From positions 864,001 through 928,000 of the forward strand of contig OZ252287.1 in NCBI GenBank assembly GCA_965250085.1: a DNA stretch of 64,000 nt. Direction: 5' to 3'. The DNA comes from Candidatus Altimarinota bacterium. Lineage in GTDB: Bacteria > Patescibacteriota > Gracilibacteria > CAIRYL01. The notes under the pieces are model-generated. The model was not told the DNA's origin. It saw only the letters and a list, made by a program, of their open reading frames with translations, and did not search any database. A program made the translations under genes and the position numbers. How positions within the stretch are numbered: position 1 is the first letter of the stretch; each line of letters begins with the position of its first letter. Shown here in pieces: positions 1 to 64,000 of the stretch.

Positions 1-620
1 GAATGCGTCGCGTCAGAATCTTTTCGGAATACCTTCCCAGGGGCTATTATTCGAATCGGTGGCTTGTGAGATTCCATATATCGAATTTGAATCCCTGATG
101 TCTGAGTCCTGAGAACATGATCTTCCAATGGTTTTTTGAGCCAAAATGTATCCTGCATTTCCCGTGCAGGATGATGCTCAGGAATATTAAGCGCGTTGAA
201 GTTGTACCATTCATTTTCAATTTCCGGCCCTTCCGCTATTTCAAATCCCATGCGAGCAAACACTTCTTCGAGATGTTCAATATACGCATGAATGGGGTGC
301 CTCTTTGCATGCGTCACTTTTGGAGCCGGAAGCGTGACATCCATCCATTCTTTTTCTGCTAAATCATCTCCTGAGCCCTTTTCGAGCGCAAAAAATTGTT
401 CTGCAAGGAATCCTTCCAGTTCTTTTTTTGCCTCATTAGCGGCCTTCCCTGCTGCCGCCCGATCTTTTTGTGGAAGTGCAGAAACATTTCTCAAAAGTCC
501 CGTCAGCTCTCCTTTTCGTCCTAAATATTTCTTCTCCAAAATTTTGAGTTCTTCTTTTTCCGAAGCACCGGAAATCTCTTTCTTTGCTTTGCTGACTATT
601 GATTTAATATCGTCGAGCAT
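1..620 (-). CDS. pheS: Phenylalanine-tRNA ligase alpha subunit, 5' part (runs off the window start)
   Basis: Not in the ORF track. Manual minus-strand translation from ATG 620: MLDDIKSIV...KYLGRKGELT...RHPIHAYIEHLEEVFARMGFEIAEGPEIENEWYNFNALNIPEHHPAREMQDTFW; GGAG upstream. Confidence 0.95.
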   Translation of the reverse strand, partial: MLDDIKSIVSKAKKEISGASEKEELKILEKKYLGRKGELTGLLRNVSALPQKDRAAAGKAANEAKKELEGFLAEQFFALEKGSGDDLAEKEWMDVTLPAPKVTHAKRHPIHAYIEHLEEVFARMGFEIAEGPEIENEWYNFNALNIPEHHPAREMQDTFWLKKPLEDHVLRTQTSGIQIRYMESHKPPIRIIAPGKVFRKDSDATH

Positions 621-697
621 GTGTCTCCTTCAAAAAAGTTCTCTGGAATTTTCTCAAAAAAAGAAGAGAAGGGAAATGAGGAATATTTGAAAAATAT

Positions 698-985
698 TTA
701 GAAAAATAAATGGAAAATGGTATAGGCATAAGCAAAATATCCTGCCACATCAATGAGAATATTCAGTATCCAAAAATTAGGATTCAAGTTTTTCTCTATT
801 TTGTACTGTAAAGGCATAAACAAAACAGCAACTGCCCCACTTATTGCATAACCAAGTAGGAAATACAGAATTGTTTTGAACTGGAGAAATTCGGCAGAGG
901 TAGTAAAGAAAAGAATTGCAGAATAAATCGTAAAATAAATTACTCCTTTTTTGTATGCCCCGTATCTTGTTTGTAAATCGTACAT
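698..985 (-). CDS. Small hypothetical membrane protein (about 3 TM)
   Basis: 95-aa hydrophobic ORF, co-oriented between purQ and pheS. Confidence 0.6.
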   Translation of the reverse strand: MYDLQTRYGAYKKGVIYFTIYSAILFFTTSAEFLQFKTILYFLLGYAISGAVAVLFMPLQYKIEKNLNPNFWILNILIDVAGYFAYAYTIFHLFF

Positions 986-1043
986 AACCTAACTGATAAA
1001 CTCGTCAACGCTAGCATCACAATTCTTCTTAAGTCAACCCTGT

Positions 1044-1847
1044 CTAGCTAAAATACTTCACCGCATTCTCAAATATTTTTATACACGGATTGAGCTTTGG
1101 AAGATCTTTTCCTGCGCGCAGCAATTTCTCTTTTTCCAGTCCAAAATCGGGACGATTATAAAAAAACATACCGCGCTCTGGATGAGGCATCAGTCCCATA
1201 ATGCGTCCAGTTGGATCACACACTCCGGCAATATCCAGGAGTGATCCATTGGGATTGTGTGGTTCTTCCCCCTCTGCAGGAGAGCCGTCTTCTCTTACAT
1301 ATGTGAAAGCAATCTGATCATTCTTTTTGAGTTCCTTAAGGCTCTCTTCTTCCATATAAAAATTTCCTTCTCCGTGCGCGATGGGAACATAAAGTGTATC
1401 GATTCCTTGAGTAAAAATACACTTCTGAGATACAGGCTTGATATGCACCCAGCGACACGTATATCTTGCGTTTGTATTCGCCAGAAGTGCTGCCTGGCGT
1501 TCTCCATATTTTTGATCAAGTGCCGGCACGAGTCCCAGAGCTGTAATCATTTGAAATCCATTGCAAATTGCAAGCGTGAGCGTGTCTCGTGCCACGAACT
1601 CCAGAAGTTCCTCTCGCAAATTATTATATATTTTATTTGCCATCGCTTTCCCAGCACCAGTATCATCTCCATGAGCAAAGCCTCCAGGGACTGCAAGGAT
1701 CTGGTAGTCACTAAGCTTCCTCCGCCTATCAATGAGATCATTTACATGCACAATCTCTGCACTAGCCCCCTGCATATTAAATGCATATGCCGTTTCCTCT
1801 TCACAATTGATACCGTAGCCAGCAAGGACGAGTACACGAGGTTTCAT
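1044..1847 (-). CDS. purQ: Phosphoribosylformylglycinamidine synthase glutaminase subunit
   Basis: GINCEEET, PGGFAHGD, ICNGFQ, PIAHGEG, NPNGS and GLMPHPER motifs. Confidence 0.95.
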   Translation of the reverse strand: MKPRVLVLAGYGINCEEETAYAFNMQGASAEIVHVNDLIDRRRKLSDYQILAVPGGFAHGDDTGAGKAMANKIYNNLREELLEFVARDTLTLAICNGFQMITALGLVPALDQKYGERQAALLANTNARYTCRWVHIKPVSQKCIFTQGIDTLYVPIAHGEGNFYMEEESLKELKKNDQIAFTYVREDGSPAEGEEPHNPNGSLLDIAGVCDPTGRIMGLMPHPERGMFFYNRPDFGLEKEKLLRAGKDLPKLNPCIKIFENAVKYFS

Positions 1848-1856
1848 AGAAGTTTT

Positions 1857-1888
1857 AATTACGAATGGGCAATTACGAATTACGAATG
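1857..1888. repeat. Short heptamer tandem repeats (AATTACG-type) in the purL-purQ spacer
   Basis: aattacgaatgggcaattacgaattacgaatg. Confidence 0.6.
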
Positions 1889-1892
1889 AAAA

Positions 1893-4859
1893 TTAAACAT
1901 AAGATTGGAAAGGAGAGCGATAGGCTTGGGTCATCTGATCTACATTTGAATCAATAGCTTTTTCTCCGCTGAGTCCGGTGATCGTTATCTTTTGATCATC
2001 AGTTACCTTCCCCACCAGTTTTGCTTCCGGAAGTGCGGACTCAAATTCTTTTTGCTTCTTCGGATCTACCGAAACCGCAAAACGACTCTGTGACTCTGAA
2101 AATATCAGATAGTCATCTCGAGGACGCGTTGTCGCGTCTGGGCGATATGGCACTTCTCTCAAGTCAATTTCCATGCCAAGCTGTCCGCCAATCGCCATTT
2201 TCATAAGAGCCGTTCCCAAGCCTCCAATTGCGGGAGTGATGGCTGCAGATATAAGTCCTTTTTGACCCGCTGCATAAAAAAATTTATACCGCTTTAAAGC
2301 TTGCTCTGTATTTACCTGTGGAGCCTTCTCTCCAATTTGTTCATGCATTGCTGCATATTCACTTCCTCCCAGTTCATTTTTTGTTTCTCCAATGATATAC
2401 ATCAGATCGCCAGGAAATTTCACATCAAGTGAAATACATTTCTGTACGTCTTCTATGACTCCAATAGAGGAAATAAGAAGCGTAGGTGGTACTGAAATTG
2501 TTACTGGATTTTCGTTTTCATCAAATCCCTTAAAGTCATTAAACATGGAGTCTTTCCCGGAGATAAATGGAGTGCCGTACGCCGTCGCAGATTCATAGCA
2601 TCCGCGCGCTGCTTCTTTGAGTTGACCGAGTCTCTTGGGGTCATGAGAAGAGCACCAGCAAAAATTATCAAGTAGTGCGAGATACTCTGGATTTGCCCCT
2701 ACTGCAACAGATTGTCTTATGGCGGTATCGATGGCACAAGTTGCCATGTGATAGGTGTCGAGATCACTATATTTTGGATTCAGTGCCTGAGAGAGTACTA
2801 CCCCTCGGGAATTTCCAAGTACTGGCGCGCTCACAGAGGCAGAGCCATTCACCCTTCCCTTTCCTTGTAATGGTCCGATGACACCACTGCCTTGCACATT
2901 ATGATCATAGTGGAGAGAGATAAACTCATAGCTCGCAATATTTTTTCTTCCTATCATCTGAAGCATCTCCTGAGTAAGATCTGTAGGCATTGAGAGTTTC
3001 AAGACTCTCGATTGAACGTTTGGGACTTCCGTTTTTTGATGTTCCTGAGGCAATCCATTGTGGAGAAACTCCATGTCAAGATCTACAATCATTTCGCCAT
3101 TATGTTTTACTTGGCAACGAGGTTCTTTGGTAAATTTTCCAATGACCCATGCGTTTACTCCGCGCCGCAAAAAAAGCTCTAAGAGTTCGTCTGCTTTTTC
3201 TGGTAGCACTGACATGGTCATTCGTTCTTGTGACTCACTGATCCAAATTTCCCAAGGAGAAATATTAGGATATTTGAGCGGTACTTTTTCAAGGTCCACT
3301 ACGCACCCTCCACACTCACGTGCCATCTCTGCCACCGAACATGAGATCCCACCAGCTCCACAATCGGTAATGCTGTTATACAGCCCCAGATCACGAGCTT
3401 CTTTTACGAGGGCATCGCTCATTTTTTTCTGTGTAATGGGATCACCAATTTGTACCGCTGTCGCTGGAGATCCCGTATCAAGTGCTTCAGAAGAAAATGT
3501 TGCTCCATGGATTCCATCAAGTCCCACCTTTCCTCCTGACATGACGATCAAGTCCCCTGGATTGGCCGATTTTTCTGCACTTGGCAAGCATCCTACCTTC
3601 TGGGGAATCAGTCCCACAGTCCCAGCAAACACCAATGGCTTTCCTCGATATCGACTTTCAAAATAGATTCCTCCTTGAGGAGTGGGTATTCCTGATTCAT
3701 TACCACCGGTATATACACCCTCTACCACTCCCTCCATAATCTGTCGTGAACTGAGCGCTGGATTTTTTTTATTTTTTCCGCGATACAAAGGTCTTTCGTC
3801 ATCTATGTCTCCAAAGCAAAAAAAGTATCGGTTGAGTATTGGCTTTGCCCCCTTTCCAAACCCAAGCACATCACGATTGACCCCTACTATTCCAGTAATT
3901 GCTCCGCCAAAGGGATCGAGTGCAGAAGGACTATTATGCGTTTCTACTTTATCCGCTACCAAGTATTCATCATCAAAAATAATTCCTCCTGCGTTATCAC
4001 TAAATACTGAAATACAAAAATCATTTTCTCCTTTTTGTTTTCTTACTTCCTGAGTCGCTCTCTTTATATAGTGCCTATAAATTCCATCTTCAATTTCATC
4101 CATAGGATCAGCAAAGATAGTATGCTTGCAATGTTCAGACCAGGTCTGAGCGATTGCCTCGAGCTCAACATCAGTTGGATTTCTTCCTTCCTTTCTGAAA
4201 TACTCACGAATCACTGTGAGATAGTTCAAGCTGAGCGCAAGGGGTCCGCGAAATGTTCCATCTGTATTTTTGATTCCTTTTTTCCCCAGTTCAATCAGCT
4301 CCTTATCAGATATTTCCAGATTCACTTCATCTGCTCTTGGGGTGTGATGCAGATCAACTTTTGGAATGAGGAGATCCATGCCTCCATCTTTTTCAAACTC
4401 TTCTCGAGATTTGATATGGATCCTTTGAATGAGAGAATTCGCCATTGAATTAGCAATTATTTCCACATTTTTTCGATCTAAATTTCCACGAAGAAATGTA
4501 ATTTGTGAAAAATACACCGCTTCATCCGGATGATGAAGTTTTGTTTTTAAAAGATCTTCAATACTTTCGGTCACGGTATGGGCAACGTTATCAGTTACTC
4601 CGGGTAAAAATCCAATTTCTATCGCATAGTCAAAATCATCTATTTTGACTGAGTCAAAAGTATATTCCTCAAAAAGAGGGTTGGTGAGCATCGTACCAAT
4701 TTTATTTTTTTGTGTATCAGAAAAGTTCCTTGTAATTGTATAAACATCTACTATTTGAGCTTTTTGCACGTTGTACCCGCTTGCTTGAAGTCGTTTGAGA
4801 CGCATGAGAGCTCTGGTGTCCTTGACCGTATTTTTGATCTCAAGACGAAATGCACTCAT
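1893..4859 (-). CDS. purL: Phosphoribosylformylglycinamidine synthase PurL with an N-terminal PurS-like extension
   Basis: AQTWSEHCKH, DNAG, KVETHNSPS, DGIHGAT, DCGAGG, SESQERM and ISGKDS motifs; about 200 extra N-terminal residues (PGVTDN). Confidence 0.95.
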   Translation of the reverse strand: MSAFRLEIKNTVKDTRALMRLKRLQASGYNVQKAQIVDVYTITRNFSDTQKNKIGTMLTNPLFEEYTFDSVKIDDFDYAIEIGFLPGVTDNVAHTVTESIEDLLKTKLHHPDEAVYFSQITFLRGNLDRKNVEIIANSMANSLIQRIHIKSREEFEKDGGMDLLIPKVDLHHTPRADEVNLEISDKELIELGKKGIKNTDGTFRGPLALSLNYLTVIREYFRKEGRNPTDVELEAIAQTWSEHCKHTIFADPMDEIEDGIYRHYIKRATQEVRKQKGENDFCISVFSDNAGGIIFDDEYLVADKVETHNSPSALDPFGGAITGIVGVNRDVLGFGKGAKPILNRYFFCFGDIDDERPLYRGKNKKNPALSSRQIMEGVVEGVYTGGNESGIPTPQGGIYFESRYRGKPLVFAGTVGLIPQKVGCLPSAEKSANPGDLIVMSGGKVGLDGIHGATFSSEALDTGSPATAVQIGDPITQKKMSDALVKEARDLGLYNSITDCGAGGISCSVAEMARECGGCVVDLEKVPLKYPNISPWEIWISESQERMTMSVLPEKADELLELFLRRGVNAWVIGKFTKEPRCQVKHNGEMIVDLDMEFLHNGLPQEHQKTEVPNVQSRVLKLSMPTDLTQEMLQMIGRKNIASYEFISLHYDHNVQGSGVIGPLQGKGRVNGSASVSAPVLGNSRGVVLSQALNPKYSDLDTYHMATCAIDTAIRQSVAVGANPEYLALLDNFCWCSSHDPKRLGQLKEAARGCYESATAYGTPFISGKDSMFNDFKGFDENENPVTISVPPTLLISSIGVIEDVQKCISLDVKFPGDLMYIIGETKNELGGSEYAAMHEQIGEKAPQVNTEQALKRYKFFYAAGQKGLISAAITPAIGGLGTALMKMAIGGQLGMEIDLREVPYRPDATTRPRDDYLIFSESQSRFAVSVDPKKQKEFESALPEAKLVGKVTDDQKITITGLSGEKAIDSNVDQMTQAYRSPFQSYV

Positions 4860-4954
4860 GTATCAAAATTATCAAAAAGCCCCTGCATTTCTATCGTATC
4901 AAACATACGATATTGGGAAAGAGATTTTTATTTTTTTTTACTCTTTTTGCTTCT

Positions 4955-6232
4955 CTACAAAAAATCTTCGAAGGAATTTCTTGAAACTGCATCTTCTGGG
5001 AAAAAAATTATTCTTTCTGCAACTCTCCTTCTAAGAGTTCCTTTTTGTGTCAAAAGAAGCTTTTTTATTTCCTCATTTTGTACTCCGAGATCATAAAAAA
5101 ATCTCTCAAATTTCTCTCGTGTAGATTCATAATCTGATCCTGTTATACCAAAAAATCCTCCATTTTGAAGTGCTTGTATCCCCATTGGGGAATCATTTGA
5201 AGGACTGTCTCCAAATACAATTTTGAGTTTTTTTCCAGTTTCTATCTGTACACTCTCCAACTTCTTAACCTTCTGATTTCCCAGCAATGGAGAACCCTTT
5301 GTTCTTGCCTGAAGTCGCTGTGTTCTTTTCTTTTTTTGCATTGTACCAAGAACTGCGTTTTTTCTTCCTTCTTTAATCCAAAAGTAGGGGCTCATCTTTA
5401 ATGCTGTGGTGGCAATCCTTTGCAAATTAGTGGTGACCACTCGTATATCAGACCCACGAAACAAACCTAGCTCTGTTAATGCATGATGAATGCTCGCATT
5501 AATGCGAATAACTCTTGTCACCACAAGATCTGGAAGTTCTATTATTTGATCTGCGTGTTTCTTATTTTTTTCATGTGTTTTAAGAGTTATCTGATCTCCT
5601 TCGTCTCGTGTTTTTTCCATTACTTTTCGTGTAATATCTCGCACCATATCTAAATTCTTTCCTGCAAAAAATCGTGTTCTGAGGAGTAATTCTTTATTCA
5701 GGAGAGAGGAAAGTATATCGTCTAAGTGAAATACAAGGTTGTCGAATTCAATCATCTTCCGGGCAAATTCATTAACTATTGCATTGTTTGCTAGTTGATT
5801 ATTTCCGTTCAATCCTTGTTTCTGAGCCTGTTTTTTTGCCGTGTAAAGGCAAACAATATCTTCCCAAAGAAGGAGTATTGTTAAACATATATCTTTATTA
5901 AGCGCATTGATATCAATCACTTTTCCCCCATTTATTCGAACAGTTCCTTGATTATTAAGCCTTGCTCTAATGATTTTCTCATATGTAATTGGTAATAACA
6001 GCCTCTTGAATTTTTCAACGGAAAACGTCCAAAAGGAAGGGTCTCCAAGTTTTTCTAAAAATACATGCCTCCCAATGTCTTCGGGAAACATGGTGCCGTC
6101 CATATCACTTGCTACAAGGCTTTTTCTGAGCTCATCAGAGGAAAAATACTCTAAGAGAAGTTCAGAAAAATTAGATTCTCCATCAGTTTGATGTTCATCA
6201 GCAAAGGTTCGTATCTCCAAATATGCAGACAT
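4955..6232 (-). CDS. HAD-superfamily hydrolase-like protein
   Basis: Motif I-like VASDMDGTM, motif II-like VVTT, motif IV-like FGDSPSND; very AT-rich. Confidence 0.55.
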   Translation of the reverse strand: MSAYLEIRTFADEHQTDGESNFSELLLEYFSSDELRKSLVASDMDGTMFPEDIGRHVFLEKLGDPSFWTFSVEKFKRLLLPITYEKIIRARLNNQGTVRINGGKVIDINALNKDICLTILLLWEDIVCLYTAKKQAQKQGLNGNNQLANNAIVNEFARKMIEFDNLVFHLDDILSSLLNKELLLRTRFFAGKNLDMVRDITRKVMEKTRDEGDQITLKTHEKNKKHADQIIELPDLVVTRVIRINASIHHALTELGLFRGSDIRVVTTNLQRIATTALKMSPYFWIKEGRKNAVLGTMQKKKRTQRLQARTKGSPLLGNQKVKKLESVQIETGKKLKIVFGDSPSNDSPMGIQALQNGGFFGITGSDYESTREKFERFFYDLGVQNEEIKKLLLTQKGTLRRRVAERIIFFPEDAVSRNSFEDFL

Positions 6233-6326
6233 TGTAGATATAATATTTATTACATTATTAATATATTTTTTTATTTTGTCAATCTAAACTCCCCCCTCAA
6301 CACCAGACGAACAAGGTGACTTCGTT

Positions 6327-8240
6327 TTACTCCATAAAATTATTTATTTTTTCAGCAATGTGTTTTGCAGAAATACCTGCCGAATCATACAGCTCCAACG
6401 GTTTTCCCGAGAGCTGGTATTCTCTGGGGCCCATCGTTAAAAATGTGTCGACTTCAAGATTATTCTCAGCAATATATCGAGCTATTTGAGATCCAAATCC
6501 AGAAAGAATATTGTGATCTTCCGTAGTGATTACCTTCTTGGTTTTCTGAATCGATTTTTTGAGGGTGTCATCAAATTGTTTTAGGCTACTGACAATTATG
6601 ATCTCAACAGAGATTCCTTCCTTTTTAAGTTTTTCACGCGCACTGAATGCTTCGTGCACCAAAGGTCCACTGGCCACAATGGTGATATCTGTTCCTTCTC
6701 TCAGGAGATCACATTTGCCGTGTTCATATATATAGTTTTCATCAAAAAAGAGTTCTCCGTTTTCTTTGGTGAGAGGCGAGAGTTTATGTCGCCCCATGCG
6801 CACGTAAAAGTTTCCGTAGTGAGAAACTATATATCGAATAATACGATCGCAATGATTTGGATCTGCTGGTTCAATCACGTATGTGTGAAACATTCCCAAA
6901 AATGATCCCATGTCATCAATCGCCTGATGAGTTGGTCCATCTTCTCCAACCGAAAGTCCACAATGGGTCGATACCATTTTAACATTTGTGTGGTTGATAT
7001 CATTCACTCGTGCCTGATCTTTTGCCCGCGAGGAAGCAAATGCACCAAATGTGGAAGAGAACGGAATATATCCTGCAAGCGAAAGTCCTCCAGCGCATGA
7101 CACCATGTGCTGCTCAGCGATACCGACTTCTATATGTTGATTGGGGAGTTCTGCTTTGACAAACTTGGTCATAACCGATCCTCCCAGATCTGCCGTCATG
7201 GCAATAATATTTTTGTTTCTTTTTGCCAGATCAAGGAGCGCTTTTCCATAGGACCCTCGGCAATCGGTAATCTCATCGTAGAGAAAAGGCTCCCCTACTT
7301 CTATATCTGAAATAGGACTCAGGTCATCAGGAAAATCAGCATGTTTTGGAGTATAAGAAACTTCCTTGCGAAATGCATCGAGAGTAGCTTGTTCTTCTTC
7401 AGAAGTCTCAAGTGATTTGAGGATTTCATCACACTCTTCTGGCTTTGGCGCTTTTCCATGCCAAGTAGCTTTATGATCCTGTCCATCCGGCTCCATGAAA
7501 CCTACCCCTTTTCCCATAATGGTATTTCCGACCAAAACAACAGGTTTGCTCGTGATTTCATATGCTTGTCCAAGTGCTTCCCACATATTTTCATAGTCAT
7601 GACCATCCACCTCTATTACATGCCATCCAGCGGCAGCGAATACCTTGGAAATATCAATCGGCATGATCTCTTCTAAGCTGTCAGTGAGTTGTACTTTGTT
7701 ATAATCCACAAATGTAATCAGATTTTTCAGTCTGTATTTATGTGCAAAATGAATCATTTCGTGAACAATTCCTTCCTGACACTCTCCATCACCCAGAAGT
7801 GCAAATACCTTTTCTCCAGAATTTTTATATTCCTCTGCCATCGCAAATCCTGTTGCTACAGATCCTCCAATACCGAGTGGTCCGGTACCATACCAAATCC
7901 CTGGCACGTGCCTGGTTACATGTCCTTCATAGATTTTTCCTATTTTTCGAAAATCACGAATGACTTCTTCTTTTGGGATCCATCCCATCTCCGCAAGCAC
8001 GGAGTATACCCCTGGCGAAATATGCCCATTGGACACCACTACTTTTTCTCCGGTGGCACCAATAATTCCTGCGTACAACAGTGTTAAGTAATCTAAGGAA
8101 GAAAGCGATCCGCCTGGATGACCACTCTGCGAATTTTTGAGCATAGCAATAATGCTGTGTCGGCAAGAAGTGGTAAATGATTTTAGGAACTGAAGATCTT
8201 CTTCTGAGAGTTTGTGACCGAGCTTTGGAGAGAAGGACAT
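6327..8240 (-). CDS. tkt: Transketolase, single chain
   Basis: SGHPGGSLS, TPP motif GDGECQEG...N, WHGKAP, GIAEQ, GEDGPTHQ. Confidence 0.9.
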   Translation of the reverse strand: MSFSPKLGHKLSEEDLQFLKSFTTSCRHSIIAMLKNSQSGHPGGSLSSLDYLTLLYAGIIGATGEKVVVSNGHISPGVYSVLAEMGWIPKEEVIRDFRKIGKIYEGHVTRHVPGIWYGTGPLGIGGSVATGFAMAEEYKNSGEKVFALLGDGECQEGIVHEMIHFAHKYRLKNLITFVDYNKVQLTDSLEEIMPIDISKVFAAAGWHVIEVDGHDYENMWEALGQAYEITSKPVVLVGNTIMGKGVGFMEPDGQDHKATWHGKAPKPEECDEILKSLETSEEEQATLDAFRKEVSYTPKHADFPDDLSPISDIEVGEPFLYDEITDCRGSYGKALLDLAKRNKNIIAMTADLGGSVMTKFVKAELPNQHIEVGIAEQHMVSCAGGLSLAGYIPFSSTFGAFASSRAKDQARVNDINHTNVKMVSTHCGLSVGEDGPTHQAIDDMGSFLGMFHTYVIEPADPNHCDRIIRYIVSHYGNFYVRMGRHKLSPLTKENGELFFDENYIYEHGKCDLLREGTDITIVASGPLVHEAFSAREKLKKEGISVEIIIVSSLKQFDDTLKKSIQKTKKVITTEDHNILSGFGSQIARYIAENNLEVDTFLTMGPREYQLSGKPLELYDSAGISAKHIAEKINNFME

Positions 8241-8356
8241 AAAAAAGAATTTTAAATGAATATTGAATTATGAATTTTGAATTGTTGATTGTATTTTCCG
8301 GATTTTAGGAGCAAAAAGAAAGTATTTTCTCATAGTTTTGTTATTTTTTTTCTTCC

Positions 8357-8386
8357 TGTAGGGGCTGAAGATTTTCAGCCTCTACA
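8357..8386. repeat. GTAG-type REP-like palindrome
   Basis: TGTAGGGGCTGAA-gatt-TTCAGCCTCTACA; heptamer-like repeats nearby (about 8263-8290 and 8403-8422). Confidence 0.6.
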
Positions 8387-8468
8387 ATTTTAGGAAACTT
8401 TCGACTTTTGACTTTTGACTTTCACCTTGCTTCTCCGGCACAATATTCACGATTTTTTTACTCTGGAC

Positions 8469-9242
8469 GTGTCAAAAAAAAGAGCAATTGTCAAAGTCGG
8501 CACCGCCCTTACTACTATGAAGGACGGAAGGCTCAATCTTCCCTTTCTTGCCAATCTTACTGAAGAGCTCAGTCATATTCATGGAGAACATTATGAAATA
8601 GTGCTGGTAAGCTCTGGTGCCGTGGCAGCAGGAAGAAGGAGTCTCTACCACTCTGTACATGAAGTCACTAATCGACAAGCTCTCTCTTGTCTCGGGCAAC
8701 CGCTTCTCATGGACTATTATCGAGATTTTTTTGGTGTTCATGACAAGCATGTAGGGCAGTGCCTCTTTACTACTCGCGATTTCGAGAGTGATGACGCTCT
8801 ACGAATCATGAAAAATGTCTTAAATGAACTTTTGGAAGCGGGTGTAATCCCCGTTCTCAACGAAAACGATGCGGCTTCTGACATTGAGATGAAGTATGGG
8901 GATAACGATCAGCTCGCTTCACGAATAGCTATTTTAATTGATGCTGATGTGATGATTCTCCTCTCTGACGTAGAGGGTTTCTATGACAAAGATCCTCAAA
9001 CTAACGACAATGCTCAAATTGTTACAGAAGTTACTAAAATTACTCCAGAAATTGAACAAATGGCGGGAGACAAGGTTTCTGAGCATTCTATGGGCGGCAT
9101 GAAATCAAAAATGAGAGCGATTAAGCGAGCAGTTGGAGCTGGCATTCCGGCATATCTTGCCTCTGGAAGAAAGCCAGGTGTTTTGACAAACATCCTTCTC
9201 GAGGAGAAAAAGGAAGGATCATATTTTCATGCACAAAAGTAA
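8469..9242 (+). CDS. proB: Glutamate 5-kinase (no PUA domain)
   Basis: IVKVGT, VSSGAVAAG, PVLNENDA, GDNDQLA, GGMKSK; probable GTG start at 8469. Confidence 0.9.
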   Translation: MSKKRAIVKVGTALTTMKDGRLNLPFLANLTEELSHIHGEHYEIVLVSSGAVAAGRRSLYHSVHEVTNRQALSCLGQPLLMDYYRDFFGVHDKHVGQCLFTTRDFESDDALRIMKNVLNELLEAGVIPVLNENDAASDIEMKYGDNDQLASRIAILIDADVMILLSDVEGFYDKDPQTNDNAQIVTEVTKITPEIEQMAGDKVSEHSMGGMKSKMRAIKRAVGAGIPAYLASGRKPGVLTNILLEEKKEGSYFHAQK

Positions 9243-9732
9243 CGTGGCGATACGACTTTTTGTCACTGGCGGAACATTTGATAAAAAATATGATGAGCTC
9301 ACTGGAAAGCTTATTTTTCAAGGCACTCATGTGGATAAAATTTTGCAAAAAGGCCGTTCATCGCTTGATGTACATATTACTACCTTGATGATGATTGATA
9401 GCTTGGACATGAAAGAAACAGAACGACATGCAATTGCGAATAATTGCGAAAACGCTCAGGAAGATAAAATTATTATTACTCATGGCACTGATACTATGGT
9501 AGAAACTGCAAAAATAATTGCTAAAACTGTTTCCGATAAAACCATTATTTTGACAGGCGCTATGATCCCTTATGCATTTGGACATTCTGATGGATTTTTT
9601 AACCTGGGATGTGCTCTCGCTTTTGTCCAAACCCTTCCCAATGGCGTGTATATTGCTATGAACGGGGAATATTTTTCTTGGGACGATGTGCAAAAGGATA
9701 AAGAAAAAGGTATATTCAAAAGAGTGAAATAA
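9229..9732 (+). CDS. Short asparaginase-domain protein
   Basis: TGGTFDK, ITHGTDTM, LTGAMIP. Confidence 0.85.
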   Translation: MHKSNVAIRLFVTGGTFDKKYDELTGKLIFQGTHVDKILQKGRSSLDVHITTLMMIDSLDMKETERHAIANNCENAQEDKIIITHGTDTMVETAKIIAKTVSDKTIILTGAMIPYAFGHSDGFFNLGCALAFVQTLPNGVYIAMNGEYFSWDDVQKDKEKGIFKRVK

Positions 9733-9752
9733 GGTGTGTATTTAGTTTTTAT

Positions 9753-10307
9753 ATGATCGCTTTCCTTTCTGGAACCATCACAGCCAAAGAAGCACATGCA
9801 CTTCTTCTTAATGTGCAGGGGGTGGGATATCGAGTGTTTTGTTCACTCGAAGTAATTGCAAGTGCCAAGAAGGGTCAGGAGATATTCGTCCACATACATC
9901 ATCACATCACCGAGAGTGACATGTCACTCTATGGATTTGCCAAAAAAGAAGATCTCGAGTTTTTTGAAAAACTGATCTCTATCTCTGGCATCGGCCCCAA
10001 GATCGCATTGGGAATTTTGGAGTCTCCCAGCAATTTGGTAAAAAGAGCATTGGAAGATGGAGATGTGAGCTTTCTGAAATCACTCAAGGGAATTGGCAAA
10101 AAAACGGCTGAGCGAATGGTGGTGGAACTTCGCGGCAATCTTCCTCTTTCTGATGAAGCAAGTGCTCTCCCCTCAGAAGTGGTTGAAGCTCTTTCGGACC
10201 TTGGATTTGAGCGCATGCATATCCAAAAAGCATTTCAGAACCTTCCGGGCACCCTTAATTCTTCTGAGGAAATGGTAAAATGGTTTTTGCAAAATCATGC
10301 CCTCTAG
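9753..10307 (+). CDS. ruvA: Holliday junction branch migration protein RuvA
   Basis: MIAFLSG, GVGY, LYGF, HhH motifs ISGIGPK and GIGKKTAER. Confidence 0.95.
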   Translation: MIAFLSGTITAKEAHALLLNVQGVGYRVFCSLEVIASAKKGQEIFVHIHHHITESDMSLYGFAKKEDLEFFEKLISISGIGPKIALGILESPSNLVKRALEDGDVSFLKSLKGIGKKTAERMVVELRGNLPLSDEASALPSEVVEALSDLGFERMHIQKAFQNLPGTLNSSEEMVKWFLQNHAL

Positions 10308-10338
10308 CGTATAACAAGCATGTACCTTTTTTCATTGC

Positions 10339-10992
10339 TTGAGATTTGCACAGAGTAAGACCAAAGGCTTCACACTTGTGGAAATAATTGTTGCCGTACT
10401 TATTATCGGATTTTTGGCGGTCGCTACTTCAAGATATATATTTTCAAAACAATACGCCATCCAGCAAGCAGAAAATCTTTCTTTAGAACTGATTACTGCT
10501 CTTCGTGATGCGCGAGGATTTGCTATGTCGGGAAGACAAACCATCAATGAAGGAACAGGAGGGGAAGAAATTCCGGAAGGGGGATATGGAGTGTTTTTTG
10601 ATGCCACTGATAACCATGCTGTTGTCTTTGCAGATATTAATTCTAGCGGCACATATGATCCTTCTGAAGATACTTTGATATATGAAACTCAAGAACATTA
10701 TCCTCTGCTTCGCATCATGGTGTATAGAGTAAATATTGATGAAAATTCAGACCACTCAGCTGGGCTTGTTTCAGATTCTGAGGTTTCTACAGAAAGCTAT
10801 TCACAGAAAAATTTTTGGATCATCTTTGCTTCCAACACAGGCGAGTCTATTCTCGGAAGTGAAATAGAAGGAGTTATCACCGATGAAACCAAGGCATTTT
10901 TTATTGATATTATTCTCCCCGATACAAAGCATTATCATGTGCACTTCCACAAAATTTCTCGATTTTTTAATATAGAAACCGTAATCTTATAA
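10339..10992 (+). CDS. Prepilin-type N-terminal cleavage/methylation protein (pseudopilin, FimT/GspH-like)
   Basis: KGFTLVEIIVAV motif followed by a hydrophobic helix. Confidence 0.85.
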   Translation: MRFAQSKTKGFTLVEIIVAVLIIGFLAVATSRYIFSKQYAIQQAENLSLELITALRDARGFAMSGRQTINEGTGGEEIPEGGYGVFFDATDNHAVVFADINSSGTYDPSEDTLIYETQEHYPLLRIMVYRVNIDENSDHSAGLVSDSEVSTESYSQKNFWIIFASNTGESILGSEIEGVITDETKAFFIDIILPDTKHYHVHFHKISRFFNIETVIL

Positions 10993-10996
10993 ACAG

Positions 10997-11824
10997 ATGC
11001 CTGACATGAAATATATGTACGCCACACCAAAGGGAGCCATTTTGGTAGAAGTTCTCATTTCTTTTCTCATCTTTGTAGTGGGAATTACCGGTTCGCTTGC
11101 CCTTCTTATGCAATCTGCTCGTGTAAATACCCTCAATATTAATCGTCTCACAGCGCTCAATATTGCAGAAGATGCTCTGGAAGGCGTCAAGAATATTCGC
11201 GATACTAATTGGCTTATCCACTCATCTAATCTGAGAGAATGTTGGAATTTTTCTCCCGATACGAATGAAGATGGAACTTTGGACTCTAATGATGATGCCT
11301 GTACAGCAGATAGCTATGGTCAAAATAATTTTCCTCTCGGAATGTGGGATAAAAATGGGAGTAATAATCGCCTTAGATCATTTTTGGTGGATTTTGATGC
11401 GGCTTCATCTCGGTGGCTTCTTCTTCCTTCCCCGGAATATCTTGATACAAATACTATGGCCTTTACTGTATATTCTGGATCACACCTCAATGGAGAAGCT
11501 CCCAATGTCTCCTCTATACGAGACCCTCAACTCTATCTCACCCCTGATGGTCGGTATACACATGATTCTTCTGGAAATACTCCTTCTATGTTTTATCGCA
11601 CTGTAGATTTTTATTACATTGATAACACAGGAGTTGGTGAATCTCAGCTCTTTCCCAAAGGGGCTGACTTTGCAGATCCCACAGAAGCCAAAGGAAAAGA
11701 TAATCGCATTCGGATAGTGGCAACGGTCTCTTGGAAACACCATTTTCAAAATTCGGATTTCGTATCTTTGGAGCTCGAAACCATTATTACCGATTATTTA
11801 GATCGAACCAATTGGACAGATTAA
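10997..11824 (+). CDS. Type IV minor pilin-like protein (PilV-like)
   Basis: KGAILVEVLIS..., ALNIAEDALEGVKNIRD, C-terminal IVATVSW. Confidence 0.75.
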   Translation: MPDMKYMYATPKGAILVEVLISFLIFVVGITGSLALLMQSARVNTLNINRLTALNIAEDALEGVKNIRDTNWLIHSSNLRECWNFSPDTNEDGTLDSNDDACTADSYGQNNFPLGMWDKNGSNNRLRSFLVDFDAASSRWLLLPSPEYLDTNTMAFTVYSGSHLNGEAPNVSSIRDPQLYLTPDGRYTHDSSGNTPSMFYRTVDFYYIDNTGVGESQLFPKGADFADPTEAKGKDNRIRIVATVSWKHHFQNSDFVSLELETIITDYLDRTNWTD

Positions 11825-11856
11825 ATGCATCTTTGACATCCACTCATATCTGATAT

Positions 11857-13599
11857 ATGAACTTTTCTCGCAGTAAAAACAAGAAAGCGTTTGGGTTTAC
11901 CCTTATAGAGGTGACGATTGCGAGTATCATCTTTGGCATGTCAATGATCGTGATTTCGTATGCAACGATCAGTTTCTACCAGGGGAAAAAACGCCAAATT
12001 GCTCGCAACGCATTGATGGAAGAAACCAAGGCGCTTATGGAGCGAATGGTGCAAGAAGTCAGAACCAAGACCATTGATTATGATGAATACTTTAACCAAC
12101 TCCCCACAACGACCCTTGGTGGCCCAGAGCCTTCTACAGCAACTGCCGGAGGAGATTATGGTCAATTTTATCGTCAATACTATCATCATTTTTGGTATAT
12201 AGATCCTGCTCAAGATGATACGACGTGCGGTGAATACGGTGTGAATGATCCAAGCAGATATGAATTTGATCCTTTGGATCCTTGCTACGATCAGCATGTA
12301 AATGAAGGGTATTTTTCTACTCGTGCAGATAATAACACCAGTACTGATGATGCCACACTCTCTGCATTGGATGATGATCCAGCTCCAGGGGTAGATACAG
12401 AAAAAGCAGAGCTCTATTTGATCAGCAGTGATGGCAAACAAAAAACCATTTTGAAGCGAATCGCAAATGGTATTGATGATGATTATGACGGCACTATAGA
12501 TGAAAGCGATGCAGAGGATACAGGGGTAGAACAAATAGGGATTATTATGCTGGATCTGAAAGATCAATATGATAATACGACTATCAAAGACAATAATGTA
12601 GTATTCACAACAGGTGAAGATGGATATTACGACTGCTGGGCACCAAATAATGATTTTGAGTGGACGACAAATGAAGTTATTCCGATCCCTATTTCTCCAC
12701 CCAATATGGAAATATTGGAACTCAAGTTCTTTATCACTCCCATAGAAGACCCTCGCAAAGCATTTAATGAAGCGGATATAGAAGTGCAAATGCATCCGAG
12801 TATTACTATTTTGTTGACCACCCAAATTTCTTCTCGGTCTTCCCGCCAGTTTAGAGGAGCGCTTCCTCAGCCGATTACCTTGCAAACGACCGTTTCATCT
12901 CGCGTGTATGAAAGTGTGGGAATCCCCTTTGAATTTTCTGGAACCAATCCAATACAAGCTTGTCTTATTCCTGCATCAGCTGGGGGGGGGGTGGGTGGGT
13001 GTCCAAATGATATTTTGGAAGGAACAGAGCAATGTGACACCAGTCAATTTGGCGGAGCCACGTGTACTTCACTTGGATTTCTTTGGGGTACCCTTGCCTG
13101 TAATGGAGGCTGCACCTTTGATACCAATGGATGTAGCAATGTTTCTCCTGCTGATTGCAACGCTGCAGGTGCTCCTACATGCGATGGTCAAACCGCTACT
13201 ATTTGCATCGTCGATCTTGGGGGCACTCCTATCATTATAGGTGGTAGTCATGATGGTGAAGTGTATGCAGGATTAATCACTGAAGAGAATGGGTCAGATG
13301 TTATTGTGGGCACTGATACAGACGATAAACTTTACGGTGGAAATGGAGCAGATGTCATTTGTGGACTTGGTGGTATTGATCATATCTATGGTGGAAATGC
13401 TCAAAATACTATCTATGGAGGAGAGGGTAATGATTTTCTTTTTGGTGGAAATGGGAAAGATGAGCTCTATGGGGAAGGGGGGGACGATCTCGTTAATGGG
13501 GAAATTGGGAAAGATGATGTCATTGATGGTGGATCTGGCACAGGTGATACTTGTGAAGATGAAGGAGCAAATACTATAAATTGTGAAACGCTTCTCTAG
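11857..13599 (+). CDS. Large prepilin-type protein with Cys-rich and RTX-like Ca-binding C-terminal repeats
   Basis: FGFTLIEV; EGTEQCD...GGATCTSLGF...GTLAC Cys-rich unit; GGxGxD nonapeptides (YGGNGADVI, YGGEGNDFL, YGEGGDDLV). Confidence 0.85.
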   Translation: MNFSRSKNKKAFGFTLIEVTIASIIFGMSMIVISYATISFYQGKKRQIARNALMEETKALMERMVQEVRTKTIDYDEYFNQLPTTTLGGPEPSTATAGGDYGQFYRQYYHHFWYIDPAQDDTTCGEYGVNDPSRYEFDPLDPCYDQHVNEGYFSTRADNNTSTDDATLSALDDDPAPGVDTEKAELYLISSDGKQKTILKRIANGIDDDYDGTIDESDAEDTGVEQIGIIMLDLKDQYDNTTIKDNNVVFTTGEDGYYDCWAPNNDFEWTTNEVIPIPISPPNMEILELKFFITPIEDPRKAFNEADIEVQMHPSITILLTTQISSRSSRQFRGALPQPITLQTTVSSRVYESVGIPFEFSGTNPIQACLIPASAGGGVGGCPNDILEGTEQCDTSQFGGATCTSLGFLWGTLACNGGCTFDTNGCSNVSPADCNAAGAPTCDGQTATICIVDLGGTPIIIGGSHDGEVYAGLITEENGSDVIVGTDTDDKLYGGNGADVICGLGGIDHIYGGNAQNTIYGGEGNDFLFGGNGKDELYGEGGDDLVNGEIGKDDVIDGGSGTGDTCEDEGANTINCETLL

Positions 13600-13617
13600 G
13601 AGCCATAATTCCTTGTC

Positions 13618-13725
13618 CGTCCAAGTCTTTTTCATCACAGCGGACAGGTTGGACTTGGATGCTTGTGACTGTAAAAGGTTTCAGTCCAAAAAATCTTCGT
13701 TGGTTCAGGTTTGCAACCTGAACCA
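13618..13725. repeat. Cluster of REP-like hairpins
   Basis: CGTCCAAGTC...GACTTGGATG (13618-13661) and the perfect stem TGGTTCAGGTT-tgc-AACCTGAACCA (13701-13725). Confidence 0.65.
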
Positions 13726-13829
13726 TTATGGTTGAATTGCTTCTAATTCTAAAAGATCATCATGAAAAGAGCGTGTGCAATACTCCTTTACTGACTACTT
13801 GTTCACTGATTCACTTGCCCTCTTTCCTC

Positions 13830-13859
13830 TTGAGAAAAAGCCGTGTTTTATGCTATAAT
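13830..13859 (+). promoter_or_regulatory. Sigma70-type promoter of the pilin-like array
   Basis: TTGAGA-18 nt-TATAAT with an extended -10 (TGcTATAAT); AGAGGA follows. Confidence 0.55.
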
Positions 13860-13881
13860 AAGAGGATATTTTGCACTTTCT

Positions 13882-14475
13882 ATGACTGAATTTAGAATTT
13901 TCTGGAAATACGCCATGATTCTTCTTTTGTGCTGCACTGTTTGGGGAACAAGTGATGATTTACAGAATTCAGCATTTGCTCAGTCTGAAAGTGACACCTC
14001 TACATCTGATACGAGTGGGAACGAAAGTGGTTGTGGTACCTCTACATCTGATACGAGTGGGAACGAAAGTGGTTGTGATACCTCTACTCCAGATACAAGC
14101 GCAAAAGAAGATAAAAGCCTTCCCTCCAACTCTGGTGATAAAATATACAAATATGAACCTGGAGAAATCATTCTTAACGAATCAGTAGACAACTGCTCTG
14201 GAAGGCACTGCATTGATATTCAACAGGGAAATATTCTTACATTTGAACAAGTTGGAGAACGATTTATCCGTACTCTCACCGGAACAGTGGTATTGGTTGC
14301 CATTTTAGTATTTATGATTGGTGGAGGATTTTGGATTTTCTCTGCTGGCAATGAATCACTGGTTGAACGGGGAAAAGATATGATGATTTATTCCATCATT
14401 GGAGTTCTCCTCGTATTGGGAGCCTATGTTATTATCAAGCTCGTACAGGTTGTCCTCTTTGCACTTGGAACATAA
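13882..14475 (+). CDS. 2-TM pilin-like protein (VirB2/TrbC-like, CPR type) with a Ser/Thr tandem repeat
   Basis: Signal peptide; conserved C-terminus GGFWIFSAGNE...GKDMMIYSIIGV...AYVII; ATG 13882 preferred because it lies downstream of the promoter. Confidence 0.75.
   Translation: MTEFRIFWKYAMILLLCCTVWGTSDDLQNSAFAQSESDTSTSDTSGNESGCGTSTSDTSGNESGCDTSTPDTSAKEDKSLPSNSGDKIYKYEPGEIILNESVDNCSGRHCIDIQQGNILTFEQVGERFIRTLTGTVVLVAILVFMIGGGFWIFSAGNESLVERGKDMMIYSIIGVLLVLGAYVIIKLVQVVLFALGT
13996..14087 (+). repeat. 42-bp in-frame tandem repeat (about 2.2 copies)
   Basis: ACCTCTACATCTGATACGAGTGGGAACGAAAGTGGTTGTG at 13996 and 14038, partial copy at 14080. Confidence 0.95.
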
Positions 14476-14482
14476 CTTTTTG

Positions 14483-14935
14483 ATGAAATTCATACGAATT
14501 TTTTTGATGGCGTCTTTTTTCTTCCTCTTCCTGGGGGTCGGGAATTATAACGCATCAGCCGAGCATCAACATTGCGGGCCGCCACTTACGACCGAAGCGA
14601 TTGAAAAATGCGAAGCGGAGCATGGTGTGGACTCCTTGACCCTTCAGGCCCCATTTCAAAAAGGAAAAGAAACCATTGATACCAGTGGAGATGCTATTTC
14701 CATTTTAGGACAATATGTGGAGCAGATTTTCTCCTTTGGTATGGCCCTTATCGTTATATTTGCAGTGCTCATGATCATGGTCGCGGGATATGAATATATG
14801 TTTGCCGGCGGCGACAGTGGCAAGACGGATAATGCTAAGAAGCGAATCATGCAGGCTCTCTTGGGGGTAGTGCTCGTGTTACTGGCGGCATTACTGCTCA
14901 ATATTATTAATCCAAATTTTTTCAAATTCGCATAA
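14483..14935 (+). CDS. 2-TM pilin-like protein
   Basis: Signal peptide; AGYEYMFAGGDSGKTDNAKKRIMQALLG...LLNIINP. Confidence 0.8.
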   Translation: MKFIRIFLMASFFFLFLGVGNYNASAEHQHCGPPLTTEAIEKCEAEHGVDSLTLQAPFQKGKETIDTSGDAISILGQYVEQIFSFGMALIVIFAVLMIMVAGYEYMFAGGDSGKTDNAKKRIMQALLGVVLVLLAALLLNIINPNFFKFA

Positions 14936-15501
14936 TGAATAGCCCTCAAAAACAGCATGAAGAAAAAGCCCGGCAAGAGATGTTTCTTCGTATTTTTCTG
15001 CCAGGGTTTTTATATGCACTTGGAGTTTTGATTGTCATGCTCCTCAGCGGACAAGTCATAGGGTCAGTTCTCATGGCACAAAATGCTGGATCCACAGCGC
15101 CTCCACTCCTGAGATCCACTATGGATGATTGCAATCTGGGTTTTTTTGGCGCCTGCAATGACAACACAGGAGAATATGTCGCGGGTCCCGAAGCAATTTT
15201 AAATACGTGGATATTTTCTGAGGCGATTCCCTGGTGGGTTTCATTTTTTATCGCCTTTACCGCCGGAGTAGCGGTGCTCATGCTCATGCTGGGAGGTATC
15301 TTTCTTCTGGTTTCCGGAGACAAAGATGAAATGAAGCAAAAAGGCATCAAAACAATTATTTGGGCTATCTCTGGACTCTTAATTGTCCTGTTTGCCTTTG
15401 TCATTGTCTCCATTATTGAAAATCTTCCACTTCCCGGAAGCACCGCAGAGCAACTCATAGAAAATACTGATTCTGGCGGAGCTGCCCGTACTCGTTCATA
15501 A
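14935..15501 (+). CDS. 2-TM pilin-like protein
   Basis: GGIFLLVSGDKDEMKQKGIKTIIWAISGL; start overlaps the upstream stop. Confidence 0.75.
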   Translation: MNSPQKQHEEKARQEMFLRIFLPGFLYALGVLIVMLLSGQVIGSVLMAQNAGSTAPPLLRSTMDDCNLGFFGACNDNTGEYVAGPEAILNTWIFSEAIPWWVSFFIAFTAGVAVLMLMLGGIFLLVSGDKDEMKQKGIKTIIWAISGLLIVLFAFVIVSIIENLPLPGSTAEQLIENTDSGGAARTRS

Positions 15502-15506
15502 AAAAT

Positions 15507-15965
15507 ATGAAATCGAAACCTTCTTTTTTCTCGGCATTTTCTCGAATCTTTCTCCAGGTTCCCGTTCTGGCAGGAATTGCTTTGGCATTGATCTTACTCA
15601 CTGCTACAGAAGCATTCCAACACCTCTACGTCGCCCAAATGCTCTCCGATATCTCATTGCTGACAGCAGATGTTTTTCCTGATCCGGACAAAATCCCTGA
15701 TGGCAATCTGCCTCAGGGATCTGTGGAGAGTGAATTTCTGCTCGCAGTGATCAACATTATTCTCGCTCTCACCAGTACGATCATGCTTGGTGCCATGCTC
15801 TTTGCGGGAGCTCTGTTTGTCATCCACTTTGGTGATGAGGAAAAAATAAGTCTCGCCAAAGGAATTTTTAAGTGGTCTATTGCTGGTATTATTGTCATTC
15901 TCGTCGCGTATTCTATTATTCAGGGAATTACTCAACTCACCTTTACCAACCCTCCTGCTGCATGA
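15507..15965 (+). CDS. 2-TM pilin-like protein
   Basis: AGALFVIHFGDEEKISLAKGIFKWSIAG...AYSII. Confidence 0.75.
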   Translation: MKSKPSFFSAFSRIFLQVPVLAGIALALILLTATEAFQHLYVAQMLSDISLLTADVFPDPDKIPDGNLPQGSVESEFLLAVINIILALTSTIMLGAMLFAGALFVIHFGDEEKISLAKGIFKWSIAGIIVILVAYSIIQGITQLTFTNPPAA

Positions 15966-16534
15966 CACGAAAACATATCACTCTCTGTCTTTTTTCTTTT
16001 TTTGGAATTAGCATTCTGCTTTTTTTCGGTACTTCTGGTTTTGCAGCAAATATCGGGGAAATTGTTGAAAGTGGAAGCGGCATATCTGTTCTGCCCGAAG
16101 ATCTCCCCGCGCCTGAAATTCCCGGCTCAACTGGTGAAGAAAAAATCGATCGCGCTGTACTCATGCTGATAAATGTCATTCTGTATATCTGTGGAACGGC
16201 CGCAGGGATTATGATTCTTGTAGGTGGCATCCGATACGTGCTTTCTCTGGGGAATGACGACGCTTTGCAGGCTGCAAAAAAAACAATCCTCTGGGCCATG
16301 GGAGGACTTATAATGGTGATTCTGGCATGGATGGTGATCCTGAATGTCGTCAGAGTCGGATCACTTGAGCAACGCCTTGATAGTAGTGAAAATCCTATCG
16401 GAGATCAATGTGGCCCCAATCTTACTATAGGGTGCAAAGGGAGATGTTGTGGCTGTGGAGGTCCTCTTGATTGTGATGAAGAACTCACTTGTGGAGGACC
16501 GCTTGATGTCAGCGGTATTAAAGTGTGTCAGTGA
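15962..16534 (+). CDS. 2-TM pilin-like protein with a Cys-rich C-terminal tail
   Basis: ATGA overlap; GGIRYVLSLGNDDALQAAKKTILWAMGG; tail CGPNLTIGCKGRCCGCGGPLDC...VCQ. Confidence 0.75.
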   Translation: MTRKHITLCLFSFFGISILLFFGTSGFAANIGEIVESGSGISVLPEDLPAPEIPGSTGEEKIDRAVLMLINVILYICGTAAGIMILVGGIRYVLSLGNDDALQAAKKTILWAMGGLIMVILAWMVILNVVRVGSLEQRLDSSENPIGDQCGPNLTIGCKGRCCGCGGPLDCDEELTCGGPLDVSGIKVCQ

Positions 16535-16610
16535 AATTGAACAAAAAACTCCTTCCTTGCTCCCTTCTCCTTGCCCCTTGTATACTGCAGGAGCTTTTGA
16601 GGTGAGATAT

Positions 16611-16976
16611 ATGCCAGAAAAATTTGATTCACATGTAGAAGTCATCGCAGAGGATGAGATAGAAGTTCTCGATGCTTCTGGCGACTCTCCAGAAGAAATC
16701 GTTCGCATTTCTGCTGACGAAGAAACTTCTGACACGAATGTCGATCCCCTGCGGAAGCTTCTCGAACATGCTAATGAGTTTCGGAAGATTAAATTTTTCG
16801 GACCATTGGCGCTTCTTCTCAGTATTGTGGGAATTCTTCTCTATCCACTCTATCTTTCTTCTGCTGCTATCTGTTTCGCACTTCTTGATCTCTGGAAAGG
16901 CAGCAAATTTACACACAAGATTTCATATGTAGCTCTTGTTTTAGGAATTCTTTCTCTTCTGAATACTTGGACATAA
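16611..16976 (+). CDS. Hypothetical membrane protein with an acidic N-terminus
   Basis: GAGGTG RBS before ATG 16611; C-terminal hydrophobic segments. Confidence 0.55.
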   Translation: MPEKFDSHVEVIAEDEIEVLDASGDSPEEIVRISADEETSDTNVDPLRKLLEHANEFRKIKFFGPLALLLSIVGILLYPLYLSSAAICFALLDLWKGSKFTHKISYVALVLGILSLLNTWT

Positions 16977-16980
16977 ACAT

Positions 16981-19026
16981 ATGAAAAAAATATTTAACAC
17001 TTTTGTAGAGCAAGATCCTTCTGAAAAAAATAATATCGTTATTCTGCCCGACGCAACTGAGAGCAGAAAAGCTCCCGCATTTGAAAAATCAAAAAATTCG
17101 CACCTGGATGATCCGTTCACGCCTTATTCTCAAAAATCAAAACCCTTAAAAGATAAAGGGAAGATGGTATTTCTTGGAAGTATTTTTTTGACATTTCTTT
17201 TTGGAATGAGCATGATTCAAAATGTTCGCTCTATAGAACACGATGTTTTTCAAAAAGAAAAAGATGCTCTTTTGCAAAGTATTACTGAAACCCAGAAAGG
17301 TATTCAGGAGCAAGAAGTGTATGCTGTTCGCAAGGGATTTGATGCTCTGCAAGAACAATTTGAGAGTATTCAAATGCTTCTAGAGCCACGTTTATCTTTG
17401 GAGTCAGAAGGCGTAGTGACCGGATTTCAAAGTGCCCACTATTTTCTTGATCTCGGAACGCTTTTGGCACAAATAGGTGATGAGCTTTTGGTATTACAGG
17501 GAAAAAAATCCCAAATACACAAATCCCTGTTTTTGGATTCTCCGAACTACCTCTCTGTTTTTGAGGAACTTTCTCCTCATGTAATACTCATAGCCGAGAG
17601 AACTCAGCAAATCGCTGATCTTTTGCAAAAACTTCAATCGAATCTACTATCAGATACAGTTCTAGAAGAAATCCAAGAGATTCAGAATCTTGTTGGACAA
17701 GCAAATACTCTTCTTTCGAAGTGGATTTCATTTTTTCCCGCTATAGAAACAATATTGGGCAAAGAGTATCCTCATACGATCTTTGTTCTCTTGCAAAATA
17801 AAAATGAACTCAGGGCGACTGGAGGCTTTATGGGGAGTATTCTCGAAGTTACGTTGGATCAAGGAATTATTACCCAGCAAGATCTTACTGATATTTTTCA
17901 CTATAGTGGTCAATTTTCTGAAGATATTCCGGCACCAAAACAATTCTCTCATTTGACCGGTGGATTTTTTCCACATGATGGAAATATTTATCCGGATTTT
18001 TCACGGTCTGCAGAGCAAGTCCAGTGGCTTTTAGAACATGCTACTGCAGACACTCCTGATACTATTATTGCTATTCATCAGGGCATTTTGGAAGACGTGT
18101 TGAAAATCACAGGCCCTCTTACTCTCCCTGACGGAAATGGTTTGGAACTCACTGCCGAAAATGCTTCTTTTTTACTTTCATACGTTGTCGAGGCCAAAAT
18201 ATTTGGAGCCGGAGGGCCAGAGTCACCAAAAGGAGTATTAGAGACTCTCTTACCCCTGATCAGAGAAAAAATATCTGATACAGATATCGCTGCATTTATT
18301 CCTCTGGGAGAAAAATGGATTCAGCAGAAATATATACAGGCTTTTTCTCGTGATCAGGATATTCAAAAGCTCTGGAGTCATTTACAAGCAGAAGGAGCAT
18401 TTCTTCCTGAGCAAAGTAAAAAAATTGATTTTCTGGGCATCACTCAAGAAAATGTAGGGGGAAATAAAAGCGATGCATTTCTGACGCAACATATCGATCA
18501 AAAGAGTTTTCTGAATCTCAGCGGAGAGATGTTTCACACTATTCACATTCAAAGAGATCATTCTTGGGGGAAAAAAGAGAACGAGCAATTTGAATCTTTA
18601 CACAAGATATTTGGGGCTTCATATCTAGAACGAGAGCAATTGAGGGATATTATGGGGGCGGGAATCAATCGTATGTTTACAACCGTGTATCTTCCAAAAG
18701 GATCACGACTCTTGAGCACGAGTGCAAATATTCCTCTTGAGAAAGTAGTGCACACAGAAGAAAATGAAGCGACTTTATTTCAATTCTTTTTTCCTCCTGT
18801 GGGTCCTGGCCAAAGCGAAGAAGTAGAGCTTTTTGTCGCTTCTCCTTATGAACTCGATACAGAAAATGGAGATGTCCTTCCATTTTCTGCCCTTCTGCAA
18901 GCTGGCTCCGGCACTCAGTATTTTACCAAAAAATTTCTTACGGAATCTGGAATAGAAATTGAAGGACAAGAATTTGAAAAAGCGTTATTCGTTACTGATT
19001 TGCACTCTGTATATTTGATTCAATAG
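16981..19026 (+). CDS. DUF4012-domain membrane-anchored protein
   Basis: LLQNKNELRATGGFMGS, HDGNIYPDF, LKITGP, ENVGGNKSD; N-terminal TM. Confidence 0.8.
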   Translation: MKKIFNTFVEQDPSEKNNIVILPDATESRKAPAFEKSKNSHLDDPFTPYSQKSKPLKDKGKMVFLGSIFLTFLFGMSMIQNVRSIEHDVFQKEKDALLQSITETQKGIQEQEVYAVRKGFDALQEQFESIQMLLEPRLSLESEGVVTGFQSAHYFLDLGTLLAQIGDELLVLQGKKSQIHKSLFLDSPNYLSVFEELSPHVILIAERTQQIADLLQKLQSNLLSDTVLEEIQEIQNLVGQANTLLSKWISFFPAIETILGKEYPHTIFVLLQNKNELRATGGFMGSILEVTLDQGIITQQDLTDIFHYSGQFSEDIPAPKQFSHLTGGFFPHDGNIYPDFSRSAEQVQWLLEHATADTPDTIIAIHQGILEDVLKITGPLTLPDGNGLELTAENASFLLSYVVEAKIFGAGGPESPKGVLETLLPLIREKISDTDIAAFIPLGEKWIQQKYIQAFSRDQDIQKLWSHLQAEGAFLPEQSKKIDFLGITQENVGGNKSDAFLTQHIDQKSFLNLSGEMFHTIHIQRDHSWGKKENEQFESLHKIFGASYLEREQLRDIMGAGINRMFTTVYLPKGSRLLSTSANIPLEKVVHTEENEATLFQFFFPPVGPGQSEEVELFVASPYELDTENGDVLPFSALLQAGSGTQYFTKKFLTESGIEIEGQEFEKALFVTDLHSVYLIQ

Positions 19027-19035
19027 CTCCAGTTT

Positions 19036-19893
19036 CTATCGTGGTGAACGTTCTGGAGAAAGGATGACAAACGCATCATTCCCAACTGGTCGATTCGCGC
19101 TTAAAAATCTCTCCCATTCATACGGATATTGTTCTCCTCGTTTAGTTCCCACATCGTTCGTGATGACCACATCTTCTGAATATCCAATCACTGTGAGCAT
19201 GTGGTATCCAGGATGCGGGTAAAATGGATTTTTGAGAAGTTCTCCTTTTATGGGAACTATAATTGGATATCCCGTATGTATTACCTTTTGAATGATCTTT
19301 TTATTCAAATCAAACAGGTGAACCACTTGCTCACTTGAGAGATCATAATACCCCTCAATAAATCGCTTCATGTCTTTTCCATACAGATCTTTGTGCTCAC
19401 CAAAATTTTCTTTTTCCTCTTGCCAATTGATCATGTCACGAAAGATCTGATCTGCTTGCTCAGCTGTAACAGTTTCTCCAGAAAGAAAAAGATATGATTG
19501 TAAAAGCGCTGCTTCTTCACAGCTTTCGTCATGAAAATCCCAGCCTCCTTCGTTTCGAAACGGATTTTGACAAATATAGGGAACATCTAAGAGTTTTTCA
19601 GAAGGGATTTTACGTATGTCAACATTCTGGATCTTCTCTTCAAAAGAAACTGTTTTTTCTTGGGAATCTGCACTTCGTTGCTCTTGTAAAGTTGTTTCAA
19701 AATTCACTGCAGAAGAATCAAGAAGTTCTTGTCGATGCTTTTGCACCCGCTGTGTTTCTTGCCACACATAGAGCTTAGATAAAACCTTGGGGCCTACGAG
19801 TATTCCGAAGATGAGAAGACCAAGGATTATCCAGTAATACACTCGTCGGCTCCTTCGCTTCTCATGCAATGATGAAAAAGAAGTGTGATTCAT
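19036..19893 (-). CDS. C39-like cysteine peptidase, membrane anchored
   Basis: LDVPYICQNP, CEEAAL (Cys), YHMLTVIGY (His), ITNDVGT (Asp). Confidence 0.8.
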   Translation of the reverse strand: MNHTSFSSLHEKRRSRRVYYWIILGLLIFGILVGPKVLSKLYVWQETQRVQKHRQELLDSSAVNFETTLQEQRSADSQEKTVSFEEKIQNVDIRKIPSEKLLDVPYICQNPFRNEGGWDFHDESCEEAALLQSYLFLSGETVTAEQADQIFRDMINWQEEKENFGEHKDLYGKDMKRFIEGYYDLSSEQVVHLFDLNKKIIQKVIHTGYPIIVPIKGELLKNPFYPHPGYHMLTVIGYSEDVVITNDVGTKRGEQYPYEWERFLSANRPVGNDAFVILSPERSPR

Positions 19894-19929
19894 GGCGGAA
19901 GAGTATTATTTTTTATAAAAATTAAGATC

Positions 19930-21480
19930 TTAATGTTTTTTTTCACTCCAAAAGGGAAGATGATGTATTTCTTCACATCTCCAAAGATATGCTCCTCCCA
20001 AAAACAGAAGAGCCCCTGTAAACGCTGGTAAAAAAATACGAAGCATGAAATGCATGTCTTGAACTCCCATTTGAACAGTTAAAACTCCCAATATCATTCC
20101 CAATGTTAAAATACATGTTTTGGAAAACCGCTTCCAGAAATGCTTCCAGGGAAACGGGCCTGAAAGCTGTGGAAGAAATATAAAAAGAAATATTGTCTGC
20201 ACAACAAAGGCAATAGTGTAGGCAATCCCAAATGAAGCGACTCCCCACGAAGAAGATTGTATCAACATCACAGAACTCGCAATAAGCAATATGAGAAAAA
20301 GAATTCGCGAAATCATCGGATACAGAGTATCTCCGAGAACATGAAACCCTCGAACGAGCAAGTGATTAATGCTTTCAAATGGAATTGAGAGTGCGAGGGG
20401 AATGAGCACTGCGATCGTTAGATCAGATCGTTCCTGTAGTCCGTACACCAGTCGTACAATCGCGGGGGCCAAGAGCACCATGCCTGCTGCTGCGGGCAAA
20501 GCCAAAAATAAAATCTGACGTGTGGATTTTTCAAGTCTTCTCACAAATTTTGCTGTATTTTTTTCTGCAATAAAATCAGAAAGGAAGGGGAAAACAGCCG
20601 TGGCTAAAGAAATTCCAAAGAGAGATACGGCAAAGCTTTGCAAATTACGTGCGTACTGGAATGCAGAGTAATTTCCTGCTCCCAAAATTCCATCTCCTAA
20701 GCGAGCAAATACATAGAATCCTATTTGGAGAGAAACCAGTGCAATGACCTTGGGCCACATATTCCAAAAGAGTTCTCGAAAATATTGATTGTGGATATCA
20801 AAGGAAAATTGAAACCGATGTGACGATGCATAAAAATCAAATATCCGAAGCAAAAGATGGAAGAGCGCTCCAAAAAGTGCTCCCCATGCAGCTGCAAAAA
20901 CTCCTATTTCTTTTCCAAAAAATACGATAAATAAAATAATGCCAATATTGTACAAAAGGGGTGCGAGTGAGTATGAAAGAAATCGTTTATGAGAAAGGAG
21001 AAAGCTTCCTATAAAATTTGAAAATGCAAAGAGAAGATTAGACCCCAGTAAAATACGACTCAGAGAAAGAAGGATCTCTCTCTGATCGAGTGGTGTTTCT
21101 GGAAAGAGTATGGTCAGAAGTGATGGCAACAGAACAAACAGTATGCCAGATGCTATGAGATACAATGTATTGAGCACCGTAAAAAATGTGCCAAAAGCTC
21201 TTTCTCCTTCTTCTTGAGATACCTTTTGTGCCTTGGTGTACAGCGGAATAACAAGGCTGAGCAAAGCTCCTGTTATAAAAATAGTCAGAAGAGTGTCCGG
21301 CAACAAAAATGCTTTGAAATATGAGTCTGTAAACGCAGTGGTGCCAAAACTCCGTACAAAAATAGCATCTCTCAGCCACCCCAAAAGATAACTTCCCGTA
21401 GAAGCAATAGCCAAAACGAGAGCCCCCGCTCCTGCGCCAAGAGGCCCAAAAAGTTTTTTTCGAACAGACACGTGTTGCAC
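19930..21480 (-). CDS. murJ: Lipid II flippase MurJ
   Basis: LGWLRD...FG...DSYFKAFLLPD, APLLYNIGII, SLATAVFP; many TMs; start uncertain (GTG 21480 or 21471). Confidence 0.85.
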   Translation of the reverse strand: MQHVSVRKKLFGPLGAGAGALVLAIASTGSYLLGWLRDAIFVRSFGTTAFTDSYFKAFLLPDTLLTIFITGALLSLVIPLYTKAQKVSQEEGERAFGTFFTVLNTLYLIASGILFVLLPSLLTILFPETPLDQREILLSLSRILLGSNLLFAFSNFIGSFLLSHKRFLSYSLAPLLYNIGIILFIVFFGKEIGVFAAAWGALFGALFHLLLRIFDFYASSHRFQFSFDIHNQYFRELFWNMWPKVIALVSLQIGFYVFARLGDGILGAGNYSAFQYARNLQSFAVSLFGISLATAVFPFLSDFIAEKNTAKFVRRLEKSTRQILFLALPAAAGMVLLAPAIVRLVYGLQERSDLTIAVLIPLALSIPFESINHLLVRGFHVLGDTLYPMISRILFLILLIASSVMLIQSSSWGVASFGIAYTIAFVVQTIFLFIFLPQLSGPFPWKHFWKRFSKTCILTLGMILGVLTVQMGVQDMHFMLRIFLPAFTGALLFLGGAYLWRCEEIHHLPFWSEKKH

Positions 21481-21862
21481 AAAAAAATCTTCAAAAGAGT
21501 ACTGCTGAAGTGGAAAGGAAAACAAGCTGAGTTGAAGCGATTCTCCCAAAAATAGCTTCAAAAACCCTATCGTTCCAGGGGGCTTTTTTTGCAAAGCGGA
21601 GGAACAAGAGGATTCAAGAGGCCTTTATATCTGTTTTGTTAGGCGAGAAAGCCCATAAGAAATATTTTTATATTTCATTACATTTTACCAAATATTTCTT
21701 TATTTTGCAATGTTTTTTTCTTGTAAAAAACGTCAGGCATCTCTGGATGCCAGAGCGCTTTTTTTATGTATAAATATTTTTCATAGAGAGATCGTTTTTC
21801 CCAAATTCAAAAGAAGCCCTCATCACATTGAGAAGACTTCTTTGTGCTTCAGGAATACAAAA

Positions 21863-22192
21863 CTATACTTCTTCTCCTTCGGCAGAAGGTGCATTTTCCA
21901 TTACAGATGCAATTCCATTTTCACAGGCATCATCAGAGCTATACATTTCGCTTGTGCCAATGATTTGACCATTGCCTGCTTTAAGGACAAAGTAGGGAGA
22001 ATCGTCACTGGCCGTTCTTTTTTCAAAATTATCTTTGTTTTGAGAATTTTCTCGAACAGATGAGATACCATTCTCACATCCATCTTTGCTTTCGTATCCC
22101 TCACTCGCGAGAATTTTTTCACCATTGCCTGCTTTGAGACAAAAATAATAGTCACCATTTGATCCGGTGGAGATTTCAAATTTTCCTGCCAT
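21863..22192 (-). CDS. YegP/DUF1508 family protein
   Basis: Duplicated YFxLKAGNGxxIxxSExYxSxxxCENGIxSV unit. Confidence 0.9.
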   Translation of the reverse strand: MAGKFEISTGSNGDYYFCLKAGNGEKILASEGYESKDGCENGISSVRENSQNKDNFEKRTASDDSPYFVLKAGNGQIIGTSEMYSSDDACENGIASVMENAPSAEGEEV

Positions 22193-22310
22193 AAAAAGTG
22201 CATAAAAGAATAAAGGACACTTATTATGAAGAAATTTTTAAAAAACTCAAGGTTTTGGCAAGTATTCTTCATGAAAGAATGCATACTAGACTGCTTTTTT
22301 GTATGAAATA

Positions 22311-23318
22311 TATACTAAGCCCCAGTTTATCCGACACATTTATAGAATGGATAAACTAAAGCTATGAATACATACCTTAGTGAACGACAAATCATCCAAC
22401 ATCGGCAGAGGGTATTGAAGGATACAAAGAAGTATGGAGCGACAAAAGCAGCGAGAATATATGGGATACATAGGTCAACCATCTATGAATGGAAGAATAA
22501 TATTGTGCCGCAAAAGAAAGGTCCTCAAGAGAAGGTACCATGGCAGACATCTCAGGAGATGGAAGAAAAGATTATCAAGATGAAGAAAGGGACCAACTAT
22601 GGACCAAAACGAATTAAACAGGAATTGAAGATCATTGGAATTGAACTGGGAGAGAAGGCAATACGAGGAGTTTTAGAAAGAAATGGATTGGTAAAGAAGC
22701 AAAAGAAGAAGAGACAAAAGAAACAGAAGAAATTCTACGCTCCGTATCCTGGATATAGAATCCAAGTAGACACCAAAGTAGTACCAGATGAAGGAATAGA
22801 TCTTCGATCAGGAAAAAGGTATCAATTCACTGCCATAGATACAGCGAGCAAGATACGACTCCTTATGATTTATGAAGAACTTTCTAACTTCACCACCATA
22901 GACTTCCTCAAGAGAGTTATTGAGTTTTATACAGAGATAGGAATCTCTATAGAAACTATTCAGACAGACAATCACATTCCCTTCACCAATCTTTACGCTG
23001 GAGGAAACAAGAAGAAAGATCATCAACTCCTGAGAGTTCATCCATTTACTCAATACTGTCTCAACAAGAACATAGAACATCTTCTCTCTAGACCAGGCAC
23101 TCCTCAGGATAATTGCTTCGTAGAAAGATCTCATCGTACTGACGGTGAAGAATTCTATTCCTTCCTTAATCTCTCTCAAATGAATATTCAACAACTTCAA
23201 CAAGCTATCCAAGACTGGACCTTTACCTATAACTTCCTCAGACTTCACTCTTCCTGCAACTATCAACCTCCTTTTAAATATCTTAACTCAACTGTCTGGA
23301 CTACTGGGGCTTAGTACA
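22311..23318 (+). mobile_element. IS481-family insertion sequence with a 15-bp target-site duplication
   Basis: Terminal IRs TATACTAAGCCCCAGT (22311-22326) and ACTGGGGCTTAGTACA (23303-23318); direct repeat TTTTTGTATGAAATA at 22296-22310 and 23319-23333. Confidence 0.9.
22364..23314 (+). CDS. IS481-family DDE transposase
   Basis: N-terminal HTH; IQVDTK, TAIDTASK, IQTDNH, PQDNCFVERSHRT, YNFLRLHSS. Confidence 0.9.
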   Translation: MNTYLSERQIIQHRQRVLKDTKKYGATKAARIYGIHRSTIYEWKNNIVPQKKGPQEKVPWQTSQEMEEKIIKMKKGTNYGPKRIKQELKIIGIELGEKAIRGVLERNGLVKKQKKKRQKKQKKFYAPYPGYRIQVDTKVVPDEGIDLRSGKRYQFTAIDTASKIRLLMIYEELSNFTTIDFLKRVIEFYTEIGISIETIQTDNHIPFTNLYAGGNKKKDHQLLRVHPFTQYCLNKNIEHLLSRPGTPQDNCFVERSHRTDGEEFYSFLNLSQMNIQQLQQAIQDWTFTYNFLRLHSSCNYQPPFKYLNSTVWTTGA

Positions 23319-23453
23319 TTTTTGTATGAAATACACGAGATGTTTCTGAGCAATACTATCGCCTTGTAATGTCAATACAAAACAATTTTGATATTTTATC
23401 TATTATGTTATATTTTACTATGAATCTTAATTTTTCCACCTTACAAAACACAC

Positions 23454-24497
23454 ATGGTCTCCCCTGAAAAAATGTCTTCTGCCAACACCGTAAACGTGGG
23501 AATAAACGGATTCGGTCGTATTGGGAAATGCTTTGTGAGAGCGCTTCACAAAGGGGGTGCTGGCGATACCTTAAAGGTGGCAGCTATCAACGATCTCGGA
23601 TCTCCTGAAGATCTTGCACATCTCCTGAGGCATGATTCAGTTCATGGAAACTTTTCTGGTGAAGTAGAGAGTGGGAAAGACTGGATACGTGTCAATGGGG
23701 TAGAAATTCCTGTCACCAACCATAAATCTCCAAAAAATTTGCCTTGGGCTGATCAAAATGTTCGCATTGCACTTGAATCGACAGGAATATTCCGCGATCA
23801 AAAAGGAATGGATTATCATTTGGACGCAGGGGCTGAGAAAGTTGTCATTTCCGCTCCAGATAAAGATGGGAGTGCTAAAATGATTGTCATGGGCGTCAAT
23901 GACGAGGAATATGATCCAGAAAAACATGATAAAATTTCAAATGCATCCTGTACCACAAATGCCATCGCTCCTATTGCAAAAGTCTTACATGAAAAATTTG
24001 GCATTGTTCGTTGTCATGCTGATACAGTTCATGCATGTACTGCTGGCCAGTTGGCTGTCGATGGTCCTCATAAAGACCCACGACAGTCAAGATCTGTCCT
24101 CGGGAATATAATTCCTACTACGACTGGGGCCGCGAAGGCAGTAGAACGCGTTTTTCCTGAACTCGCTGGTAAATTCACAGGAGATGCGGCAAGAGTCCCA
24201 GTTCCAGATGGCTCTTATGTGCTCCTTCATTGTTTCCTGGAAAAGGAAGTCACAACTGCAGAATTACGTGCGGCTCTTGCTCATGCCGCAGGAGGAGAAA
24301 TGCAGGGGATTTTAAGGCATAGTACAGATGAATTGGTTTCATCGGATGCTCTAGGCGATCCTCACTCTTCAATTATTGATGCAAAATTTACTAAAATGTT
24401 AAATCCCAACTGGGCGAAGGTTGGCGCTTTCTATGATAACGAAATGGGATATTCTCATCGCCTTGTGGACCTCATAAATATGATGGGTTCTCAGTAG
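23454..24497 (+). CDS. gap: Type I glyceraldehyde-3-phosphate dehydrogenase
   Basis: GINGFGRIG, ESTG, SNASCTTN, NIIPTTTGAAKAV, YDNEMGYS. Confidence 0.95.
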   Translation: MVSPEKMSSANTVNVGINGFGRIGKCFVRALHKGGAGDTLKVAAINDLGSPEDLAHLLRHDSVHGNFSGEVESGKDWIRVNGVEIPVTNHKSPKNLPWADQNVRIALESTGIFRDQKGMDYHLDAGAEKVVISAPDKDGSAKMIVMGVNDEEYDPEKHDKISNASCTTNAIAPIAKVLHEKFGIVRCHADTVHACTAGQLAVDGPHKDPRQSRSVLGNIIPTTTGAAKAVERVFPELAGKFTGDAARVPVPDGSYVLLHCFLEKEVTTAELRAALAHAAGGEMQGILRHSTDELVSSDALGDPHSSIIDAKFTKMLNPNWAKVGAFYDNEMGYSHRLVDLINMMGSQ

Positions 24498-24519
24498 TCT
24501 CCTCAAAGAAAGTCGTTGC

Positions 24520-24609
<90 letters not shown>

Positions 24610-24772
24610 ATAAAAAATGAGGAAACGATGATGTAAAAACTGCAATCTTCTGAATTCACACCCTCATCCGCCTTAGGCGGACTAACATATTCCGCCACTT
24701 GCCCACAAGGAAGGGTGCTGAGAGCTGGTGTATTGTGAATATTTCAGAAAGAAATATCAATAGTTTTCAAAA

Positions 24773-24856
24773 AATCTCCCCTAACCCCTCTTTATGAAAG
24801 AGGGGAAATACACCTTTTGCTCCTTCCTTTGTAAAAGGGAGGCTGGGAGGGATTTT
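24773..24856. repeat. CCCCTCTTT/AAAGAGGGG-type paired hairpin repeat
   Basis: CCCCTCTTT-atg-AAAGAGGGG plus an inverted partner; related copies at about 30916-30950 and 57642-57708. Confidence 0.6.
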
Positions 24857-24857
24857 A

Positions 24858-25877
24858 TTAGTTCTCCAAGTCTTCATTATACTCACCGATGGTGGCGACA
24901 GAATTCATTTTTGATCGATGTGCCAGTATTTTTTGAGCCTCAGTAATGTTCTTTGGATCCGCAATATCTTCTGCCCATTTATTCAGTGCCGGCACCTGAA
25001 TGCCGCGACCGTATGAGAAGCTCAATTTCCAAGGCATATCTTTATACAGTGCATTCATAGCATTGAGACGAAGAGTCGAGTCAGCACCAGATTGCCCTCC
25101 AGAGAGAAACACAATTCCAGGAAGTTCTGCTGGCACTGATTTTTTAAAACAATCTACCGTCATTTCCGCAACTGTATCGAGATCTGCTTGGTCCGCACAA
25201 TCCTTTCCTGAGAGCACCATAGATGTTTTGAGAATGGTTCCCTCTACGTCCACATTTTGACGATTGAGTTCCTCAAAGAGAATTTCAAGAGCGCGACTAC
25301 TGACTTCATAACATTTTTCAATGGTGTGATTCCCATTTAGGAGCACTTCTGGTTCCACCATGGGCACCATGCCTGCTTCCTGAGAAAGTGCTGCATTACG
25401 CGCAAGTGCATGGGCATTGGCATACATGCACGCTTCTGTAGGAATGCCATCACCAATAGTAATAACGGCCCTCCATTTGGTAAACTTGGCCCCAAGTGTT
25501 GAGTATTCTGCAAGCCTTTCTCTGAGACCATCAAGCCCCTCTGTCACCTTTTCTCCTAAGTGGAGGGCGAGATCTTTGGCCCCCATGTCAGTTTTTATCC
25601 CTGGGAGGATTCCTTTATCAGAAAGAGCTTTCGGGAATGGAATACCATCATCTGTTTTTTGACGAAGTGTTTCGTCAAAAAAAATCATTCCGCTGAGGTA
25701 TTTCTCTACCTCTGGGGCAGTCACGAGGAGCTGGCGGTATTGACGTCTGTTTTCTTCATTGCATTCCACGCCTACTCCCTCAAATCGCTTTTGACACGTG
25801 GGAGAACTTTCATCAATAGCCAAAATCCCCTTCGGGGATACTACCATTTGCTGAGCTATGTCATGCAGAACACTCAT
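24858..25877 (-). CDS. Class I fructose-bisphosphate aldolase
   Basis: KGILAIDES, TEGLDGL, KWRAV, VPMVEPEV, ILKTSMV (Schiff-base Lys), FLSGGQS, SFSYGR; ATG 25877. Confidence 0.93.
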   Translation of the reverse strand: MSVLHDIAQQMVVSPKGILAIDESSPTCQKRFEGVGVECNEENRRQYRQLLVTAPEVEKYLSGMIFFDETLRQKTDDGIPFPKALSDKGILPGIKTDMGAKDLALHLGEKVTEGLDGLRERLAEYSTLGAKFTKWRAVITIGDGIPTEACMYANAHALARNAALSQEAGMVPMVEPEVLLNGNHTIEKCYEVSSRALEILFEELNRQNVDVEGTILKTSMVLSGKDCADQADLDTVAEMTVDCFKKSVPAELPGIVFLSGGQSGADSTLRLNAMNALYKDMPWKLSFSYGRGIQVPALNKWAEDIADPKNITEAQKILAHRSKMNSVATIGEYNEDLEN

Positions 25878-25972
25878 TTGTATATGGATAAAAGACTTTT
25901 GAATTTTCCCAAAAAGACCTGCACGGGGCAATGGAAATATGGGAAAATAATGACAAATACACTGATCTGTCT

Positions 25973-26638
25973 ATGCGAGAATCATTTTCTGACAAGAAAA
26001 CAAGGGCTAAACACATTCTTCAGATTTTAGAAAAAACATATCCTGATGCCAAATGTGCGCTCAAGCATGAAACAGTATTTCAGTTACTGGTAGCAGTGAT
26101 ACTCTCGGCGCAATGTACTGATAAACAGGTGAACAAAATCACCCCAAATCTTTTTTCTCTTCTCCCAGATGCCACAGCTTTTATAAAAGCCCCCCTCAAT
26201 CAAATAGAAAGACTTATCTATTCCACGGGATTTTATAAAAATAAGGCGAAAAATATAAAAGCAACAGCAGAAAAAATAGAAAAGAATTTTAAAGGAAAAG
26301 TGCCGAATACTATGGAGCAGCTTGTACGGCTCCCAGGCGTGGGAAGAAAGACAGGAAATGTGATTTTAGAAACCGGATATGATAAGAATGAGGGCGTCGT
26401 GGTGGACACGCATATGATTCGTATTTCGCATCTCCTTTCACTGGTACATAAATCGAGCAAAGAGAATGCGGTCAAAATAGAACAGCAGCTGATGAAACTT
26501 TTGCCACAAAAAAAATGGGGAAGTTTTTCTCACTCTATTGTTTTTCACGGACGAGAAATATGTATTGCTCGTAGGCCACAATGCCATAAATGTCCTCTGG
26601 TAAAATTTTGTCCTGGAAAAAAGATAGAGTGTTCTTAA
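25973..26638 (+). CDS. nth: Endonuclease III
   Basis: ILSAQCTD, LPGVGRKT (HhH), VDTH, C-X6-C-X2-C-X5-C. Confidence 0.95.
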   Translation: MRESFSDKKTRAKHILQILEKTYPDAKCALKHETVFQLLVAVILSAQCTDKQVNKITPNLFSLLPDATAFIKAPLNQIERLIYSTGFYKNKAKNIKATAEKIEKNFKGKVPNTMEQLVRLPGVGRKTGNVILETGYDKNEGVVVDTHMIRISHLLSLVHKSSKENAVKIEQQLMKLLPQKKWGSFSHSIVFHGREICIARRPQCHKCPLVKFCPGKKIECS

Positions 26639-26755
26639 AAAATTTCTTTCTTCTCATCTGACATTTGTTACAATCTTCAGAGCCTATATTTTTAGGTTTT
26701 GAAGGGAGAGATTTACCTCTTCCTTCGGCTTTAGAAACTTTTCCACTTTTAACTT

Positions 26756-29700
26756 TTGACTGACTTCGTTCATCTACATGTACACTCACACTATTCCCTG
26801 CTTGATGGACTGGGAAAAGTAGAAGAGTACGTTCAAAAAGCCAAATCACACGGCATGAAAGCACTTGCTCTTACCGACAAAGCCAATACTCATGGCCTCG
26901 TTGATCTGTACAAAGCATGTCAAAAAGAAGGTATCAAAGCTCTTCTGGGATGTGAGATGTACATTGCTCTTCGAAGTCGTTTTGATAAGGAAGCTGGTAT
27001 CGACAATAGAAGACACCATATTGTGCTGCTTGCAAAAAATCAGACTGGGTACGAGAATCTTCTGAGACTTTCTTCCGAAGCATTTTTGACTGGCATGTAC
27101 TATAAGCCTCGCATCGATATAGAACTCTTGCAGGAATATTCTGAAGGGCTCATTTCTATCTTGCCGCGAGTAAACGGAGAGGTCGCAAGGCATATTTTAA
27201 ATCAGGAGGCCAAAGAAGCTGAGACGACCCTTTCCAAATATAAAGAAATTTTTGGGGATGATCTCTATATGGAAATGGTCCACCGGCCCCAGTTTGAAGA
27301 ACATGCATTTTTACATCAAAATCTTAAAGATCTTTCCGAAACCTCAGGCGTACCACTGGTGGCTACAAACGATGTGTACTATGTAGAGGAAAATGACAGT
27401 GATGCGCATGACACTCTCCTTTGTTTACAATTTAATACTATTAAATCAGATCCCAATCGATTTCACCTCAGGGATTATAATCTTTCCTTTGTAGAAGAAT
27501 CTCAAATGAGAGAATGGTTTTCAGACCTCCCAGCAGCAGTCGAAAATACCAAGCTTATAGCAGACAAGTGTAGTGTGGACTTCGAATTTGGAGTCCACAG
27601 AATTCCTAAGTTTCCTCTTCCGAAGGACCAAAAAAATGAATATGAGTATTTAAAGCATCTCTGTCATGAAGGAGGAGAAAAGCGATATCAATTTGATCTC
27701 TCCTCTCCAAACACTGAAGAACAAAAAGCTATTGTTGAAAGACTTTATTTTGAGCTAGATGTCATCCATAAGATGGGTTTTGATGGATATTTTCTTATCG
27801 TGTGGGATCTCATGCTATGGGCACGTACTCAAGACATTGCTGTTGGTCCCGGCCGTGGGTCTGCTGCCGGATCATTGGTTTCATATCTTCTGTATGTTAC
27901 CAATTTGGATCCACTTGAATACAATCTTCTGTTTGAACGATTTTTAAATCCAGAGAGGATTTCTATGCCTGATATCGATCTCGATTTTGCTGATGATAGG
28001 CGAGATGAAATTCTTGAGTATGTCGCTGAAAAATATGGTCGTGATCATGTCGCACAAATTTGCACATTTGGAACTATGGCGGCACGCGCAGCCGTCAAAG
28101 ATGTAGGACGTGTTATGGGGCTCCCTTTTACAGAAATGAATGCATTTGGAAAATTGATTCCTTCTCTTCCCGGCACAACTCTTGCGGAAGCTGAAAAAAA
28201 ATCTCCAGAGCTCAAGGAAAAATTGGAGAAAGATGAAATAGCGCGAAGTATTTATGAAAATGCAAAAAAATTTGAAGGAAATGTGAGACATATTTCCGTG
28301 CACGCTTGTGCCGTGGTCATCGCTCCTGATCCTATTCGCAAATACACTGCTATTCAGCATCCCCCTAAAGATGATGATGCTATTATTACGCAATATTCAG
28401 CAAAACCTCTTGAGGCTTTGGGGCTTCTCAAAATGGATTTTTTGGGACTGAGAAATCTCACTATTTTAAAAAAAACATGTGAAATTGTCGCCCGCACCAA
28501 GCAGCAACATATCGACCTGGAAACACTTCCAATGGATGATGCTACAACATATGAGCTCCTCTCAAAAGCACTGACAACAGGAGTCTTTCAATTGGAATCT
28601 GCCGGAATGAGACGATATCTCAAAGACCTCAAGCCTACGCGTTTTGAAGATATTATTGCGATGGTATCCCTTTTTCGTCCAGGACCGATGCAGTTTATTC
28701 CTGACTACATTGAACGAAAGCATGGAAAAAAACACGTCCAATATGTACACAAAAATTTGGAAGACATCTTGAGGTCTACGTATGGAATTGCCATCTACCA
28801 GGAGCAAATTCTGCAAATGGCGCAGGTGTTTGCCGGATTTACTCTAGGAGAGGCCGACCTTTTGAGACGCGCGATTGGGAAAAAAATCGCAAAAGAACTC
28901 AAAGCTCAAAGACAAAAATTTATTGATGGCGCTCAGAAACAAGGGTACGAAGAAAAACTAGCAGTGTATATCTTTGACGACGTCATAGAGCCATTTGCCA
29001 ATTATGGATTCAATCGTTCTCATGGGGCATGTTATGCCATGCTTGCCTATCAGACTGCGTATCTCAAAGCCAATTATCCTACAGAATTTTTCGCAGCTCT
29101 TCTTTCATGTGACAAGGAAAACACCGACCGCGTTATTCTTGATATTCAGGAAGCTCGCCAGTTTGGCATTCATGTATTACCACCAAATATTAACGAATCA
29201 TTTTCAAATTTTACTGTTACCAATGAAAATGAAATTAGATTTGGCCTCACGGCTATCAAGGGAATTGGCCAGGGCGTTGTGGATAATATTTCAGAAGTTC
29301 GACAACAGGAAAAATTTGCGACCTTTGCTGACTTTTTGGCGCGAGTACCGTCAAAAGTACTCAATAAAAAGTCACTTGAAGCTCTTGCAAAATCTGGAGC
29401 TTTTTCAGAATTTATCGACCCTGGCATCATGGTGGGACACATGGGAACCATTCTCAAATTTACGCGTGCCGAATCTGTGACCCCGGATAAGCAGCAAGAT
29501 TCTCTTTTTGGTGGACAAAAGATAGAAAAAGCAGAGCTTTCTCTTCCTCGTGCCGAACCGGCCAAGCTTTCCGAGCGCCTCAAATGGGAAAAGGAAGTAT
29601 TGGGAATCTATGTTTCTGCCCACCCCTTACAGGGAATGGGGCAATTTTTCGCTAAAAAGGGAGTTTTGATTTCAGAGATTCCTGATACCATGCGATTTAC

Positions 29701-30298
29701 GACAAAAGAAATTACCGTGCACGGACTTTGCACCGATATTCGCAAGTTGATAACCAAAAAAAATGATGTAATGGCAATTATCACCCTTGAGGATTTGAGT
29801 GGAAAAATTGAAGCAGTTCTTTTTCCAAAAACATATATGAGTTTTATTCCTTTTTTAAAAGAGGATTCTTTTATGACCATAAAAGGAAAGGCTGACAAAA
29901 GAAATGGCGAGTGGCAGATCATAGTTTCGTCGCTCACTTCTCAGGAATTAGAAACCATTCGCCAATCTGCTGAGCAAGAGGGCCTTTTGAGTGCTGATGA
30001 AGAGGTTGTAAATATTGTGGAACATGAAGAGGAGGAACTTCCGAGCGATGCTGATGGGAAGAATATTTCCGAGAATATTATGGAAGAGCACCAACAGCAA
30101 AATTCCAAATCCCCTTACTCCATCGAGCTTCCAGAGAAATTCTCTCGAGACCAGATGCAATCCCTACACTCGCTCCTCTCTCAGCATCCAGGCAATACAA
30201 AAGTGCAGCTTCTTTTTCAGGGGCACAAACTTACCTTTCCACATTCCGTTGCCATTTCAAAAAACTTAGAGGGCTTGGTTTCCAAGCTCATAGATTGA
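26756..30298 (+). CDS. dnaE: DNA polymerase III alpha subunit
   Basis: PHP motif HLHVHSHYSLLDG, GPGRGSAAGS, PDIDLDF, KMDFLGL, YGFNRSH; TTG start. Confidence 0.97.
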   Translation: MTDFVHLHVHSHYSLLDGLGKVEEYVQKAKSHGMKALALTDKANTHGLVDLYKACQKEGIKALLGCEMYIALRSRFDKEAGIDNRRHHIVLLAKNQTGYENLLRLSSEAFLTGMYYKPRIDIELLQEYSEGLISILPRVNGEVARHILNQEAKEAETTLSKYKEIFGDDLYMEMVHRPQFEEHAFLHQNLKDLSETSGVPLVATNDVYYVEENDSDAHDTLLCLQFNTIKSDPNRFHLRDYNLSFVEESQMREWFSDLPAAVENTKLIADKCSVDFEFGVHRIPKFPLPKDQKNEYEYLKHLCHEGGEKRYQFDLSSPNTEEQKAIVERLYFELDVIHKMGFDGYFLIVWDLMLWARTQDIAVGPGRGSAAGSLVSYLLYVTNLDPLEYNLLFERFLNPERISMPDIDLDFADDRRDEILEYVAEKYGRDHVAQICTFGTMAARAAVKDVGRVMGLPFTEMNAFGKLIPSLPGTTLAEAEKKSPELKEKLEKDEIARSIYENAKKFEGNVRHISVHACAVVIAPDPIRKYTAIQHPPKDDDAIITQYSAKPLEALGLLKMDFLGLRNLTILKKTCEIVARTKQQHIDLETLPMDDATTYELLSKALTTGVFQLESAGMRRYLKDLKPTRFEDIIAMVSLFRPGPMQFIPDYIERKHGKKHVQYVHKNLEDILRSTYGIAIYQEQILQMAQVFAGFTLGEADLLRRAIGKKIAKELKAQRQKFIDGAQKQGYEEKLAVYIFDDVIEPFANYGFNRSHGACYAMLAYQTAYLKANYPTEFFAALLSCDKENTDRVILDIQEARQFGIHVLPPNINESFSNFTVTNENEIRFGLTAIKGIGQGVVDNISEVRQQEKFATFADFLARVPSKVLNKKSLEALAKSGAFSEFIDPGIMVGHMGTILKFTRAESVTPDKQQDSLFGGQKIEKAELSLPRAEPAKLSERLKWEKEVLGIYVSAHPLQGMGQFFAKKGVLISEIPDTMRFTTKEITVHGLCTDIRKLITKKNDVMAIITLEDLSGKIEAVLFPKTYMSFIPFLKEDSFMTIKGKADKRNGEWQIIVSSLTSQELETIRQSAEQEGLLSADEEVVNIVEHEEEELPSDADGKNISENIMEEHQQQNSKSPYSIELPEKFSRDQMQSLHSLLSQHPGNTKVQLLFQGHKLTFPHSVAISKNLEGLVSKLID

Positions 30299-30336
30299 GT
30301 TTTCTTCCACAAATAAAGAGGAGTCCGCTTGCGTTC

Positions 30337-30876
30337 TTAAAGAAGGGAAGAGGTCGCGATATCTTCATTGTTCTCAAATGATAGCGCGCTTTTCTTTTGC
30401 ACGCTGTTTTTTTCCTGTTGCCCCAATTTTTTCCAGTATTCTTTGGCAGAAATATTGTTTGGGAACAGGATCTCTGGATTCATTTCTAAGAGTGGAGCCA
30501 GGACAAAAGCTCTTTTGTGCGCGAGTGGATGCGGAATTTGTAATATGTCCAAATCAATTATGTTTTCATTCCAAAAAAGAATATCTATGTCGATAGTTCG
30601 TGATCCCCATTTTTCTGTTCGTCTTCTCCCCAGATTATTTTCAATTTTCTGAATGCTCTGCAAAAATTTGAGCGGACTGAAGTCTGTCTCCATTCGCACA
30701 CCCGTATTGAAAAAATCATTCTGATGTGTCTTTCCCCAAGCCTTTGTTTCCCAGATTGAAGAGGTTTGTAAAATTTCCCCTAGGGTTTTTAGTTCTGCAA
30801 TCGCTGCGTCGAGAAATTTTGCGCGATCGCCCTGATTGGAGCCAAGAGAAAGAAAAACAGTACTCATGTTTGTCAT
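30337..30876 (-). CDS. folK: 2-amino-4-hydroxy-6-hydroxymethyldihydropteridine pyrophosphokinase
   Basis: LSLGSNQG, DFFN, KWGSRTIDIDIL, IPHP, RAFVL. Confidence 0.93.
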   Translation of the reverse strand: MTNMSTVFLSLGSNQGDRAKFLDAAIAELKTLGEILQTSSIWETKAWGKTHQNDFFNTGVRMETDFSPLKFLQSIQKIENNLGRRRTEKWGSRTIDIDILFWNENIIDLDILQIPHPLAHKRAFVLAPLLEMNPEILFPNNISAKEYWKKLGQQEKNSVQKKSALSFENNEDIATSSLL

Positions 30877-31007
30877 CCGAAGAGGAAGATAAGAAGAAGT
30901 GTTTGCTACAACTATAAATCCCTTAAACCTCCTTTATCAAGGGGGCTTTTGGTTTGCCTTTTCCTCCAAATCTTGAAAAAATCTGTCCGTTGCTTTTATA
31001 AAATTCT

Positions 31008-31475
31008 ATGGAACGTACACTTGTCATTATAAAACCAGATGGAATACAGCGTGGCCTTATCGGAGAAGTCACTCGACGATTTGAGCGCAAGGGGCTTAAA
31101 CTTTTAGGAATAAAAATGATGACTCTCGAAGAAGCTCTTCTTAAAGAGCATTATGAGCATATCGCCGATAAGCCATTTTTTTCAGGAATTTCAGAATTTA
31201 TGCAAAGTTCTCCTGTTATCGTGCAATGCTGGGAAGGGGTAGAAGCCGTACATGCAGTCCGCCTTATTTGTGGTATTACCAAGGCTCGGGAAGCTGATGC
31301 AGGGACTATCCGCGGTGATTTGGCAATGAGCATTCAATGTAATGTGGTTCATGCTTCTGATTCTTTAGAAACAGCACAAAAAGAGGTCCCTCGATTTTTT
31401 GAAGAAGAAGAACTCTTTCACTATGACAAATCAGAGTACCTTCACGTATACTCTGAGGACGAACACCCCAGATAA
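31008..31475 (+). CDS. ndk: Nucleoside diphosphate kinase
   Basis: MERTLVIIKPDG, GTIRGD, NVVHASDS. Confidence 0.96.
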   Translation: MERTLVIIKPDGIQRGLIGEVTRRFERKGLKLLGIKMMTLEEALLKEHYEHIADKPFFSGISEFMQSSPVIVQCWEGVEAVHAVRLICGITKAREADAGTIRGDLAMSIQCNVVHASDSLETAQKEVPRFFEEEELFHYDKSEYLHVYSEDEHPR

Positions 31476-31486
31476 TTTTTTCAGAT

Positions 31487-32287
31487 ATGCGAAATGATGT
31501 TCCTCAGGCGGTTGTAATACAAAAAATTTCTGATATTGCGCACCGTGTCAGACTTTTTGTACTCGAGGCCGAATTGAATTCTCAACCGGGACAGTTTGTA
31601 ATGCTTTGGATTCCCGAGATAGACGAAAAGCCATTTTCCATTGCTGGAGACATGAATGGCAAAATTTCATTTGCAATCTCTGATGTCGGACCATTTTCAC
31701 ATGCTTTATTTCAGAAAAAAGAAGGTGACATGATCGGAATGAGGGGGCCATTTGGACATGGGTACTCCCTTCCACAAAAGCAGAATGTAGTACTCGTCGG
31801 TGGTGGATATGGCATGGCTCCACTTCACAATACTGGAATTCATCATCAAAAAAATGGCTGCATGGTAACCGCTGTAACTGGTGCTCGATCAGCAAAAAAT
31901 GTTCTCTTTGAACAAGAGTGTAAAGATTCGGGATTTCAAACGTTTGTGACCACTGATGATGGCAGTGTTGGTGAGAAAGGATTTGTCACTATGGCACTCC
32001 AAAGAATTTTGCAAGAGGAAAAAATTGATCTGGTGCAAACGTGTGGACCAGAGAAAATGATGAAAGTTGTAGCGGAGACATGTCAGGAAAAAAATATTTC
32101 TTGTGAAGTTTCAGTTGAGAGATACATGAAGTGTGGATTTGGTGTGTGCGGACAGTGCGTTGTGGACGGCAGTGGAGAACGTATGTGCATGGAAGGACCT
32201 GTTGTCAGTGGCGAGCGAGTGATCAAGGAGTTCACTGACTTTGGAGAATACCATCGGGGAGCAGAAGGGCAAAAAATTCTCTGGTGA
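31487..32287 (+). CDS. pyrK: Dihydroorotate dehydrogenase electron transfer subunit
   Basis: PGQFVM, KPFS, RGPFG, GGGYGMAP, CGP, ERYMKCGFGVCGQC...C. Confidence 0.9.
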   Translation: MRNDVPQAVVIQKISDIAHRVRLFVLEAELNSQPGQFVMLWIPEIDEKPFSIAGDMNGKISFAISDVGPFSHALFQKKEGDMIGMRGPFGHGYSLPQKQNVVLVGGGYGMAPLHNTGIHHQKNGCMVTAVTGARSAKNVLFEQECKDSGFQTFVTTDDGSVGEKGFVTMALQRILQEEKIDLVQTCGPEKMMKVVAETCQEKNISCEVSVERYMKCGFGVCGQCVVDGSGERMCMEGPVVSGERVIKEFTDFGEYHRGAEGQKILW

Positions 32288-32363
32288 TTTTTCGCTCCTG
32301 AAAAATAGGCGTATTCTGTATTCATTATTTGTTATTTTCCTTGGAGGACGGTACATTATTTAC

Positions 32364-32873
32364 ATGGAACATTCTCTTTCTGAGCTTGAAACACACACAC
32401 TTTTGCTTCCTTCAGGAGAAAAAATATCTCTTACGGGACTCTGTGTTGATTCTGAAAATGGAAAAATCCTTGGCCTGTGTGCTGGAAAAAACTTTTTTGA
32501 TACTGACAACATTGTGACACAAGGATCTCTTTGGAAATATCAGGGCAAAGATAAAGGCACTTTTCAGGGCCATGATTGGAGGCGGTTTCGAATCCAAAAC
32601 CACAGAGGTGATGCCCGGGGAGTTGTTTCTGAAATGTGGTTTGATGCCGAAACATTCTTTCTCACTAAAATTGAATGCACCCGTACCTTTTTGAAGCTTT
32701 TTCCTCAAAAAAGAATATATCGTCTGTCTGACATATTTGAGGTTCTTCCTTCAAAAAAACGTATCATTGTACATGAAGAAAATCGTGCTTTTGGAGGATA
32801 CAGGCTTCCTGTGCAAAATTTGAAGCACGTTCCGAGTGTGGGATCTGCTCAGTGCCAAAAAAAAGCCTCTTGA
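32364..32873 (+). CDS. Hypothetical protein, possibly PRC-barrel-like
   Basis: Twice-repeated pattern (GEKI..VDSENGKI / GDARGVVSEMWFDAETF); weak. Confidence 0.4.
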   Translation: MEHSLSELETHTLLLPSGEKISLTGLCVDSENGKILGLCAGKNFFDTDNIVTQGSLWKYQGKDKGTFQGHDWRRFRIQNHRGDARGVVSEMWFDAETFFLTKIECTRTFLKLFPQKRIYRLSDIFEVLPSKKRIIVHEENRAFGGYRLPVQNLKHVPSVGSAQCQKKAS

Positions 32874-32930
32874 GTATTTCAAGAAGCTTTTTCTGTATTT
32901 TTTGTTTTTGTGTGTGGTATATGTTTGATG

Positions 32931-33335
32931 CTATACAACCGTATCTCCTACTTCTACAAACAGTCGTACGATCGCGAAAGACAGAAGGACGACAATTATT
33001 CCAATACCAGCCCAAATAAGGATTTTCTTTCCCTTTTCGGTATTTTCTTCATTTCCAGCAGAGGTGAGCATGAGGATACCGGCATAAATCACAAAAATTA
33101 CTGCCAGAAGGCCGAGAAATGAAAGAAAGTAATTTACAAATCCAATAATAGCTTCACGAAATCCGCCAGCAATAGCGTCTTCTGGGCGGTCTTCTTGAAA
33201 GAGAAGATCTGCACCAAGATCCGCACTTTGTGCGAGTACATCTGCTTGTGGGATCAGTCCGATACCCATTCCCAGTAAGAGAATTCCAATGCCAATTTTG
33301 ACAATTGCGGTGTGAGAAAAAGAAAGAGTTTTCAT
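32931..33335 (-). CDS. 2-TM pilin-like protein (VirB2/TrbC-like)
   Basis: Signal peptide; NYFLSFLGLLAVIFVIYAGILMLTSAGNEENTEKGKKILIWAGIG. Confidence 0.8.
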   Translation of the reverse strand: MKTLSFSHTAIVKIGIGILLLGMGIGLIPQADVLAQSADLGADLLFQEDRPEDAIAGGFREAIIGFVNYFLSFLGLLAVIFVIYAGILMLTSAGNEENTEKGKKILIWAGIGIIVVLLSFAIVRLFVEVGDTVV

Positions 33336-33453
33336 AGGAAGCAAGAAAAATATTCTTGAAAGTTCAGATCATTATATCAAATTTTCTCTCTTTTTTCAAG
33401 GGAAATATTGACAGATATTTGCTGTATGCAATACTTCCCTTCTGAATTTAATA

Positions 33454-34491
33454 CCCGCATTCTGTGGTGAAGTGCACCACTTGGGATAAAAAGATATTAG
33501 AGATTGTTATAGAAGTCAAAGACATGGGTGGGAGTTCTAAAGCCGAGAACTTTCATGGGAGTGTTGTTAAGAGTATCAACAAAGGATTGTAACTGGTTTT
33601 GAGAGAAATTCTTGAGGTCAGCTTTCTTAGGGACAAATTTTCTAAGTTTTCCAATGGCGTTTTCTACAGAGCCTTTTTGCCAAGAAGAGTAGGGGTCACA
33701 AAAATAAATAGGGATTCTTAAGTCTTTATATCTTGTGTTTTCTACACCGTTGTCCAAGGTAAGTGAGTATGCAGGGAGTTGGTGCAGAATGTCTCCAAAT
33801 CCCTGCATGGATTCTCTGAGCCGAGACACCTTCTTCACGAATATTTTGAGAGTCGTTCTCTAACGATGACAAGAGTTTGTGGGGAAGCTTTCTTGGGTCT
33901 GCCCATGGTATCTCCTTCGTAGTGTCCAAATCTTTTCTTCTGGTTGATATGCTGAGGTCTTTGGGCAATAAACACTCTATCTTTGATGATTTCATGCTTT
34001 GATTTCTTCTTTCTCCGTTTACGCTTCCTATATCTCTTGCGATAAAGAAGAGGACATAGGTCTTGTCCGTGTGCACTGTAGAGATATGTATAGATGGCAT
34101 CTTTCCCAATACGAACTCTCTTCTCCAAGTACAGTACTCCTGCAATCTTCTCTGGTGACCATTTTAACAACATCTTTTCTCGCATATACTTCTCTATCTC
34201 ATCATCCTCACGTACCTTCATTCCTTGGTATTTACTAAATCTTCTTTTGTTCTGTGCTTTTTGATGAGCCTTACACGCATCGTATCCTCCTCTCTTCATC
34301 TTCCGCTTGAGCTCTCTGATGATTGTAGAGTGACTCCTGTTCATCGCTTTGGCTATCGATCTCATCGAATACCCTTTGGAGTGGAGTATTAAGAGTTCTT
34401 GTCTCTCGCTCTTACTGAAGTGTTCATAGTTGTTCATGCACCTAGAGTATTAAATTCTTCCGAGGTGGTGCACTTCAAACTCGAATTGAGG
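33454..34491 (-). mobile_element. IS30-family insertion sequence
   Basis: Imperfect 27-bp IRs sharing TGAAGTGCACCAC (33454-33480 and 34465-34491); ATA on both flanks (33451-33453, 34492-34494) is a plausible 3-bp TSD. Confidence 0.85.
33497..34437 (-). pseudogene. IS30 transposase split by a frameshift near 33838-33845
   Basis: ORF1: HTH (RSHSTIIRELKR), WSPEKI, GHYEGDT. ORF2: LTLDNGVE, YFCDPYSSWQKGSVEN, LGFRTP. The DDE domain spans two frames. Confidence 0.85.
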
Positions 34492-34508
34492 ATAATTATT
34501 TAAGAAAT

Positions 34509-34790
34509 ATGGCTGAATCTTTCCCCATTTCTTTAAATGATACCCGCAACTTCCAAGACAATGATGTCTGTCCTGATGAGGAAACCTTGGCTTTTTTGAT
34601 TGATGGTACAGAATTTCCAGAAGGTGGTCTTCAAGAAGAACGCAAAAGTTCTGAAGCTGTCTGCCATTGGACCCGAGAAAGCCTTGTCAGTCACTTGAAT
34701 GGCTGTGTGAGATGTTCTGAAATTTTTACCGGGACGCAACAATTGTTGGAAGACATTCTCGAAGAATCCTTCTCGGAAACTGGCGTATAG
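34509..34790 (+). CDS. Small protein with a zf-HC2 (anti-sigma-like zinc finger) motif
   Basis: CPDEETLAFLIDG...SHLNGCVRC (C...H-x3-C-x2-C). Confidence 0.55.
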   Translation: MAESFPISLNDTRNFQDNDVCPDEETLAFLIDGTEFPEGGLQEERKSSEAVCHWTRESLVSHLNGCVRCSEIFTGTQQLLEDILEESFSETGV

Positions 34791-34839
34791 TCAGTTCTTC
34801 ATGTTTCCAGAACGTGGAAAGATTTTTCTGCACACAAAT

Positions 34840-36024
34840 TTAAGATTCAAAATTCAAGTTGACCCTGAGCACGCGACGCGAACCACGATCTTCATGCCCA
34901 GCGTCAGGACTAGCCTCACCCGAATACATGTACCCATAGTGACAACCGGCATTTCGAGCACGCGAAGGATTTTTTCCACTTTCCACCCATATACTCATTT
35001 TTCTCTCAAACTGTTCTTCATTATTTACACGCTTATATTCACTTTTCAGATCAATAAGGCCTCGTTCTGAAAGAACTTGTACTCCATCAAGTATTTCAGT
35101 GGCATCACCTTTTACGACCACAGTTCTACCATCAGTATTGACATACGATATTCTCGTTGCCTGAGATCGAGCAGTATAGTAATTAAATCCCAAGGTTTCT
35201 TCAGGTGGTTCGGCACATCCATCTCCGACAACAAGTTGTCCCTCTTTATTGAGAAAATAAACCTGAGCTTGTTCCAGAGATTCCACGCCTGACAAAAAAT
35301 CAGGCATATTAGGGATAGCTCCTGCAATTTCTTCCCATGTTTTCAGTTGTCCTTTATATGTGCGATCTGCTTTAGAAAGGGCTTCATATTGCCTTGAAAG
35401 TGACACAAGTCTTGGGTCTTCAGGCAGAATATCTTCATCTTTTTCCACAGAATTTTCTCCAATACGAGCCTTTGCAATATCTTCACGAATGCTATGGACC
35501 ATAGCTTCGAAGAGAGCTGGTCCTTCTAAAATTGTATCTATCTTTCTTCCAAGCCATTCAAGATTGTGGGCGAACAGGTCGAGTTTTTCGGCTGCTTCTC
35601 CCGGCAAAGGTGAAAATCCTAAGAGTGTTGTGGGGTTATCGTGGTCATAATCAGCATATTGAGTATATTCACTTGATGATGATTGAAGATCCAGTGTCAT
35701 TCGAAAAAAGAAATCCCCTCTGCAATTTTTGATTACTGTTTCAAAAGGGGTTGATTCTTCTGGCGGAGAATCGTGTGAAAATGATTCGAATTGTCTTAAT
35801 TCCTCTAGTGCTTGAGCATGAGTAGCCATCATGCAGGATACAATTTGCTGTGTAATAGTGTCATACGAAGGTTCTTCTGGGGATGTTCCGAGTATTCCAA
35901 ATGTATATCCTGCAAGAGGGAGTGATCGTAAAAATTGCGAAATGACCTCTTCTATTTGTTGTCGCTCTTGATCTGGTGAAAGCGTTGGCGTTGCTGCTTG
36001 TACTGGAAGAATTTCTGTTGTCAT
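34840..36024 (-). CDS. Hypothetical protein; C-terminus resembles DUF4256
   Basis: DGCAEPP, EYKRV...SIWVES and terminal RGSRRVLRV; resemblance from memory only. Confidence 0.45.
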   Translation of the reverse strand: MTTEILPVQAATPTLSPDQERQQIEEVISQFLRSLPLAGYTFGILGTSPEEPSYDTITQQIVSCMMATHAQALEELRQFESFSHDSPPEESTPFETVIKNCRGDFFFRMTLDLQSSSSEYTQYADYDHDNPTTLLGFSPLPGEAAEKLDLFAHNLEWLGRKIDTILEGPALFEAMVHSIREDIAKARIGENSVEKDEDILPEDPRLVSLSRQYEALSKADRTYKGQLKTWEEIAGAIPNMPDFLSGVESLEQAQVYFLNKEGQLVVGDGCAEPPEETLGFNYYTARSQATRISYVNTDGRTVVVKGDATEILDGVQVLSERGLIDLKSEYKRVNNEEQFERKMSIWVESGKNPSRARNAGCHYGYMYSGEASPDAGHEDRGSRRVLRVNLNFES

Positions 36025-36095
36025 GTGTATTGTAAAAAATGCACCGTAGCGGCATATTACTCCTTTTTTTCATTTTGTCAATCAGTTCCCTGTCC

Positions 36096-36128
36096 AAAAA
36101 AAGACCCACTTTTACGCTGGGTCTTTTT
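36096..36128 (-). terminator. Intrinsic terminator downstream of the pilin-like gene
   Basis: AAAAAGACCCA-loop-TGGGTCTTTTT. Confidence 0.7.
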
Positions 36129-36151
36129 ATTTTCGCAAAATACAAAACTCG

Positions 36152-36538
36152 TTACACCGCTACCGCATCTCCTGCTCCTATAAAGAGTCGTACAATTGAG
36201 TATGAGAGCAGAATAATAATAATTCCTGCTCCTGCCCAAAGGAGAATCTTTTTTCCTTTTTCGGTGCTTTCTTCATTGCCCCCAGAGGTCACCATGAGGA
36301 CTCCCGCATAGATTACAAATACCACGGCAATGAGTCCTAGGAAGGTCAAAAAATAGTTAATAAAACTCACGACAGAATTTCTGAAGTCTCCGCCGGTCAC
36401 ATCTCTTGGCTTGTCTCCATCGCCTATGAGCTGTGCAGCCACATCTGCCTGAGGAATAAATCCCAAAAGGAGCCCTGCTGCAAGGAGAGTAAAGGCGATA
36501 TACCAAAATGTTTTATGGGAAAATACTCGTGCTTTCAT
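36152..36538 (-). CDS. 2-TM pilin-like protein, paralogue of 32931-33335
   Basis: NYFLTFLGLIAVVFVIYAGVLMVTSGGNEESTEKGKKILLWAGAG. Confidence 0.8.
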   Translation of the reverse strand: MKARVFSHKTFWYIAFTLLAAGLLLGFIPQADVAAQLIGDGDKPRDVTGGDFRNSVVSFINYFLTFLGLIAVVFVIYAGVLMVTSGGNEESTEKGKKILLWAGAGIIIILLSYSIVRLFIGAGDAVAV

Positions 36539-36613
36539 AGGAAAAAGGGGAAAAAGAATTGTATCAACACCCTGATTGTAGACTTATCTTTCTGAGAAAT
36601 GCAAATGTTCTTT

Positions 36614-37486
36614 TTAGATTTCCACCAGCTTGAGGCCCACTGTTCCGAGCGAAATAACGCCAATTCCCATCCATTGCCATATGTTGAGTCTCTCGTTATA
36701 GAGGAAGTGAGAAAGGATTGTGGTGACCACAATGCCAGCAACTCCTATTGCTCCAACGATGCCCATAGGTCCCATGGTTCCAGCAAGTGTCAGTGCTCCC
36801 GTTCCGAGAAGTGTACTGCTGGAGATGAAAACAATTATCAGGAGTGTTTTGCGCGGAATCCGCTCTACTTTTTTTCCGGTAACAAGGTAGCGAGCAAATC
36901 CTAAAATAAGAACTGCAAATCCGATAAAAAGTTCCCAAAAGTATCCGGCGGCGAGTGGATTGGTTTGTCTGGCTACCGTCATGACCAAAAAAAATGCAAC
37001 ACTGCCAAATGCTGTTGAACCAAGCGCATACCACAGCCCGTGCCTTGTTCTCTTGTCTAAGTGAGACATGTGATGCTTTTGGAGAGAAAGATATGCCACT
37101 CCCGCCATAATCATCAGGGCAAACAAAAATTCTTTTAAAGAAACTGTTTCTTGTAAAAAAAGATATGCCCACAGAAAGATAAGAACCACGCGGCCACTCC
37201 CAATAGCAGTTGAAATCCCTACTGGTAAAAATCTTTGTGAGAGAAATCCTAAAAAAAGCGCTATTCCCCCCGTAGAAGCGGAAGCCGCGAGTATCGGCCA
37301 CGCAGCGAGTGTGCGGAATGTTTCTCCTTTTCCCACAAAAAAAATCAAAGGAAGCATGGTAATCCCCAAAGAAAGATTGCGATATATCGCGAGGGAAAGT
37401 GCGTCCATACTGCGTGCGTACTTTGTCAGAAAGACAAATTGTACTGAATACGACAACATGGAAAGAACAGAGAGAAAGAAAAACAT
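36614..37486 (-). CDS. DMT/EamA-family transporter
   Basis: About 10 TMs in two repeats (LFLQETV / FLYNERL). Confidence 0.75.
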   Translation of the reverse strand: MFFFLSVLSMLSYSVQFVFLTKYARSMDALSLAIYRNLSLGITMLPLIFFVGKGETFRTLAAWPILAASASTGGIALFLGFLSQRFLPVGISTAIGSGRVVLIFLWAYLFLQETVSLKEFLFALMIMAGVAYLSLQKHHMSHLDKRTRHGLWYALGSTAFGSVAFFLVMTVARQTNPLAAGYFWELFIGFAVLILGFARYLVTGKKVERIPRKTLLIIVFISSSTLLGTGALTLAGTMGPMGIVGAIGVAGIVVTTILSHFLYNERLNIWQWMGIGVISLGTVGLKLVEI

Positions 37487-37570
37487 GGAAAAAATTATGA
37501 ATTATAAATTTTGAATTCTAAATGAAACGAAGGACGAATGACTAATAGCCAGTAACGAAGCGCATATTTA

Positions 37571-38248
37571 TTACAACGTCCAATCGATGGGCTCTTTGCT
37601 CTGGGCTTTCAAAATATCATTGGTCTTGGAAAAGTGTTTGCATCCAAAAAACCCATTGTGTGCTGAAAGAGGGGAAGGATGTGCCGCGCTCAGAACAAAG
37701 TGTTTTGATGTGTCTATGACTTTTCCTTTGTCTTGTGCGTACTTGCCCCAAAGAAGAAACACAATGCCTTCTTTTTCTTCTGATAAACGCCGTATGACAC
37801 TATCGGTAAATTCTTCCCATCCTTTTCCCTGATGTGAAGCTGCTTGATGTGCTTCAACTGTCAGGATTGCATTAAGAAGCAGTACTCCCTGGTCTGCCCA
37901 TTTTTGCAAATCTCCAGTTTTTGGGAGAGGAATACCGAGGTCTTCTTGTCTTTCCAGAAAAATATTTTTCAGAGAAGGTGGAAGTGGGACATCCCGTCCT
38001 ACAGAAAAACAAAGCCCGTTTGCCTGTCCTGGTCCATGATATGGATCTTGTCCCAGAATTACTACTCGTACTTTGTCAAAAGCCGCATGATGAAAGGCGG
38101 CAAAAATATTTCTTGGTGACGGATAGAGTGTTTTTTTCTTCGTAATTTCTTGTATCAGAAATTTTTTAAGGGTTGCAAAGTATTCTTTTTGAAATTCGTT
38201 TTCTAATGCTTTTTTCCAGCCGTCCTCTATGTTTGGATTGACTTCCAT
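37571..38248 (-). CDS. ung: Uracil-DNA glycosylase (family 1)
   Basis: VILGQDPYH, GLCFSV, PPSL, GVLLLN, HPSPLS. Confidence 0.96.
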   Translation of the reverse strand: MEVNPNIEDGWKKALENEFQKEYFATLKKFLIQEITKKKTLYPSPRNIFAAFHHAAFDKVRVVILGQDPYHGPGQANGLCFSVGRDVPLPPSLKNIFLERQEDLGIPLPKTGDLQKWADQGVLLLNAILTVEAHQAASHQGKGWEEFTDSVIRRLSEEKEGIVFLLWGKYAQDKGKVIDTSKHFVLSAAHPSPLSAHNGFFGCKHFSKTNDILKAQSKEPIDWTL

Positions 38249-38389
38249 GTAGAAAAATTGAAACAAACGAGAGTATACGAATGCCCTCGCAAAAAGTCCA
38301 AGTCTTATTTGCTTTGAGCCTCATCCTTTACTTTTCCGCTCTCGTCGTAGAATATGGGATATAGGAAGCTATATTTTTAAGAAGCGCCG

Positions 38390-39382
38390 ATGAATGATGC
38401 ACGCAAAACGTTTCGGAGCAAAATGTGGGATGTTCTCAGTCATCCTCAAAAACAGAATCCCGATAAAAAAGATGCGCTAAAAACACATCTTTGGGATGCT
38501 ATGGAGCATGGTCGAGGAGGGCTTGGACACTTTGTGAACACCTTTACATTTTTTCTCATTATTCTTTCGCTTGTCATTCTTCCTCTTGAGCTTATTCCTG
38601 CTCTTGAGAAATATCATATTTTTGCAGAAATTATTGAAATTTTTATTACTGCAGTTTTTACTGTCGAATACGCACTGCTGATCTACTCAGCCCCAAAAAA
38701 ATGGCATTATATTCTTTCCTGGTGGGGCATTATCGATCTGCTTTCCATCTTGCCGTATTATATTTCTCTCGCAAAAGTGAATTCTCAGGTTTTCCGATTT
38801 GTTCGCTTGCTCCGCGTTATCCGTATTTTGAAGATTGCACATATGAAGTCTGAAGAAGAAGTGGTTGATACTGTTCAAAAAAAATCAGAAAAGTTTCTTT
38901 CCCTTATGGATGGGGAATTTATTGAGAGAGTAGTAATGCAACATCCTTTTTTTCTTATTATTGGTCTCTTTGTTCCCCTGCTCTTAGGTGGTGGTGGAGT
39001 CTTGGTTCTGGCACTTGGAAACTTCCATCAAATCGCTCTCACTATTGGTTCCGTACTCTTTGCCTTTATGTTGTTGTTTCTTTATAAGGCATGGCTCGAC
39101 TATCACTATGATGTCATGTATATAACCAATAGGCGTATTATTTTTCAGAATGAACATATTTTCGGTCGCAGTCACAGCAATGTAGAGTTTCGAGATATTA
39201 CCAATATTCATCCTTCTCGCAGAGGCTTGTTTGCCTTTCTTCTTGGGTATGGTTCCCTTGTTCTCGAAACATCTTCCGATCAGAGCATCATTGAACACAA
39301 AAACATTCGCAAGCACCAGGAGGTTGCCAAATGCATCCATGAAAAATGTCATCTGCACAAAGGCACCATAAAGAATGGATAA
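38390..39382 (+). CDS. Voltage-sensor-like (S1-S4) domain fused to a 2-TM bacterial PH domain
   Basis: FTVEY (S2), IIDLLSILPYY (S3), RFVRLLRVIRILK (S4); then ITNRRII and LLGYGSLVLET (bPH_2-like); no TVGYG pore. Confidence 0.75.
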   Translation: MNDARKTFRSKMWDVLSHPQKQNPDKKDALKTHLWDAMEHGRGGLGHFVNTFTFFLIILSLVILPLELIPALEKYHIFAEIIEIFITAVFTVEYALLIYSAPKKWHYILSWWGIIDLLSILPYYISLAKVNSQVFRFVRLLRVIRILKIAHMKSEEEVVDTVQKKSEKFLSLMDGEFIERVVMQHPFFLIIGLFVPLLLGGGGVLVLALGNFHQIALTIGSVLFAFMLLFLYKAWLDYHYDVMYITNRRIIFQNEHIFGRSHSNVEFRDITNIHPSRRGLFAFLLGYGSLVLETSSDQSIIEHKNIRKHQEVAKCIHEKCHLHKGTIKNG

Positions 39383-39507
39383 TTCCTCCATGGAGAATTG
39401 CGACATATCTTTCGTTCCTTCGTTAGAATTTTGGGGATTATTTTTTCCTGCTTGCTTTGTGGGAGATTCTTTAAAAAAATTGATGTCGCAATTTGTCTTT
39501 TGTTTTT

Positions 39508-39954
39508 TTATGTATCTGCTTCTTTTTTGGGAGGGAGAAAGGGAATGATTTCTTTCTGTAAAAAAAGATTGGTCATGAGCTGTATGTTGTTCTTTCGGGC
39601 AAATTCGCGCATTTCAAATGTGTCACATTTTATCTCACACCATATGCGAAAAATCCCTAAATCTCTCATTTCTTTCAACACTGCAAGCCCTAAGTATGGG
39701 TCTTTTTGTTTTAAGGCAGTATATATAACCACGTCTGGAAAGCGCTTTTTTTTTGCCATTTTTGTAAGATTCGGAAAACAGGGGTCTCCTTGCAGCACTT
39801 TTTCTTCGGCATTGACCGGAGTGACCTTCTGCCATTCGTCTTTCAAAAACATATAGATATCAAATCCTGGTTCTTTTTTATTGTTAGAAGCTCCCACTAC
39901 AGCAAAATGGAATTCTGTTTGAAAAAAATCTTTCGGATCGAAGTATAAAGACAT
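39508..39954 (-). CDS. CoA-binding domain protein
   Basis: AVVGAS...G...VTPVN...G...FPNL. Confidence 0.75.
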   Translation of the reverse strand: MSLYFDPKDFFQTEFHFAVVGASNNKKEPGFDIYMFLKDEWQKVTPVNAEEKVLQGDPCFPNLTKMAKKKRFPDVVIYTALKQKDPYLGLAVLKEMRDLGIFRIWCEIKCDTFEMREFARKNNIQLMTNLFLQKEIIPFLPPKKEADT

Positions 39955-39960
39955 GACACA

Positions 39961-41574
39961 TTACGAAGAAATGGCTGCTTTCAGGAATGCGTTAAAAAGT
40001 GGATGTGGTCTATTGGGACGAGACTTGAACTCTGGGTGAAATTGCGATCCCAACATAAAGGGATGTGTTTTTATCTCGACTATTTCAACAAGATTTCCAT
40101 CTGGCGAATCTCCGGAGATATAAAATCCATTTTTTTGAAGAATCTCTCTGTAGTCATTATTAAATTCATATCGATGTCGATGTCGCTCTGAGATGTTTCG
40201 TTTTTTATATGCTTTATACGCCTTTGTCCCTTTTTTCAGGACACATGGCCACGCTCCAAGGCGCAATGTTCCTCCTTTTGCTTTTTGATCGCTTTGTCCA
40301 GGGAGAAAATGAATGATTTGATGCTTTGCTGTGGCGTCAAACTCTTCTGATGTTGCACCTTGAAGTCCGCACACATTCTTTGCAAACTCAATTCCCATTA
40401 TCTGTGCGCCTAAACAAAGCCCCAGATACGGGATGTTGTTTTCTCGTGCATATTTTGCCACAAGAATTTTTCCTTCGGTCCCTCTTTTTCCAAAACCTCC
40501 TGGGACGCAAATCCCATCGCATTTTTTGAGCGTTTTCCATTCTGTCTTATTCTTTTTTTCAAGTTTTTCAGTATCTATCCAGAGAATACTTGCTTTTCGC
40601 TTGTTGGCAAATGCTGCAGATTTTATCGCTTCTATAACCGAGAGATATGCATCATCTAGTTCATTATATTTTCCACAAAGTCCAATGCGTATCTCTTGTG
40701 ATGTCTTCTGAATATTGTGGAGCATTTTACGCCACTCTGTAAGCCTTGGATGTATTTGTTTCAAGTTCATTTTTTTCTCTAATACCTTCGTTATCCCATA
40801 TTCCTGCAAGCAAATGGGGACTTCGTAGATACTTTGTACTGTTTGTGCTGGGATTACCGCCTCTTCTTCTACACTACAAAATTGCGATATTTTTTGCAGT
40901 AGCTCTTTTGGAATTATGCGATCAGCTCGACAAATAATTATATCCGGCTGAATTCCTGCTTTTCTTACCTCTCGCACTGAGAGTTGAGTTGGTTTTGTTT
41001 TGAGTTCTCCAGCCGCCTCAAGGTATGGCAGCAATGTGAGATGGACAGAGATAACATTTTCTCCTCCTTTTCGCATGCGCATTTGCCTGATTGCTTCAAG
41101 GAATGGCTCTCCTTCTATATCTCCTACGGTTCCTCCTATTTCGGCAATAATAATTTCAGCATTCGCCTTTTCGGCGGCCTGTTCTACCTTTTCTTGAATT
41201 GCATCAGTAATGTGCGGCACCACTTGAATGGTTCTCCCCAAAAAATCACCCTTTCGTTCTTTTTCCAGAACTTCTGAATACACTCTTCCGGTTGTAACTG
41301 TTGAGTATCCTGCCAAGTTTTCGTCAATAAAGCGCTCGTAATGTCCGAGATCCAAGTCTGTTTCGGCTCCGTCATCTGTCACAAAAACTTCTCCGTGTTG
41401 AAAAGGTGACATTGTGCCTGGGTCAACATTTAAATAGGGGTCCAGTTTTTGAATAGATACACGAAATCCGGCCCTTTTGAGAAGCATCGCAATAGAAGCT
41501 GATGCGATTCCCTTCCCTAAGGAAGAGCATACTCCACCAGTAACAAATACATATTTTCGAAGTTTTGCAGGCAT
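39961..41574 (-). CDS. pyrG: CTP synthase
   Basis: GGVCSSLGKG, DPGTMSPFQHGEV, KTKPTQ, GLCLG, RHRHRYE, QFHPEF. Confidence 0.98.
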   Translation of the reverse strand: MPAKLRKYVFVTGGVCSSLGKGIASASIAMLLKRAGFRVSIQKLDPYLNVDPGTMSPFQHGEVFVTDDGAETDLDLGHYERFIDENLAGYSTVTTGRVYSEVLEKERKGDFLGRTIQVVPHITDAIQEKVEQAAEKANAEIIIAEIGGTVGDIEGEPFLEAIRQMRMRKGGENVISVHLTLLPYLEAAGELKTKPTQLSVREVRKAGIQPDIIICRADRIIPKELLQKISQFCSVEEEAVIPAQTVQSIYEVPICLQEYGITKVLEKKMNLKQIHPRLTEWRKMLHNIQKTSQEIRIGLCGKYNELDDAYLSVIEAIKSAAFANKRKASILWIDTEKLEKKNKTEWKTLKKCDGICVPGGFGKRGTEGKILVAKYARENNIPYLGLCLGAQIMGIEFAKNVCGLQGATSEEFDATAKHQIIHFLPGQSDQKAKGGTLRLGAWPCVLKKGTKAYKAYKKRNISERHRHRYEFNNDYREILQKNGFYISGDSPDGNLVEIVEIKTHPFMLGSQFHPEFKSRPNRPHPLFNAFLKAAISS

Positions 41575-41576
41575 TG

Positions 41577-41638
41577 AAAAAAAAAACGTCGGCCCTCGCC
41601 TGACGATCCGAGTATACGGATTTTTTGACGGAGGGCAA
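41577..41638 (-). promoter_or_regulatory. Candidate pyrG promoter with a leader terminator hairpin
   Basis: TTGCCC-16 nt-TATACT, then CGTC-A-GGC-GAGG-GCC-GACG followed by T10 just before the ATG. Confidence 0.45.
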
Positions 41639-41794
41639 GAATATTTTTTCCGTGAATCGATTTTTATTGTGTTTTTCTGCTCTTTAGAAACCTTTCCGAA
41701 ATCCTGAAAAGAACCTCTTTTTTTTTTCCAAAAACGAACCCTTTGTTCTCTTCAGAGATATTCCGATACAATGTCACTACGATTTTGGTGTGCA

Positions 41795-44158
41795 ATGCTT
41801 CTTTTTCTTGATGTAGAAACAACTGGCTTTGATCCTACTTCTTCTGAACTCCTGGAGCTTTCTGCTGTGCGCTATGATGGGGAGGGGGTTGTCGCTACAT
41901 TTGATGAGCTCATTTGTCCTTCTCCAGAAGGACCTCTAAACATTCCTCCGGTTGTTGAAAGGCTTACTGGCATCACGCCGGAGATGCTTTCAGAAGGAAA
42001 CCCATTAGAAATTGTCCGCTTTGAGTTTTTAGAAAAATTTCTTCATCCGGACGATATAATTGTTGGTCATAACATTTCGTTTGATACCGGATTTTTGCAA
42101 GAAAAAGGATTTGCTTTTTCACACGCAGAAATTGATACCTATCCACTTTCAACAATTATTTTGCCAAGCGAAGAAAGCTATTCGCTTGAAGTGCTTACTG
42201 AAAAATATAACTTGCCCCATGAAGCCGCGCATCGTGCACTAGGAGATGTTCTTGGAACGCTGGAGTTTTGGAAGTTTTTGGAATACAAATATCATGCTGA
42301 TTTTTCTAAAGAACTACAAAAAACCTATGCTGAACTTTTAGAAAAAACAAATTGGACGGGAAAGCATTTTTTTTCTCTCCTTGCGAACCCAAATCCTGAA
42401 AATTTCACAGATGCGTCTGTAAAGCGGTCTTTTCGGGAAGTACGCTCAAAAGCAAGCACCTCTAAGGAAAAAAAATTTGTTTCTGCGGTAGAATCTTTTT
42501 TTCAAAAAAAGGAATCTGCTCTTTGGGAAGTTTCTTTCTCGTTTCCTTCCGACCCTCTTTTTCTCGCAGTTGAAGCTATCTCGTCCTTTTGCAAAAAAAC
42601 AAAGGAGACGGTATATATTTCATATTCACCTGAAAGAGAAAATTTTATTTCAGATTTTTTCCATTCTCTTAAGAATACTGATGGCGTTTTCTATGAAAAG
42701 TATTTTTCCTCTACGCTCTTGCTCAATGAAAAGAAGTGGGGCGTTTTTCTTGGTCAGCAACAGTTTTCTGAAGAAGAAATTATTGTTGCGCTTAAGGTCT
42801 TGAGGGACCGCAAAAGAGGAGCGGTTTCTGCTCCCAATCTCTATCGAAAGGAATGGTCTGTTTGGCGCCAAATTGCTCAGGGGCAAGTGGGAGAGGGCGG
42901 TCAAGATGCGCTTTTAGAAAAAAAGAAAGCAGGGCGGGTCGTGTTTGTTCCAGAGCGTCATCTCTCCGAAATACAAGGTGAATATCTTTTTCTCGATGGA
43001 GCCGAAGACTTGGAAGACATTCTTACTTCTTTTGCTACGCAAAGTGGCTCTTCTTTGCGTGTTCGTTCTTTTTCTAAACAGGCATCTGTTTCGCTTCAAG
43101 AGGATATTTCGTTTTTCTTTGATCTCTTTGGGGCTTTTTTGAGAAAAATTGTTGGCGAGCACTCGTACCCACTTGATATCCCTTTTGATGCTTCTCTTTC
43201 TTCAAGCACTGAATGGGTCCAATTTTCTCGGCGCCTTCAAGAGCTCGTGAAAAAGAGCAAGAAAGAGCTGGGCTCCTTTCCTTTCCTCTTTTTGCAATTA
43301 TCTCTCTGGTTCGAATTTTTTTCTTCTCCTGCAAAAGAAAATGTTCTTTTGTTTTTTCGTCTCTTTCCAAATGATGAAATCGAGTGGCGAGAGAGTCCGA
43401 CCCTCTTGAGTTCTTCATGCGCAGATCTTTCTAAAAAATTTCCGTCTCTTCTTGCCCTTGGAAGTCATTTTTCTAAAAAAGAAGATGGTGCGTGGGTTTT
43501 TCCTTTTGAGCTTCCCCCAAAATTTTCACAAGAGAAAATATCTCTTGTTCAGGAGATGGTGCCTTTTCAATTTTTTTCGTTTTCCGATGTTTCTCCAAGT
43601 CAAAATACTCCTCGTGCTTCTCTTGAATACTTAAAAAAATTAATTGCTTCTTCTTCAGGAAATGTCCTTGCTCATTTTTCTTCTCAAAAAAATGCCGAAC
43701 ACGCTGAAGAGTTTCTGTTTTCTGTGTTTCCCGATTCCCATTTTGATATCGTAAGCCACAGAAAGGGCGGTTTGGGAAAGATTCTTCACTTCTTACAAAA
43801 ACCGGGACGGAAAATATTTTTAACAACAACCCCTCTTTTGCAGCGCATACAAAAGTCCTTTTCTCTCTTTCCCAGTTTTAATATCTTCTTTTTTCAAAAG
43901 TTCTTATTTGATCCACCACAAAAAACTCTTTTTGCAGCGCGGAAAAAATTTTTTTCTAATGAATTTCTTGATTTTGTGCTTCCCAGAAGCCTTGGTCGGT
44001 TTGAGACCGAACTTTTTCGTTTGAACGAAATGCAATCCATCCCCTATTCTTTTTATTGTTTTGATGCTCGGATTAATGATTCAAGTGGCTTTGGTGGAAA
44101 TTTTGCAAAAATGTCTTCAGATATTTCGCTGAATCAAATTTCTCTTGATAAACTATGA
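41795..44158 (+). CDS. DEDDh 3'-5' exonuclease fused to a degenerate DinG-like helicase region
   Basis: DVETTG, VGHNISFD, HRALGD intact; DinG-like remnants (DGAEDLE, AHFSS, KFLFDPP, FDARI) without a Walker A. Confidence 0.75.
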   Translation: MLLFLDVETTGFDPTSSELLELSAVRYDGEGVVATFDELICPSPEGPLNIPPVVERLTGITPEMLSEGNPLEIVRFEFLEKFLHPDDIIVGHNISFDTGFLQEKGFAFSHAEIDTYPLSTIILPSEESYSLEVLTEKYNLPHEAAHRALGDVLGTLEFWKFLEYKYHADFSKELQKTYAELLEKTNWTGKHFFSLLANPNPENFTDASVKRSFREVRSKASTSKEKKFVSAVESFFQKKESALWEVSFSFPSDPLFLAVEAISSFCKKTKETVYISYSPERENFISDFFHSLKNTDGVFYEKYFSSTLLLNEKKWGVFLGQQQFSEEEIIVALKVLRDRKRGAVSAPNLYRKEWSVWRQIAQGQVGEGGQDALLEKKKAGRVVFVPERHLSEIQGEYLFLDGAEDLEDILTSFATQSGSSLRVRSFSKQASVSLQEDISFFFDLFGAFLRKIVGEHSYPLDIPFDASLSSSTEWVQFSRRLQELVKKSKKELGSFPFLFLQLSLWFEFFSSPAKENVLLFFRLFPNDEIEWRESPTLLSSSCADLSKKFPSLLALGSHFSKKEDGAWVFPFELPPKFSQEKISLVQEMVPFQFFSFSDVSPSQNTPRASLEYLKKLIASSSGNVLAHFSSQKNAEHAEEFLFSVFPDSHFDIVSHRKGGLGKILHFLQKPGRKIFLTTTPLLQRIQKSFSLFPSFNIFFFQKFLFDPPQKTLFAARKKFFSNEFLDFVLPRSLGRFETELFRLNEMQSIPYSFYCFDARINDSSGFGGNFAKMSSDISLNQISLDKL

Positions 44159-44170
44159 ATGGAATTTTGC

Positions 44171-44199
44171 TTGATTTATTCTTTAAAATAATTTATAAT
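44171..44199 (+). promoter_or_regulatory. Sigma70-type promoter
   Basis: TTGATT-17 nt-TATAAT upstream of 44234. Confidence 0.55.
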
Positions 44200-44233
44200 A
44201 GTTCGATATTTCGTTCTTTTTATCTTTTTTCAA

Positions 44234-45526
44234 ATGAAAACAAATATACACTTTTCACCTGTTCTCATTGCCATTGCAAGCATTGTCGTGCTTCTAATAA
44301 TGGCCTGTGCTCCTTTTTCTTCTCAGGCAGCAAATTCGGATTTGCTTGTGCAAGACGTGGTGGCGGCTCCCTACAATGCCAGTGCCTTTATTTCATGGTC
44401 AGAGCTTTCCGGTGAGTTTGGAGAACCAGTCGTATCCTATGAAGTTTTTTATGGCCTCTCTTCTGTAGAAGAAGGGCTTGTTGAAAGTTACGACGATATG
44501 GCGTCTGTTGTTGGATCTGAAAATTCTGTAGCTCTCTCTGACCTTTCTAATGGTGTTCGGTATTTCGTTTCTGTTCAAGCAAGTTTTGAGGGTGGCGATC
44601 GAAGCGATCTTTCCAGAGAAGTGGTAGTTACTCCATCTTCTGTCTACAGCGAGCTTCCTTCGACAGAAGTTGATCCTTCTCAGGTGTCTCCAGAAGATTC
44701 TGCTATCGATAGTGAATCTCCTGTTGTGGAAGAAGCGCTTGCTCTTACAAAAAATATTATAAAAATATCCTTTTCCGAGGAGGTTTCTCTTCCTGAAATT
44801 CTTCCCGAATTAAGCTTTTCTATAACCGAAAGTGCTGACGCTTCTCTCGGTCTTTCTGTTGTAAATGCAGAGTATAAGGTCGATTATGCCGATTCTCCTG
44901 AAGAGATTGTATACAAAGATATTGTCTTTTTAACCTCTGAAGAAGACATGAATCCTGATGCGGAGTATATTGTCACCGTAAGTGCCGCTATTGCGGACCT
45001 TTCTGGTAATCCTATTGACAGTGGTGTTACTGATTTTGCTCTCTTTGCTGGGACCGATGCTGAAGAAATTCCTGTTTCAGAACTTCCTTTGGTTGCACCA
45101 GAAGCTCCTATTGAAGATTTAAAGCCAGCTGCTCCTGAAGGCGATGTCTCTGCCCCTGAAAATGTATCCGATTTTACTATTAATGCTATTGAGGGTGATG
45201 AAAATTTTCTCCTCAACTTAGAATGGAAAAAAAGCTCTTCTGATGATGTTGATCATCAAGATGTGTATAAGAGCGAGGATGATGGAAGCGCCTGGGATGA
45301 TGAAGCCGAGCTTGATGCTTTTGCTGAAAAGTACAGTACTTCTGCCAGTCCTGAAAGTGAACTCGCATACAAAGTTACTGCTACCGACGACGCTGGGAAT
45401 GAAAACGCTGGAGCTATCCAATCTGTTCGTGTTCCCGCTCTTACTGCAACGGGGGCTCCTCTTGCTCTTGTTTCTCTTGGTTCTCTTTTTGGTCTCGCTG
45501 GAATACGTCGGTTTAGAAAAAAATAA
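44234..45526 (+). CDS. Secreted acidic fibronectin-III/Ig-like surface protein with an LPXTG-like anchor
   Basis: Signal peptide; ISW...YEVFYG...LSNGVRYFVSVQA; IADLSGN; C-terminal LTATG + TM + RRFRKK. Confidence 0.75.
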   Translation: MKTNIHFSPVLIAIASIVVLLIMACAPFSSQAANSDLLVQDVVAAPYNASAFISWSELSGEFGEPVVSYEVFYGLSSVEEGLVESYDDMASVVGSENSVALSDLSNGVRYFVSVQASFEGGDRSDLSREVVVTPSSVYSELPSTEVDPSQVSPEDSAIDSESPVVEEALALTKNIIKISFSEEVSLPEILPELSFSITESADASLGLSVVNAEYKVDYADSPEEIVYKDIVFLTSEEDMNPDAEYIVTVSAAIADLSGNPIDSGVTDFALFAGTDAEEIPVSELPLVAPEAPIEDLKPAAPEGDVSAPENVSDFTINAIEGDENFLLNLEWKKSSSDDVDHQDVYKSEDDGSAWDDEAELDAFAEKYSTSASPESELAYKVTATDDAGNENAGAIQSVRVPALTATGAPLALVSLGSLFGLAGIRRFRKK

Positions 45527-45555
45527 CCCTGAAGAAAACAACATGAAAGAACGAC

Positions 45556-45590
45556 AAAAAAGACTCTTTCTCAAGAAAGAGTCTTTTTTT
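45556..45590. terminator. Bidirectional-type intrinsic terminator
   Basis: AAAAAAGACTCTTTCT-ca-AGAAAGAGTCTTTTTT. Confidence 0.8.
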
Positions 45591-45599
45591 AGATCCGCC

Positions 45600-45628
45600 T
45601 TGACGAACGAGACGATGGTTTTTAGAGT
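45600..45628 (+). promoter_or_regulatory. Sigma70-type promoter
   Basis: TTGACG-17 nt-TAGAGT upstream of the comEC-like gene. Confidence 0.45.
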
Positions 45629-45648
45629 GTAAATCCCTTTGTTTTGTA

Positions 45649-46521
45649 GTGCGCTATCAAAAGATATCATTGGCATTCTTTTTTCTCCTTTTGGGAGTTT
45701 TTCTTCTCCTTTTTCTAGAGTCGCAAAAAATGGCTGATGGAAAATTTCATGTGTATTTCTTTGATGTTCCCGTCGGGGACTCCTTTTTGATTCAGTCTCC
45801 TCACGGAAAAAATATTGTTATTGATGGGGGAATTGATAGTTCTGTTGCCTCTCGCTTGGGAGAGGTTTTTCCTTTTTGGCAAAGGACTATTGATCTTTTA
45901 GTTATCAGTCACCCCGATTTAGATCATTTGACTGGTGCATTGGCGTTAGTTCGATCACATGATGTTCGTGGCGTTCTCCTTTCCGGTGCTTTTGCGCCTC
46001 ACGCTTTTTTCCAGGATTTTTTAAAAATAGTAGAAGAAAAAAAAATTCCCATTTTTTTGGCTCATGAAAACAAGGATTTTGTATTTGATGGCCTTTTTTT
46101 TGACATTCTTTTTCCAAATTCCAGTCTGGTGGGCAAAAAAACGTTAAGTATGAATAATTCTTCTGTTGTTTTTCGCGTATCCTATGGTGAAGATTCTGTT
46201 CTTTTTACTGGAGACATTGAAAAAGAAACAGAGAAAATTTTACTTTCACAAGCTTCTTCACTTCAAAGCAGTCTTTTAAAGGTTGCCCATCATGGGAGCA
46301 GAACATCTTCTCTTTCTGAATTCCTTTCTGCCGTTTCTGCTGATCATGCTGTTATTTCCGCAGGGCGGGAAAACTCCTTTGGACATCCTCATGAAGAAGT
46401 CTTGATTCGCCTCGGGGGCATCCCTACTTTTGTGACCAAAGAACTTGGAACAATTCACGCCATTTCTGATGGTTTTGGGTTTCAATTTATAACAGCAGTG
46501 AAGCGTTCTCTATTCCTTTGA
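45649..46521 (+). CDS. ComEC/Rec2-like metallo-beta-lactamase-fold protein (stand-alone domain)
   Basis: FDVPVGDS, IDGG, SHPDLDH, NNSSVV, LFTGD, KVAHHGS, FGHP. Confidence 0.85.
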   Translation: MRYQKISLAFFFLLLGVFLLLFLESQKMADGKFHVYFFDVPVGDSFLIQSPHGKNIVIDGGIDSSVASRLGEVFPFWQRTIDLLVISHPDLDHLTGALALVRSHDVRGVLLSGAFAPHAFFQDFLKIVEEKKIPIFLAHENKDFVFDGLFFDILFPNSSLVGKKTLSMNNSSVVFRVSYGEDSVLFTGDIEKETEKILLSQASSLQSSLLKVAHHGSRTSSLSEFLSAVSADHAVISAGRENSFGHPHEEVLIRLGGIPTFVTKELGTIHAISDGFGFQFITAVKRSLFL

Positions 46522-46561
46522 TATTTTTTGTAAAAAAAGAGAAAATTTTTCCGAATACACT

Positions 46562-47866
46562 ATGTTCCAAACAATTCTTCTTTGCGCCGGCCAATCTTCT
46601 CGTATGTGGCCATTGGGTGATAAAATATTTTTTGAATACCTTGGAAAATCTCTTTTTGAGCACCAGGTCGAAAGGCTTCTTAAAACAAGCTTTGGTCAGA
46701 AAATACATATAGTTGGAAATGAAAAAAACTTTTCTCTTCTTCAGGAAACCGCTTTTTCTGCTTTTCCTTCTCAAAAAGAGCGTTTCTCCTTTTCTCTTCA
46801 GAAAGACGTATCGGAAGGCATGCTTGGTGGTGTTCTTGCTGCAAAGAGCAATGTTCAGAAGGACGTCCCCCTTTTTATTATGAGTTCTAATGATTTTGTG
46901 GAAAAGTCATACTTTCAATTTCTTCAAGACACCGTCGTTTCCTCTTCCTCCGACATTTTTATCTGTGGAAAAAAAGTGGAAACATATTTTCCTGGTGGAT
47001 ATCTTGTTCTTAATTCCAAAAATCATGTGAAAAAAATTGAAGAAAAACCCCGTCCTGAAAAAGTTCCTTCGAAATATATCAACCTTGTTCTTCATGTTTT
47101 CAAAGATCCTCAAAATCTTTTTTTGTATTTGGAAAAAGAAAGAAAAAAGAGAAGTCACTATGGATATGAGTCCGCTTTGCAAAAACTTTTTGACGATGGC
47201 GTTGTTGCGGAAGCAGTTTTTTACAAAGGTGCTTGGACGACATTAAAGTATCCCTGGCATCATTTCGACATGATGGAGACGTTTTGGAAAACCCTAAAAA
47301 ACCCGCTGATTCACCCTTCTTCACAGGTTTCAAAAAAAGCTTCTGTTGCTGGAAATGTTGTTCTTTCTGAGGGAGTGAAAGTTTTTGATTTCGCGGTTAT
47401 CACGGGTCCTTGTTTTATTGGGAAAGACACAATTGTTGGAACTCATGCACTTGTCCGCGAAAGCCATATTGGCGAGAAATGCGTCATCGGCCATGGGACG
47501 GAAGTGGCGCGGAGCTATCTTCGGTCTCATGTCTGCTTGCATCAGAATTACGTAGGTGACTCCGTTCTCGACGAGGGGGTTTGTTTTGGCGCTGGAACTC
47601 GAACTGGGAATTTTCGCCTCGATAAAAAAAATATTTCCATCCAGGTGCGAAACGAAATCATTCCGACTTCACGGAACAAGGTGGGCGTTTTTTGTGGAAA
47701 AAATGTTTCTGTTGGAATCAATTCGAGTTTCATGCCGGGTGTGAAAGTCGGAAACAACAGCTTCTTGGCTGCTGGCGCTGCTTTTTCCGAGGACATCCCC
47801 GAAGGTGTTTTTTTGAAAGGCCTTTCGTCTTTCTCGGTTAAGAAAAATAATTTTTTTCCACAGTGA
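46562..47866 (+). CDS. GlmU-like sugar-phosphate nucleotidyltransferase/acetyltransferase
   Basis: LCAGQSSRMWP, IEEKP, YPW; C-terminal hexapeptide repeats (YVGDSV, FGAGT). Confidence 0.8.
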   Translation: MFQTILLCAGQSSRMWPLGDKIFFEYLGKSLFEHQVERLLKTSFGQKIHIVGNEKNFSLLQETAFSAFPSQKERFSFSLQKDVSEGMLGGVLAAKSNVQKDVPLFIMSSNDFVEKSYFQFLQDTVVSSSSDIFICGKKVETYFPGGYLVLNSKNHVKKIEEKPRPEKVPSKYINLVLHVFKDPQNLFLYLEKERKKRSHYGYESALQKLFDDGVVAEAVFYKGAWTTLKYPWHHFDMMETFWKTLKNPLIHPSSQVSKKASVAGNVVLSEGVKVFDFAVITGPCFIGKDTIVGTHALVRESHIGEKCVIGHGTEVARSYLRSHVCLHQNYVGDSVLDEGVCFGAGTRTGNFRLDKKNISIQVRNEIIPTSRNKVGVFCGKNVSVGINSSFMPGVKVGNNSFLAAGAAFSEDIPEGVFLKGLSSFSVKKNNFFPQ

Positions 47867-48171
47867 TCGCTTTTTTTATTCTTCTTTTCGCGACTGGAAT
47901 GGGAGGTTTCTCGCTTGTTTCTTTTTTCCCAAAAAATCATAAATTCGCCCTTCTTCCCTTGGAATGGCCCTTTCTTTTTCGAAGCGCAGGTCAAAAAAAA
48001 CACCATCCTTTCGTTCTTTTTTTGTGTTCGGGCCCCTGTTTCTCTTTTACATGACCCTTTTTTCGGGAGGTATGTTTGCTATAAAATATTTTCAATATTT
48101 TCCAATCCTCCATATTATTAATTTTTATTAAATTCTTTTATATATTTCTTAATAAGAAAGGGTTTTCCTGT

Positions 48172-48200
48172 TTGCAATTTTCTAAAAGAAAAAGTACTCT
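48172..48200 (+). promoter_or_regulatory. Candidate dnaN promoter
   Basis: TTGCAA-17 nt-TACTCT after an AT-rich tract. Confidence 0.45.
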
Positions 48201-48226
48201 ACGTATGCCTTCTTTCTCCCGAAAAA

Positions 48227-49330
48227 ATGAAGCTCTCTTGTGAGCAAAAGGATTTACAAAGCGCCCTTTCTCTTGTACAAAAAGCAATAAACCCCCAAAA
48301 CACACTCCCTATATTAGGGAATGTCCTTTTAAAAGCGGAAGGTCAAAAACTCTACCTTTCAGCGACGAACCTGGAAACAGCCATCACAACGTCTTTTTCC
48401 GCTGCCGTCGAAAACGAAGGGGAGATAACAGTTCCTGCCAAGATTTTCTCGAGCTACGTAGGATTTTTGCCGAACGAAAAAATCGCGCTGACCCTCCTCG
48501 ACGGAGAGACTGTTTCTCTCGAAACGAAGAACTCAAAAACGAAAATAAAAGGAATTTCCTCAGAAGAATTTCCCGCAATCCCCTCCGTGGAAAAGGAGGT
48601 GAAATTTTCTCTTCCTCGGGAGGAGCTGAAAAAAGCGATAGACCAGGTGGCGTTTTGTTGTGCGACGTCAACAACAAGGCCCGTCCTTTCGGGCGTGTAT
48701 TTTTGGGGGAGGGAAAAAGACCTGAGACTCGTCGCGACGGATTCATACAGGCTGGGGGAAAAAAAGATGGTTCTTTCGAAGCCGCTTGAAAAAGAACTCA
48801 AGAGCATCGTTCCTTCGCGTGCAATGCAGGAGCTCGAAAAAATACTCGCTTCCTCTGAGGAAAAAACCGCGGAAATCACTTTCTCTGAAAACCAAATTTT
48901 GTGCGAAATAGGGAAAACGCGGCTCATATCCCGCCTTATAGAGGGGAAATTCCCCGAGTACTCGCAAATTATTCCCAAAACATCAAAAACGGGAGCAGAA
49001 TGCGCGGTGGAGGAACTCGTGTTAGGAACAAAAAGAGTCGGTCTTTTTGCGCGAGAAAACAACAACAACGTGCGACTCTCTTTTACCCCAAAAGGGATAG
49101 GGATTACGACAGATGCAACGGAAATAGGGACAGAAGAGTCGCAAATGGACGCAGTGGTGCAAGGCGAAGAATGCTCAATCGCGCTCAATGGGCAATATTT
49201 TTTGGATATTTTGCAATGCCTAGAAGGAGAAAAAGCACAAATAGAAGTGGAAGGAAAACTTTCGCCAGTCGTAGTAAAACCGAAAGACACAAAAGGCTTT
49301 GTTCATGTAATAATGCCGCTCAAAGCCTAA
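48227..49330 (+). CDS. dnaN: DNA polymerase III beta sliding clamp
   Basis: LPILGNV, ATNLE, RPVLSGV, VATDSYRL, SRLIEGKFPEY, VIMPL. Confidence 0.97.
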   Translation: MKLSCEQKDLQSALSLVQKAINPQNTLPILGNVLLKAEGQKLYLSATNLETAITTSFSAAVENEGEITVPAKIFSSYVGFLPNEKIALTLLDGETVSLETKNSKTKIKGISSEEFPAIPSVEKEVKFSLPREELKKAIDQVAFCCATSTTRPVLSGVYFWGREKDLRLVATDSYRLGEKKMVLSKPLEKELKSIVPSRAMQELEKILASSEEKTAEITFSENQILCEIGKTRLISRLIEGKFPEYSQIIPKTSKTGAECAVEELVLGTKRVGLFARENNNNVRLSFTPKGIGITTDATEIGTEESQMDAVVQGEECSIALNGQYFLDILQCLEGEKAQIEVEGKLSPVVVKPKDTKGFVHVIMPLKA

Positions 49331-49415
49331 GGAAAAAAGAGCCAAAAAACCGCGCACTTTTATTTCTCTTTTTGGAGAAAAAGAGAAGAAAAATATTTTT
49401 ATTTTGAATATTTTT

Positions 49416-52400
49416 ATGAATATTTGGGAGCAGGAGAAAAAAGGAGCTCTATTGCCAGATTTCTTTGAGAAGCAAAAGGAGATCTTTTTGTGTATGCAAA
49501 AATGGGAAGAGCGAAAAAAACTGACGGTTTCAGGGCTTCCCAATATATCAGCAAAACTTTTTTTCTTAAGAAAATTTTTTCAAGAAGGAAAAAAGGAAAA
49601 AAACATTCTTTTCGTGTTCCCCAACAGAAATGAAGTCCACGAAGCCATTTTGGTAGCACCTTTGTTTTTTTCGGGAGAAACACACATGTTCCATTTATTT
49701 TCTGAGGAAGTGGAAAAAAGAGAGCGAGAAAAAATAGAATGGACACTTTTGCTTTTAAAGCAAAAAAAAGAAGATAAAAAACACATCTTTTTTTGCACAA
49801 GCGAACAGGCACTCGAAGCCTTCCCCCATAAAAAAGATCTGCAAGACCAAAAAACAATACTTACAAAGAAGCAAAAGATATCCCCCTTACAGCTTTTTAA
49901 TGAGCTTACAGATAGGGGATATACACTTACAAATGACCTTTTTCTGCAAAAAGGAGAATATCGCAGAAGTGGAAACATTATAGACGTCTTTCCCATAGGG
50001 AGAAAAAAGCCAATAAAAATAGAAATAGCATATGACACTGTGGAGAGCATCACTGAATTTTCACTCGAAACAAAAAAAATAGGAGAAGACGTACAAAAAA
50101 TAAATCTTTACCCCTGCTCTGCGTCCGAACGCGAAGGATCACTTGGAGACCTCTTGACACCAGAGGATATCCAAATTTGGAATGAGCTTGAAGAAATCAC
50201 AGAAACGAGTTCGAAAAAACTAAAAAAAATACCAGCAAAAATCCTAAAGATATCATCTTTTCCAGAAAATGAAGAAACCTCCGTTCACCTTCGGTTTCTT
50301 TCCGTATTAAAATTTTACAATCTTCCAGATCTTCTTCTTGATTTCCGGGAAAAAGAACAAACCAACTGGAAAACACTTGTTCTTACAAAAAGGAAAGACG
50401 AACTCAAAAATATCCTCACAGAAAAAAAAATATCATTTTCTGAAAATACTAAAAATGCAGGGATCTTGCTTCTTGATACCGGAGAGCTCGAAGCAGTGCC
50501 CCCCTCCTTTCAAAACCCAGAAGAAAAAATGTCTCTTCTTACAGATCGAGAAATCTTTCACCTCAGCACTAAAAAAAAGAAATCAATAAGTTCAGCAGCA
50601 GCAAACATAGAATTTCTCACAAGTCTAAAAGTGGGAGACCTTGTGGTGCACCTCGATCATGGAATCGGAAGATTCTTAGGAATTGGGGAGCAAGAAATAG
50701 ACGGACATATTCGAGAATATCTAGAGATTTCATACCTTCACGAAGACAAGCTTTTCGTTCCCGTGGATCAAGCAGATAAAATTTCACGCTTTATTACCGA
50801 AGAAAGCAGAGAGCCAAAACTTACCAGACTGGGGGGGGTCGAGTGGAAAAACATCCAAAAAAAAGTCAAAAGAGAAACAGAAAAAATAGCAAAAGAACTC
50901 CTGGACATGTATGCCAAAAGAGCACAGGTGAAAGGATTGCAATTTGGTCCTGACACGGAAAGGCAGGAACAATTTGAAAAAAATTTTCCTTACGAAGAAA
51001 CACCGGGTCAAATAACCGCTATTCGAGACACCAAAACAGACTTGGAGAGCACAAAACCAATGGACAGACTTCTGTGCGGAGATGTTGGATTCGGAAAAAC
51101 TGAAGTAGCCATGAGAGCTGCATTCAAAGTGGCAGACAACCAAAAACAAGTAGCCCTTATCGCCCCCATTACCATTCTTGTGCAACAACACTATGAAACA
51201 TTTCAGAAACGAATGAATGAATTCGGAGTAACGGTAGAAATGCTCTCAAGATTTCGAACACCAGCACAACAGAAGAAAATTCTTCAAAAGCTCAAAAAGG
51301 GGACGATAGACATCATTATCGGAACACACCGACTTCTCAGCGATGATGTTGAATTTTATGATCTGGGGCTGGTTATTATTGATGAAGAACAGCGTTTTGG
51401 AGTAAAACAGAAGGAAAAGTTCAAAGACCTCAGAAGCGAAGTTTCCATTCTCACTCTTTCGGCAACCCCGATTCCCCGCACGCTCAATTTAGCTCTCCAC
51501 AAACTCAGAGATATCACAACAATTACAACCCCGCCTCCAGGACGCCTCCCCATCATCACAGAGGTAAGAAAATATTCAGATCACCTCATTAGAGAAGCCA
51601 TTTTGAAAGAAAAAAAGAGAAGAGGGCAAATCTACTTCCTTCATAATCGTGTGGAAACCATTGAATCTATGGCAGAAAAACTGAGACTTCTTGTGCCGGA
51701 AGCTACATTTGCAGTAGGTCATGGTCAAATGAAAGCAGAGATACTTGAAGACAGAATCCTTTCCTTTAAAGAAAAAAAATATGACGTGCTGGTGTCTTCC
51801 ACAATTATTGAAAACGGGATAGACCTTGCGAACGCAAATACGCTGATTGTAAACAACGCAGAAAATTTTGGACTTGCCCAGCTCTATCAACTCAGAGGGC
51901 GAATCGGAAGATCACCCAAACAAGCATACGCATATCTTCTTCATTCGTCCCAAAAACTGAGCCTCAATGCCAAAAAAAGACTCAAGGCCCTTATTGAAGC
52001 ATCAGAACTGGGGAGCGGGTTTCAACTTTCCATGCGAGATTTGGAGATAAGAGGAGCAGGAGATGTGCTTGGAGTGAGTCAACATGGAACTGTAAATGTG
52101 GTGGGAGTAAGTCATTTTTTGAGGCTTCTTAATAAGACAATCAAACAAATGCAGGAAGGGAAAATGACAGAGAAAGACGAAGAAGTAACAGAAGTGCTCA
52201 TAGAAATTCCACTCGATGCCTATATTCCGGGAACATATATTGCCAATACAAAAGAAAAGATTTTGATGTATCAAAAACTCGCAGCGGTTCAAAACCATGA
52301 AAAACTACACGAACTCGTGCAAGAGATGGCAGAAGAATATGGACGGATGCCGGTACAAGTCAAAAGCCTTTTTGAAGTTTTGGACCTCAAAATATCAGCG

Positions 52401-52694
52401 CGTGAAGCCGGAGTAAAAGCCATAAAAATAATTTCGTCAGGCAAAAAAGATCAAGAAGTACAGTTGCACCTCTCTAAAAAAGTGACAGCAGCAGAAATCA
52501 TGAATCTGCTGAAATATCAGTCATATTGGATGATTTCTGGAGAAATGGTAAAAACAGACATTCGAAAACTAGGGTTTCACTGGACAGAGAAAATTAAAGA
52601 AGCTCTGGGAACGTTGAAAAAACAAAAAATTCAAAAACGAAAAAAACAGCAACGAGCGGGAGCGAAGCAGAAAAATAAAAAGAAAAAGAAATAA
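49416..52694 (+). CDS. mfd: Transcription-repair coupling factor
   Basis: VVHLDHGIGRF, FPYEET, GDVGFGKTEVA, DEEQRFG, SATPIPRT, QLRGRIGR, DLEIRGAG. Confidence 0.96.
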   Translation: MNIWEQEKKGALLPDFFEKQKEIFLCMQKWEERKKLTVSGLPNISAKLFFLRKFFQEGKKEKNILFVFPNRNEVHEAILVAPLFFSGETHMFHLFSEEVEKREREKIEWTLLLLKQKKEDKKHIFFCTSEQALEAFPHKKDLQDQKTILTKKQKISPLQLFNELTDRGYTLTNDLFLQKGEYRRSGNIIDVFPIGRKKPIKIEIAYDTVESITEFSLETKKIGEDVQKINLYPCSASEREGSLGDLLTPEDIQIWNELEEITETSSKKLKKIPAKILKISSFPENEETSVHLRFLSVLKFYNLPDLLLDFREKEQTNWKTLVLTKRKDELKNILTEKKISFSENTKNAGILLLDTGELEAVPPSFQNPEEKMSLLTDREIFHLSTKKKKSISSAAANIEFLTSLKVGDLVVHLDHGIGRFLGIGEQEIDGHIREYLEISYLHEDKLFVPVDQADKISRFITEESREPKLTRLGGVEWKNIQKKVKRETEKIAKELLDMYAKRAQVKGLQFGPDTERQEQFEKNFPYEETPGQITAIRDTKTDLESTKPMDRLLCGDVGFGKTEVAMRAAFKVADNQKQVALIAPITILVQQHYETFQKRMNEFGVTVEMLSRFRTPAQQKKILQKLKKGTIDIIIGTHRLLSDDVEFYDLGLVIIDEEQRFGVKQKEKFKDLRSEVSILTLSATPIPRTLNLALHKLRDITTITTPPPGRLPIITEVRKYSDHLIREAILKEKKRRGQIYFLHNRVETIESMAEKLRLLVPEATFAVGHGQMKAEILEDRILSFKEKKYDVLVSSTIIENGIDLANANTLIVNNAENFGLAQLYQLRGRIGRSPKQAYAYLLHSSQKLSLNAKKRLKALIEASELGSGFQLSMRDLEIRGAGDVLGVSQHGTVNVVGVSHFLRLLNKTIKQMQEGKMTEKDEEVTEVLIEIPLDAYIPGTYIANTKEKILMYQKLAAVQNHEKLHELVQEMAEEYGRMPVQVKSLFEVLDLKISAREAGVKAIKIISSGKKDQEVQLHLSKKVTAAEIMNLLKYQSYWMISGEMVKTDIRKLGFHWTEKIKEALGTLKKQKIQKRKKQQRAGAKQKNKKKKK

Positions 52695-52750
52695 TTCGCA
52701 AATTTTCTTAAAATTCGTCACAATATGTTTATAGAACTCGGAAGTCACAT

Positions 52751-53413
52751 ATGATTCAATTTTCAGAAGTAACCAAAAGCTTTGGACTTCAAACTGTTTT
52801 AAATAACCTTTCGTATCGTCTTAAACAAGGCGAATGTTTGGTAATTACAGGATCCTCTGGAGTCGGAAAAACGACACTCATCAGTCTTCTTATTGGAGCA
52901 GAAAAACCAGACGGTGGACAGATTCTTATTGACAACATTCGAGTGGAAGATCTGTCAGATAGTGAAATGCAAATGTACCGACGTCGCATAGGAGTCGTTT
53001 TCCAAGACTTCAAACTCCTCAAGAAAAAAACCGTATTTGAAAACACAGCATTTGCCCTTGAGGCTTGCGAGATAGAGGAGGAATCCATAGAGCGCAAGGT
53101 AGGAGAAATATTGCAGAGAGTAGGTCTTTCGGCAATGGCACACAAATTCCCCCATCAGCTTTCCGGAGGAGAGAGGCAAAGAACAGCAATCGCCAGAGCA
53201 CTTGTCCATAGCCCAAAACTACTGGTGGCAGATGAGCCTACTGGAAATTTGGACCCAGAAAACACAAGAGAAATAGCACGGTTGCTCAAAAAACTTCATC
53301 AAGAAGACGGACTCACCTTGCTGATAACCACTCATGACCCCATATTTCTTGAAGAGATAGCGCCGTGTAGAGTCGTGCAACTCGAGCAAGGGATTTTTCA
53401 TAAAAAATCATGA
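52751..53413 (+). CDS. ftsE: FtsE-like ABC ATP-binding protein
   Basis: GSSGVGKTT, RRRIGVVFQDFKLL, LSGGE, ADEPTGNLD. Confidence 0.7.
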   Translation: MIQFSEVTKSFGLQTVLNNLSYRLKQGECLVITGSSGVGKTTLISLLIGAEKPDGGQILIDNIRVEDLSDSEMQMYRRRIGVVFQDFKLLKKKTVFENTAFALEACEIEEESIERKVGEILQRVGLSAMAHKFPHQLSGGERQRTAIARALVHSPKLLVADEPTGNLDPENTREIARLLKKLHQEDGLTLLITTHDPIFLEEIAPCRVVQLEQGIFHKKS

Positions 53414-54474
53414 CGACATACAAAGACTCTGGAGTCGACATTTCAGCAGGAGACAAAGCATCAGAAGTAGCGTATGAGGCGGCGCTCAAAACATTTCCTT
53501 CTCGCAGAGGAATGATTGGAGAGCCCATACAACTCAAAGGCAGCTTCGCAGGAGCACTCGACTTCGGGGACTATTATCTGGTGCTGGGCTCTGATGGAGT
53601 AGGAACCAAGATAGAAATTGCACTCAAAACAGATAATTTTGAAGGACTCGGATACGATCTTCTGGCAATGGTAGCAGATGATGCCATATGCGTCGGAGCA
53701 GAAACAATCGCGATTACCAACACTGTTGATACGAACAAAGTAAACGCCAAGATGATTTCTGTAATGATGGAATCACTGCAGCGCGCATGCACAGAGCAAA
53801 AAGTTGTTATTCCTGGAGGGGAGATCGCGGAGTTGGGCGATTCCATCGGCTCAACCACGTGGAATGCGAGTGGCACTGGCATTGTGGAAAAAGACAAATA
53901 TATTACCGGAGAAAAAATTCAAATTGGAGATACTGTTCTCTCTCTCAAAGAAACAGGATTTCGTTCCAACGGGTTTTCTCTTATCAGACATATTTGTCAG
54001 CAACAAAGCATTTCTTATGCAGATGAATTTGAGAATGGGAAAAGCTGGGGAGAAACGCTTTTAACGCCCGCAAAAATATATAATGATTCCATCTTGTCAC
54101 TTACTGGGCGATTCGGGCAAACGGCGCAAATAAGTATCCATGGCATTGCGCATATTACCGGCGGGGGAATTGCCGGAAATCTGAAACGTATTCTGAGAAA
54201 AAAAAATCTGGGCGCACATCTTCCCGACATTTGGGAACCGCCAGAGATGATGCTGCAGTTGCAAAAAAAAGGAAGAGTGGAAGACAGGGAGGCATATGCG
54301 ACCTGGAACATGGGAAATGGAATGCTTCTGGTCGTTTCCCCTCAAGACGCAGACAAGACAGTTGAATTTCTCGGCAAAGAAGGAGTCAAAGCACAAAAAG
54401 CAGGCGAGATCACCGAGAGCGGAGAGATCACACACCAAAATTTTGGAGCCTTCCAGAAGGAAGAATTCTTATAA
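53410..54474 (+). CDS. purM: Phosphoribosylformylglycinamidine cyclo-ligase
   Basis: YKDSGVD, DGVGTK, GGEIAE, SNGFSL, AHITGGG, WNMGNG. Confidence 0.93.
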   Translation: MTTYKDSGVDISAGDKASEVAYEAALKTFPSRRGMIGEPIQLKGSFAGALDFGDYYLVLGSDGVGTKIEIALKTDNFEGLGYDLLAMVADDAICVGAETIAITNTVDTNKVNAKMISVMMESLQRACTEQKVVIPGGEIAELGDSIGSTTWNASGTGIVEKDKYITGEKIQIGDTVLSLKETGFRSNGFSLIRHICQQQSISYADEFENGKSWGETLLTPAKIYNDSILSLTGRFGQTAQISIHGIAHITGGGIAGNLKRILRKKNLGAHLPDIWEPPEMMLQLQKKGRVEDREAYATWNMGNGMLLVVSPQDADKTVEFLGKEGVKAQKAGEITESGEITHQNFGAFQKEEFL

Positions 54475-55842
54475 AGACGACTTTACCCATATTGTTTTTA
54501 TATTCACGAACTCTTTCAGTCCATAGTGTGAAAGTTCGCGTCCATACCCAGAAATTCCGACGCCACCAAATGGAAGCCGGGGATCTGATTTTACAAATCC
54601 ATTAAAAAAGACGCAGCTCGTATCGAGCTCAGAAATATATTTTTTTGCCATCGCAACATTTTGTGTGAACACTGAGGCACCAAGTCCGAATCGAGTGTCA
54701 TTTGCAACCTCGACCGCTTCATGAGCGGTTTTTACGACAATTACTGCCGCTATTGGCCCAAAGGTTTCCTCCTCATATACCGGCATTCCCTTCTTCACGT
54801 TTGTAAGAATTGTCGGCTGGTAAAAGTGTCCCACTGATCCCTCTTTCTTTCCGCCAGACAGGAGCACGGCTCCCATCTCAATTGATTCTTGAACTTGCCG
54901 CATCACCTCTTCCAGACCACTTTTTCCAGACATGGGACCAATTTCGGTTTTTTCGTCTAACGGATCTCCGAGAATCATTTTTTCTGTCGCTTCTTTGAAT
55001 CGATGCAAAAATTCTTCAGCCCTTTTTTCCACGACGACAAAGCGCTTGGCAGCAATACAGCTCTGTCCGCAATTTTGAAAACGTCCAAATGTAGCCTGAT
55101 CAATAACCAGGTCCATATCCGCATCCTCCAATATGAGAAACGGATTGCTTCCTCCCAGTTCGAGTACGGTTTTTTTGATCTGCTCTCCGCATTGCATCGC
55201 CACCTGACTTCCAGCACGCTCACTCCCCGTAAGCGTTGCTGCTTTGACGCGCGGATCTCCGATGACCCCCTTTACTTCTCGAGAACTGATCAGAAGGCTT
55301 TGAAAGACACCCTCAGGAAATCCAGCATCCAGAAAAAGTTTTTCGAGTGCCAAACTGCACTGTGGAACATTGGAAGCATGTTTGAGAAGTCCCACATTCC
55401 CCGCCATCGCCGCCGGAACAATAAAGCGAATCACCTGCCAAAAGGGAAAATTCCATGGCATTACGGCCAGCACAATTCCGAGAGGCTCAAAAGTGATATA
55501 GCTTTCACTGGCGTCAGTTGCCACCACTTCTTTTTCTAAAAAAGATTCCGCATTTTCTGCATAAAATTCTGAACACCACGCACATTTTTCTATTTCTGCA
55601 ACGCCCTGCGCGAGAGGCTTCCCCATCTCCAGCGCCATAAGCTTTGCCAACTCCTCCTTTTGCTCCCGCAGTACTTCGGCAAGGCGCATCATCAGTTGTT
55701 GCCTCTCAGCAAAGGAGGTTTTTTTCCACGCTTCAAATGTCTTTTGCCCGAGGTCAATTTTCGATGCTATTTCTATATCAGAAAGCTCCTCAAAGGTCTT
55801 GAGAACCTCTTCTGTAGCAGGATTGAGTGATTGAATAGGCAT
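54469..55842 (-). CDS. Succinate-semialdehyde dehydrogenase-like aldehyde dehydrogenase (Sad/GabD1 type)
   Basis: VMPWNFP, KHASNVP, TGS, ELGGS, GQSCIAAKR, EETFGP; ATG 55842. Confidence 0.88.
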   Translation of the reverse strand: MPIQSLNPATEEVLKTFEELSDIEIASKIDLGQKTFEAWKKTSFAERQQLMMRLAEVLREQKEELAKLMALEMGKPLAQGVAEIEKCAWCSEFYAENAESFLEKEVVATDASESYITFEPLGIVLAVMPWNFPFWQVIRFIVPAAMAGNVGLLKHASNVPQCSLALEKLFLDAGFPEGVFQSLLISSREVKGVIGDPRVKAATLTGSERAGSQVAMQCGEQIKKTVLELGGSNPFLILEDADMDLVIDQATFGRFQNCGQSCIAAKRFVVVEKRAEEFLHRFKEATEKMILGDPLDEKTEIGPMSGKSGLEEVMRQVQESIEMGAVLLSGGKKEGSVGHFYQPTILTNVKKGMPVYEEETFGPIAAVIVVKTAHEAVEVANDTRFGLGASVFTQNVAMAKKYISELDTSCVFFNGFVKSDPRLPFGGVGISGYGRELSHYGLKEFVNIKTIWVKSSL

Positions 55843-55852
55843 GGAGAACAGA

Positions 55853-57496
55853 TTATAAATTTTTTGTAATCCGCGGGAGTTCTTCATGAAAGACGCGATG
55901 GTTCTCAGAATAATCAATTGGTATTTCGACCAGATGGACCCCTTTGGATTTTAGACATTTTTTGAGAATCGGCACAAAATCTTCTGTTTTTTTTATACGA
56001 TGTCCTTTTGCACCGTAGCTCTGGGCATATGCCACAAAATCAGGATTGCCATAATCAAGCCCAAAATCAGCAAATTTCATTCCCTCCTGTTTCCATTTGA
56101 TCATGCCATACGCGTCATCTCTGAGCACCAATATCACCAGATCAAGCTCAAGACGGACAGCTGTTTCTACTTCCTGAGAATTCATCAAAAATCCTCCGTC
56201 GCCACAAATAGCCATGACCTTTCGCTCTGGGTGCACCATCTTTGCCGCCATGGCCGAAGGAAGCCCCGCTCCCATAGTCGCCAGAGCGTTATCGACAAGA
56301 AGAGTATTGTATTCATGAGCCACATACTGGCGAGCAAACCAGAGCTTATACATCCCATTATCCAGACAAATAATCCCGTCTCGTGGCACGGCTTCCCGCA
56401 CATCATGCACAATACGCTGTGGAAGAAGAGGAAATTTTTTGGCGGTTTCTTTTTCTGAAATATGCATCCTGAGGACCCCCTGGACCTCTTGGAAACGAGC
56501 AAAATCCCAATGGGTTTGCATTGTTATTTGTTCGGACAAATATGTAAGAGTTCGGGAGATATCACCAACCACCTCGATATCGGGAAAATAGATTTCATCC
56601 ACTTCCGCGGAGCAAAAATTGATATGCAACACCTTGCGAGTGTCATCATGATGCATAAAAAATGGAGGCTTTTCGATCACGTCATGTCCCACGTTAATCA
56701 CCAAATCCGCACATTCAATTGCCCGATGGACAAAATCTCCGTCCGAAAGCGCTGCAGTGCCAATATACTGATCGTGCAGAGAGCCGACCATCCCCTTTCC
56801 CATCTGTGTATTGCAAAAGGGAATACCGGTTTTCTGGAGAAAATTCTCAAGAGCATTGGCGTTTCGTTTGCGATTGGCTCCAGCACCAACCACCACAAGA
56901 GGTTTTTTGGCCGATTCAATAGCATCAACCGCCCATTCTATTGCTCGAGGATCTGGAGCCGGTCTTCGTACTTTGGTTCTCGCAAAAACTTCAGCATCGG
57001 TTTCTTCTGCGGCAATATCTTCGGGGAGTTCCAAATGGACGGCCCCGGGACGCTCTTCCTCAGCGCGCTTTACTGACTCACGAAGAAGTGCGGGGATGGT
57101 GTTGCCATGAGTGATTTGTTTTGTGAACTTCGTAATTGGCTTCATCATCTCTACCACATCAATGATCTGAAATCGCCCTTGTTTGCTCTTTTTGATGGGC
57201 TTTTGACCGGTAATTACCAAAAGAGGCATGGCGCCCAGTTGCGCATACGCGACACCGGTCACCAAATTGGTGGCTCCAGGGCCAAGAGTGGAAAGCGCTA
57301 CACCCACGCGACCCGTCAGGCGCCCATATGTTGCCGCCATAAAAGCCGCCGCTTGTTCATGGCGCGTTACGATGAGTTGAATTTTTGAAGTCCTCAGTGA
57401 CTCCAAAAGATCCAGATTTTCCTCACCTGGAATTCCAAAAATATATTGTACCCCTTCATTTTCCAGACACTTCACAAACAGATCAGAAGCTTTCAT
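55853..57496 (-). CDS. TPP-dependent acetolactate-synthase-like enzyme / 2-oxoacid decarboxylase
   Basis: FGIPGEENL, RHEQAAAFMA, TLGPGATN, GDGGFLMN, YGMIKWKQ; ATG 57496. Confidence 0.85.
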   Translation of the reverse strand: MKASDLFVKCLENEGVQYIFGIPGEENLDLLESLRTSKIQLIVTRHEQAAAFMAATYGRLTGRVGVALSTLGPGATNLVTGVAYAQLGAMPLLVITGQKPIKKSKQGRFQIIDVVEMMKPITKFTKQITHGNTIPALLRESVKRAEEERPGAVHLELPEDIAAEETDAEVFARTKVRRPAPDPRAIEWAVDAIESAKKPLVVVGAGANRKRNANALENFLQKTGIPFCNTQMGKGMVGSLHDQYIGTAALSDGDFVHRAIECADLVINVGHDVIEKPPFFMHHDDTRKVLHINFCSAEVDEIYFPDIEVVGDISRTLTYLSEQITMQTHWDFARFQEVQGVLRMHISEKETAKKFPLLPQRIVHDVREAVPRDGIICLDNGMYKLWFARQYVAHEYNTLLVDNALATMGAGLPSAMAAKMVHPERKVMAICGDGGFLMNSQEVETAVRLELDLVILVLRDDAYGMIKWKQEGMKFADFGLDYGNPDFVAYAQSYGAKGHRIKKTEDFVPILKKCLKSKGVHLVEIPIDYSENHRVFHEELPRITKNL

Positions 57497-57764
57497 GAGG
57501 ACAAGATAAAAATTTATGAAGTTCGTACGGTTACTCAAATCTCAGTTGGAACCATTTTTGTCCATAAAGATTATAGACCCTTCTTTTTTTCTTCTAAATA
57601 CAAAAGGAGAGAAAATGGAGAAAAAGGACACAAAAAATAATAAACCCACCCTTTTCAAAGGAGGAGCATCTTTTCTTTCCCCCTTGAAAAGGGGGATGAA
57701 GGGGGTTTAATTAATAAATTATTAACTCTTTTCCCATTTCAGGAGCCGGCTTATAATTATTCGG

Positions 57765-58844
57765 ATGAATGCAGACACAAAACTTTTTTGGGCACAACTG
57801 GATTTTCTCACCATGCGCCGTCTTAAAATTTTAAGGCGATATTTCGGGGATTTGGAAACAGCAAAAGAGCATTTTTCTGAAGCAGAATTTCTCAAGGCCG
57901 GCATACCACGGCGCAGTGTGACGGCTCTTATAAAAAAACAAAGGGAGATGAATTTCAGAAAAATTCAGAAAAAATTTGAAGAATCGGAAGCGACGCTGCT
58001 TTTTTTGGAAGATGGGGACTTTCCCGAGTCGCTCAAAAATATTTCTGACTCGCCTATCTTTCTCTTTATCCAAGGCGAGATACTTCCAGAAGATCTTTTG
58101 TCGCTCTCGGTCGTCGGAACCAGAAGATGTTCTGCTCATGGCAAGCAGTGTGTGCACCATGTGCTCCCCGACATCATTCATGCGGGATTCACCATTGTCT
58201 CTGGCATGGCACGCGGCATTGACTCTCTGGCGCACCAGGAAGCCCTCGCTCGAGGCGGACGCACTATTGCTGTCTGGGGCACGGGAATAGACAGAGTGTA
58301 TCCAGAAGAGAACAAGGCTCTGGCACACAAGATCAGAGAGCAAGGCGCCATTATTTCTGAATTTCCCCTCGGCACGGAGCCCAACAATTACAATTTCCCC
58401 CGCCGGAACCGCCTGATTTCCGGGCTTTCACTCGGGACACTCGTGATAGAAGGCAAAGACAAGTCCGGCTCTCTCATCACTGCGCACCTTGCTCTCGAAC
58501 AGGGGAAAGAGGTGTTTGCCGTCCCCGGATCCCCCTTTCTCCCTCTTTCAGAAGCGACGAATCGTTTGATCAAAAAAGGCGAAGCAAAGCTTGTGCAAAC
58601 CAGCGATGATATTCTGGAAGAATTTGAATTTGTGCACGAAGTGGAGAAAAAACCGCTTCTCAAGCCCGAGAACAAACTGGAAGAGATTATTTGTGGAATT
58701 CTCACCAAAGAACCTCTTGCCTTTGACGAACTGGTGATACAAGCCTCAAAGCCGAGCCATGAGCTCAGCAGTGCCCTCACCGTAATGGCGATGAAAGGTA
58801 TGGTGCGAGACTTGGGAATGAATCAATGGGCGAAGAGTTTTTGA
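57765..58844 (+). CDS. dprA: DNA-processing protein DprA
   Basis: VVGTR, IVSGMARGID, SEFP, FPRRNRLISGLS, SGSLITA, VFAVPG. Confidence 0.96.
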   Translation: MNADTKLFWAQLDFLTMRRLKILRRYFGDLETAKEHFSEAEFLKAGIPRRSVTALIKKQREMNFRKIQKKFEESEATLLFLEDGDFPESLKNISDSPIFLFIQGEILPEDLLSLSVVGTRRCSAHGKQCVHHVLPDIIHAGFTIVSGMARGIDSLAHQEALARGGRTIAVWGTGIDRVYPEENKALAHKIREQGAIISEFPLGTEPNNYNFPRRNRLISGLSLGTLVIEGKDKSGSLITAHLALEQGKEVFAVPGSPFLPLSEATNRLIKKGEAKLVQTSDDILEEFEFVHEVEKKPLLKPENKLEEIICGILTKEPLAFDELVIQASKPSHELSSALTVMAMKGMVRDLGMNQWAKSF

Positions 58845-58860
58845 TCCATAGTTTTCTCCC

Positions 58861-58912
58861 TAAGCGGGAGCAGGTGTCATTCGCTTCGCTCAGAACACTT
58901 GCTCCCGCGTGA
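58861..58912. repeat. Solo REP hairpin (joins the left and right ends of the RAYT-derived element)
   Basis: TAAGCGGGAGCAGGTGT-cattcgcttcgctcaga-ACACTTGCTCCCGCGTGA. Confidence 0.85.
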
Positions 58913-58914
58913 AG

Positions 58915-59074
58915 AACTTATAGTCATTTTCATAAGAAGAAGACTGTTCATCGAGTCTTACATCCCCATACGGGTAGTAATCTAACAGCTGAATGATATT
59001 CCCTGCATCATCCGTATCCACATTACTGCCCGTCACAGATGATCTGCATAATGATAGATGATAGAGGGAGTGCC
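58915..59074 (-). pseudogene. RHS core fragment of about 160 bp, frameshifted
   Basis: Near-identical to about 62950-63108 (TPSIIYHYADHL...YENDYKF), with a 2-bp AC insertion and a few synonymous changes. Confidence 0.85.
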
Positions 59075-59075
59075 C

Positions 59076-59365
59076 TAAGCGGGAGCAGGTGTGCCTTGTG
59101 CCACCTGGTCCTGATATTCTAAAAGGGTCAGCAATTGCAAGAGGACCATGGGGACAAGCAGATGAATGTAGCCAGTACTCTGGCCTAGCCACATATATAG
59201 CCAATCTTTGATGGTACAGGTTACAAAATACAGAGAGCTGTTCATGTCTTTATCAATGCGTATAGAAGGCATAGGTTGTGAACAAAGTAGAGTTAAAAGA
59301 TTGTGAGTGAAGGATGATGGAACCAGGTGTCATTCGCTTCGCTCAGAACACCTGCTCCCGCGTGA
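59076..59365 (-). mobile_element. Internally deleted RAYT (REP-associated tyrosine transposase) element flanked by REP hairpins
   Basis: N-terminus MPSIRIDKDMNSSLYFVTCTIKDW joined out of frame to C-terminal-like YVARPEYWLHSSA; ends TAAGCGGGAGCAGGTG...CACCTGGTCC and GGAACCAGGTGT...ACACCTGCTCCCGCGTGA. Confidence 0.7.
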
Positions 59366-59390
59366 TACAAAGTGAATGTTGGTGCACGCG

Positions 59391-59771
59391 TTATCGGGGA
59401 AAAACCATAAAAGATTCTATACTCATTTCTGTCGGTGAGAAAAATCTATTAATCCCAAACCAGAAAGAAATAGCTACAAAAAATACATACGCCAACATCC
59501 TTCCAACTATATGAAAGTCTGAATACTTTTTCATTTTATCCAGATTATAATACATACTAGCAACTCCTATTCCAAGAAAAAGAGAGATAATATATATTAC
59601 CCAAAGCGTAGCTATTCTTCCATTATAGTCGATATTCTCGAAGAATGTGTTAATAATGAAGAAAACAGATGTCAATAAAAATATGAAATTACACCCAAAA
59701 TAAACTAATAGCCACATTAAGTACCTTAATGACAAGGTCAATTCTCTCTTTAATAAAACTATATTTTTCAT
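59391..59771 (-). CDS. Putative immunity protein (about 3 TM)
   Basis: AT-rich membrane ORF directly downstream of an RHS C-terminal gene. Confidence 0.6.
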   Translation of the reverse strand: MKNIVLLKRELTLSLRYLMWLLVYFGCNFIFLLTSVFFIINTFFENIDYNGRIATLWVIYIISLFLGIGVASMYYNLDKMKKYSDFHIVGRMLAYVFFVAISFWFGINRFFSPTEMSIESFMVFPR

Positions 59772-59798
59772 AAAAAAACTAAAAAGAACAAAAAGGGT

Positions 59799-60974
59799 TT
59801 AATCATTTTTGTCATCCTTGTCACTACCCTCTTTCAGGCTCTCAGGAACCCTAATTTTTTGACCGGGATTGATCAGACTTGGGTTATCTAAATTATTGTA
59901 CTCAGCAACCTGATTCCAATCGCTTCCAAAAATACCTGATAATGTATCTCCTTTCTGAACAGTGTAAAATTCAGATTCAGGGAGCTGTGGACCATAAACA
60001 GGTGGCTGAATCGGACCGATAAATACTGAATTTTGATAATTATTTTGCGTAATGTTTAAAGATTGTTCAGGAGATTCATTGAGTTGTTGCTTAATTTCTG
60101 CCAAAGTTTCCCCATTAGGGATAACAGAAGTTGTCATAAACAGAGGCACGGGATCTTCATCTTTACCTGAAAATCCTTTTGCTATGTTTATTAATCCAAC
60201 GCTTCCAACGTGAACTCCCTCATACATTGCACCTACTCCTGCATATGCTGCAATCCCTGAAGATCCATAAGTTAAAGATGCTCCTCCCACCACACCAAGC
60301 CCGCCAATGCCTAATTCTACTGTACCTTCCCCTACTGTTCTCCAATTCACATCCCAACTTGCGGGGTTGTACCATTCTTCCCCACTCGGATCCACATACT
60401 TGAGCGGATTATTCCTCACATATGCATATTTATTGAGTGATTGCGGATCAGAAATATCTCCAAACCAGGGATCAAGGGAAATAAACCTCCCAATCCCACT
60501 ATCATAATACCTCGCCTCATAGTAGTAGAGCCCCGTATCCTCATCCTTCTCTTTGCCCGTAAACTTATAGTCATTTTCATACGAAGAAGACTGTTCATCC
60601 AGCCTCACATCCCCATACGGATAATAATCCAGTAGCTGAAGAACATTCCCCATATCATCTGTATCCACATTGCTTCCGGTGAGATGATCTGTATGGTGAT
60701 ACACCACATCACTCTCATATGAAGGGACACTCACCTCTCCACACCACCAATTCGCCTCCTCAACCACTGGCCAAGCGACCTGTTCACCCGTACTTAAATT
60801 CACCACACACATCTCACCAAAGGTCTCGAGGTAATGTGCTTCCGTAACAGTTCCAGAAAGAGAAGTTTCATTCTCCCAGAGGGGTGATGTGTCTCCAGCA
60901 CAACCTGACAAATCAACTGTGCAAGTACTCCCACTGCCACTGACCAGACCATCAGAAGAGGCGGCTACTTTCAT
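59799..60974 (-). CDS. Orphan RHS-core protein with a Gly-rich hydrophobic segment and C-terminal LysM
   Basis: HTDHLTGS, YYPYG, FTGKEKD, YYEARYYD, YAYVRNNPLKYVDPSG; LysM YTVQKGDTLSGI...NPSLINPGQKIRVP. Confidence 0.88.
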   Translation of the reverse strand: MKVAASSDGLVSGSGSTCTVDLSGCAGDTSPLWENETSLSGTVTEAHYLETFGEMCVVNLSTGEQVAWPVVEEANWWCGEVSVPSYESDVVYHHTDHLTGSNVDTDDMGNVLQLLDYYPYGDVRLDEQSSSYENDYKFTGKEKDEDTGLYYYEARYYDSGIGRFISLDPWFGDISDPQSLNKYAYVRNNPLKYVDPSGEEWYNPASWDVNWRTVGEGTVELGIGGLGVVGGASLTYGSSGIAAYAGVGAMYEGVHVGSVGLINIAKGFSGKDEDPVPLFMTTSVIPNGETLAEIKQQLNESPEQSLNITQNNYQNSVFIGPIQPPVYGPQLPESEFYTVQKGDTLSGIFGSDWNQVAEYNNLDNPSLINPGQKIRVPESLKEGSDKDDKND

Positions 60975-61003
60975 GTTTTTTTAAAGAGAAAAATTTGATT
61001 TAC

Positions 61004-61042
61004 CGCACGCGTTATACCTGTCCGCTGTGGTGGAAACGTGCG
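61004..61042. repeat. REP-like hairpin overlapping the end of a putative immunity gene
   Basis: CGCACG...CGTGCG stem; the loop contains ACCTGTCCGCTGTG, also present inverted at 13636-13649. Confidence 0.6.
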
Positions 61043-61617
61043 CTAGCGAAAAAAACCTTGAATATAAGATAAATTTTAAGACAAATTTCAAGAAAATTTG
61101 GAACAGAGGCAAAATAATTTTTTTCGATGTTAAATAAGAAAAATAAGTAGGTTTGAGAAAAGAGAATAAGTAAAAGTAGAAATAAGAATACTGTTGTATT
61201 TAAAGATAATTTTATCTTTTCCCTTGATTGAGCTTTTAACAAGAATCCAATAATCAGCCAGCCAAAAGATATAACAATAAAAAGGTAGAGAAAAAAATAC
61301 CCGGCTAGTCCTTCATTTATTTGGAAAGACAAGGTAAAAAAGTAACTTAGTAACGGCAGAGAGAAGAGTAATACGGCCAAGACTATTGTTTTCCAAACTT
61401 CGCTTTTTGTTCTTTGGTAATAGACATAAGATAAAAGACTACTTATCGCCAGTATGACAGAGCACAGTAGTGAAATCCTCACGATGAATAGATTTGAATT
61501 TGTTAAGAATAGAGCAAGAAGAATAAACGATAGCAAAGTACTCCATAGATAAGTTTTTCGTAAAGCTCCCGCAAGGTTTTTCATAAGTTTAAAATAAAAG
61601 TGTTTTAGGAATTTCAT
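61012..61617 (-). CDS. Putative orphan immunity protein (multi-TM)
   Basis: Very AT-rich, about 5-6 TMs; ATGA overlap with an upstream toxin-tip remnant. Confidence 0.6.
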   Translation of the reverse strand: MKFLKHFYFKLMKNLAGALRKTYLWSTLLSFILLALFLTNSNLFIVRISLLCSVILAISSLLSYVYYQRTKSEVWKTIVLAVLLFSLPLLSYFFTLSFQINEGLAGYFFLYLFIVISFGWLIIGFLLKAQSREKIKLSLNTTVFLFLLLLILFSQTYLFFLFNIEKNYFASVPNFLEICLKIYLIFKVFFASARFHHSGQV

Positions 61618-61741
61618 TCAATAAAATCTTTAATATAACCCCATGCTTAAGAATTTCTTAGCCAACTGTGGATTTCAACGTTTCCGTGTCCTGTATCCCC
61701 AAATCCCAAATTAACAACATTGGCTTCTGGTCTCCATGTAG
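61614..61741 (-). pseudogene. Remnant C-terminal tip of a paralogous RHS lipase-like toxin
   Basis: Manual translation ...VVNLGFGDTGHGNVEIHSWLRNS*AWGYIKDFIE* resembles FHSWLRTSDAWNNSIKD of 62083-63300; internal TAA at 61647-61649. Confidence 0.65.
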
Positions 61742-62053
61742 CTATAGCATCACTTCTTCTATTGTATTGATCAGACCTAAAGAAAAGAGAGCCTTGGTTG
61801 TGAAATAATTAAGAACAAAGTAAAAGATTATAGTAAGAGTAGTTGCAATCAAAATACCCAGGCTCTTTGAGGTAGTCAATTTTTCTGCTAAAAACAGACA
61901 AAACTTACAAATGAGCCATAAATAAGTAAAAAATAGAATAATTATCAAAAATAATTGAATCATTATATATGAATCACCCAGTGGTAATCCAATCTTAAAC
62001 AAAAAATCTGTGATAGCAGTTGCAATATAATTTATAAATGACGGGAAAATCAT
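61742..62053 (-). CDS. Putative immunity protein (2-3 TM)
   Basis: Small hydrophobic AT-rich ORF immediately after the RHS-lipase gene. Confidence 0.6.
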   Translation of the reverse strand: MIFPSFINYIATAITDFLFKIGLPLGDSYIMIQLFLIIILFFTYLWLICKFCLFLAEKLTTSKSLGILIATTLTIIFYFVLNYFTTKALFSLGLINTIEEVML

Positions 62054-62082
62054 AATTTCCTATAAAATGATAAAATTAAAAA

Positions 62083-63300
62083 CTAATTATCATCGTTTTT
62101 AGTAGTTTTAGAGCTACCGTCATCATGCAACTCGGGTATACCGTCTTCATTTGTTTCAGCCTTTAAGATACCTAAATTTACAAGCTGATCTTTTATTGAA
62201 TTATTCCAAGCATCAGATGTTCTTAGCCAACTATGAAACTTGTTCGAAGACCAATAAAAGTTTCCACCTCTTGCACGCAAATTAACAGCTTTTTCTAAAG
62301 CGTGTCTAAAACGACCCCTAATAGACATAGGTGGATATGCGACCTTACCAGCAATTTGTACATTATCTGACCTATGATACACATTTATAAAATCAACAAC
62401 GGTTGAGTCTTTATCGGAGAGAAAGTAGTTATCATGAACAGGCGTTCCTAATGTGAGAAGAGTATCCACCTTTCTTCCAAGTCCACTATTTATTGCTTCA
62501 ATGGCAACATTGCCACCATGACTGTGTGCAACTATATTTAGTTGCTCACCTTCGGAAAAATTATAGTTAGAGATAAAACCTTGAAGAGACCTTGCTCCAT
62601 TGGCACGGGCCTCGGTGCTGTTTTTTCCAGACCAGTTGAAAGCCGCAGAAGATTTGTCACCAAGGTCACTAGTTACTCTGTTCATGTAAGAACTGGAAAA
62701 AGAATTTCGACTTTTTCCTGGCAAAACAGTTCCATGAATAAAGATAGTGAGAAGCCCATCAGGATCAATTGCACCCAAGGGATTATTACGGACATAAGTG
62801 TACGAATTTAATTGCTGAGGATCCTTCAGGAAAGTTTCTGGAGAAAGTTTTGCCATCGGGTCAATAGCAGTAAACCTCCCAATCCCAGAATCATAATACC
62901 TCGCTTCATAATAATACAAACCCGTATCCTCATCCTTCTCTTTGCCCGTAAACTTATAGTCATTTTCATAAGAAGAAGACTGTTCATCGAGTCTTACATC
63001 CCCATACGGGTAATAATCCAGTAGCTGAATGATATTCCCTGCATCATCCGTATCCACATTACTGCCCGTCAGATGATCTGCATAATGATAGATGATAGAG
63101 GGAGTGCCGCCCTCTGCCGGAGGTTCCCCTCCTCCTCCATTCCCATGATCCACCGTAATCGCACCGGAACTGTATACCATGACCGGTGCATTGACCCCAT
63201 CGTCAATCACTCCATAGACATACTGATCCCCTTCAGGCAGACCTGAGGTGTCCCAATACAGAGAGCTGTTCATGTCTTTATCAATGCGTATAGAAGGCAT
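62083..63300 (-). CDS. Chimeric orphan RHS protein with an alpha/beta-hydrolase (lipase-like) C-terminal domain; first 15 aa derive from the RAYT
   Basis: RHS core through NNPLGAIDPDG; IFIHGT, FNWSG, VAHSHGGNV, TLGTP, DNVQ; N-terminus identical to the ORF starting at 59272. Confidence 0.85.
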   Translation of the reverse strand: MPSIRIDKDMNSSLYWDTSGLPEGDQYVYGVIDDGVNAPVMVYSSGAITVDHGNGGGGEPPAEGGTPSIIYHYADHLTGSNVDTDDAGNIIQLLDYYPYGDVRLDEQSSSYENDYKFTGKEKDEDTGLYYYEARYYDSGIGRFTAIDPMAKLSPETFLKDPQQLNSYTYVRNNPLGAIDPDGLLTIFIHGTVLPGKSRNSFSSSYMNRVTSDLGDKSSAAFNWSGKNSTEARANGARSLQGFISNYNFSEGEQLNIVAHSHGGNVAIEAINSGLGRKVDTLLTLGTPVHDNYFLSDKDSTVVDFINVYHRSDNVQIAGKVAYPPMSIRGRFRHALEKAVNLRARGGNFYWSSNKFHSWLRTSDAWNNSIKDQLVNLGILKAETNEDGIPELHDDGSSKTTKNDDN

Positions 63301-63393
63301 AGGTTGTGAACAAAGTAGAGTTAAAAGATTGTGAGTGAAGGATGATGGAACCAGGTGTCATTCGCTTCGCTCAGAACACCTGCTCCCGCGTGA
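63255..63393 (-). repeat. 139-bp duplicate of 59227-59365 (REP + RAYT 5' end)
   Basis: Identical by eye from AATACAGAGAGCTG to CTCCCGCGTGA. Confidence 0.92.
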
Positions 63394-63395
63394 AA

Positions 63396-63938
63396 TTAAC
63401 TATCAACTAATAATTCTTTAAAATTCTTACAGGAATCTTTGATATGAGGAACAGTGTGTATTTTTAAGTTAAAAATTATCTCCCATATACGATCGGTATT
63501 TTTCTGTTGATTTTTTTCTTTCTTTATCTCCGTGTTCAAAATTGTCTCGATATCCATATATATTTCTTCAATATCGAGAGACATCTCACCGAGTCTTTCC
63601 TCAGATAATCGTTCTTGAAATTTCTTACTAATTTTTGATCTAAAACTAAAAGTACTAGGATTAGATCCTAAATAAGATTTTCCATCAGAGACATTTAATT
63701 CATCAAGATAGCCAGAAAGCAACCCTGATAACTGTTCTATTTTCTGAAAGTTCTCATAAAGCTCATTCAAGTGACCAAGGTCAAGTTTTTTTAATTTCAG
63801 TAAATTCTTGGTATTGGATAAAGTCAAAATCAGTCTGCCATAATTGCTGTAAAATTCAATTCTCTGATTATCAGAAAAATTACTAAAATTACTAAAAATA
63901 ACTTTTACATCTACATTAGCATCTTTTGGGATATTCAT
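63396..63938 (-). CDS. Hypothetical soluble protein, possible immunity protein for a toxin beyond the window
   Basis: Very AT-rich 180-aa ORF in the array; its stop is 2 bp from the REP element. Confidence 0.5.
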   Translation of the reverse strand: MNIPKDANVDVKVIFSNFSNFSDNQRIEFYSNYGRLILTLSNTKNLLKLKKLDLGHLNELYENFQKIEQLSGLLSGYLDELNVSDGKSYLGSNPSTFSFRSKISKKFQERLSEERLGEMSLDIEEIYMDIETILNTEIKKEKNQQKNTDRIWEIIFNLKIHTVPHIKDSCKNFKELLVDS

Positions 63939-64000
63939 ATCTAGGATTATTAATATTAAAAAAGTCTAATTCTCAAGCTTCTTTTTTAATCTTCTAACAT

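Follow-up and report, generated by a model that had tools for sequence, protein, structure and literature searches.

A Kv-type voltage-sensor domain joined to a membrane-anchored bacterial PH module in Peregrinibacteria-type genomes

Voltage-sensor domains (VSDs) that drive anything but a P-loop pore are rare. In the Kv channels (Kv4, Kv2, Kv1/Shaker) the S1–S4 bundle is joined by an S4–S5 linker to an S5–P–S6 pore with its filter. Pore-less VSDs that themselves conduct do exist, the example being Hv1, whose selectivity requires an Asp in mid-S1 and whose S4 has three charges, and there are also S1–S4 folds in other families, the TRP and CNG channels, which do not sense voltage. In Ci-VSP, S4 of a pore-less VSD runs through a short linker to a membrane-held cytoplasmic effector, a PTEN-like phosphatase. 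In the sperm Na+/H+ exchanger SLC9C1, according to the available text of its description (PMC10620092), one polypeptide contains both a VSD and the non-channel membrane module that it controls. The available text of two VSD reviews (PMC13661669, PMC10651576) lists eukaryotic cases only, namely the voltage-sensing phosphatase, Hv1 and SLC9C1, and contains no mention of a prokaryotic non-channel VSD protein. On the side of the effector, the closest described proteins are YdbS/YdbT and DdE/DdF (bPH_2, formerly DUF304), which in the accessible part of PMC8657885 are given as two transmembrane (TM) helices plus a cytoplasmic PH domain; the known members carry no N-terminal voltage sensor.

The protein considered here combines the two. 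Its gene lies in a stretch of 64,000 nucleotides (the window) of contig OZ252287.1 of a Candidatus Altimarinota bacterium, where 38390..39382 on the plus strand is an open reading frame of 330 codons and a stop, giving a 330-aa protein by the window's ORF list and translation; the start codon is supported by an N-terminus common to the homologues P0002 and P0003. An earlier note on this DNA had read the gene as a pore-less voltage-sensor domain with two TM helices and then a bPH domain behind it. Every motif that it quoted is present, FTVEY at residues 90–94, IIDLLSILP at 114–122, RFVRLLRVIRILK at 136–148, ITNRRII at 245–251 and LLGYGSLVLET at 284–294, and the overall order which it proposed is borne out below. 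The features, assigned from the sequence, from an alignment (A2) of 49 full-length family members 21–58% identical to the window protein, and from structure models, are as follows.

38390..39382, plus strand: whole gene (VSD, linker, 2TM hairpin, bPH); ORF and translation
38390..38515, plus strand: N-terminal cytoplasmic region, residues 1–42, with helices 4–17 and 26–40, the S0-like pre-S1 helix; models
38516..38593, plus strand: S1, residues 43–68; model and alignment
38597..38689, plus strand: S2, residues 70–100; model and alignment
38699..38770, plus strand: S3, residues 104–127; model and alignment
38786..38854, plus strand: S4, about residues 133–155; sequence, alignments and model
38855..38914, plus strand: cytoplasmic helical linker between S4 and the PH module, residues 156–175 (helix 156–169); model and alignment
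38915..38947, plus strand: PH strand beta-1 (178–184) and HP junction motif, residues 176–186; model and alignment
38948..39109, plus strand (residues 187–240): TM5 (about 186–209), outer loop 210–213 and TM6 (214–240); model and alignment
39110..39379, plus strand: PH strands beta-2 to beta-7 and C-terminal helix 309–329, residues 241–330; profile, model and alignment
39444..39466, plus strand: terminator-like hairpin, 62 nt past the stop; weak evidence, such sites in the region being no more frequent than chance (2 against 1.4 expected from shuffles)

Set against the described systems, the protein shares with the Kv channels, in its VSD only, the sequence and fold of S1–S4, the R1–R4 + K5 charges and the F/E/D centre, but where these have an S4–S5 linker and pore behind S4, it has a PH module. 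With Ci-VSP it has in common the general plan of sensor, short linker and membrane-held effector (the Ci-VSP structure 4g7v matches the modelled fold with Z 10.7–11.2), and it differs in its effector, a bacterial PH domain that is non-catalytic and brings its own TM hairpin, in its bacterial origin and in a sensor whose sequence is nearer to Kv channels. Like Hv1, it is a VSD protein without a pore domain; unlike Hv1, it has five S4 charges and no mid-S1 acidic residue, and it adds two TM helices and a PH domain. The likeness to SLC9C1 (VSD fold against 8pcz, Z 10.2) is limited by the latter being a eukaryotic transporter with a cyclic-nucleotide-binding domain, its effector unrelated to the PH module. 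The principle of a voltage sensor on a non-pore effector is known from VSP, Hv1 and SLC9C1; what is new is the type of effector and the bacterial setting. The earlier note had professed not to know the architecture, and no description of a VSD–PH fusion was found in the main texts of the openly accessible full-text literature.

The sensor half

The Pfam family Ion_trans matches residues 48–152 (E 5.4e-20; score 72.1 bits, threshold 25) over profile positions 3–112 of 241. Since the match stops at position 112, it takes in the sensor half only and no pore half. The same family matches all 49 aligned members, and an E value of 5e-20, taken with the conserved homologues, places the relationship, as judged by sequence, far beyond chance. 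Scans of the 330-aa protein with the NCBIfam and PADLOC profiles matched zero families.

A PDB sequence search with residues 41–160 gave 49 matches at E <= 0.001, all of them voltage-gated K, Na or Ca channels with no Hv1 entry among them. The best was Kv4.3 at E 2.9e-11, in an alignment which runs through FTVEY, identical in human Kv4.3, then through the IID..I.PYY stretch of S3 and on into S4. Comparison of folds gives the same picture, in that a structural aligner other than Foldseek superposes the modelled sensor on Kv4.2 (7e7z) with Z 16.2 and 2.0 Å rmsd over 129 residues at 28% identity, followed by Kv2.1, Kv1.2, KCNQ, Nav and Cav, and Foldseek itself matches the sensor to Kv1.3 and Kv2.1 at E about 5e-6.

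The models come from AlphaFold2, where a 10-sequence alignment yielded a pLDDT of 79.7 and a pTM of 0.57, and the 49-sequence alignment a pLDDT of 92.9 and a pTM of 0.85, the high pTM being a statement of a defined predicted domain arrangement and not a demonstration of electromechanical coupling. The modelled order is two N-terminal helices, S1–S4 (with S4 at 134–153), the linker helix, a strand, TM5, TM6, six strands and a C-terminal helix.

Judged by its sequence, the sensor looks like a working one. The N-terminal region, residues 1–42, is the least conserved part of the protein at 0.77 bits. In S1, S60 is kept in 46 members and P65 in 45. The outer glutamate of S2, E83, is present in 40, with Asp in five more, and further in, F90 is found in 45 of the 49 and E93 in 46. 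S3 is the top-conserved sensor helix (2.60 bits), with D116 kept in 46 members and P122 in every one. These S2 residues, Phe and Glu, together with the S3 Asp make up the charge-transfer centre, here F90, E93 and D116.

The S4 segment itself, RFVRLLRVIRILK, carries a basic residue at every third position, R136, R139, R142, R145 and K148, the Shaker-type pattern of R1–R4 plus K5. How well these charges are conserved depends on where one looks within the family, and in this regard the earlier note, which had counted unconserved S4 charges in homologues among the things that would refute it, stands for the window's subfamily and has to be narrowed for the rest. No variation is seen at R136, R139 or R142 in the ten nearest members. 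Across all 49, the inner charges persist (R142 in 45, R145 in 47, K148 in 39 with Arg in four more), and the outer ones are found in far fewer, R136 in 12 and R139 in 16. Counted over the five positions, 11 members have five basic residues, three have four, 29 have three, four have two and two have one, the three-charge state of the 29 being R142, R145 and K148. In other words, going by the aligned sequences, outer S4 charges are retained in the window's subfamily only, such that most of the family would carry less gating charge. A voltage-sensor mechanism is probable on this sequence evidence.

The PH module, its hairpin and the junctions

The P-loop pore that would be expected to follow S4 in a channel is absent. 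The segment bounded by the HP and YD motifs (residues 186–241) measures 55–61 aa in all 49 members, and 55–56 in 42 of them; a segment of this length, with a loop of about four residues, is too small for a pore helix and filter, and a P-loop pore is impossible in any of the 49. The T[VI]G[YF]G filter motif is absent from the 330-aa protein, as the earlier note had it, and the single GYG, at 286–288, sits in a strand of the cytoplasmic PH domain, outside the membrane helices. Moreover, a search of the host genome with the Ion_trans_2 profile left the fusion gene unmatched, its sole match being another gene some 240 kb away.

The fold comparisons agree with this, and the possibility raised at the outset that the C-terminal half might model as a pore was not realised. 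With the 49-sequence model, 49 of the 50 fold matches listed superpose well on one part or the other, sensor or PH (rmsd 1.9–5.1 Å), and none of the channel alignments among these runs past model residue 200. Only the alignment to Slo2.2 reaches further along the chain, and its rmsd is 6.8 Å.

What does follow S4 is a bacterial PH module. For the window protein itself the profile evidence lies just below threshold, bPH_2 scoring 20.8 bits over residues 244–313 against a cut-off of 22, i.e. 1.2 bits short, and bPH_3 scoring 18.8 against 23. At the level of the family, bPH_2 is matched at E <= 0.01 by 28 of the 49 full-length members (best 5.1e-13) and bPH_3 by 27, such that the profile scan suggested in the earlier note is clear for the N-terminal part of Ion_trans and, for bPH_2, rests with the relatives. 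Precomputed annotation places PF03703 on P0194, P0195 and P0198, and phrog_3707, a ‘membrane-flanked domain’, is matched at 8.4e-4. A PDB sequence search with the C-terminal module gave a best E of 0.33. The models show a PH-like sandwich, with six PH strands between residues 242 and 307, and find PH-like folds in Lam6 (5yqr, Z 11.8–13.0) and 4tyz (Z 11.3–12.2), and a bacterial PH domain in 3hsa (Z 9.9–11.2).

The alignments to PH folds begin at model residues 146–166, ahead of the hairpin, which implies that the TM hairpin interrupts the PH fold between beta-1 and beta-2. The earlier note, in placing the bPH domain after two TM helices, was therefore right as far as it went and had missed the strand at 178–184 before the hairpin; in the models, residues ~165–330 form a complete, pre-existing YdbS-like unit of beta-1, TM hairpin, PH sandwich and C-terminal helix. 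T246 and R249 are invariant in all 49 members, as is G288, and there is no catalytic motif in the module. In the bacterial PHb1, as given in the available text of PMC2817789, Thr47 and Arg50 have the same T-x-x-R spacing and are structurally important, stabilising the fold. T246 and R249 may be their equivalents, a correspondence drawn from the shared spacing and not from superposition.

The connection between the two halves is constrained. The sequence of the linker is variable (1.06 bits), and its length is held, the spacing from R145 to E176 being 28–33 residues in 42 of the 49 members. Both membrane-interface junctions of the PH module are among the strongest-conserved stretches of the protein, with S3 ranking alongside them. 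The first, GE..E..V..HP at 176–186, has 2.47 bits, with E176 in 49 of 49 and H185 in 45; the second, KxWLDxxYD at 233–241, has 2.81 bits.

Family and genomic setting

The host genome is a single contig of 1,368,807 bp, estimated to be ~97% complete; small genomes, about 1–2 Mb, are typical of these organisms. Profile searches of this genome find the fusion gene to be its sole VSD, and the only other channel-type gene is a pore-only K+ channel of 254 aa with a TLGFGD filter and no VSD. The genome also encodes a stand-alone 208-aa paralogue of the 2TM–bPH module, recovered by the protein query and by the C-module HMM; a Pfam bPH_2 search of the same genome gave zero matches at E <= 0.01, the paralogue included.

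In the window both flanks of the fusion gene are occupied by genes on the minus strand, a UDG-family glycosylase on the 5′ side and a CoA-binding protein and pyrG on the 3′ side, and with minus-strand neighbours on either hand the gene looks monocistronic. Neighbourhoods were counted over 24 loci (L001, L004–L007 and L014–L032, L003 being dropped as a duplicate of L016); in three of these, antisense ORFs displaced the fusion ORF in the count, and the HMMs of the two halves show the fusion ORF there. No conserved functional neighbour emerged from these 24 loci. At the Peribacteria loci the fusion gene is preceded by a same-strand HD/HD_assoc gene (dGTPase-like) in 17 of the 24 loci counted and followed by an opposite-strand M23 peptidase gene in 15. 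The window locus shows no synteny with them, and the flanking genes are everywhere of housekeeping type.

The fusion is not peculiar to this genome. A word-indexed protein search returned nine full-length homologues at 38–58% identity, one of them named ‘ion transporter [Candidatus Peregrinibacteria bacterium]’, and an exhaustive search of 1.84 billion representative proteins gave 3585 matches at E <= 0.001, ~40 of which are proteins of 290–400 aa aligned over ~30–320, i.e. full-length. Database names of the members are automatic, for instance ‘ion transporter’ or ‘voltage-gated potassium channel’. The nearest ESM-Atlas cluster, of 60 members, bears the automatic name ‘Ion transport protein domain-containing protein’; Ion_trans is annotated on 100% of it and bPH_2 on 12%, and its commonest phylum is Candidatus Peregrinibacteriota.

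Among species-representative genomes, 19 loci (L014–L032) hold the whole fusion, 18 of them under the label Peregrinibacteria or Peribacteria and the last under plain ‘bacterium’; the locus search was built on alignment A1, whose patterns reach close relatives only. Every named fusion member is from Peregrinibacteria or Peribacteria, and the distant member P0034, too, has a named relative in Peregrinibacteria. In these 19 loci, as in L003–L007 and in the window (L001), the HMMs of both halves match one and the same ORF, and in 61 loci of other phyla (L033–L093) ORFs of 261–346 aa match the sensor HMM and not the C-module HMM. Within the class, the fusion occurs in 18 of 121 sampled genomes at E <= 1e-20, each match spanning both halves; by family, these are one of four genomes in f1 plus the window's own, four of six in f2, two of 11 in f3 and 10 of 11 in f6. 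An assembly chimera, which the earlier note had counted with a one-off occurrence among the things that would undo its reading, is ruled out by the single 1.37-Mb contig and by recurrence in many assemblies.

When 130 sensor domains are placed in a tree, all but two of the 49 fusion VSDs, i.e. 47, fall in one set (SH-aLRT 95), the other two sitting on long branches. The next supported set around this clade includes the VSDs of P0017 and P0019, which are bacterial VSD–PP2C fusions; these resemble the present protein in that a pore-less Kv-type VSD precedes a cytoplasmic effector, and differ from it in having a SpoIIE/PP2C phosphatase as effector and in lacking both TM hairpin and PH domain. A single origin of the fusion in Peregrinibacteria-type genomes is probable from the sequences.

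The module alone is much more widespread than the fusion. The window protein as query matches 306 of 401 genomes of the phylum (a tally that includes the unpublished genome G154), and most of the matches listed involve the C-terminal part only, from residues ~130–220 to 300–325, in open frames of ~160–250 aa. Among short matches of high similarity, several that might pass for stand-alone modules do not survive scrutiny, P0056 and P0066 being the halves of one frameshifted gene and P0040, P0047 and P0076 contig-end fragments; P0055, the sole candidate left, may be a true stand-alone module.

What the fusion may do

The architecture, the gating-charge machinery as read from sequence, the absence of a P-loop pore and the recurrence of the fusion are firmly supported. 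As to function, the earlier note had offered a choice between a membrane-potential sensor and a proton conduit coupled to an oligomerising PH module, and it is the first of these which is the best supported and most likely reading: a voltage-controlled 2TM–bPH protein which reports on membrane potential or energisation and is not an ion channel, a proposition that we hold to be somewhat more probable than its contrary. Changes in membrane potential would move S4, and the S4–linker helix would then exert a pull on the PH domain at beta-1 and at its conserved junctions by the membrane interface; this pull might conceivably switch the state of the PH module, whether its conformation, its self-association or its binding of a partner. 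The fusion protein would then be the voltage-controlled counterpart of the stand-alone 2TM–bPH proteins found in most genomes of the phylum. As for self-association, a complex prediction for four copies of residues 160–330, made with the 49-member alignment, returned a score of 0.00, which speaks neither for nor against it.

A possible but rather unlikely alternative is that the protein is a voltage-gated conduit of a new kind, in which the PH domains form a ring, TM5 and TM6 line a central non-P-loop pore and peripheral VSDs gate the passage of ions or small peptides. Bacterial PH domains do form C5 and C12 rings, and membrane-bound PHb families including DUF304 (bPH_2) have been hypothesised to be transporters or pores, both according to the available text of Xu et al. 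2010 (PMC2817789); export of a leaderless bacteriocin depends on the YdbS/YdbT-like proteins DdE and DdF, according to the available text of Perez-Ramos et al. 2021 (PMC8657885). TM5 and TM6 are, besides, about as conserved as S2 and S4 (1.8–1.9 bits). Against this, neither helix has a conserved charged residue in any position across the 49 members, the frequent residues being hydrophobic or small, and none of the fold matches listed is a solved pore structure that matches the hairpin. Were such a pore to be real, it would give the first example of voltage gating in a conduit whose pore is not a P-loop one and would imply a channel or exporter role for all the membrane-bound bacterial PH proteins of the YdbS, YdbT, DdE and DdF family, an outcome that we regard as unlikely by a little more again.

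The proton conduit of the earlier note finds no support. It belongs to a broader and decidedly improbable reading, in which the VSD itself conducts, whether along an Hv1-like proton path or as a physiological gating-pore (omega) current, with the PH module doing no more than anchor or assemble it. The precedent of Hv1 is relevant here, and VSDs that lack S4 charges give gating-pore currents, as stated in the available text of PMC10651576; the first two S4 positions are without a basic residue in 37 and 33 of the 49 members, respectively, such that relatives lacking the outer charges could in principle carry currents of this kind. The window protein, however, keeps five S4 charges and the hydrophobic plug F90, and the core of S1, residues 43–66, is without Asp or Glu, its lone acidic residue being E67 at the outer end. 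The PDB matches of its sensor are, moreover, to Kv, Nav or Cav channels throughout.

The same loss of outer S4 charges in most members could be taken in another direction, namely that the S1–S4 bundle no longer senses voltage and survives as a membrane scaffold or as the remnant of a channel that has lost its pore, for which TRP and CNG channels offer a parallel. We consider this quite unlikely, given that members only 21–58% identical still share the charge-transfer centre and the inner charges, that R136, R139 and R142 are present in all 10 members of the window's subfamily, and that the linker is constrained in a family both old and diverse. That the VSD acts in trans, as a detachable voltage sensor for a separate pore-only channel, is suggested by the host genome having one pore-only K+ channel and its sole VSD in the fusion gene, and is very improbable, since the two genes lie ~240 kb apart and do not co-occur, the pore protein being matched in four of 18 fusion genomes, in two of these only weakly, and in 33 of the 103 genomes that lack the fusion.

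Returning to the membrane-potential sensor, its consequences reach beyond the single protein. If an intact Kv-type sensor is indeed coupled to a non-channel module, voltage sensing would be a general signalling input in prokaryotes, and a single chain of 330 aa would offer a small system for studies of electromechanical coupling. The fusion also provides a handle on the membrane-bound bacterial PH proteins: if the voltage sensor regulates the module, then the activity of the module is presumably tied to the energisation of the membrane, which fits the links to membrane-active peptides reported in the available text of PMC8657885. For the organisms themselves, it would mean that these tiny bacteria may need no channel to sense the voltage across their own membrane.

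The C-terminal module outside the fusion

The C-terminal half of P0001, the 330-residue product of the fusion gene, is a YdbS-like unit of two transmembrane helices and a bacterial PH domain (2TM-bPH; residues ~165-330), and a survey of the phylum with the whole protein as the query gave matches in 306 of 401 genomes; most were confined to this module, and genomes frequently had at least two matching sites. Stand-alone 2TM-bPH proteins of ~160-250 aa are very common across the phylum. The window's own genome holds one of these, and at two further loci the module occurs in another context:

L002 1312..1938, minus strand: stand-alone 2TM-bPH protein, window's genome
L032 8570..9658, plus strand: 362 aa, module at residues 143-300; lies ~2.7 kb downstream of a fusion gene
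L009 1048..2004, minus strand: 318 aa, module at residues 7-172, followed by ~146 more residues

Other genes of the window and its genome, and a split fusion gene

Within the window, three other genes were described, and a pore-only K+ channel is encoded elsewhere in the same genome:

34840..36024, minus strand: open reading frame of 394 aa, for which a Pfam search gave no matches at E <= 0.001
36152..36538, minus strand: membrane protein of 128 aa, matching T4SS_pilin (PF18895, E 8e-9)
36614..37486, minus strand: EamA-family transporter, adjoining the T4SS_pilin-matching gene
L094 1495..2259 (C1:662977-663735, outside the window), minus strand: pore-only K+ channel of 254 aa

The channel has a soluble N-terminal region of ~150 aa without a voltage-sensor domain (VSD), followed by a 2TM pore whose filter reads TLGFGD, and such channels were found in 37 of the 121 genomes sampled from the class. 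Among database proteins, P0066 and P0056 are the halves of a single fusion gene with a frameshift between them, the end of the former overlapping the start of the latter in sequence; the frameshift reflects either a pseudogene or a sequencing error.

The sensor in phage and phosphatase proteins

Residues 48-185 of P0001, in its sensor half, match positions 14-142 of the 254-position profile of phrog_7872, an uncharacterised phage protein family, at E 2.9e-14; VSD-containing proteins are thus encoded by some phages.

A second bacterial fusion of a VSD without a pore, beside the VSD-PH fusion, is seen in the metagenome proteins P0017 and P0019 (387 aa), in which a Kv-type S1-S4, its S4 rich in arginine, precedes a SpoIIE/PP2C (RsbU-like) phosphatase domain. 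In a 2025 survey of how PP2C domains are distributed across bacteria (PMC12088040), 'voltage', 'ion transport' and 'PF00520' are all absent from the text. Since a pore-less Kv-type VSD is here joined to a SpoIIE/PP2C domain, P0017 and P0019 are, judged by their domain order, candidates for a bacterial voltage-sensing protein phosphatase.
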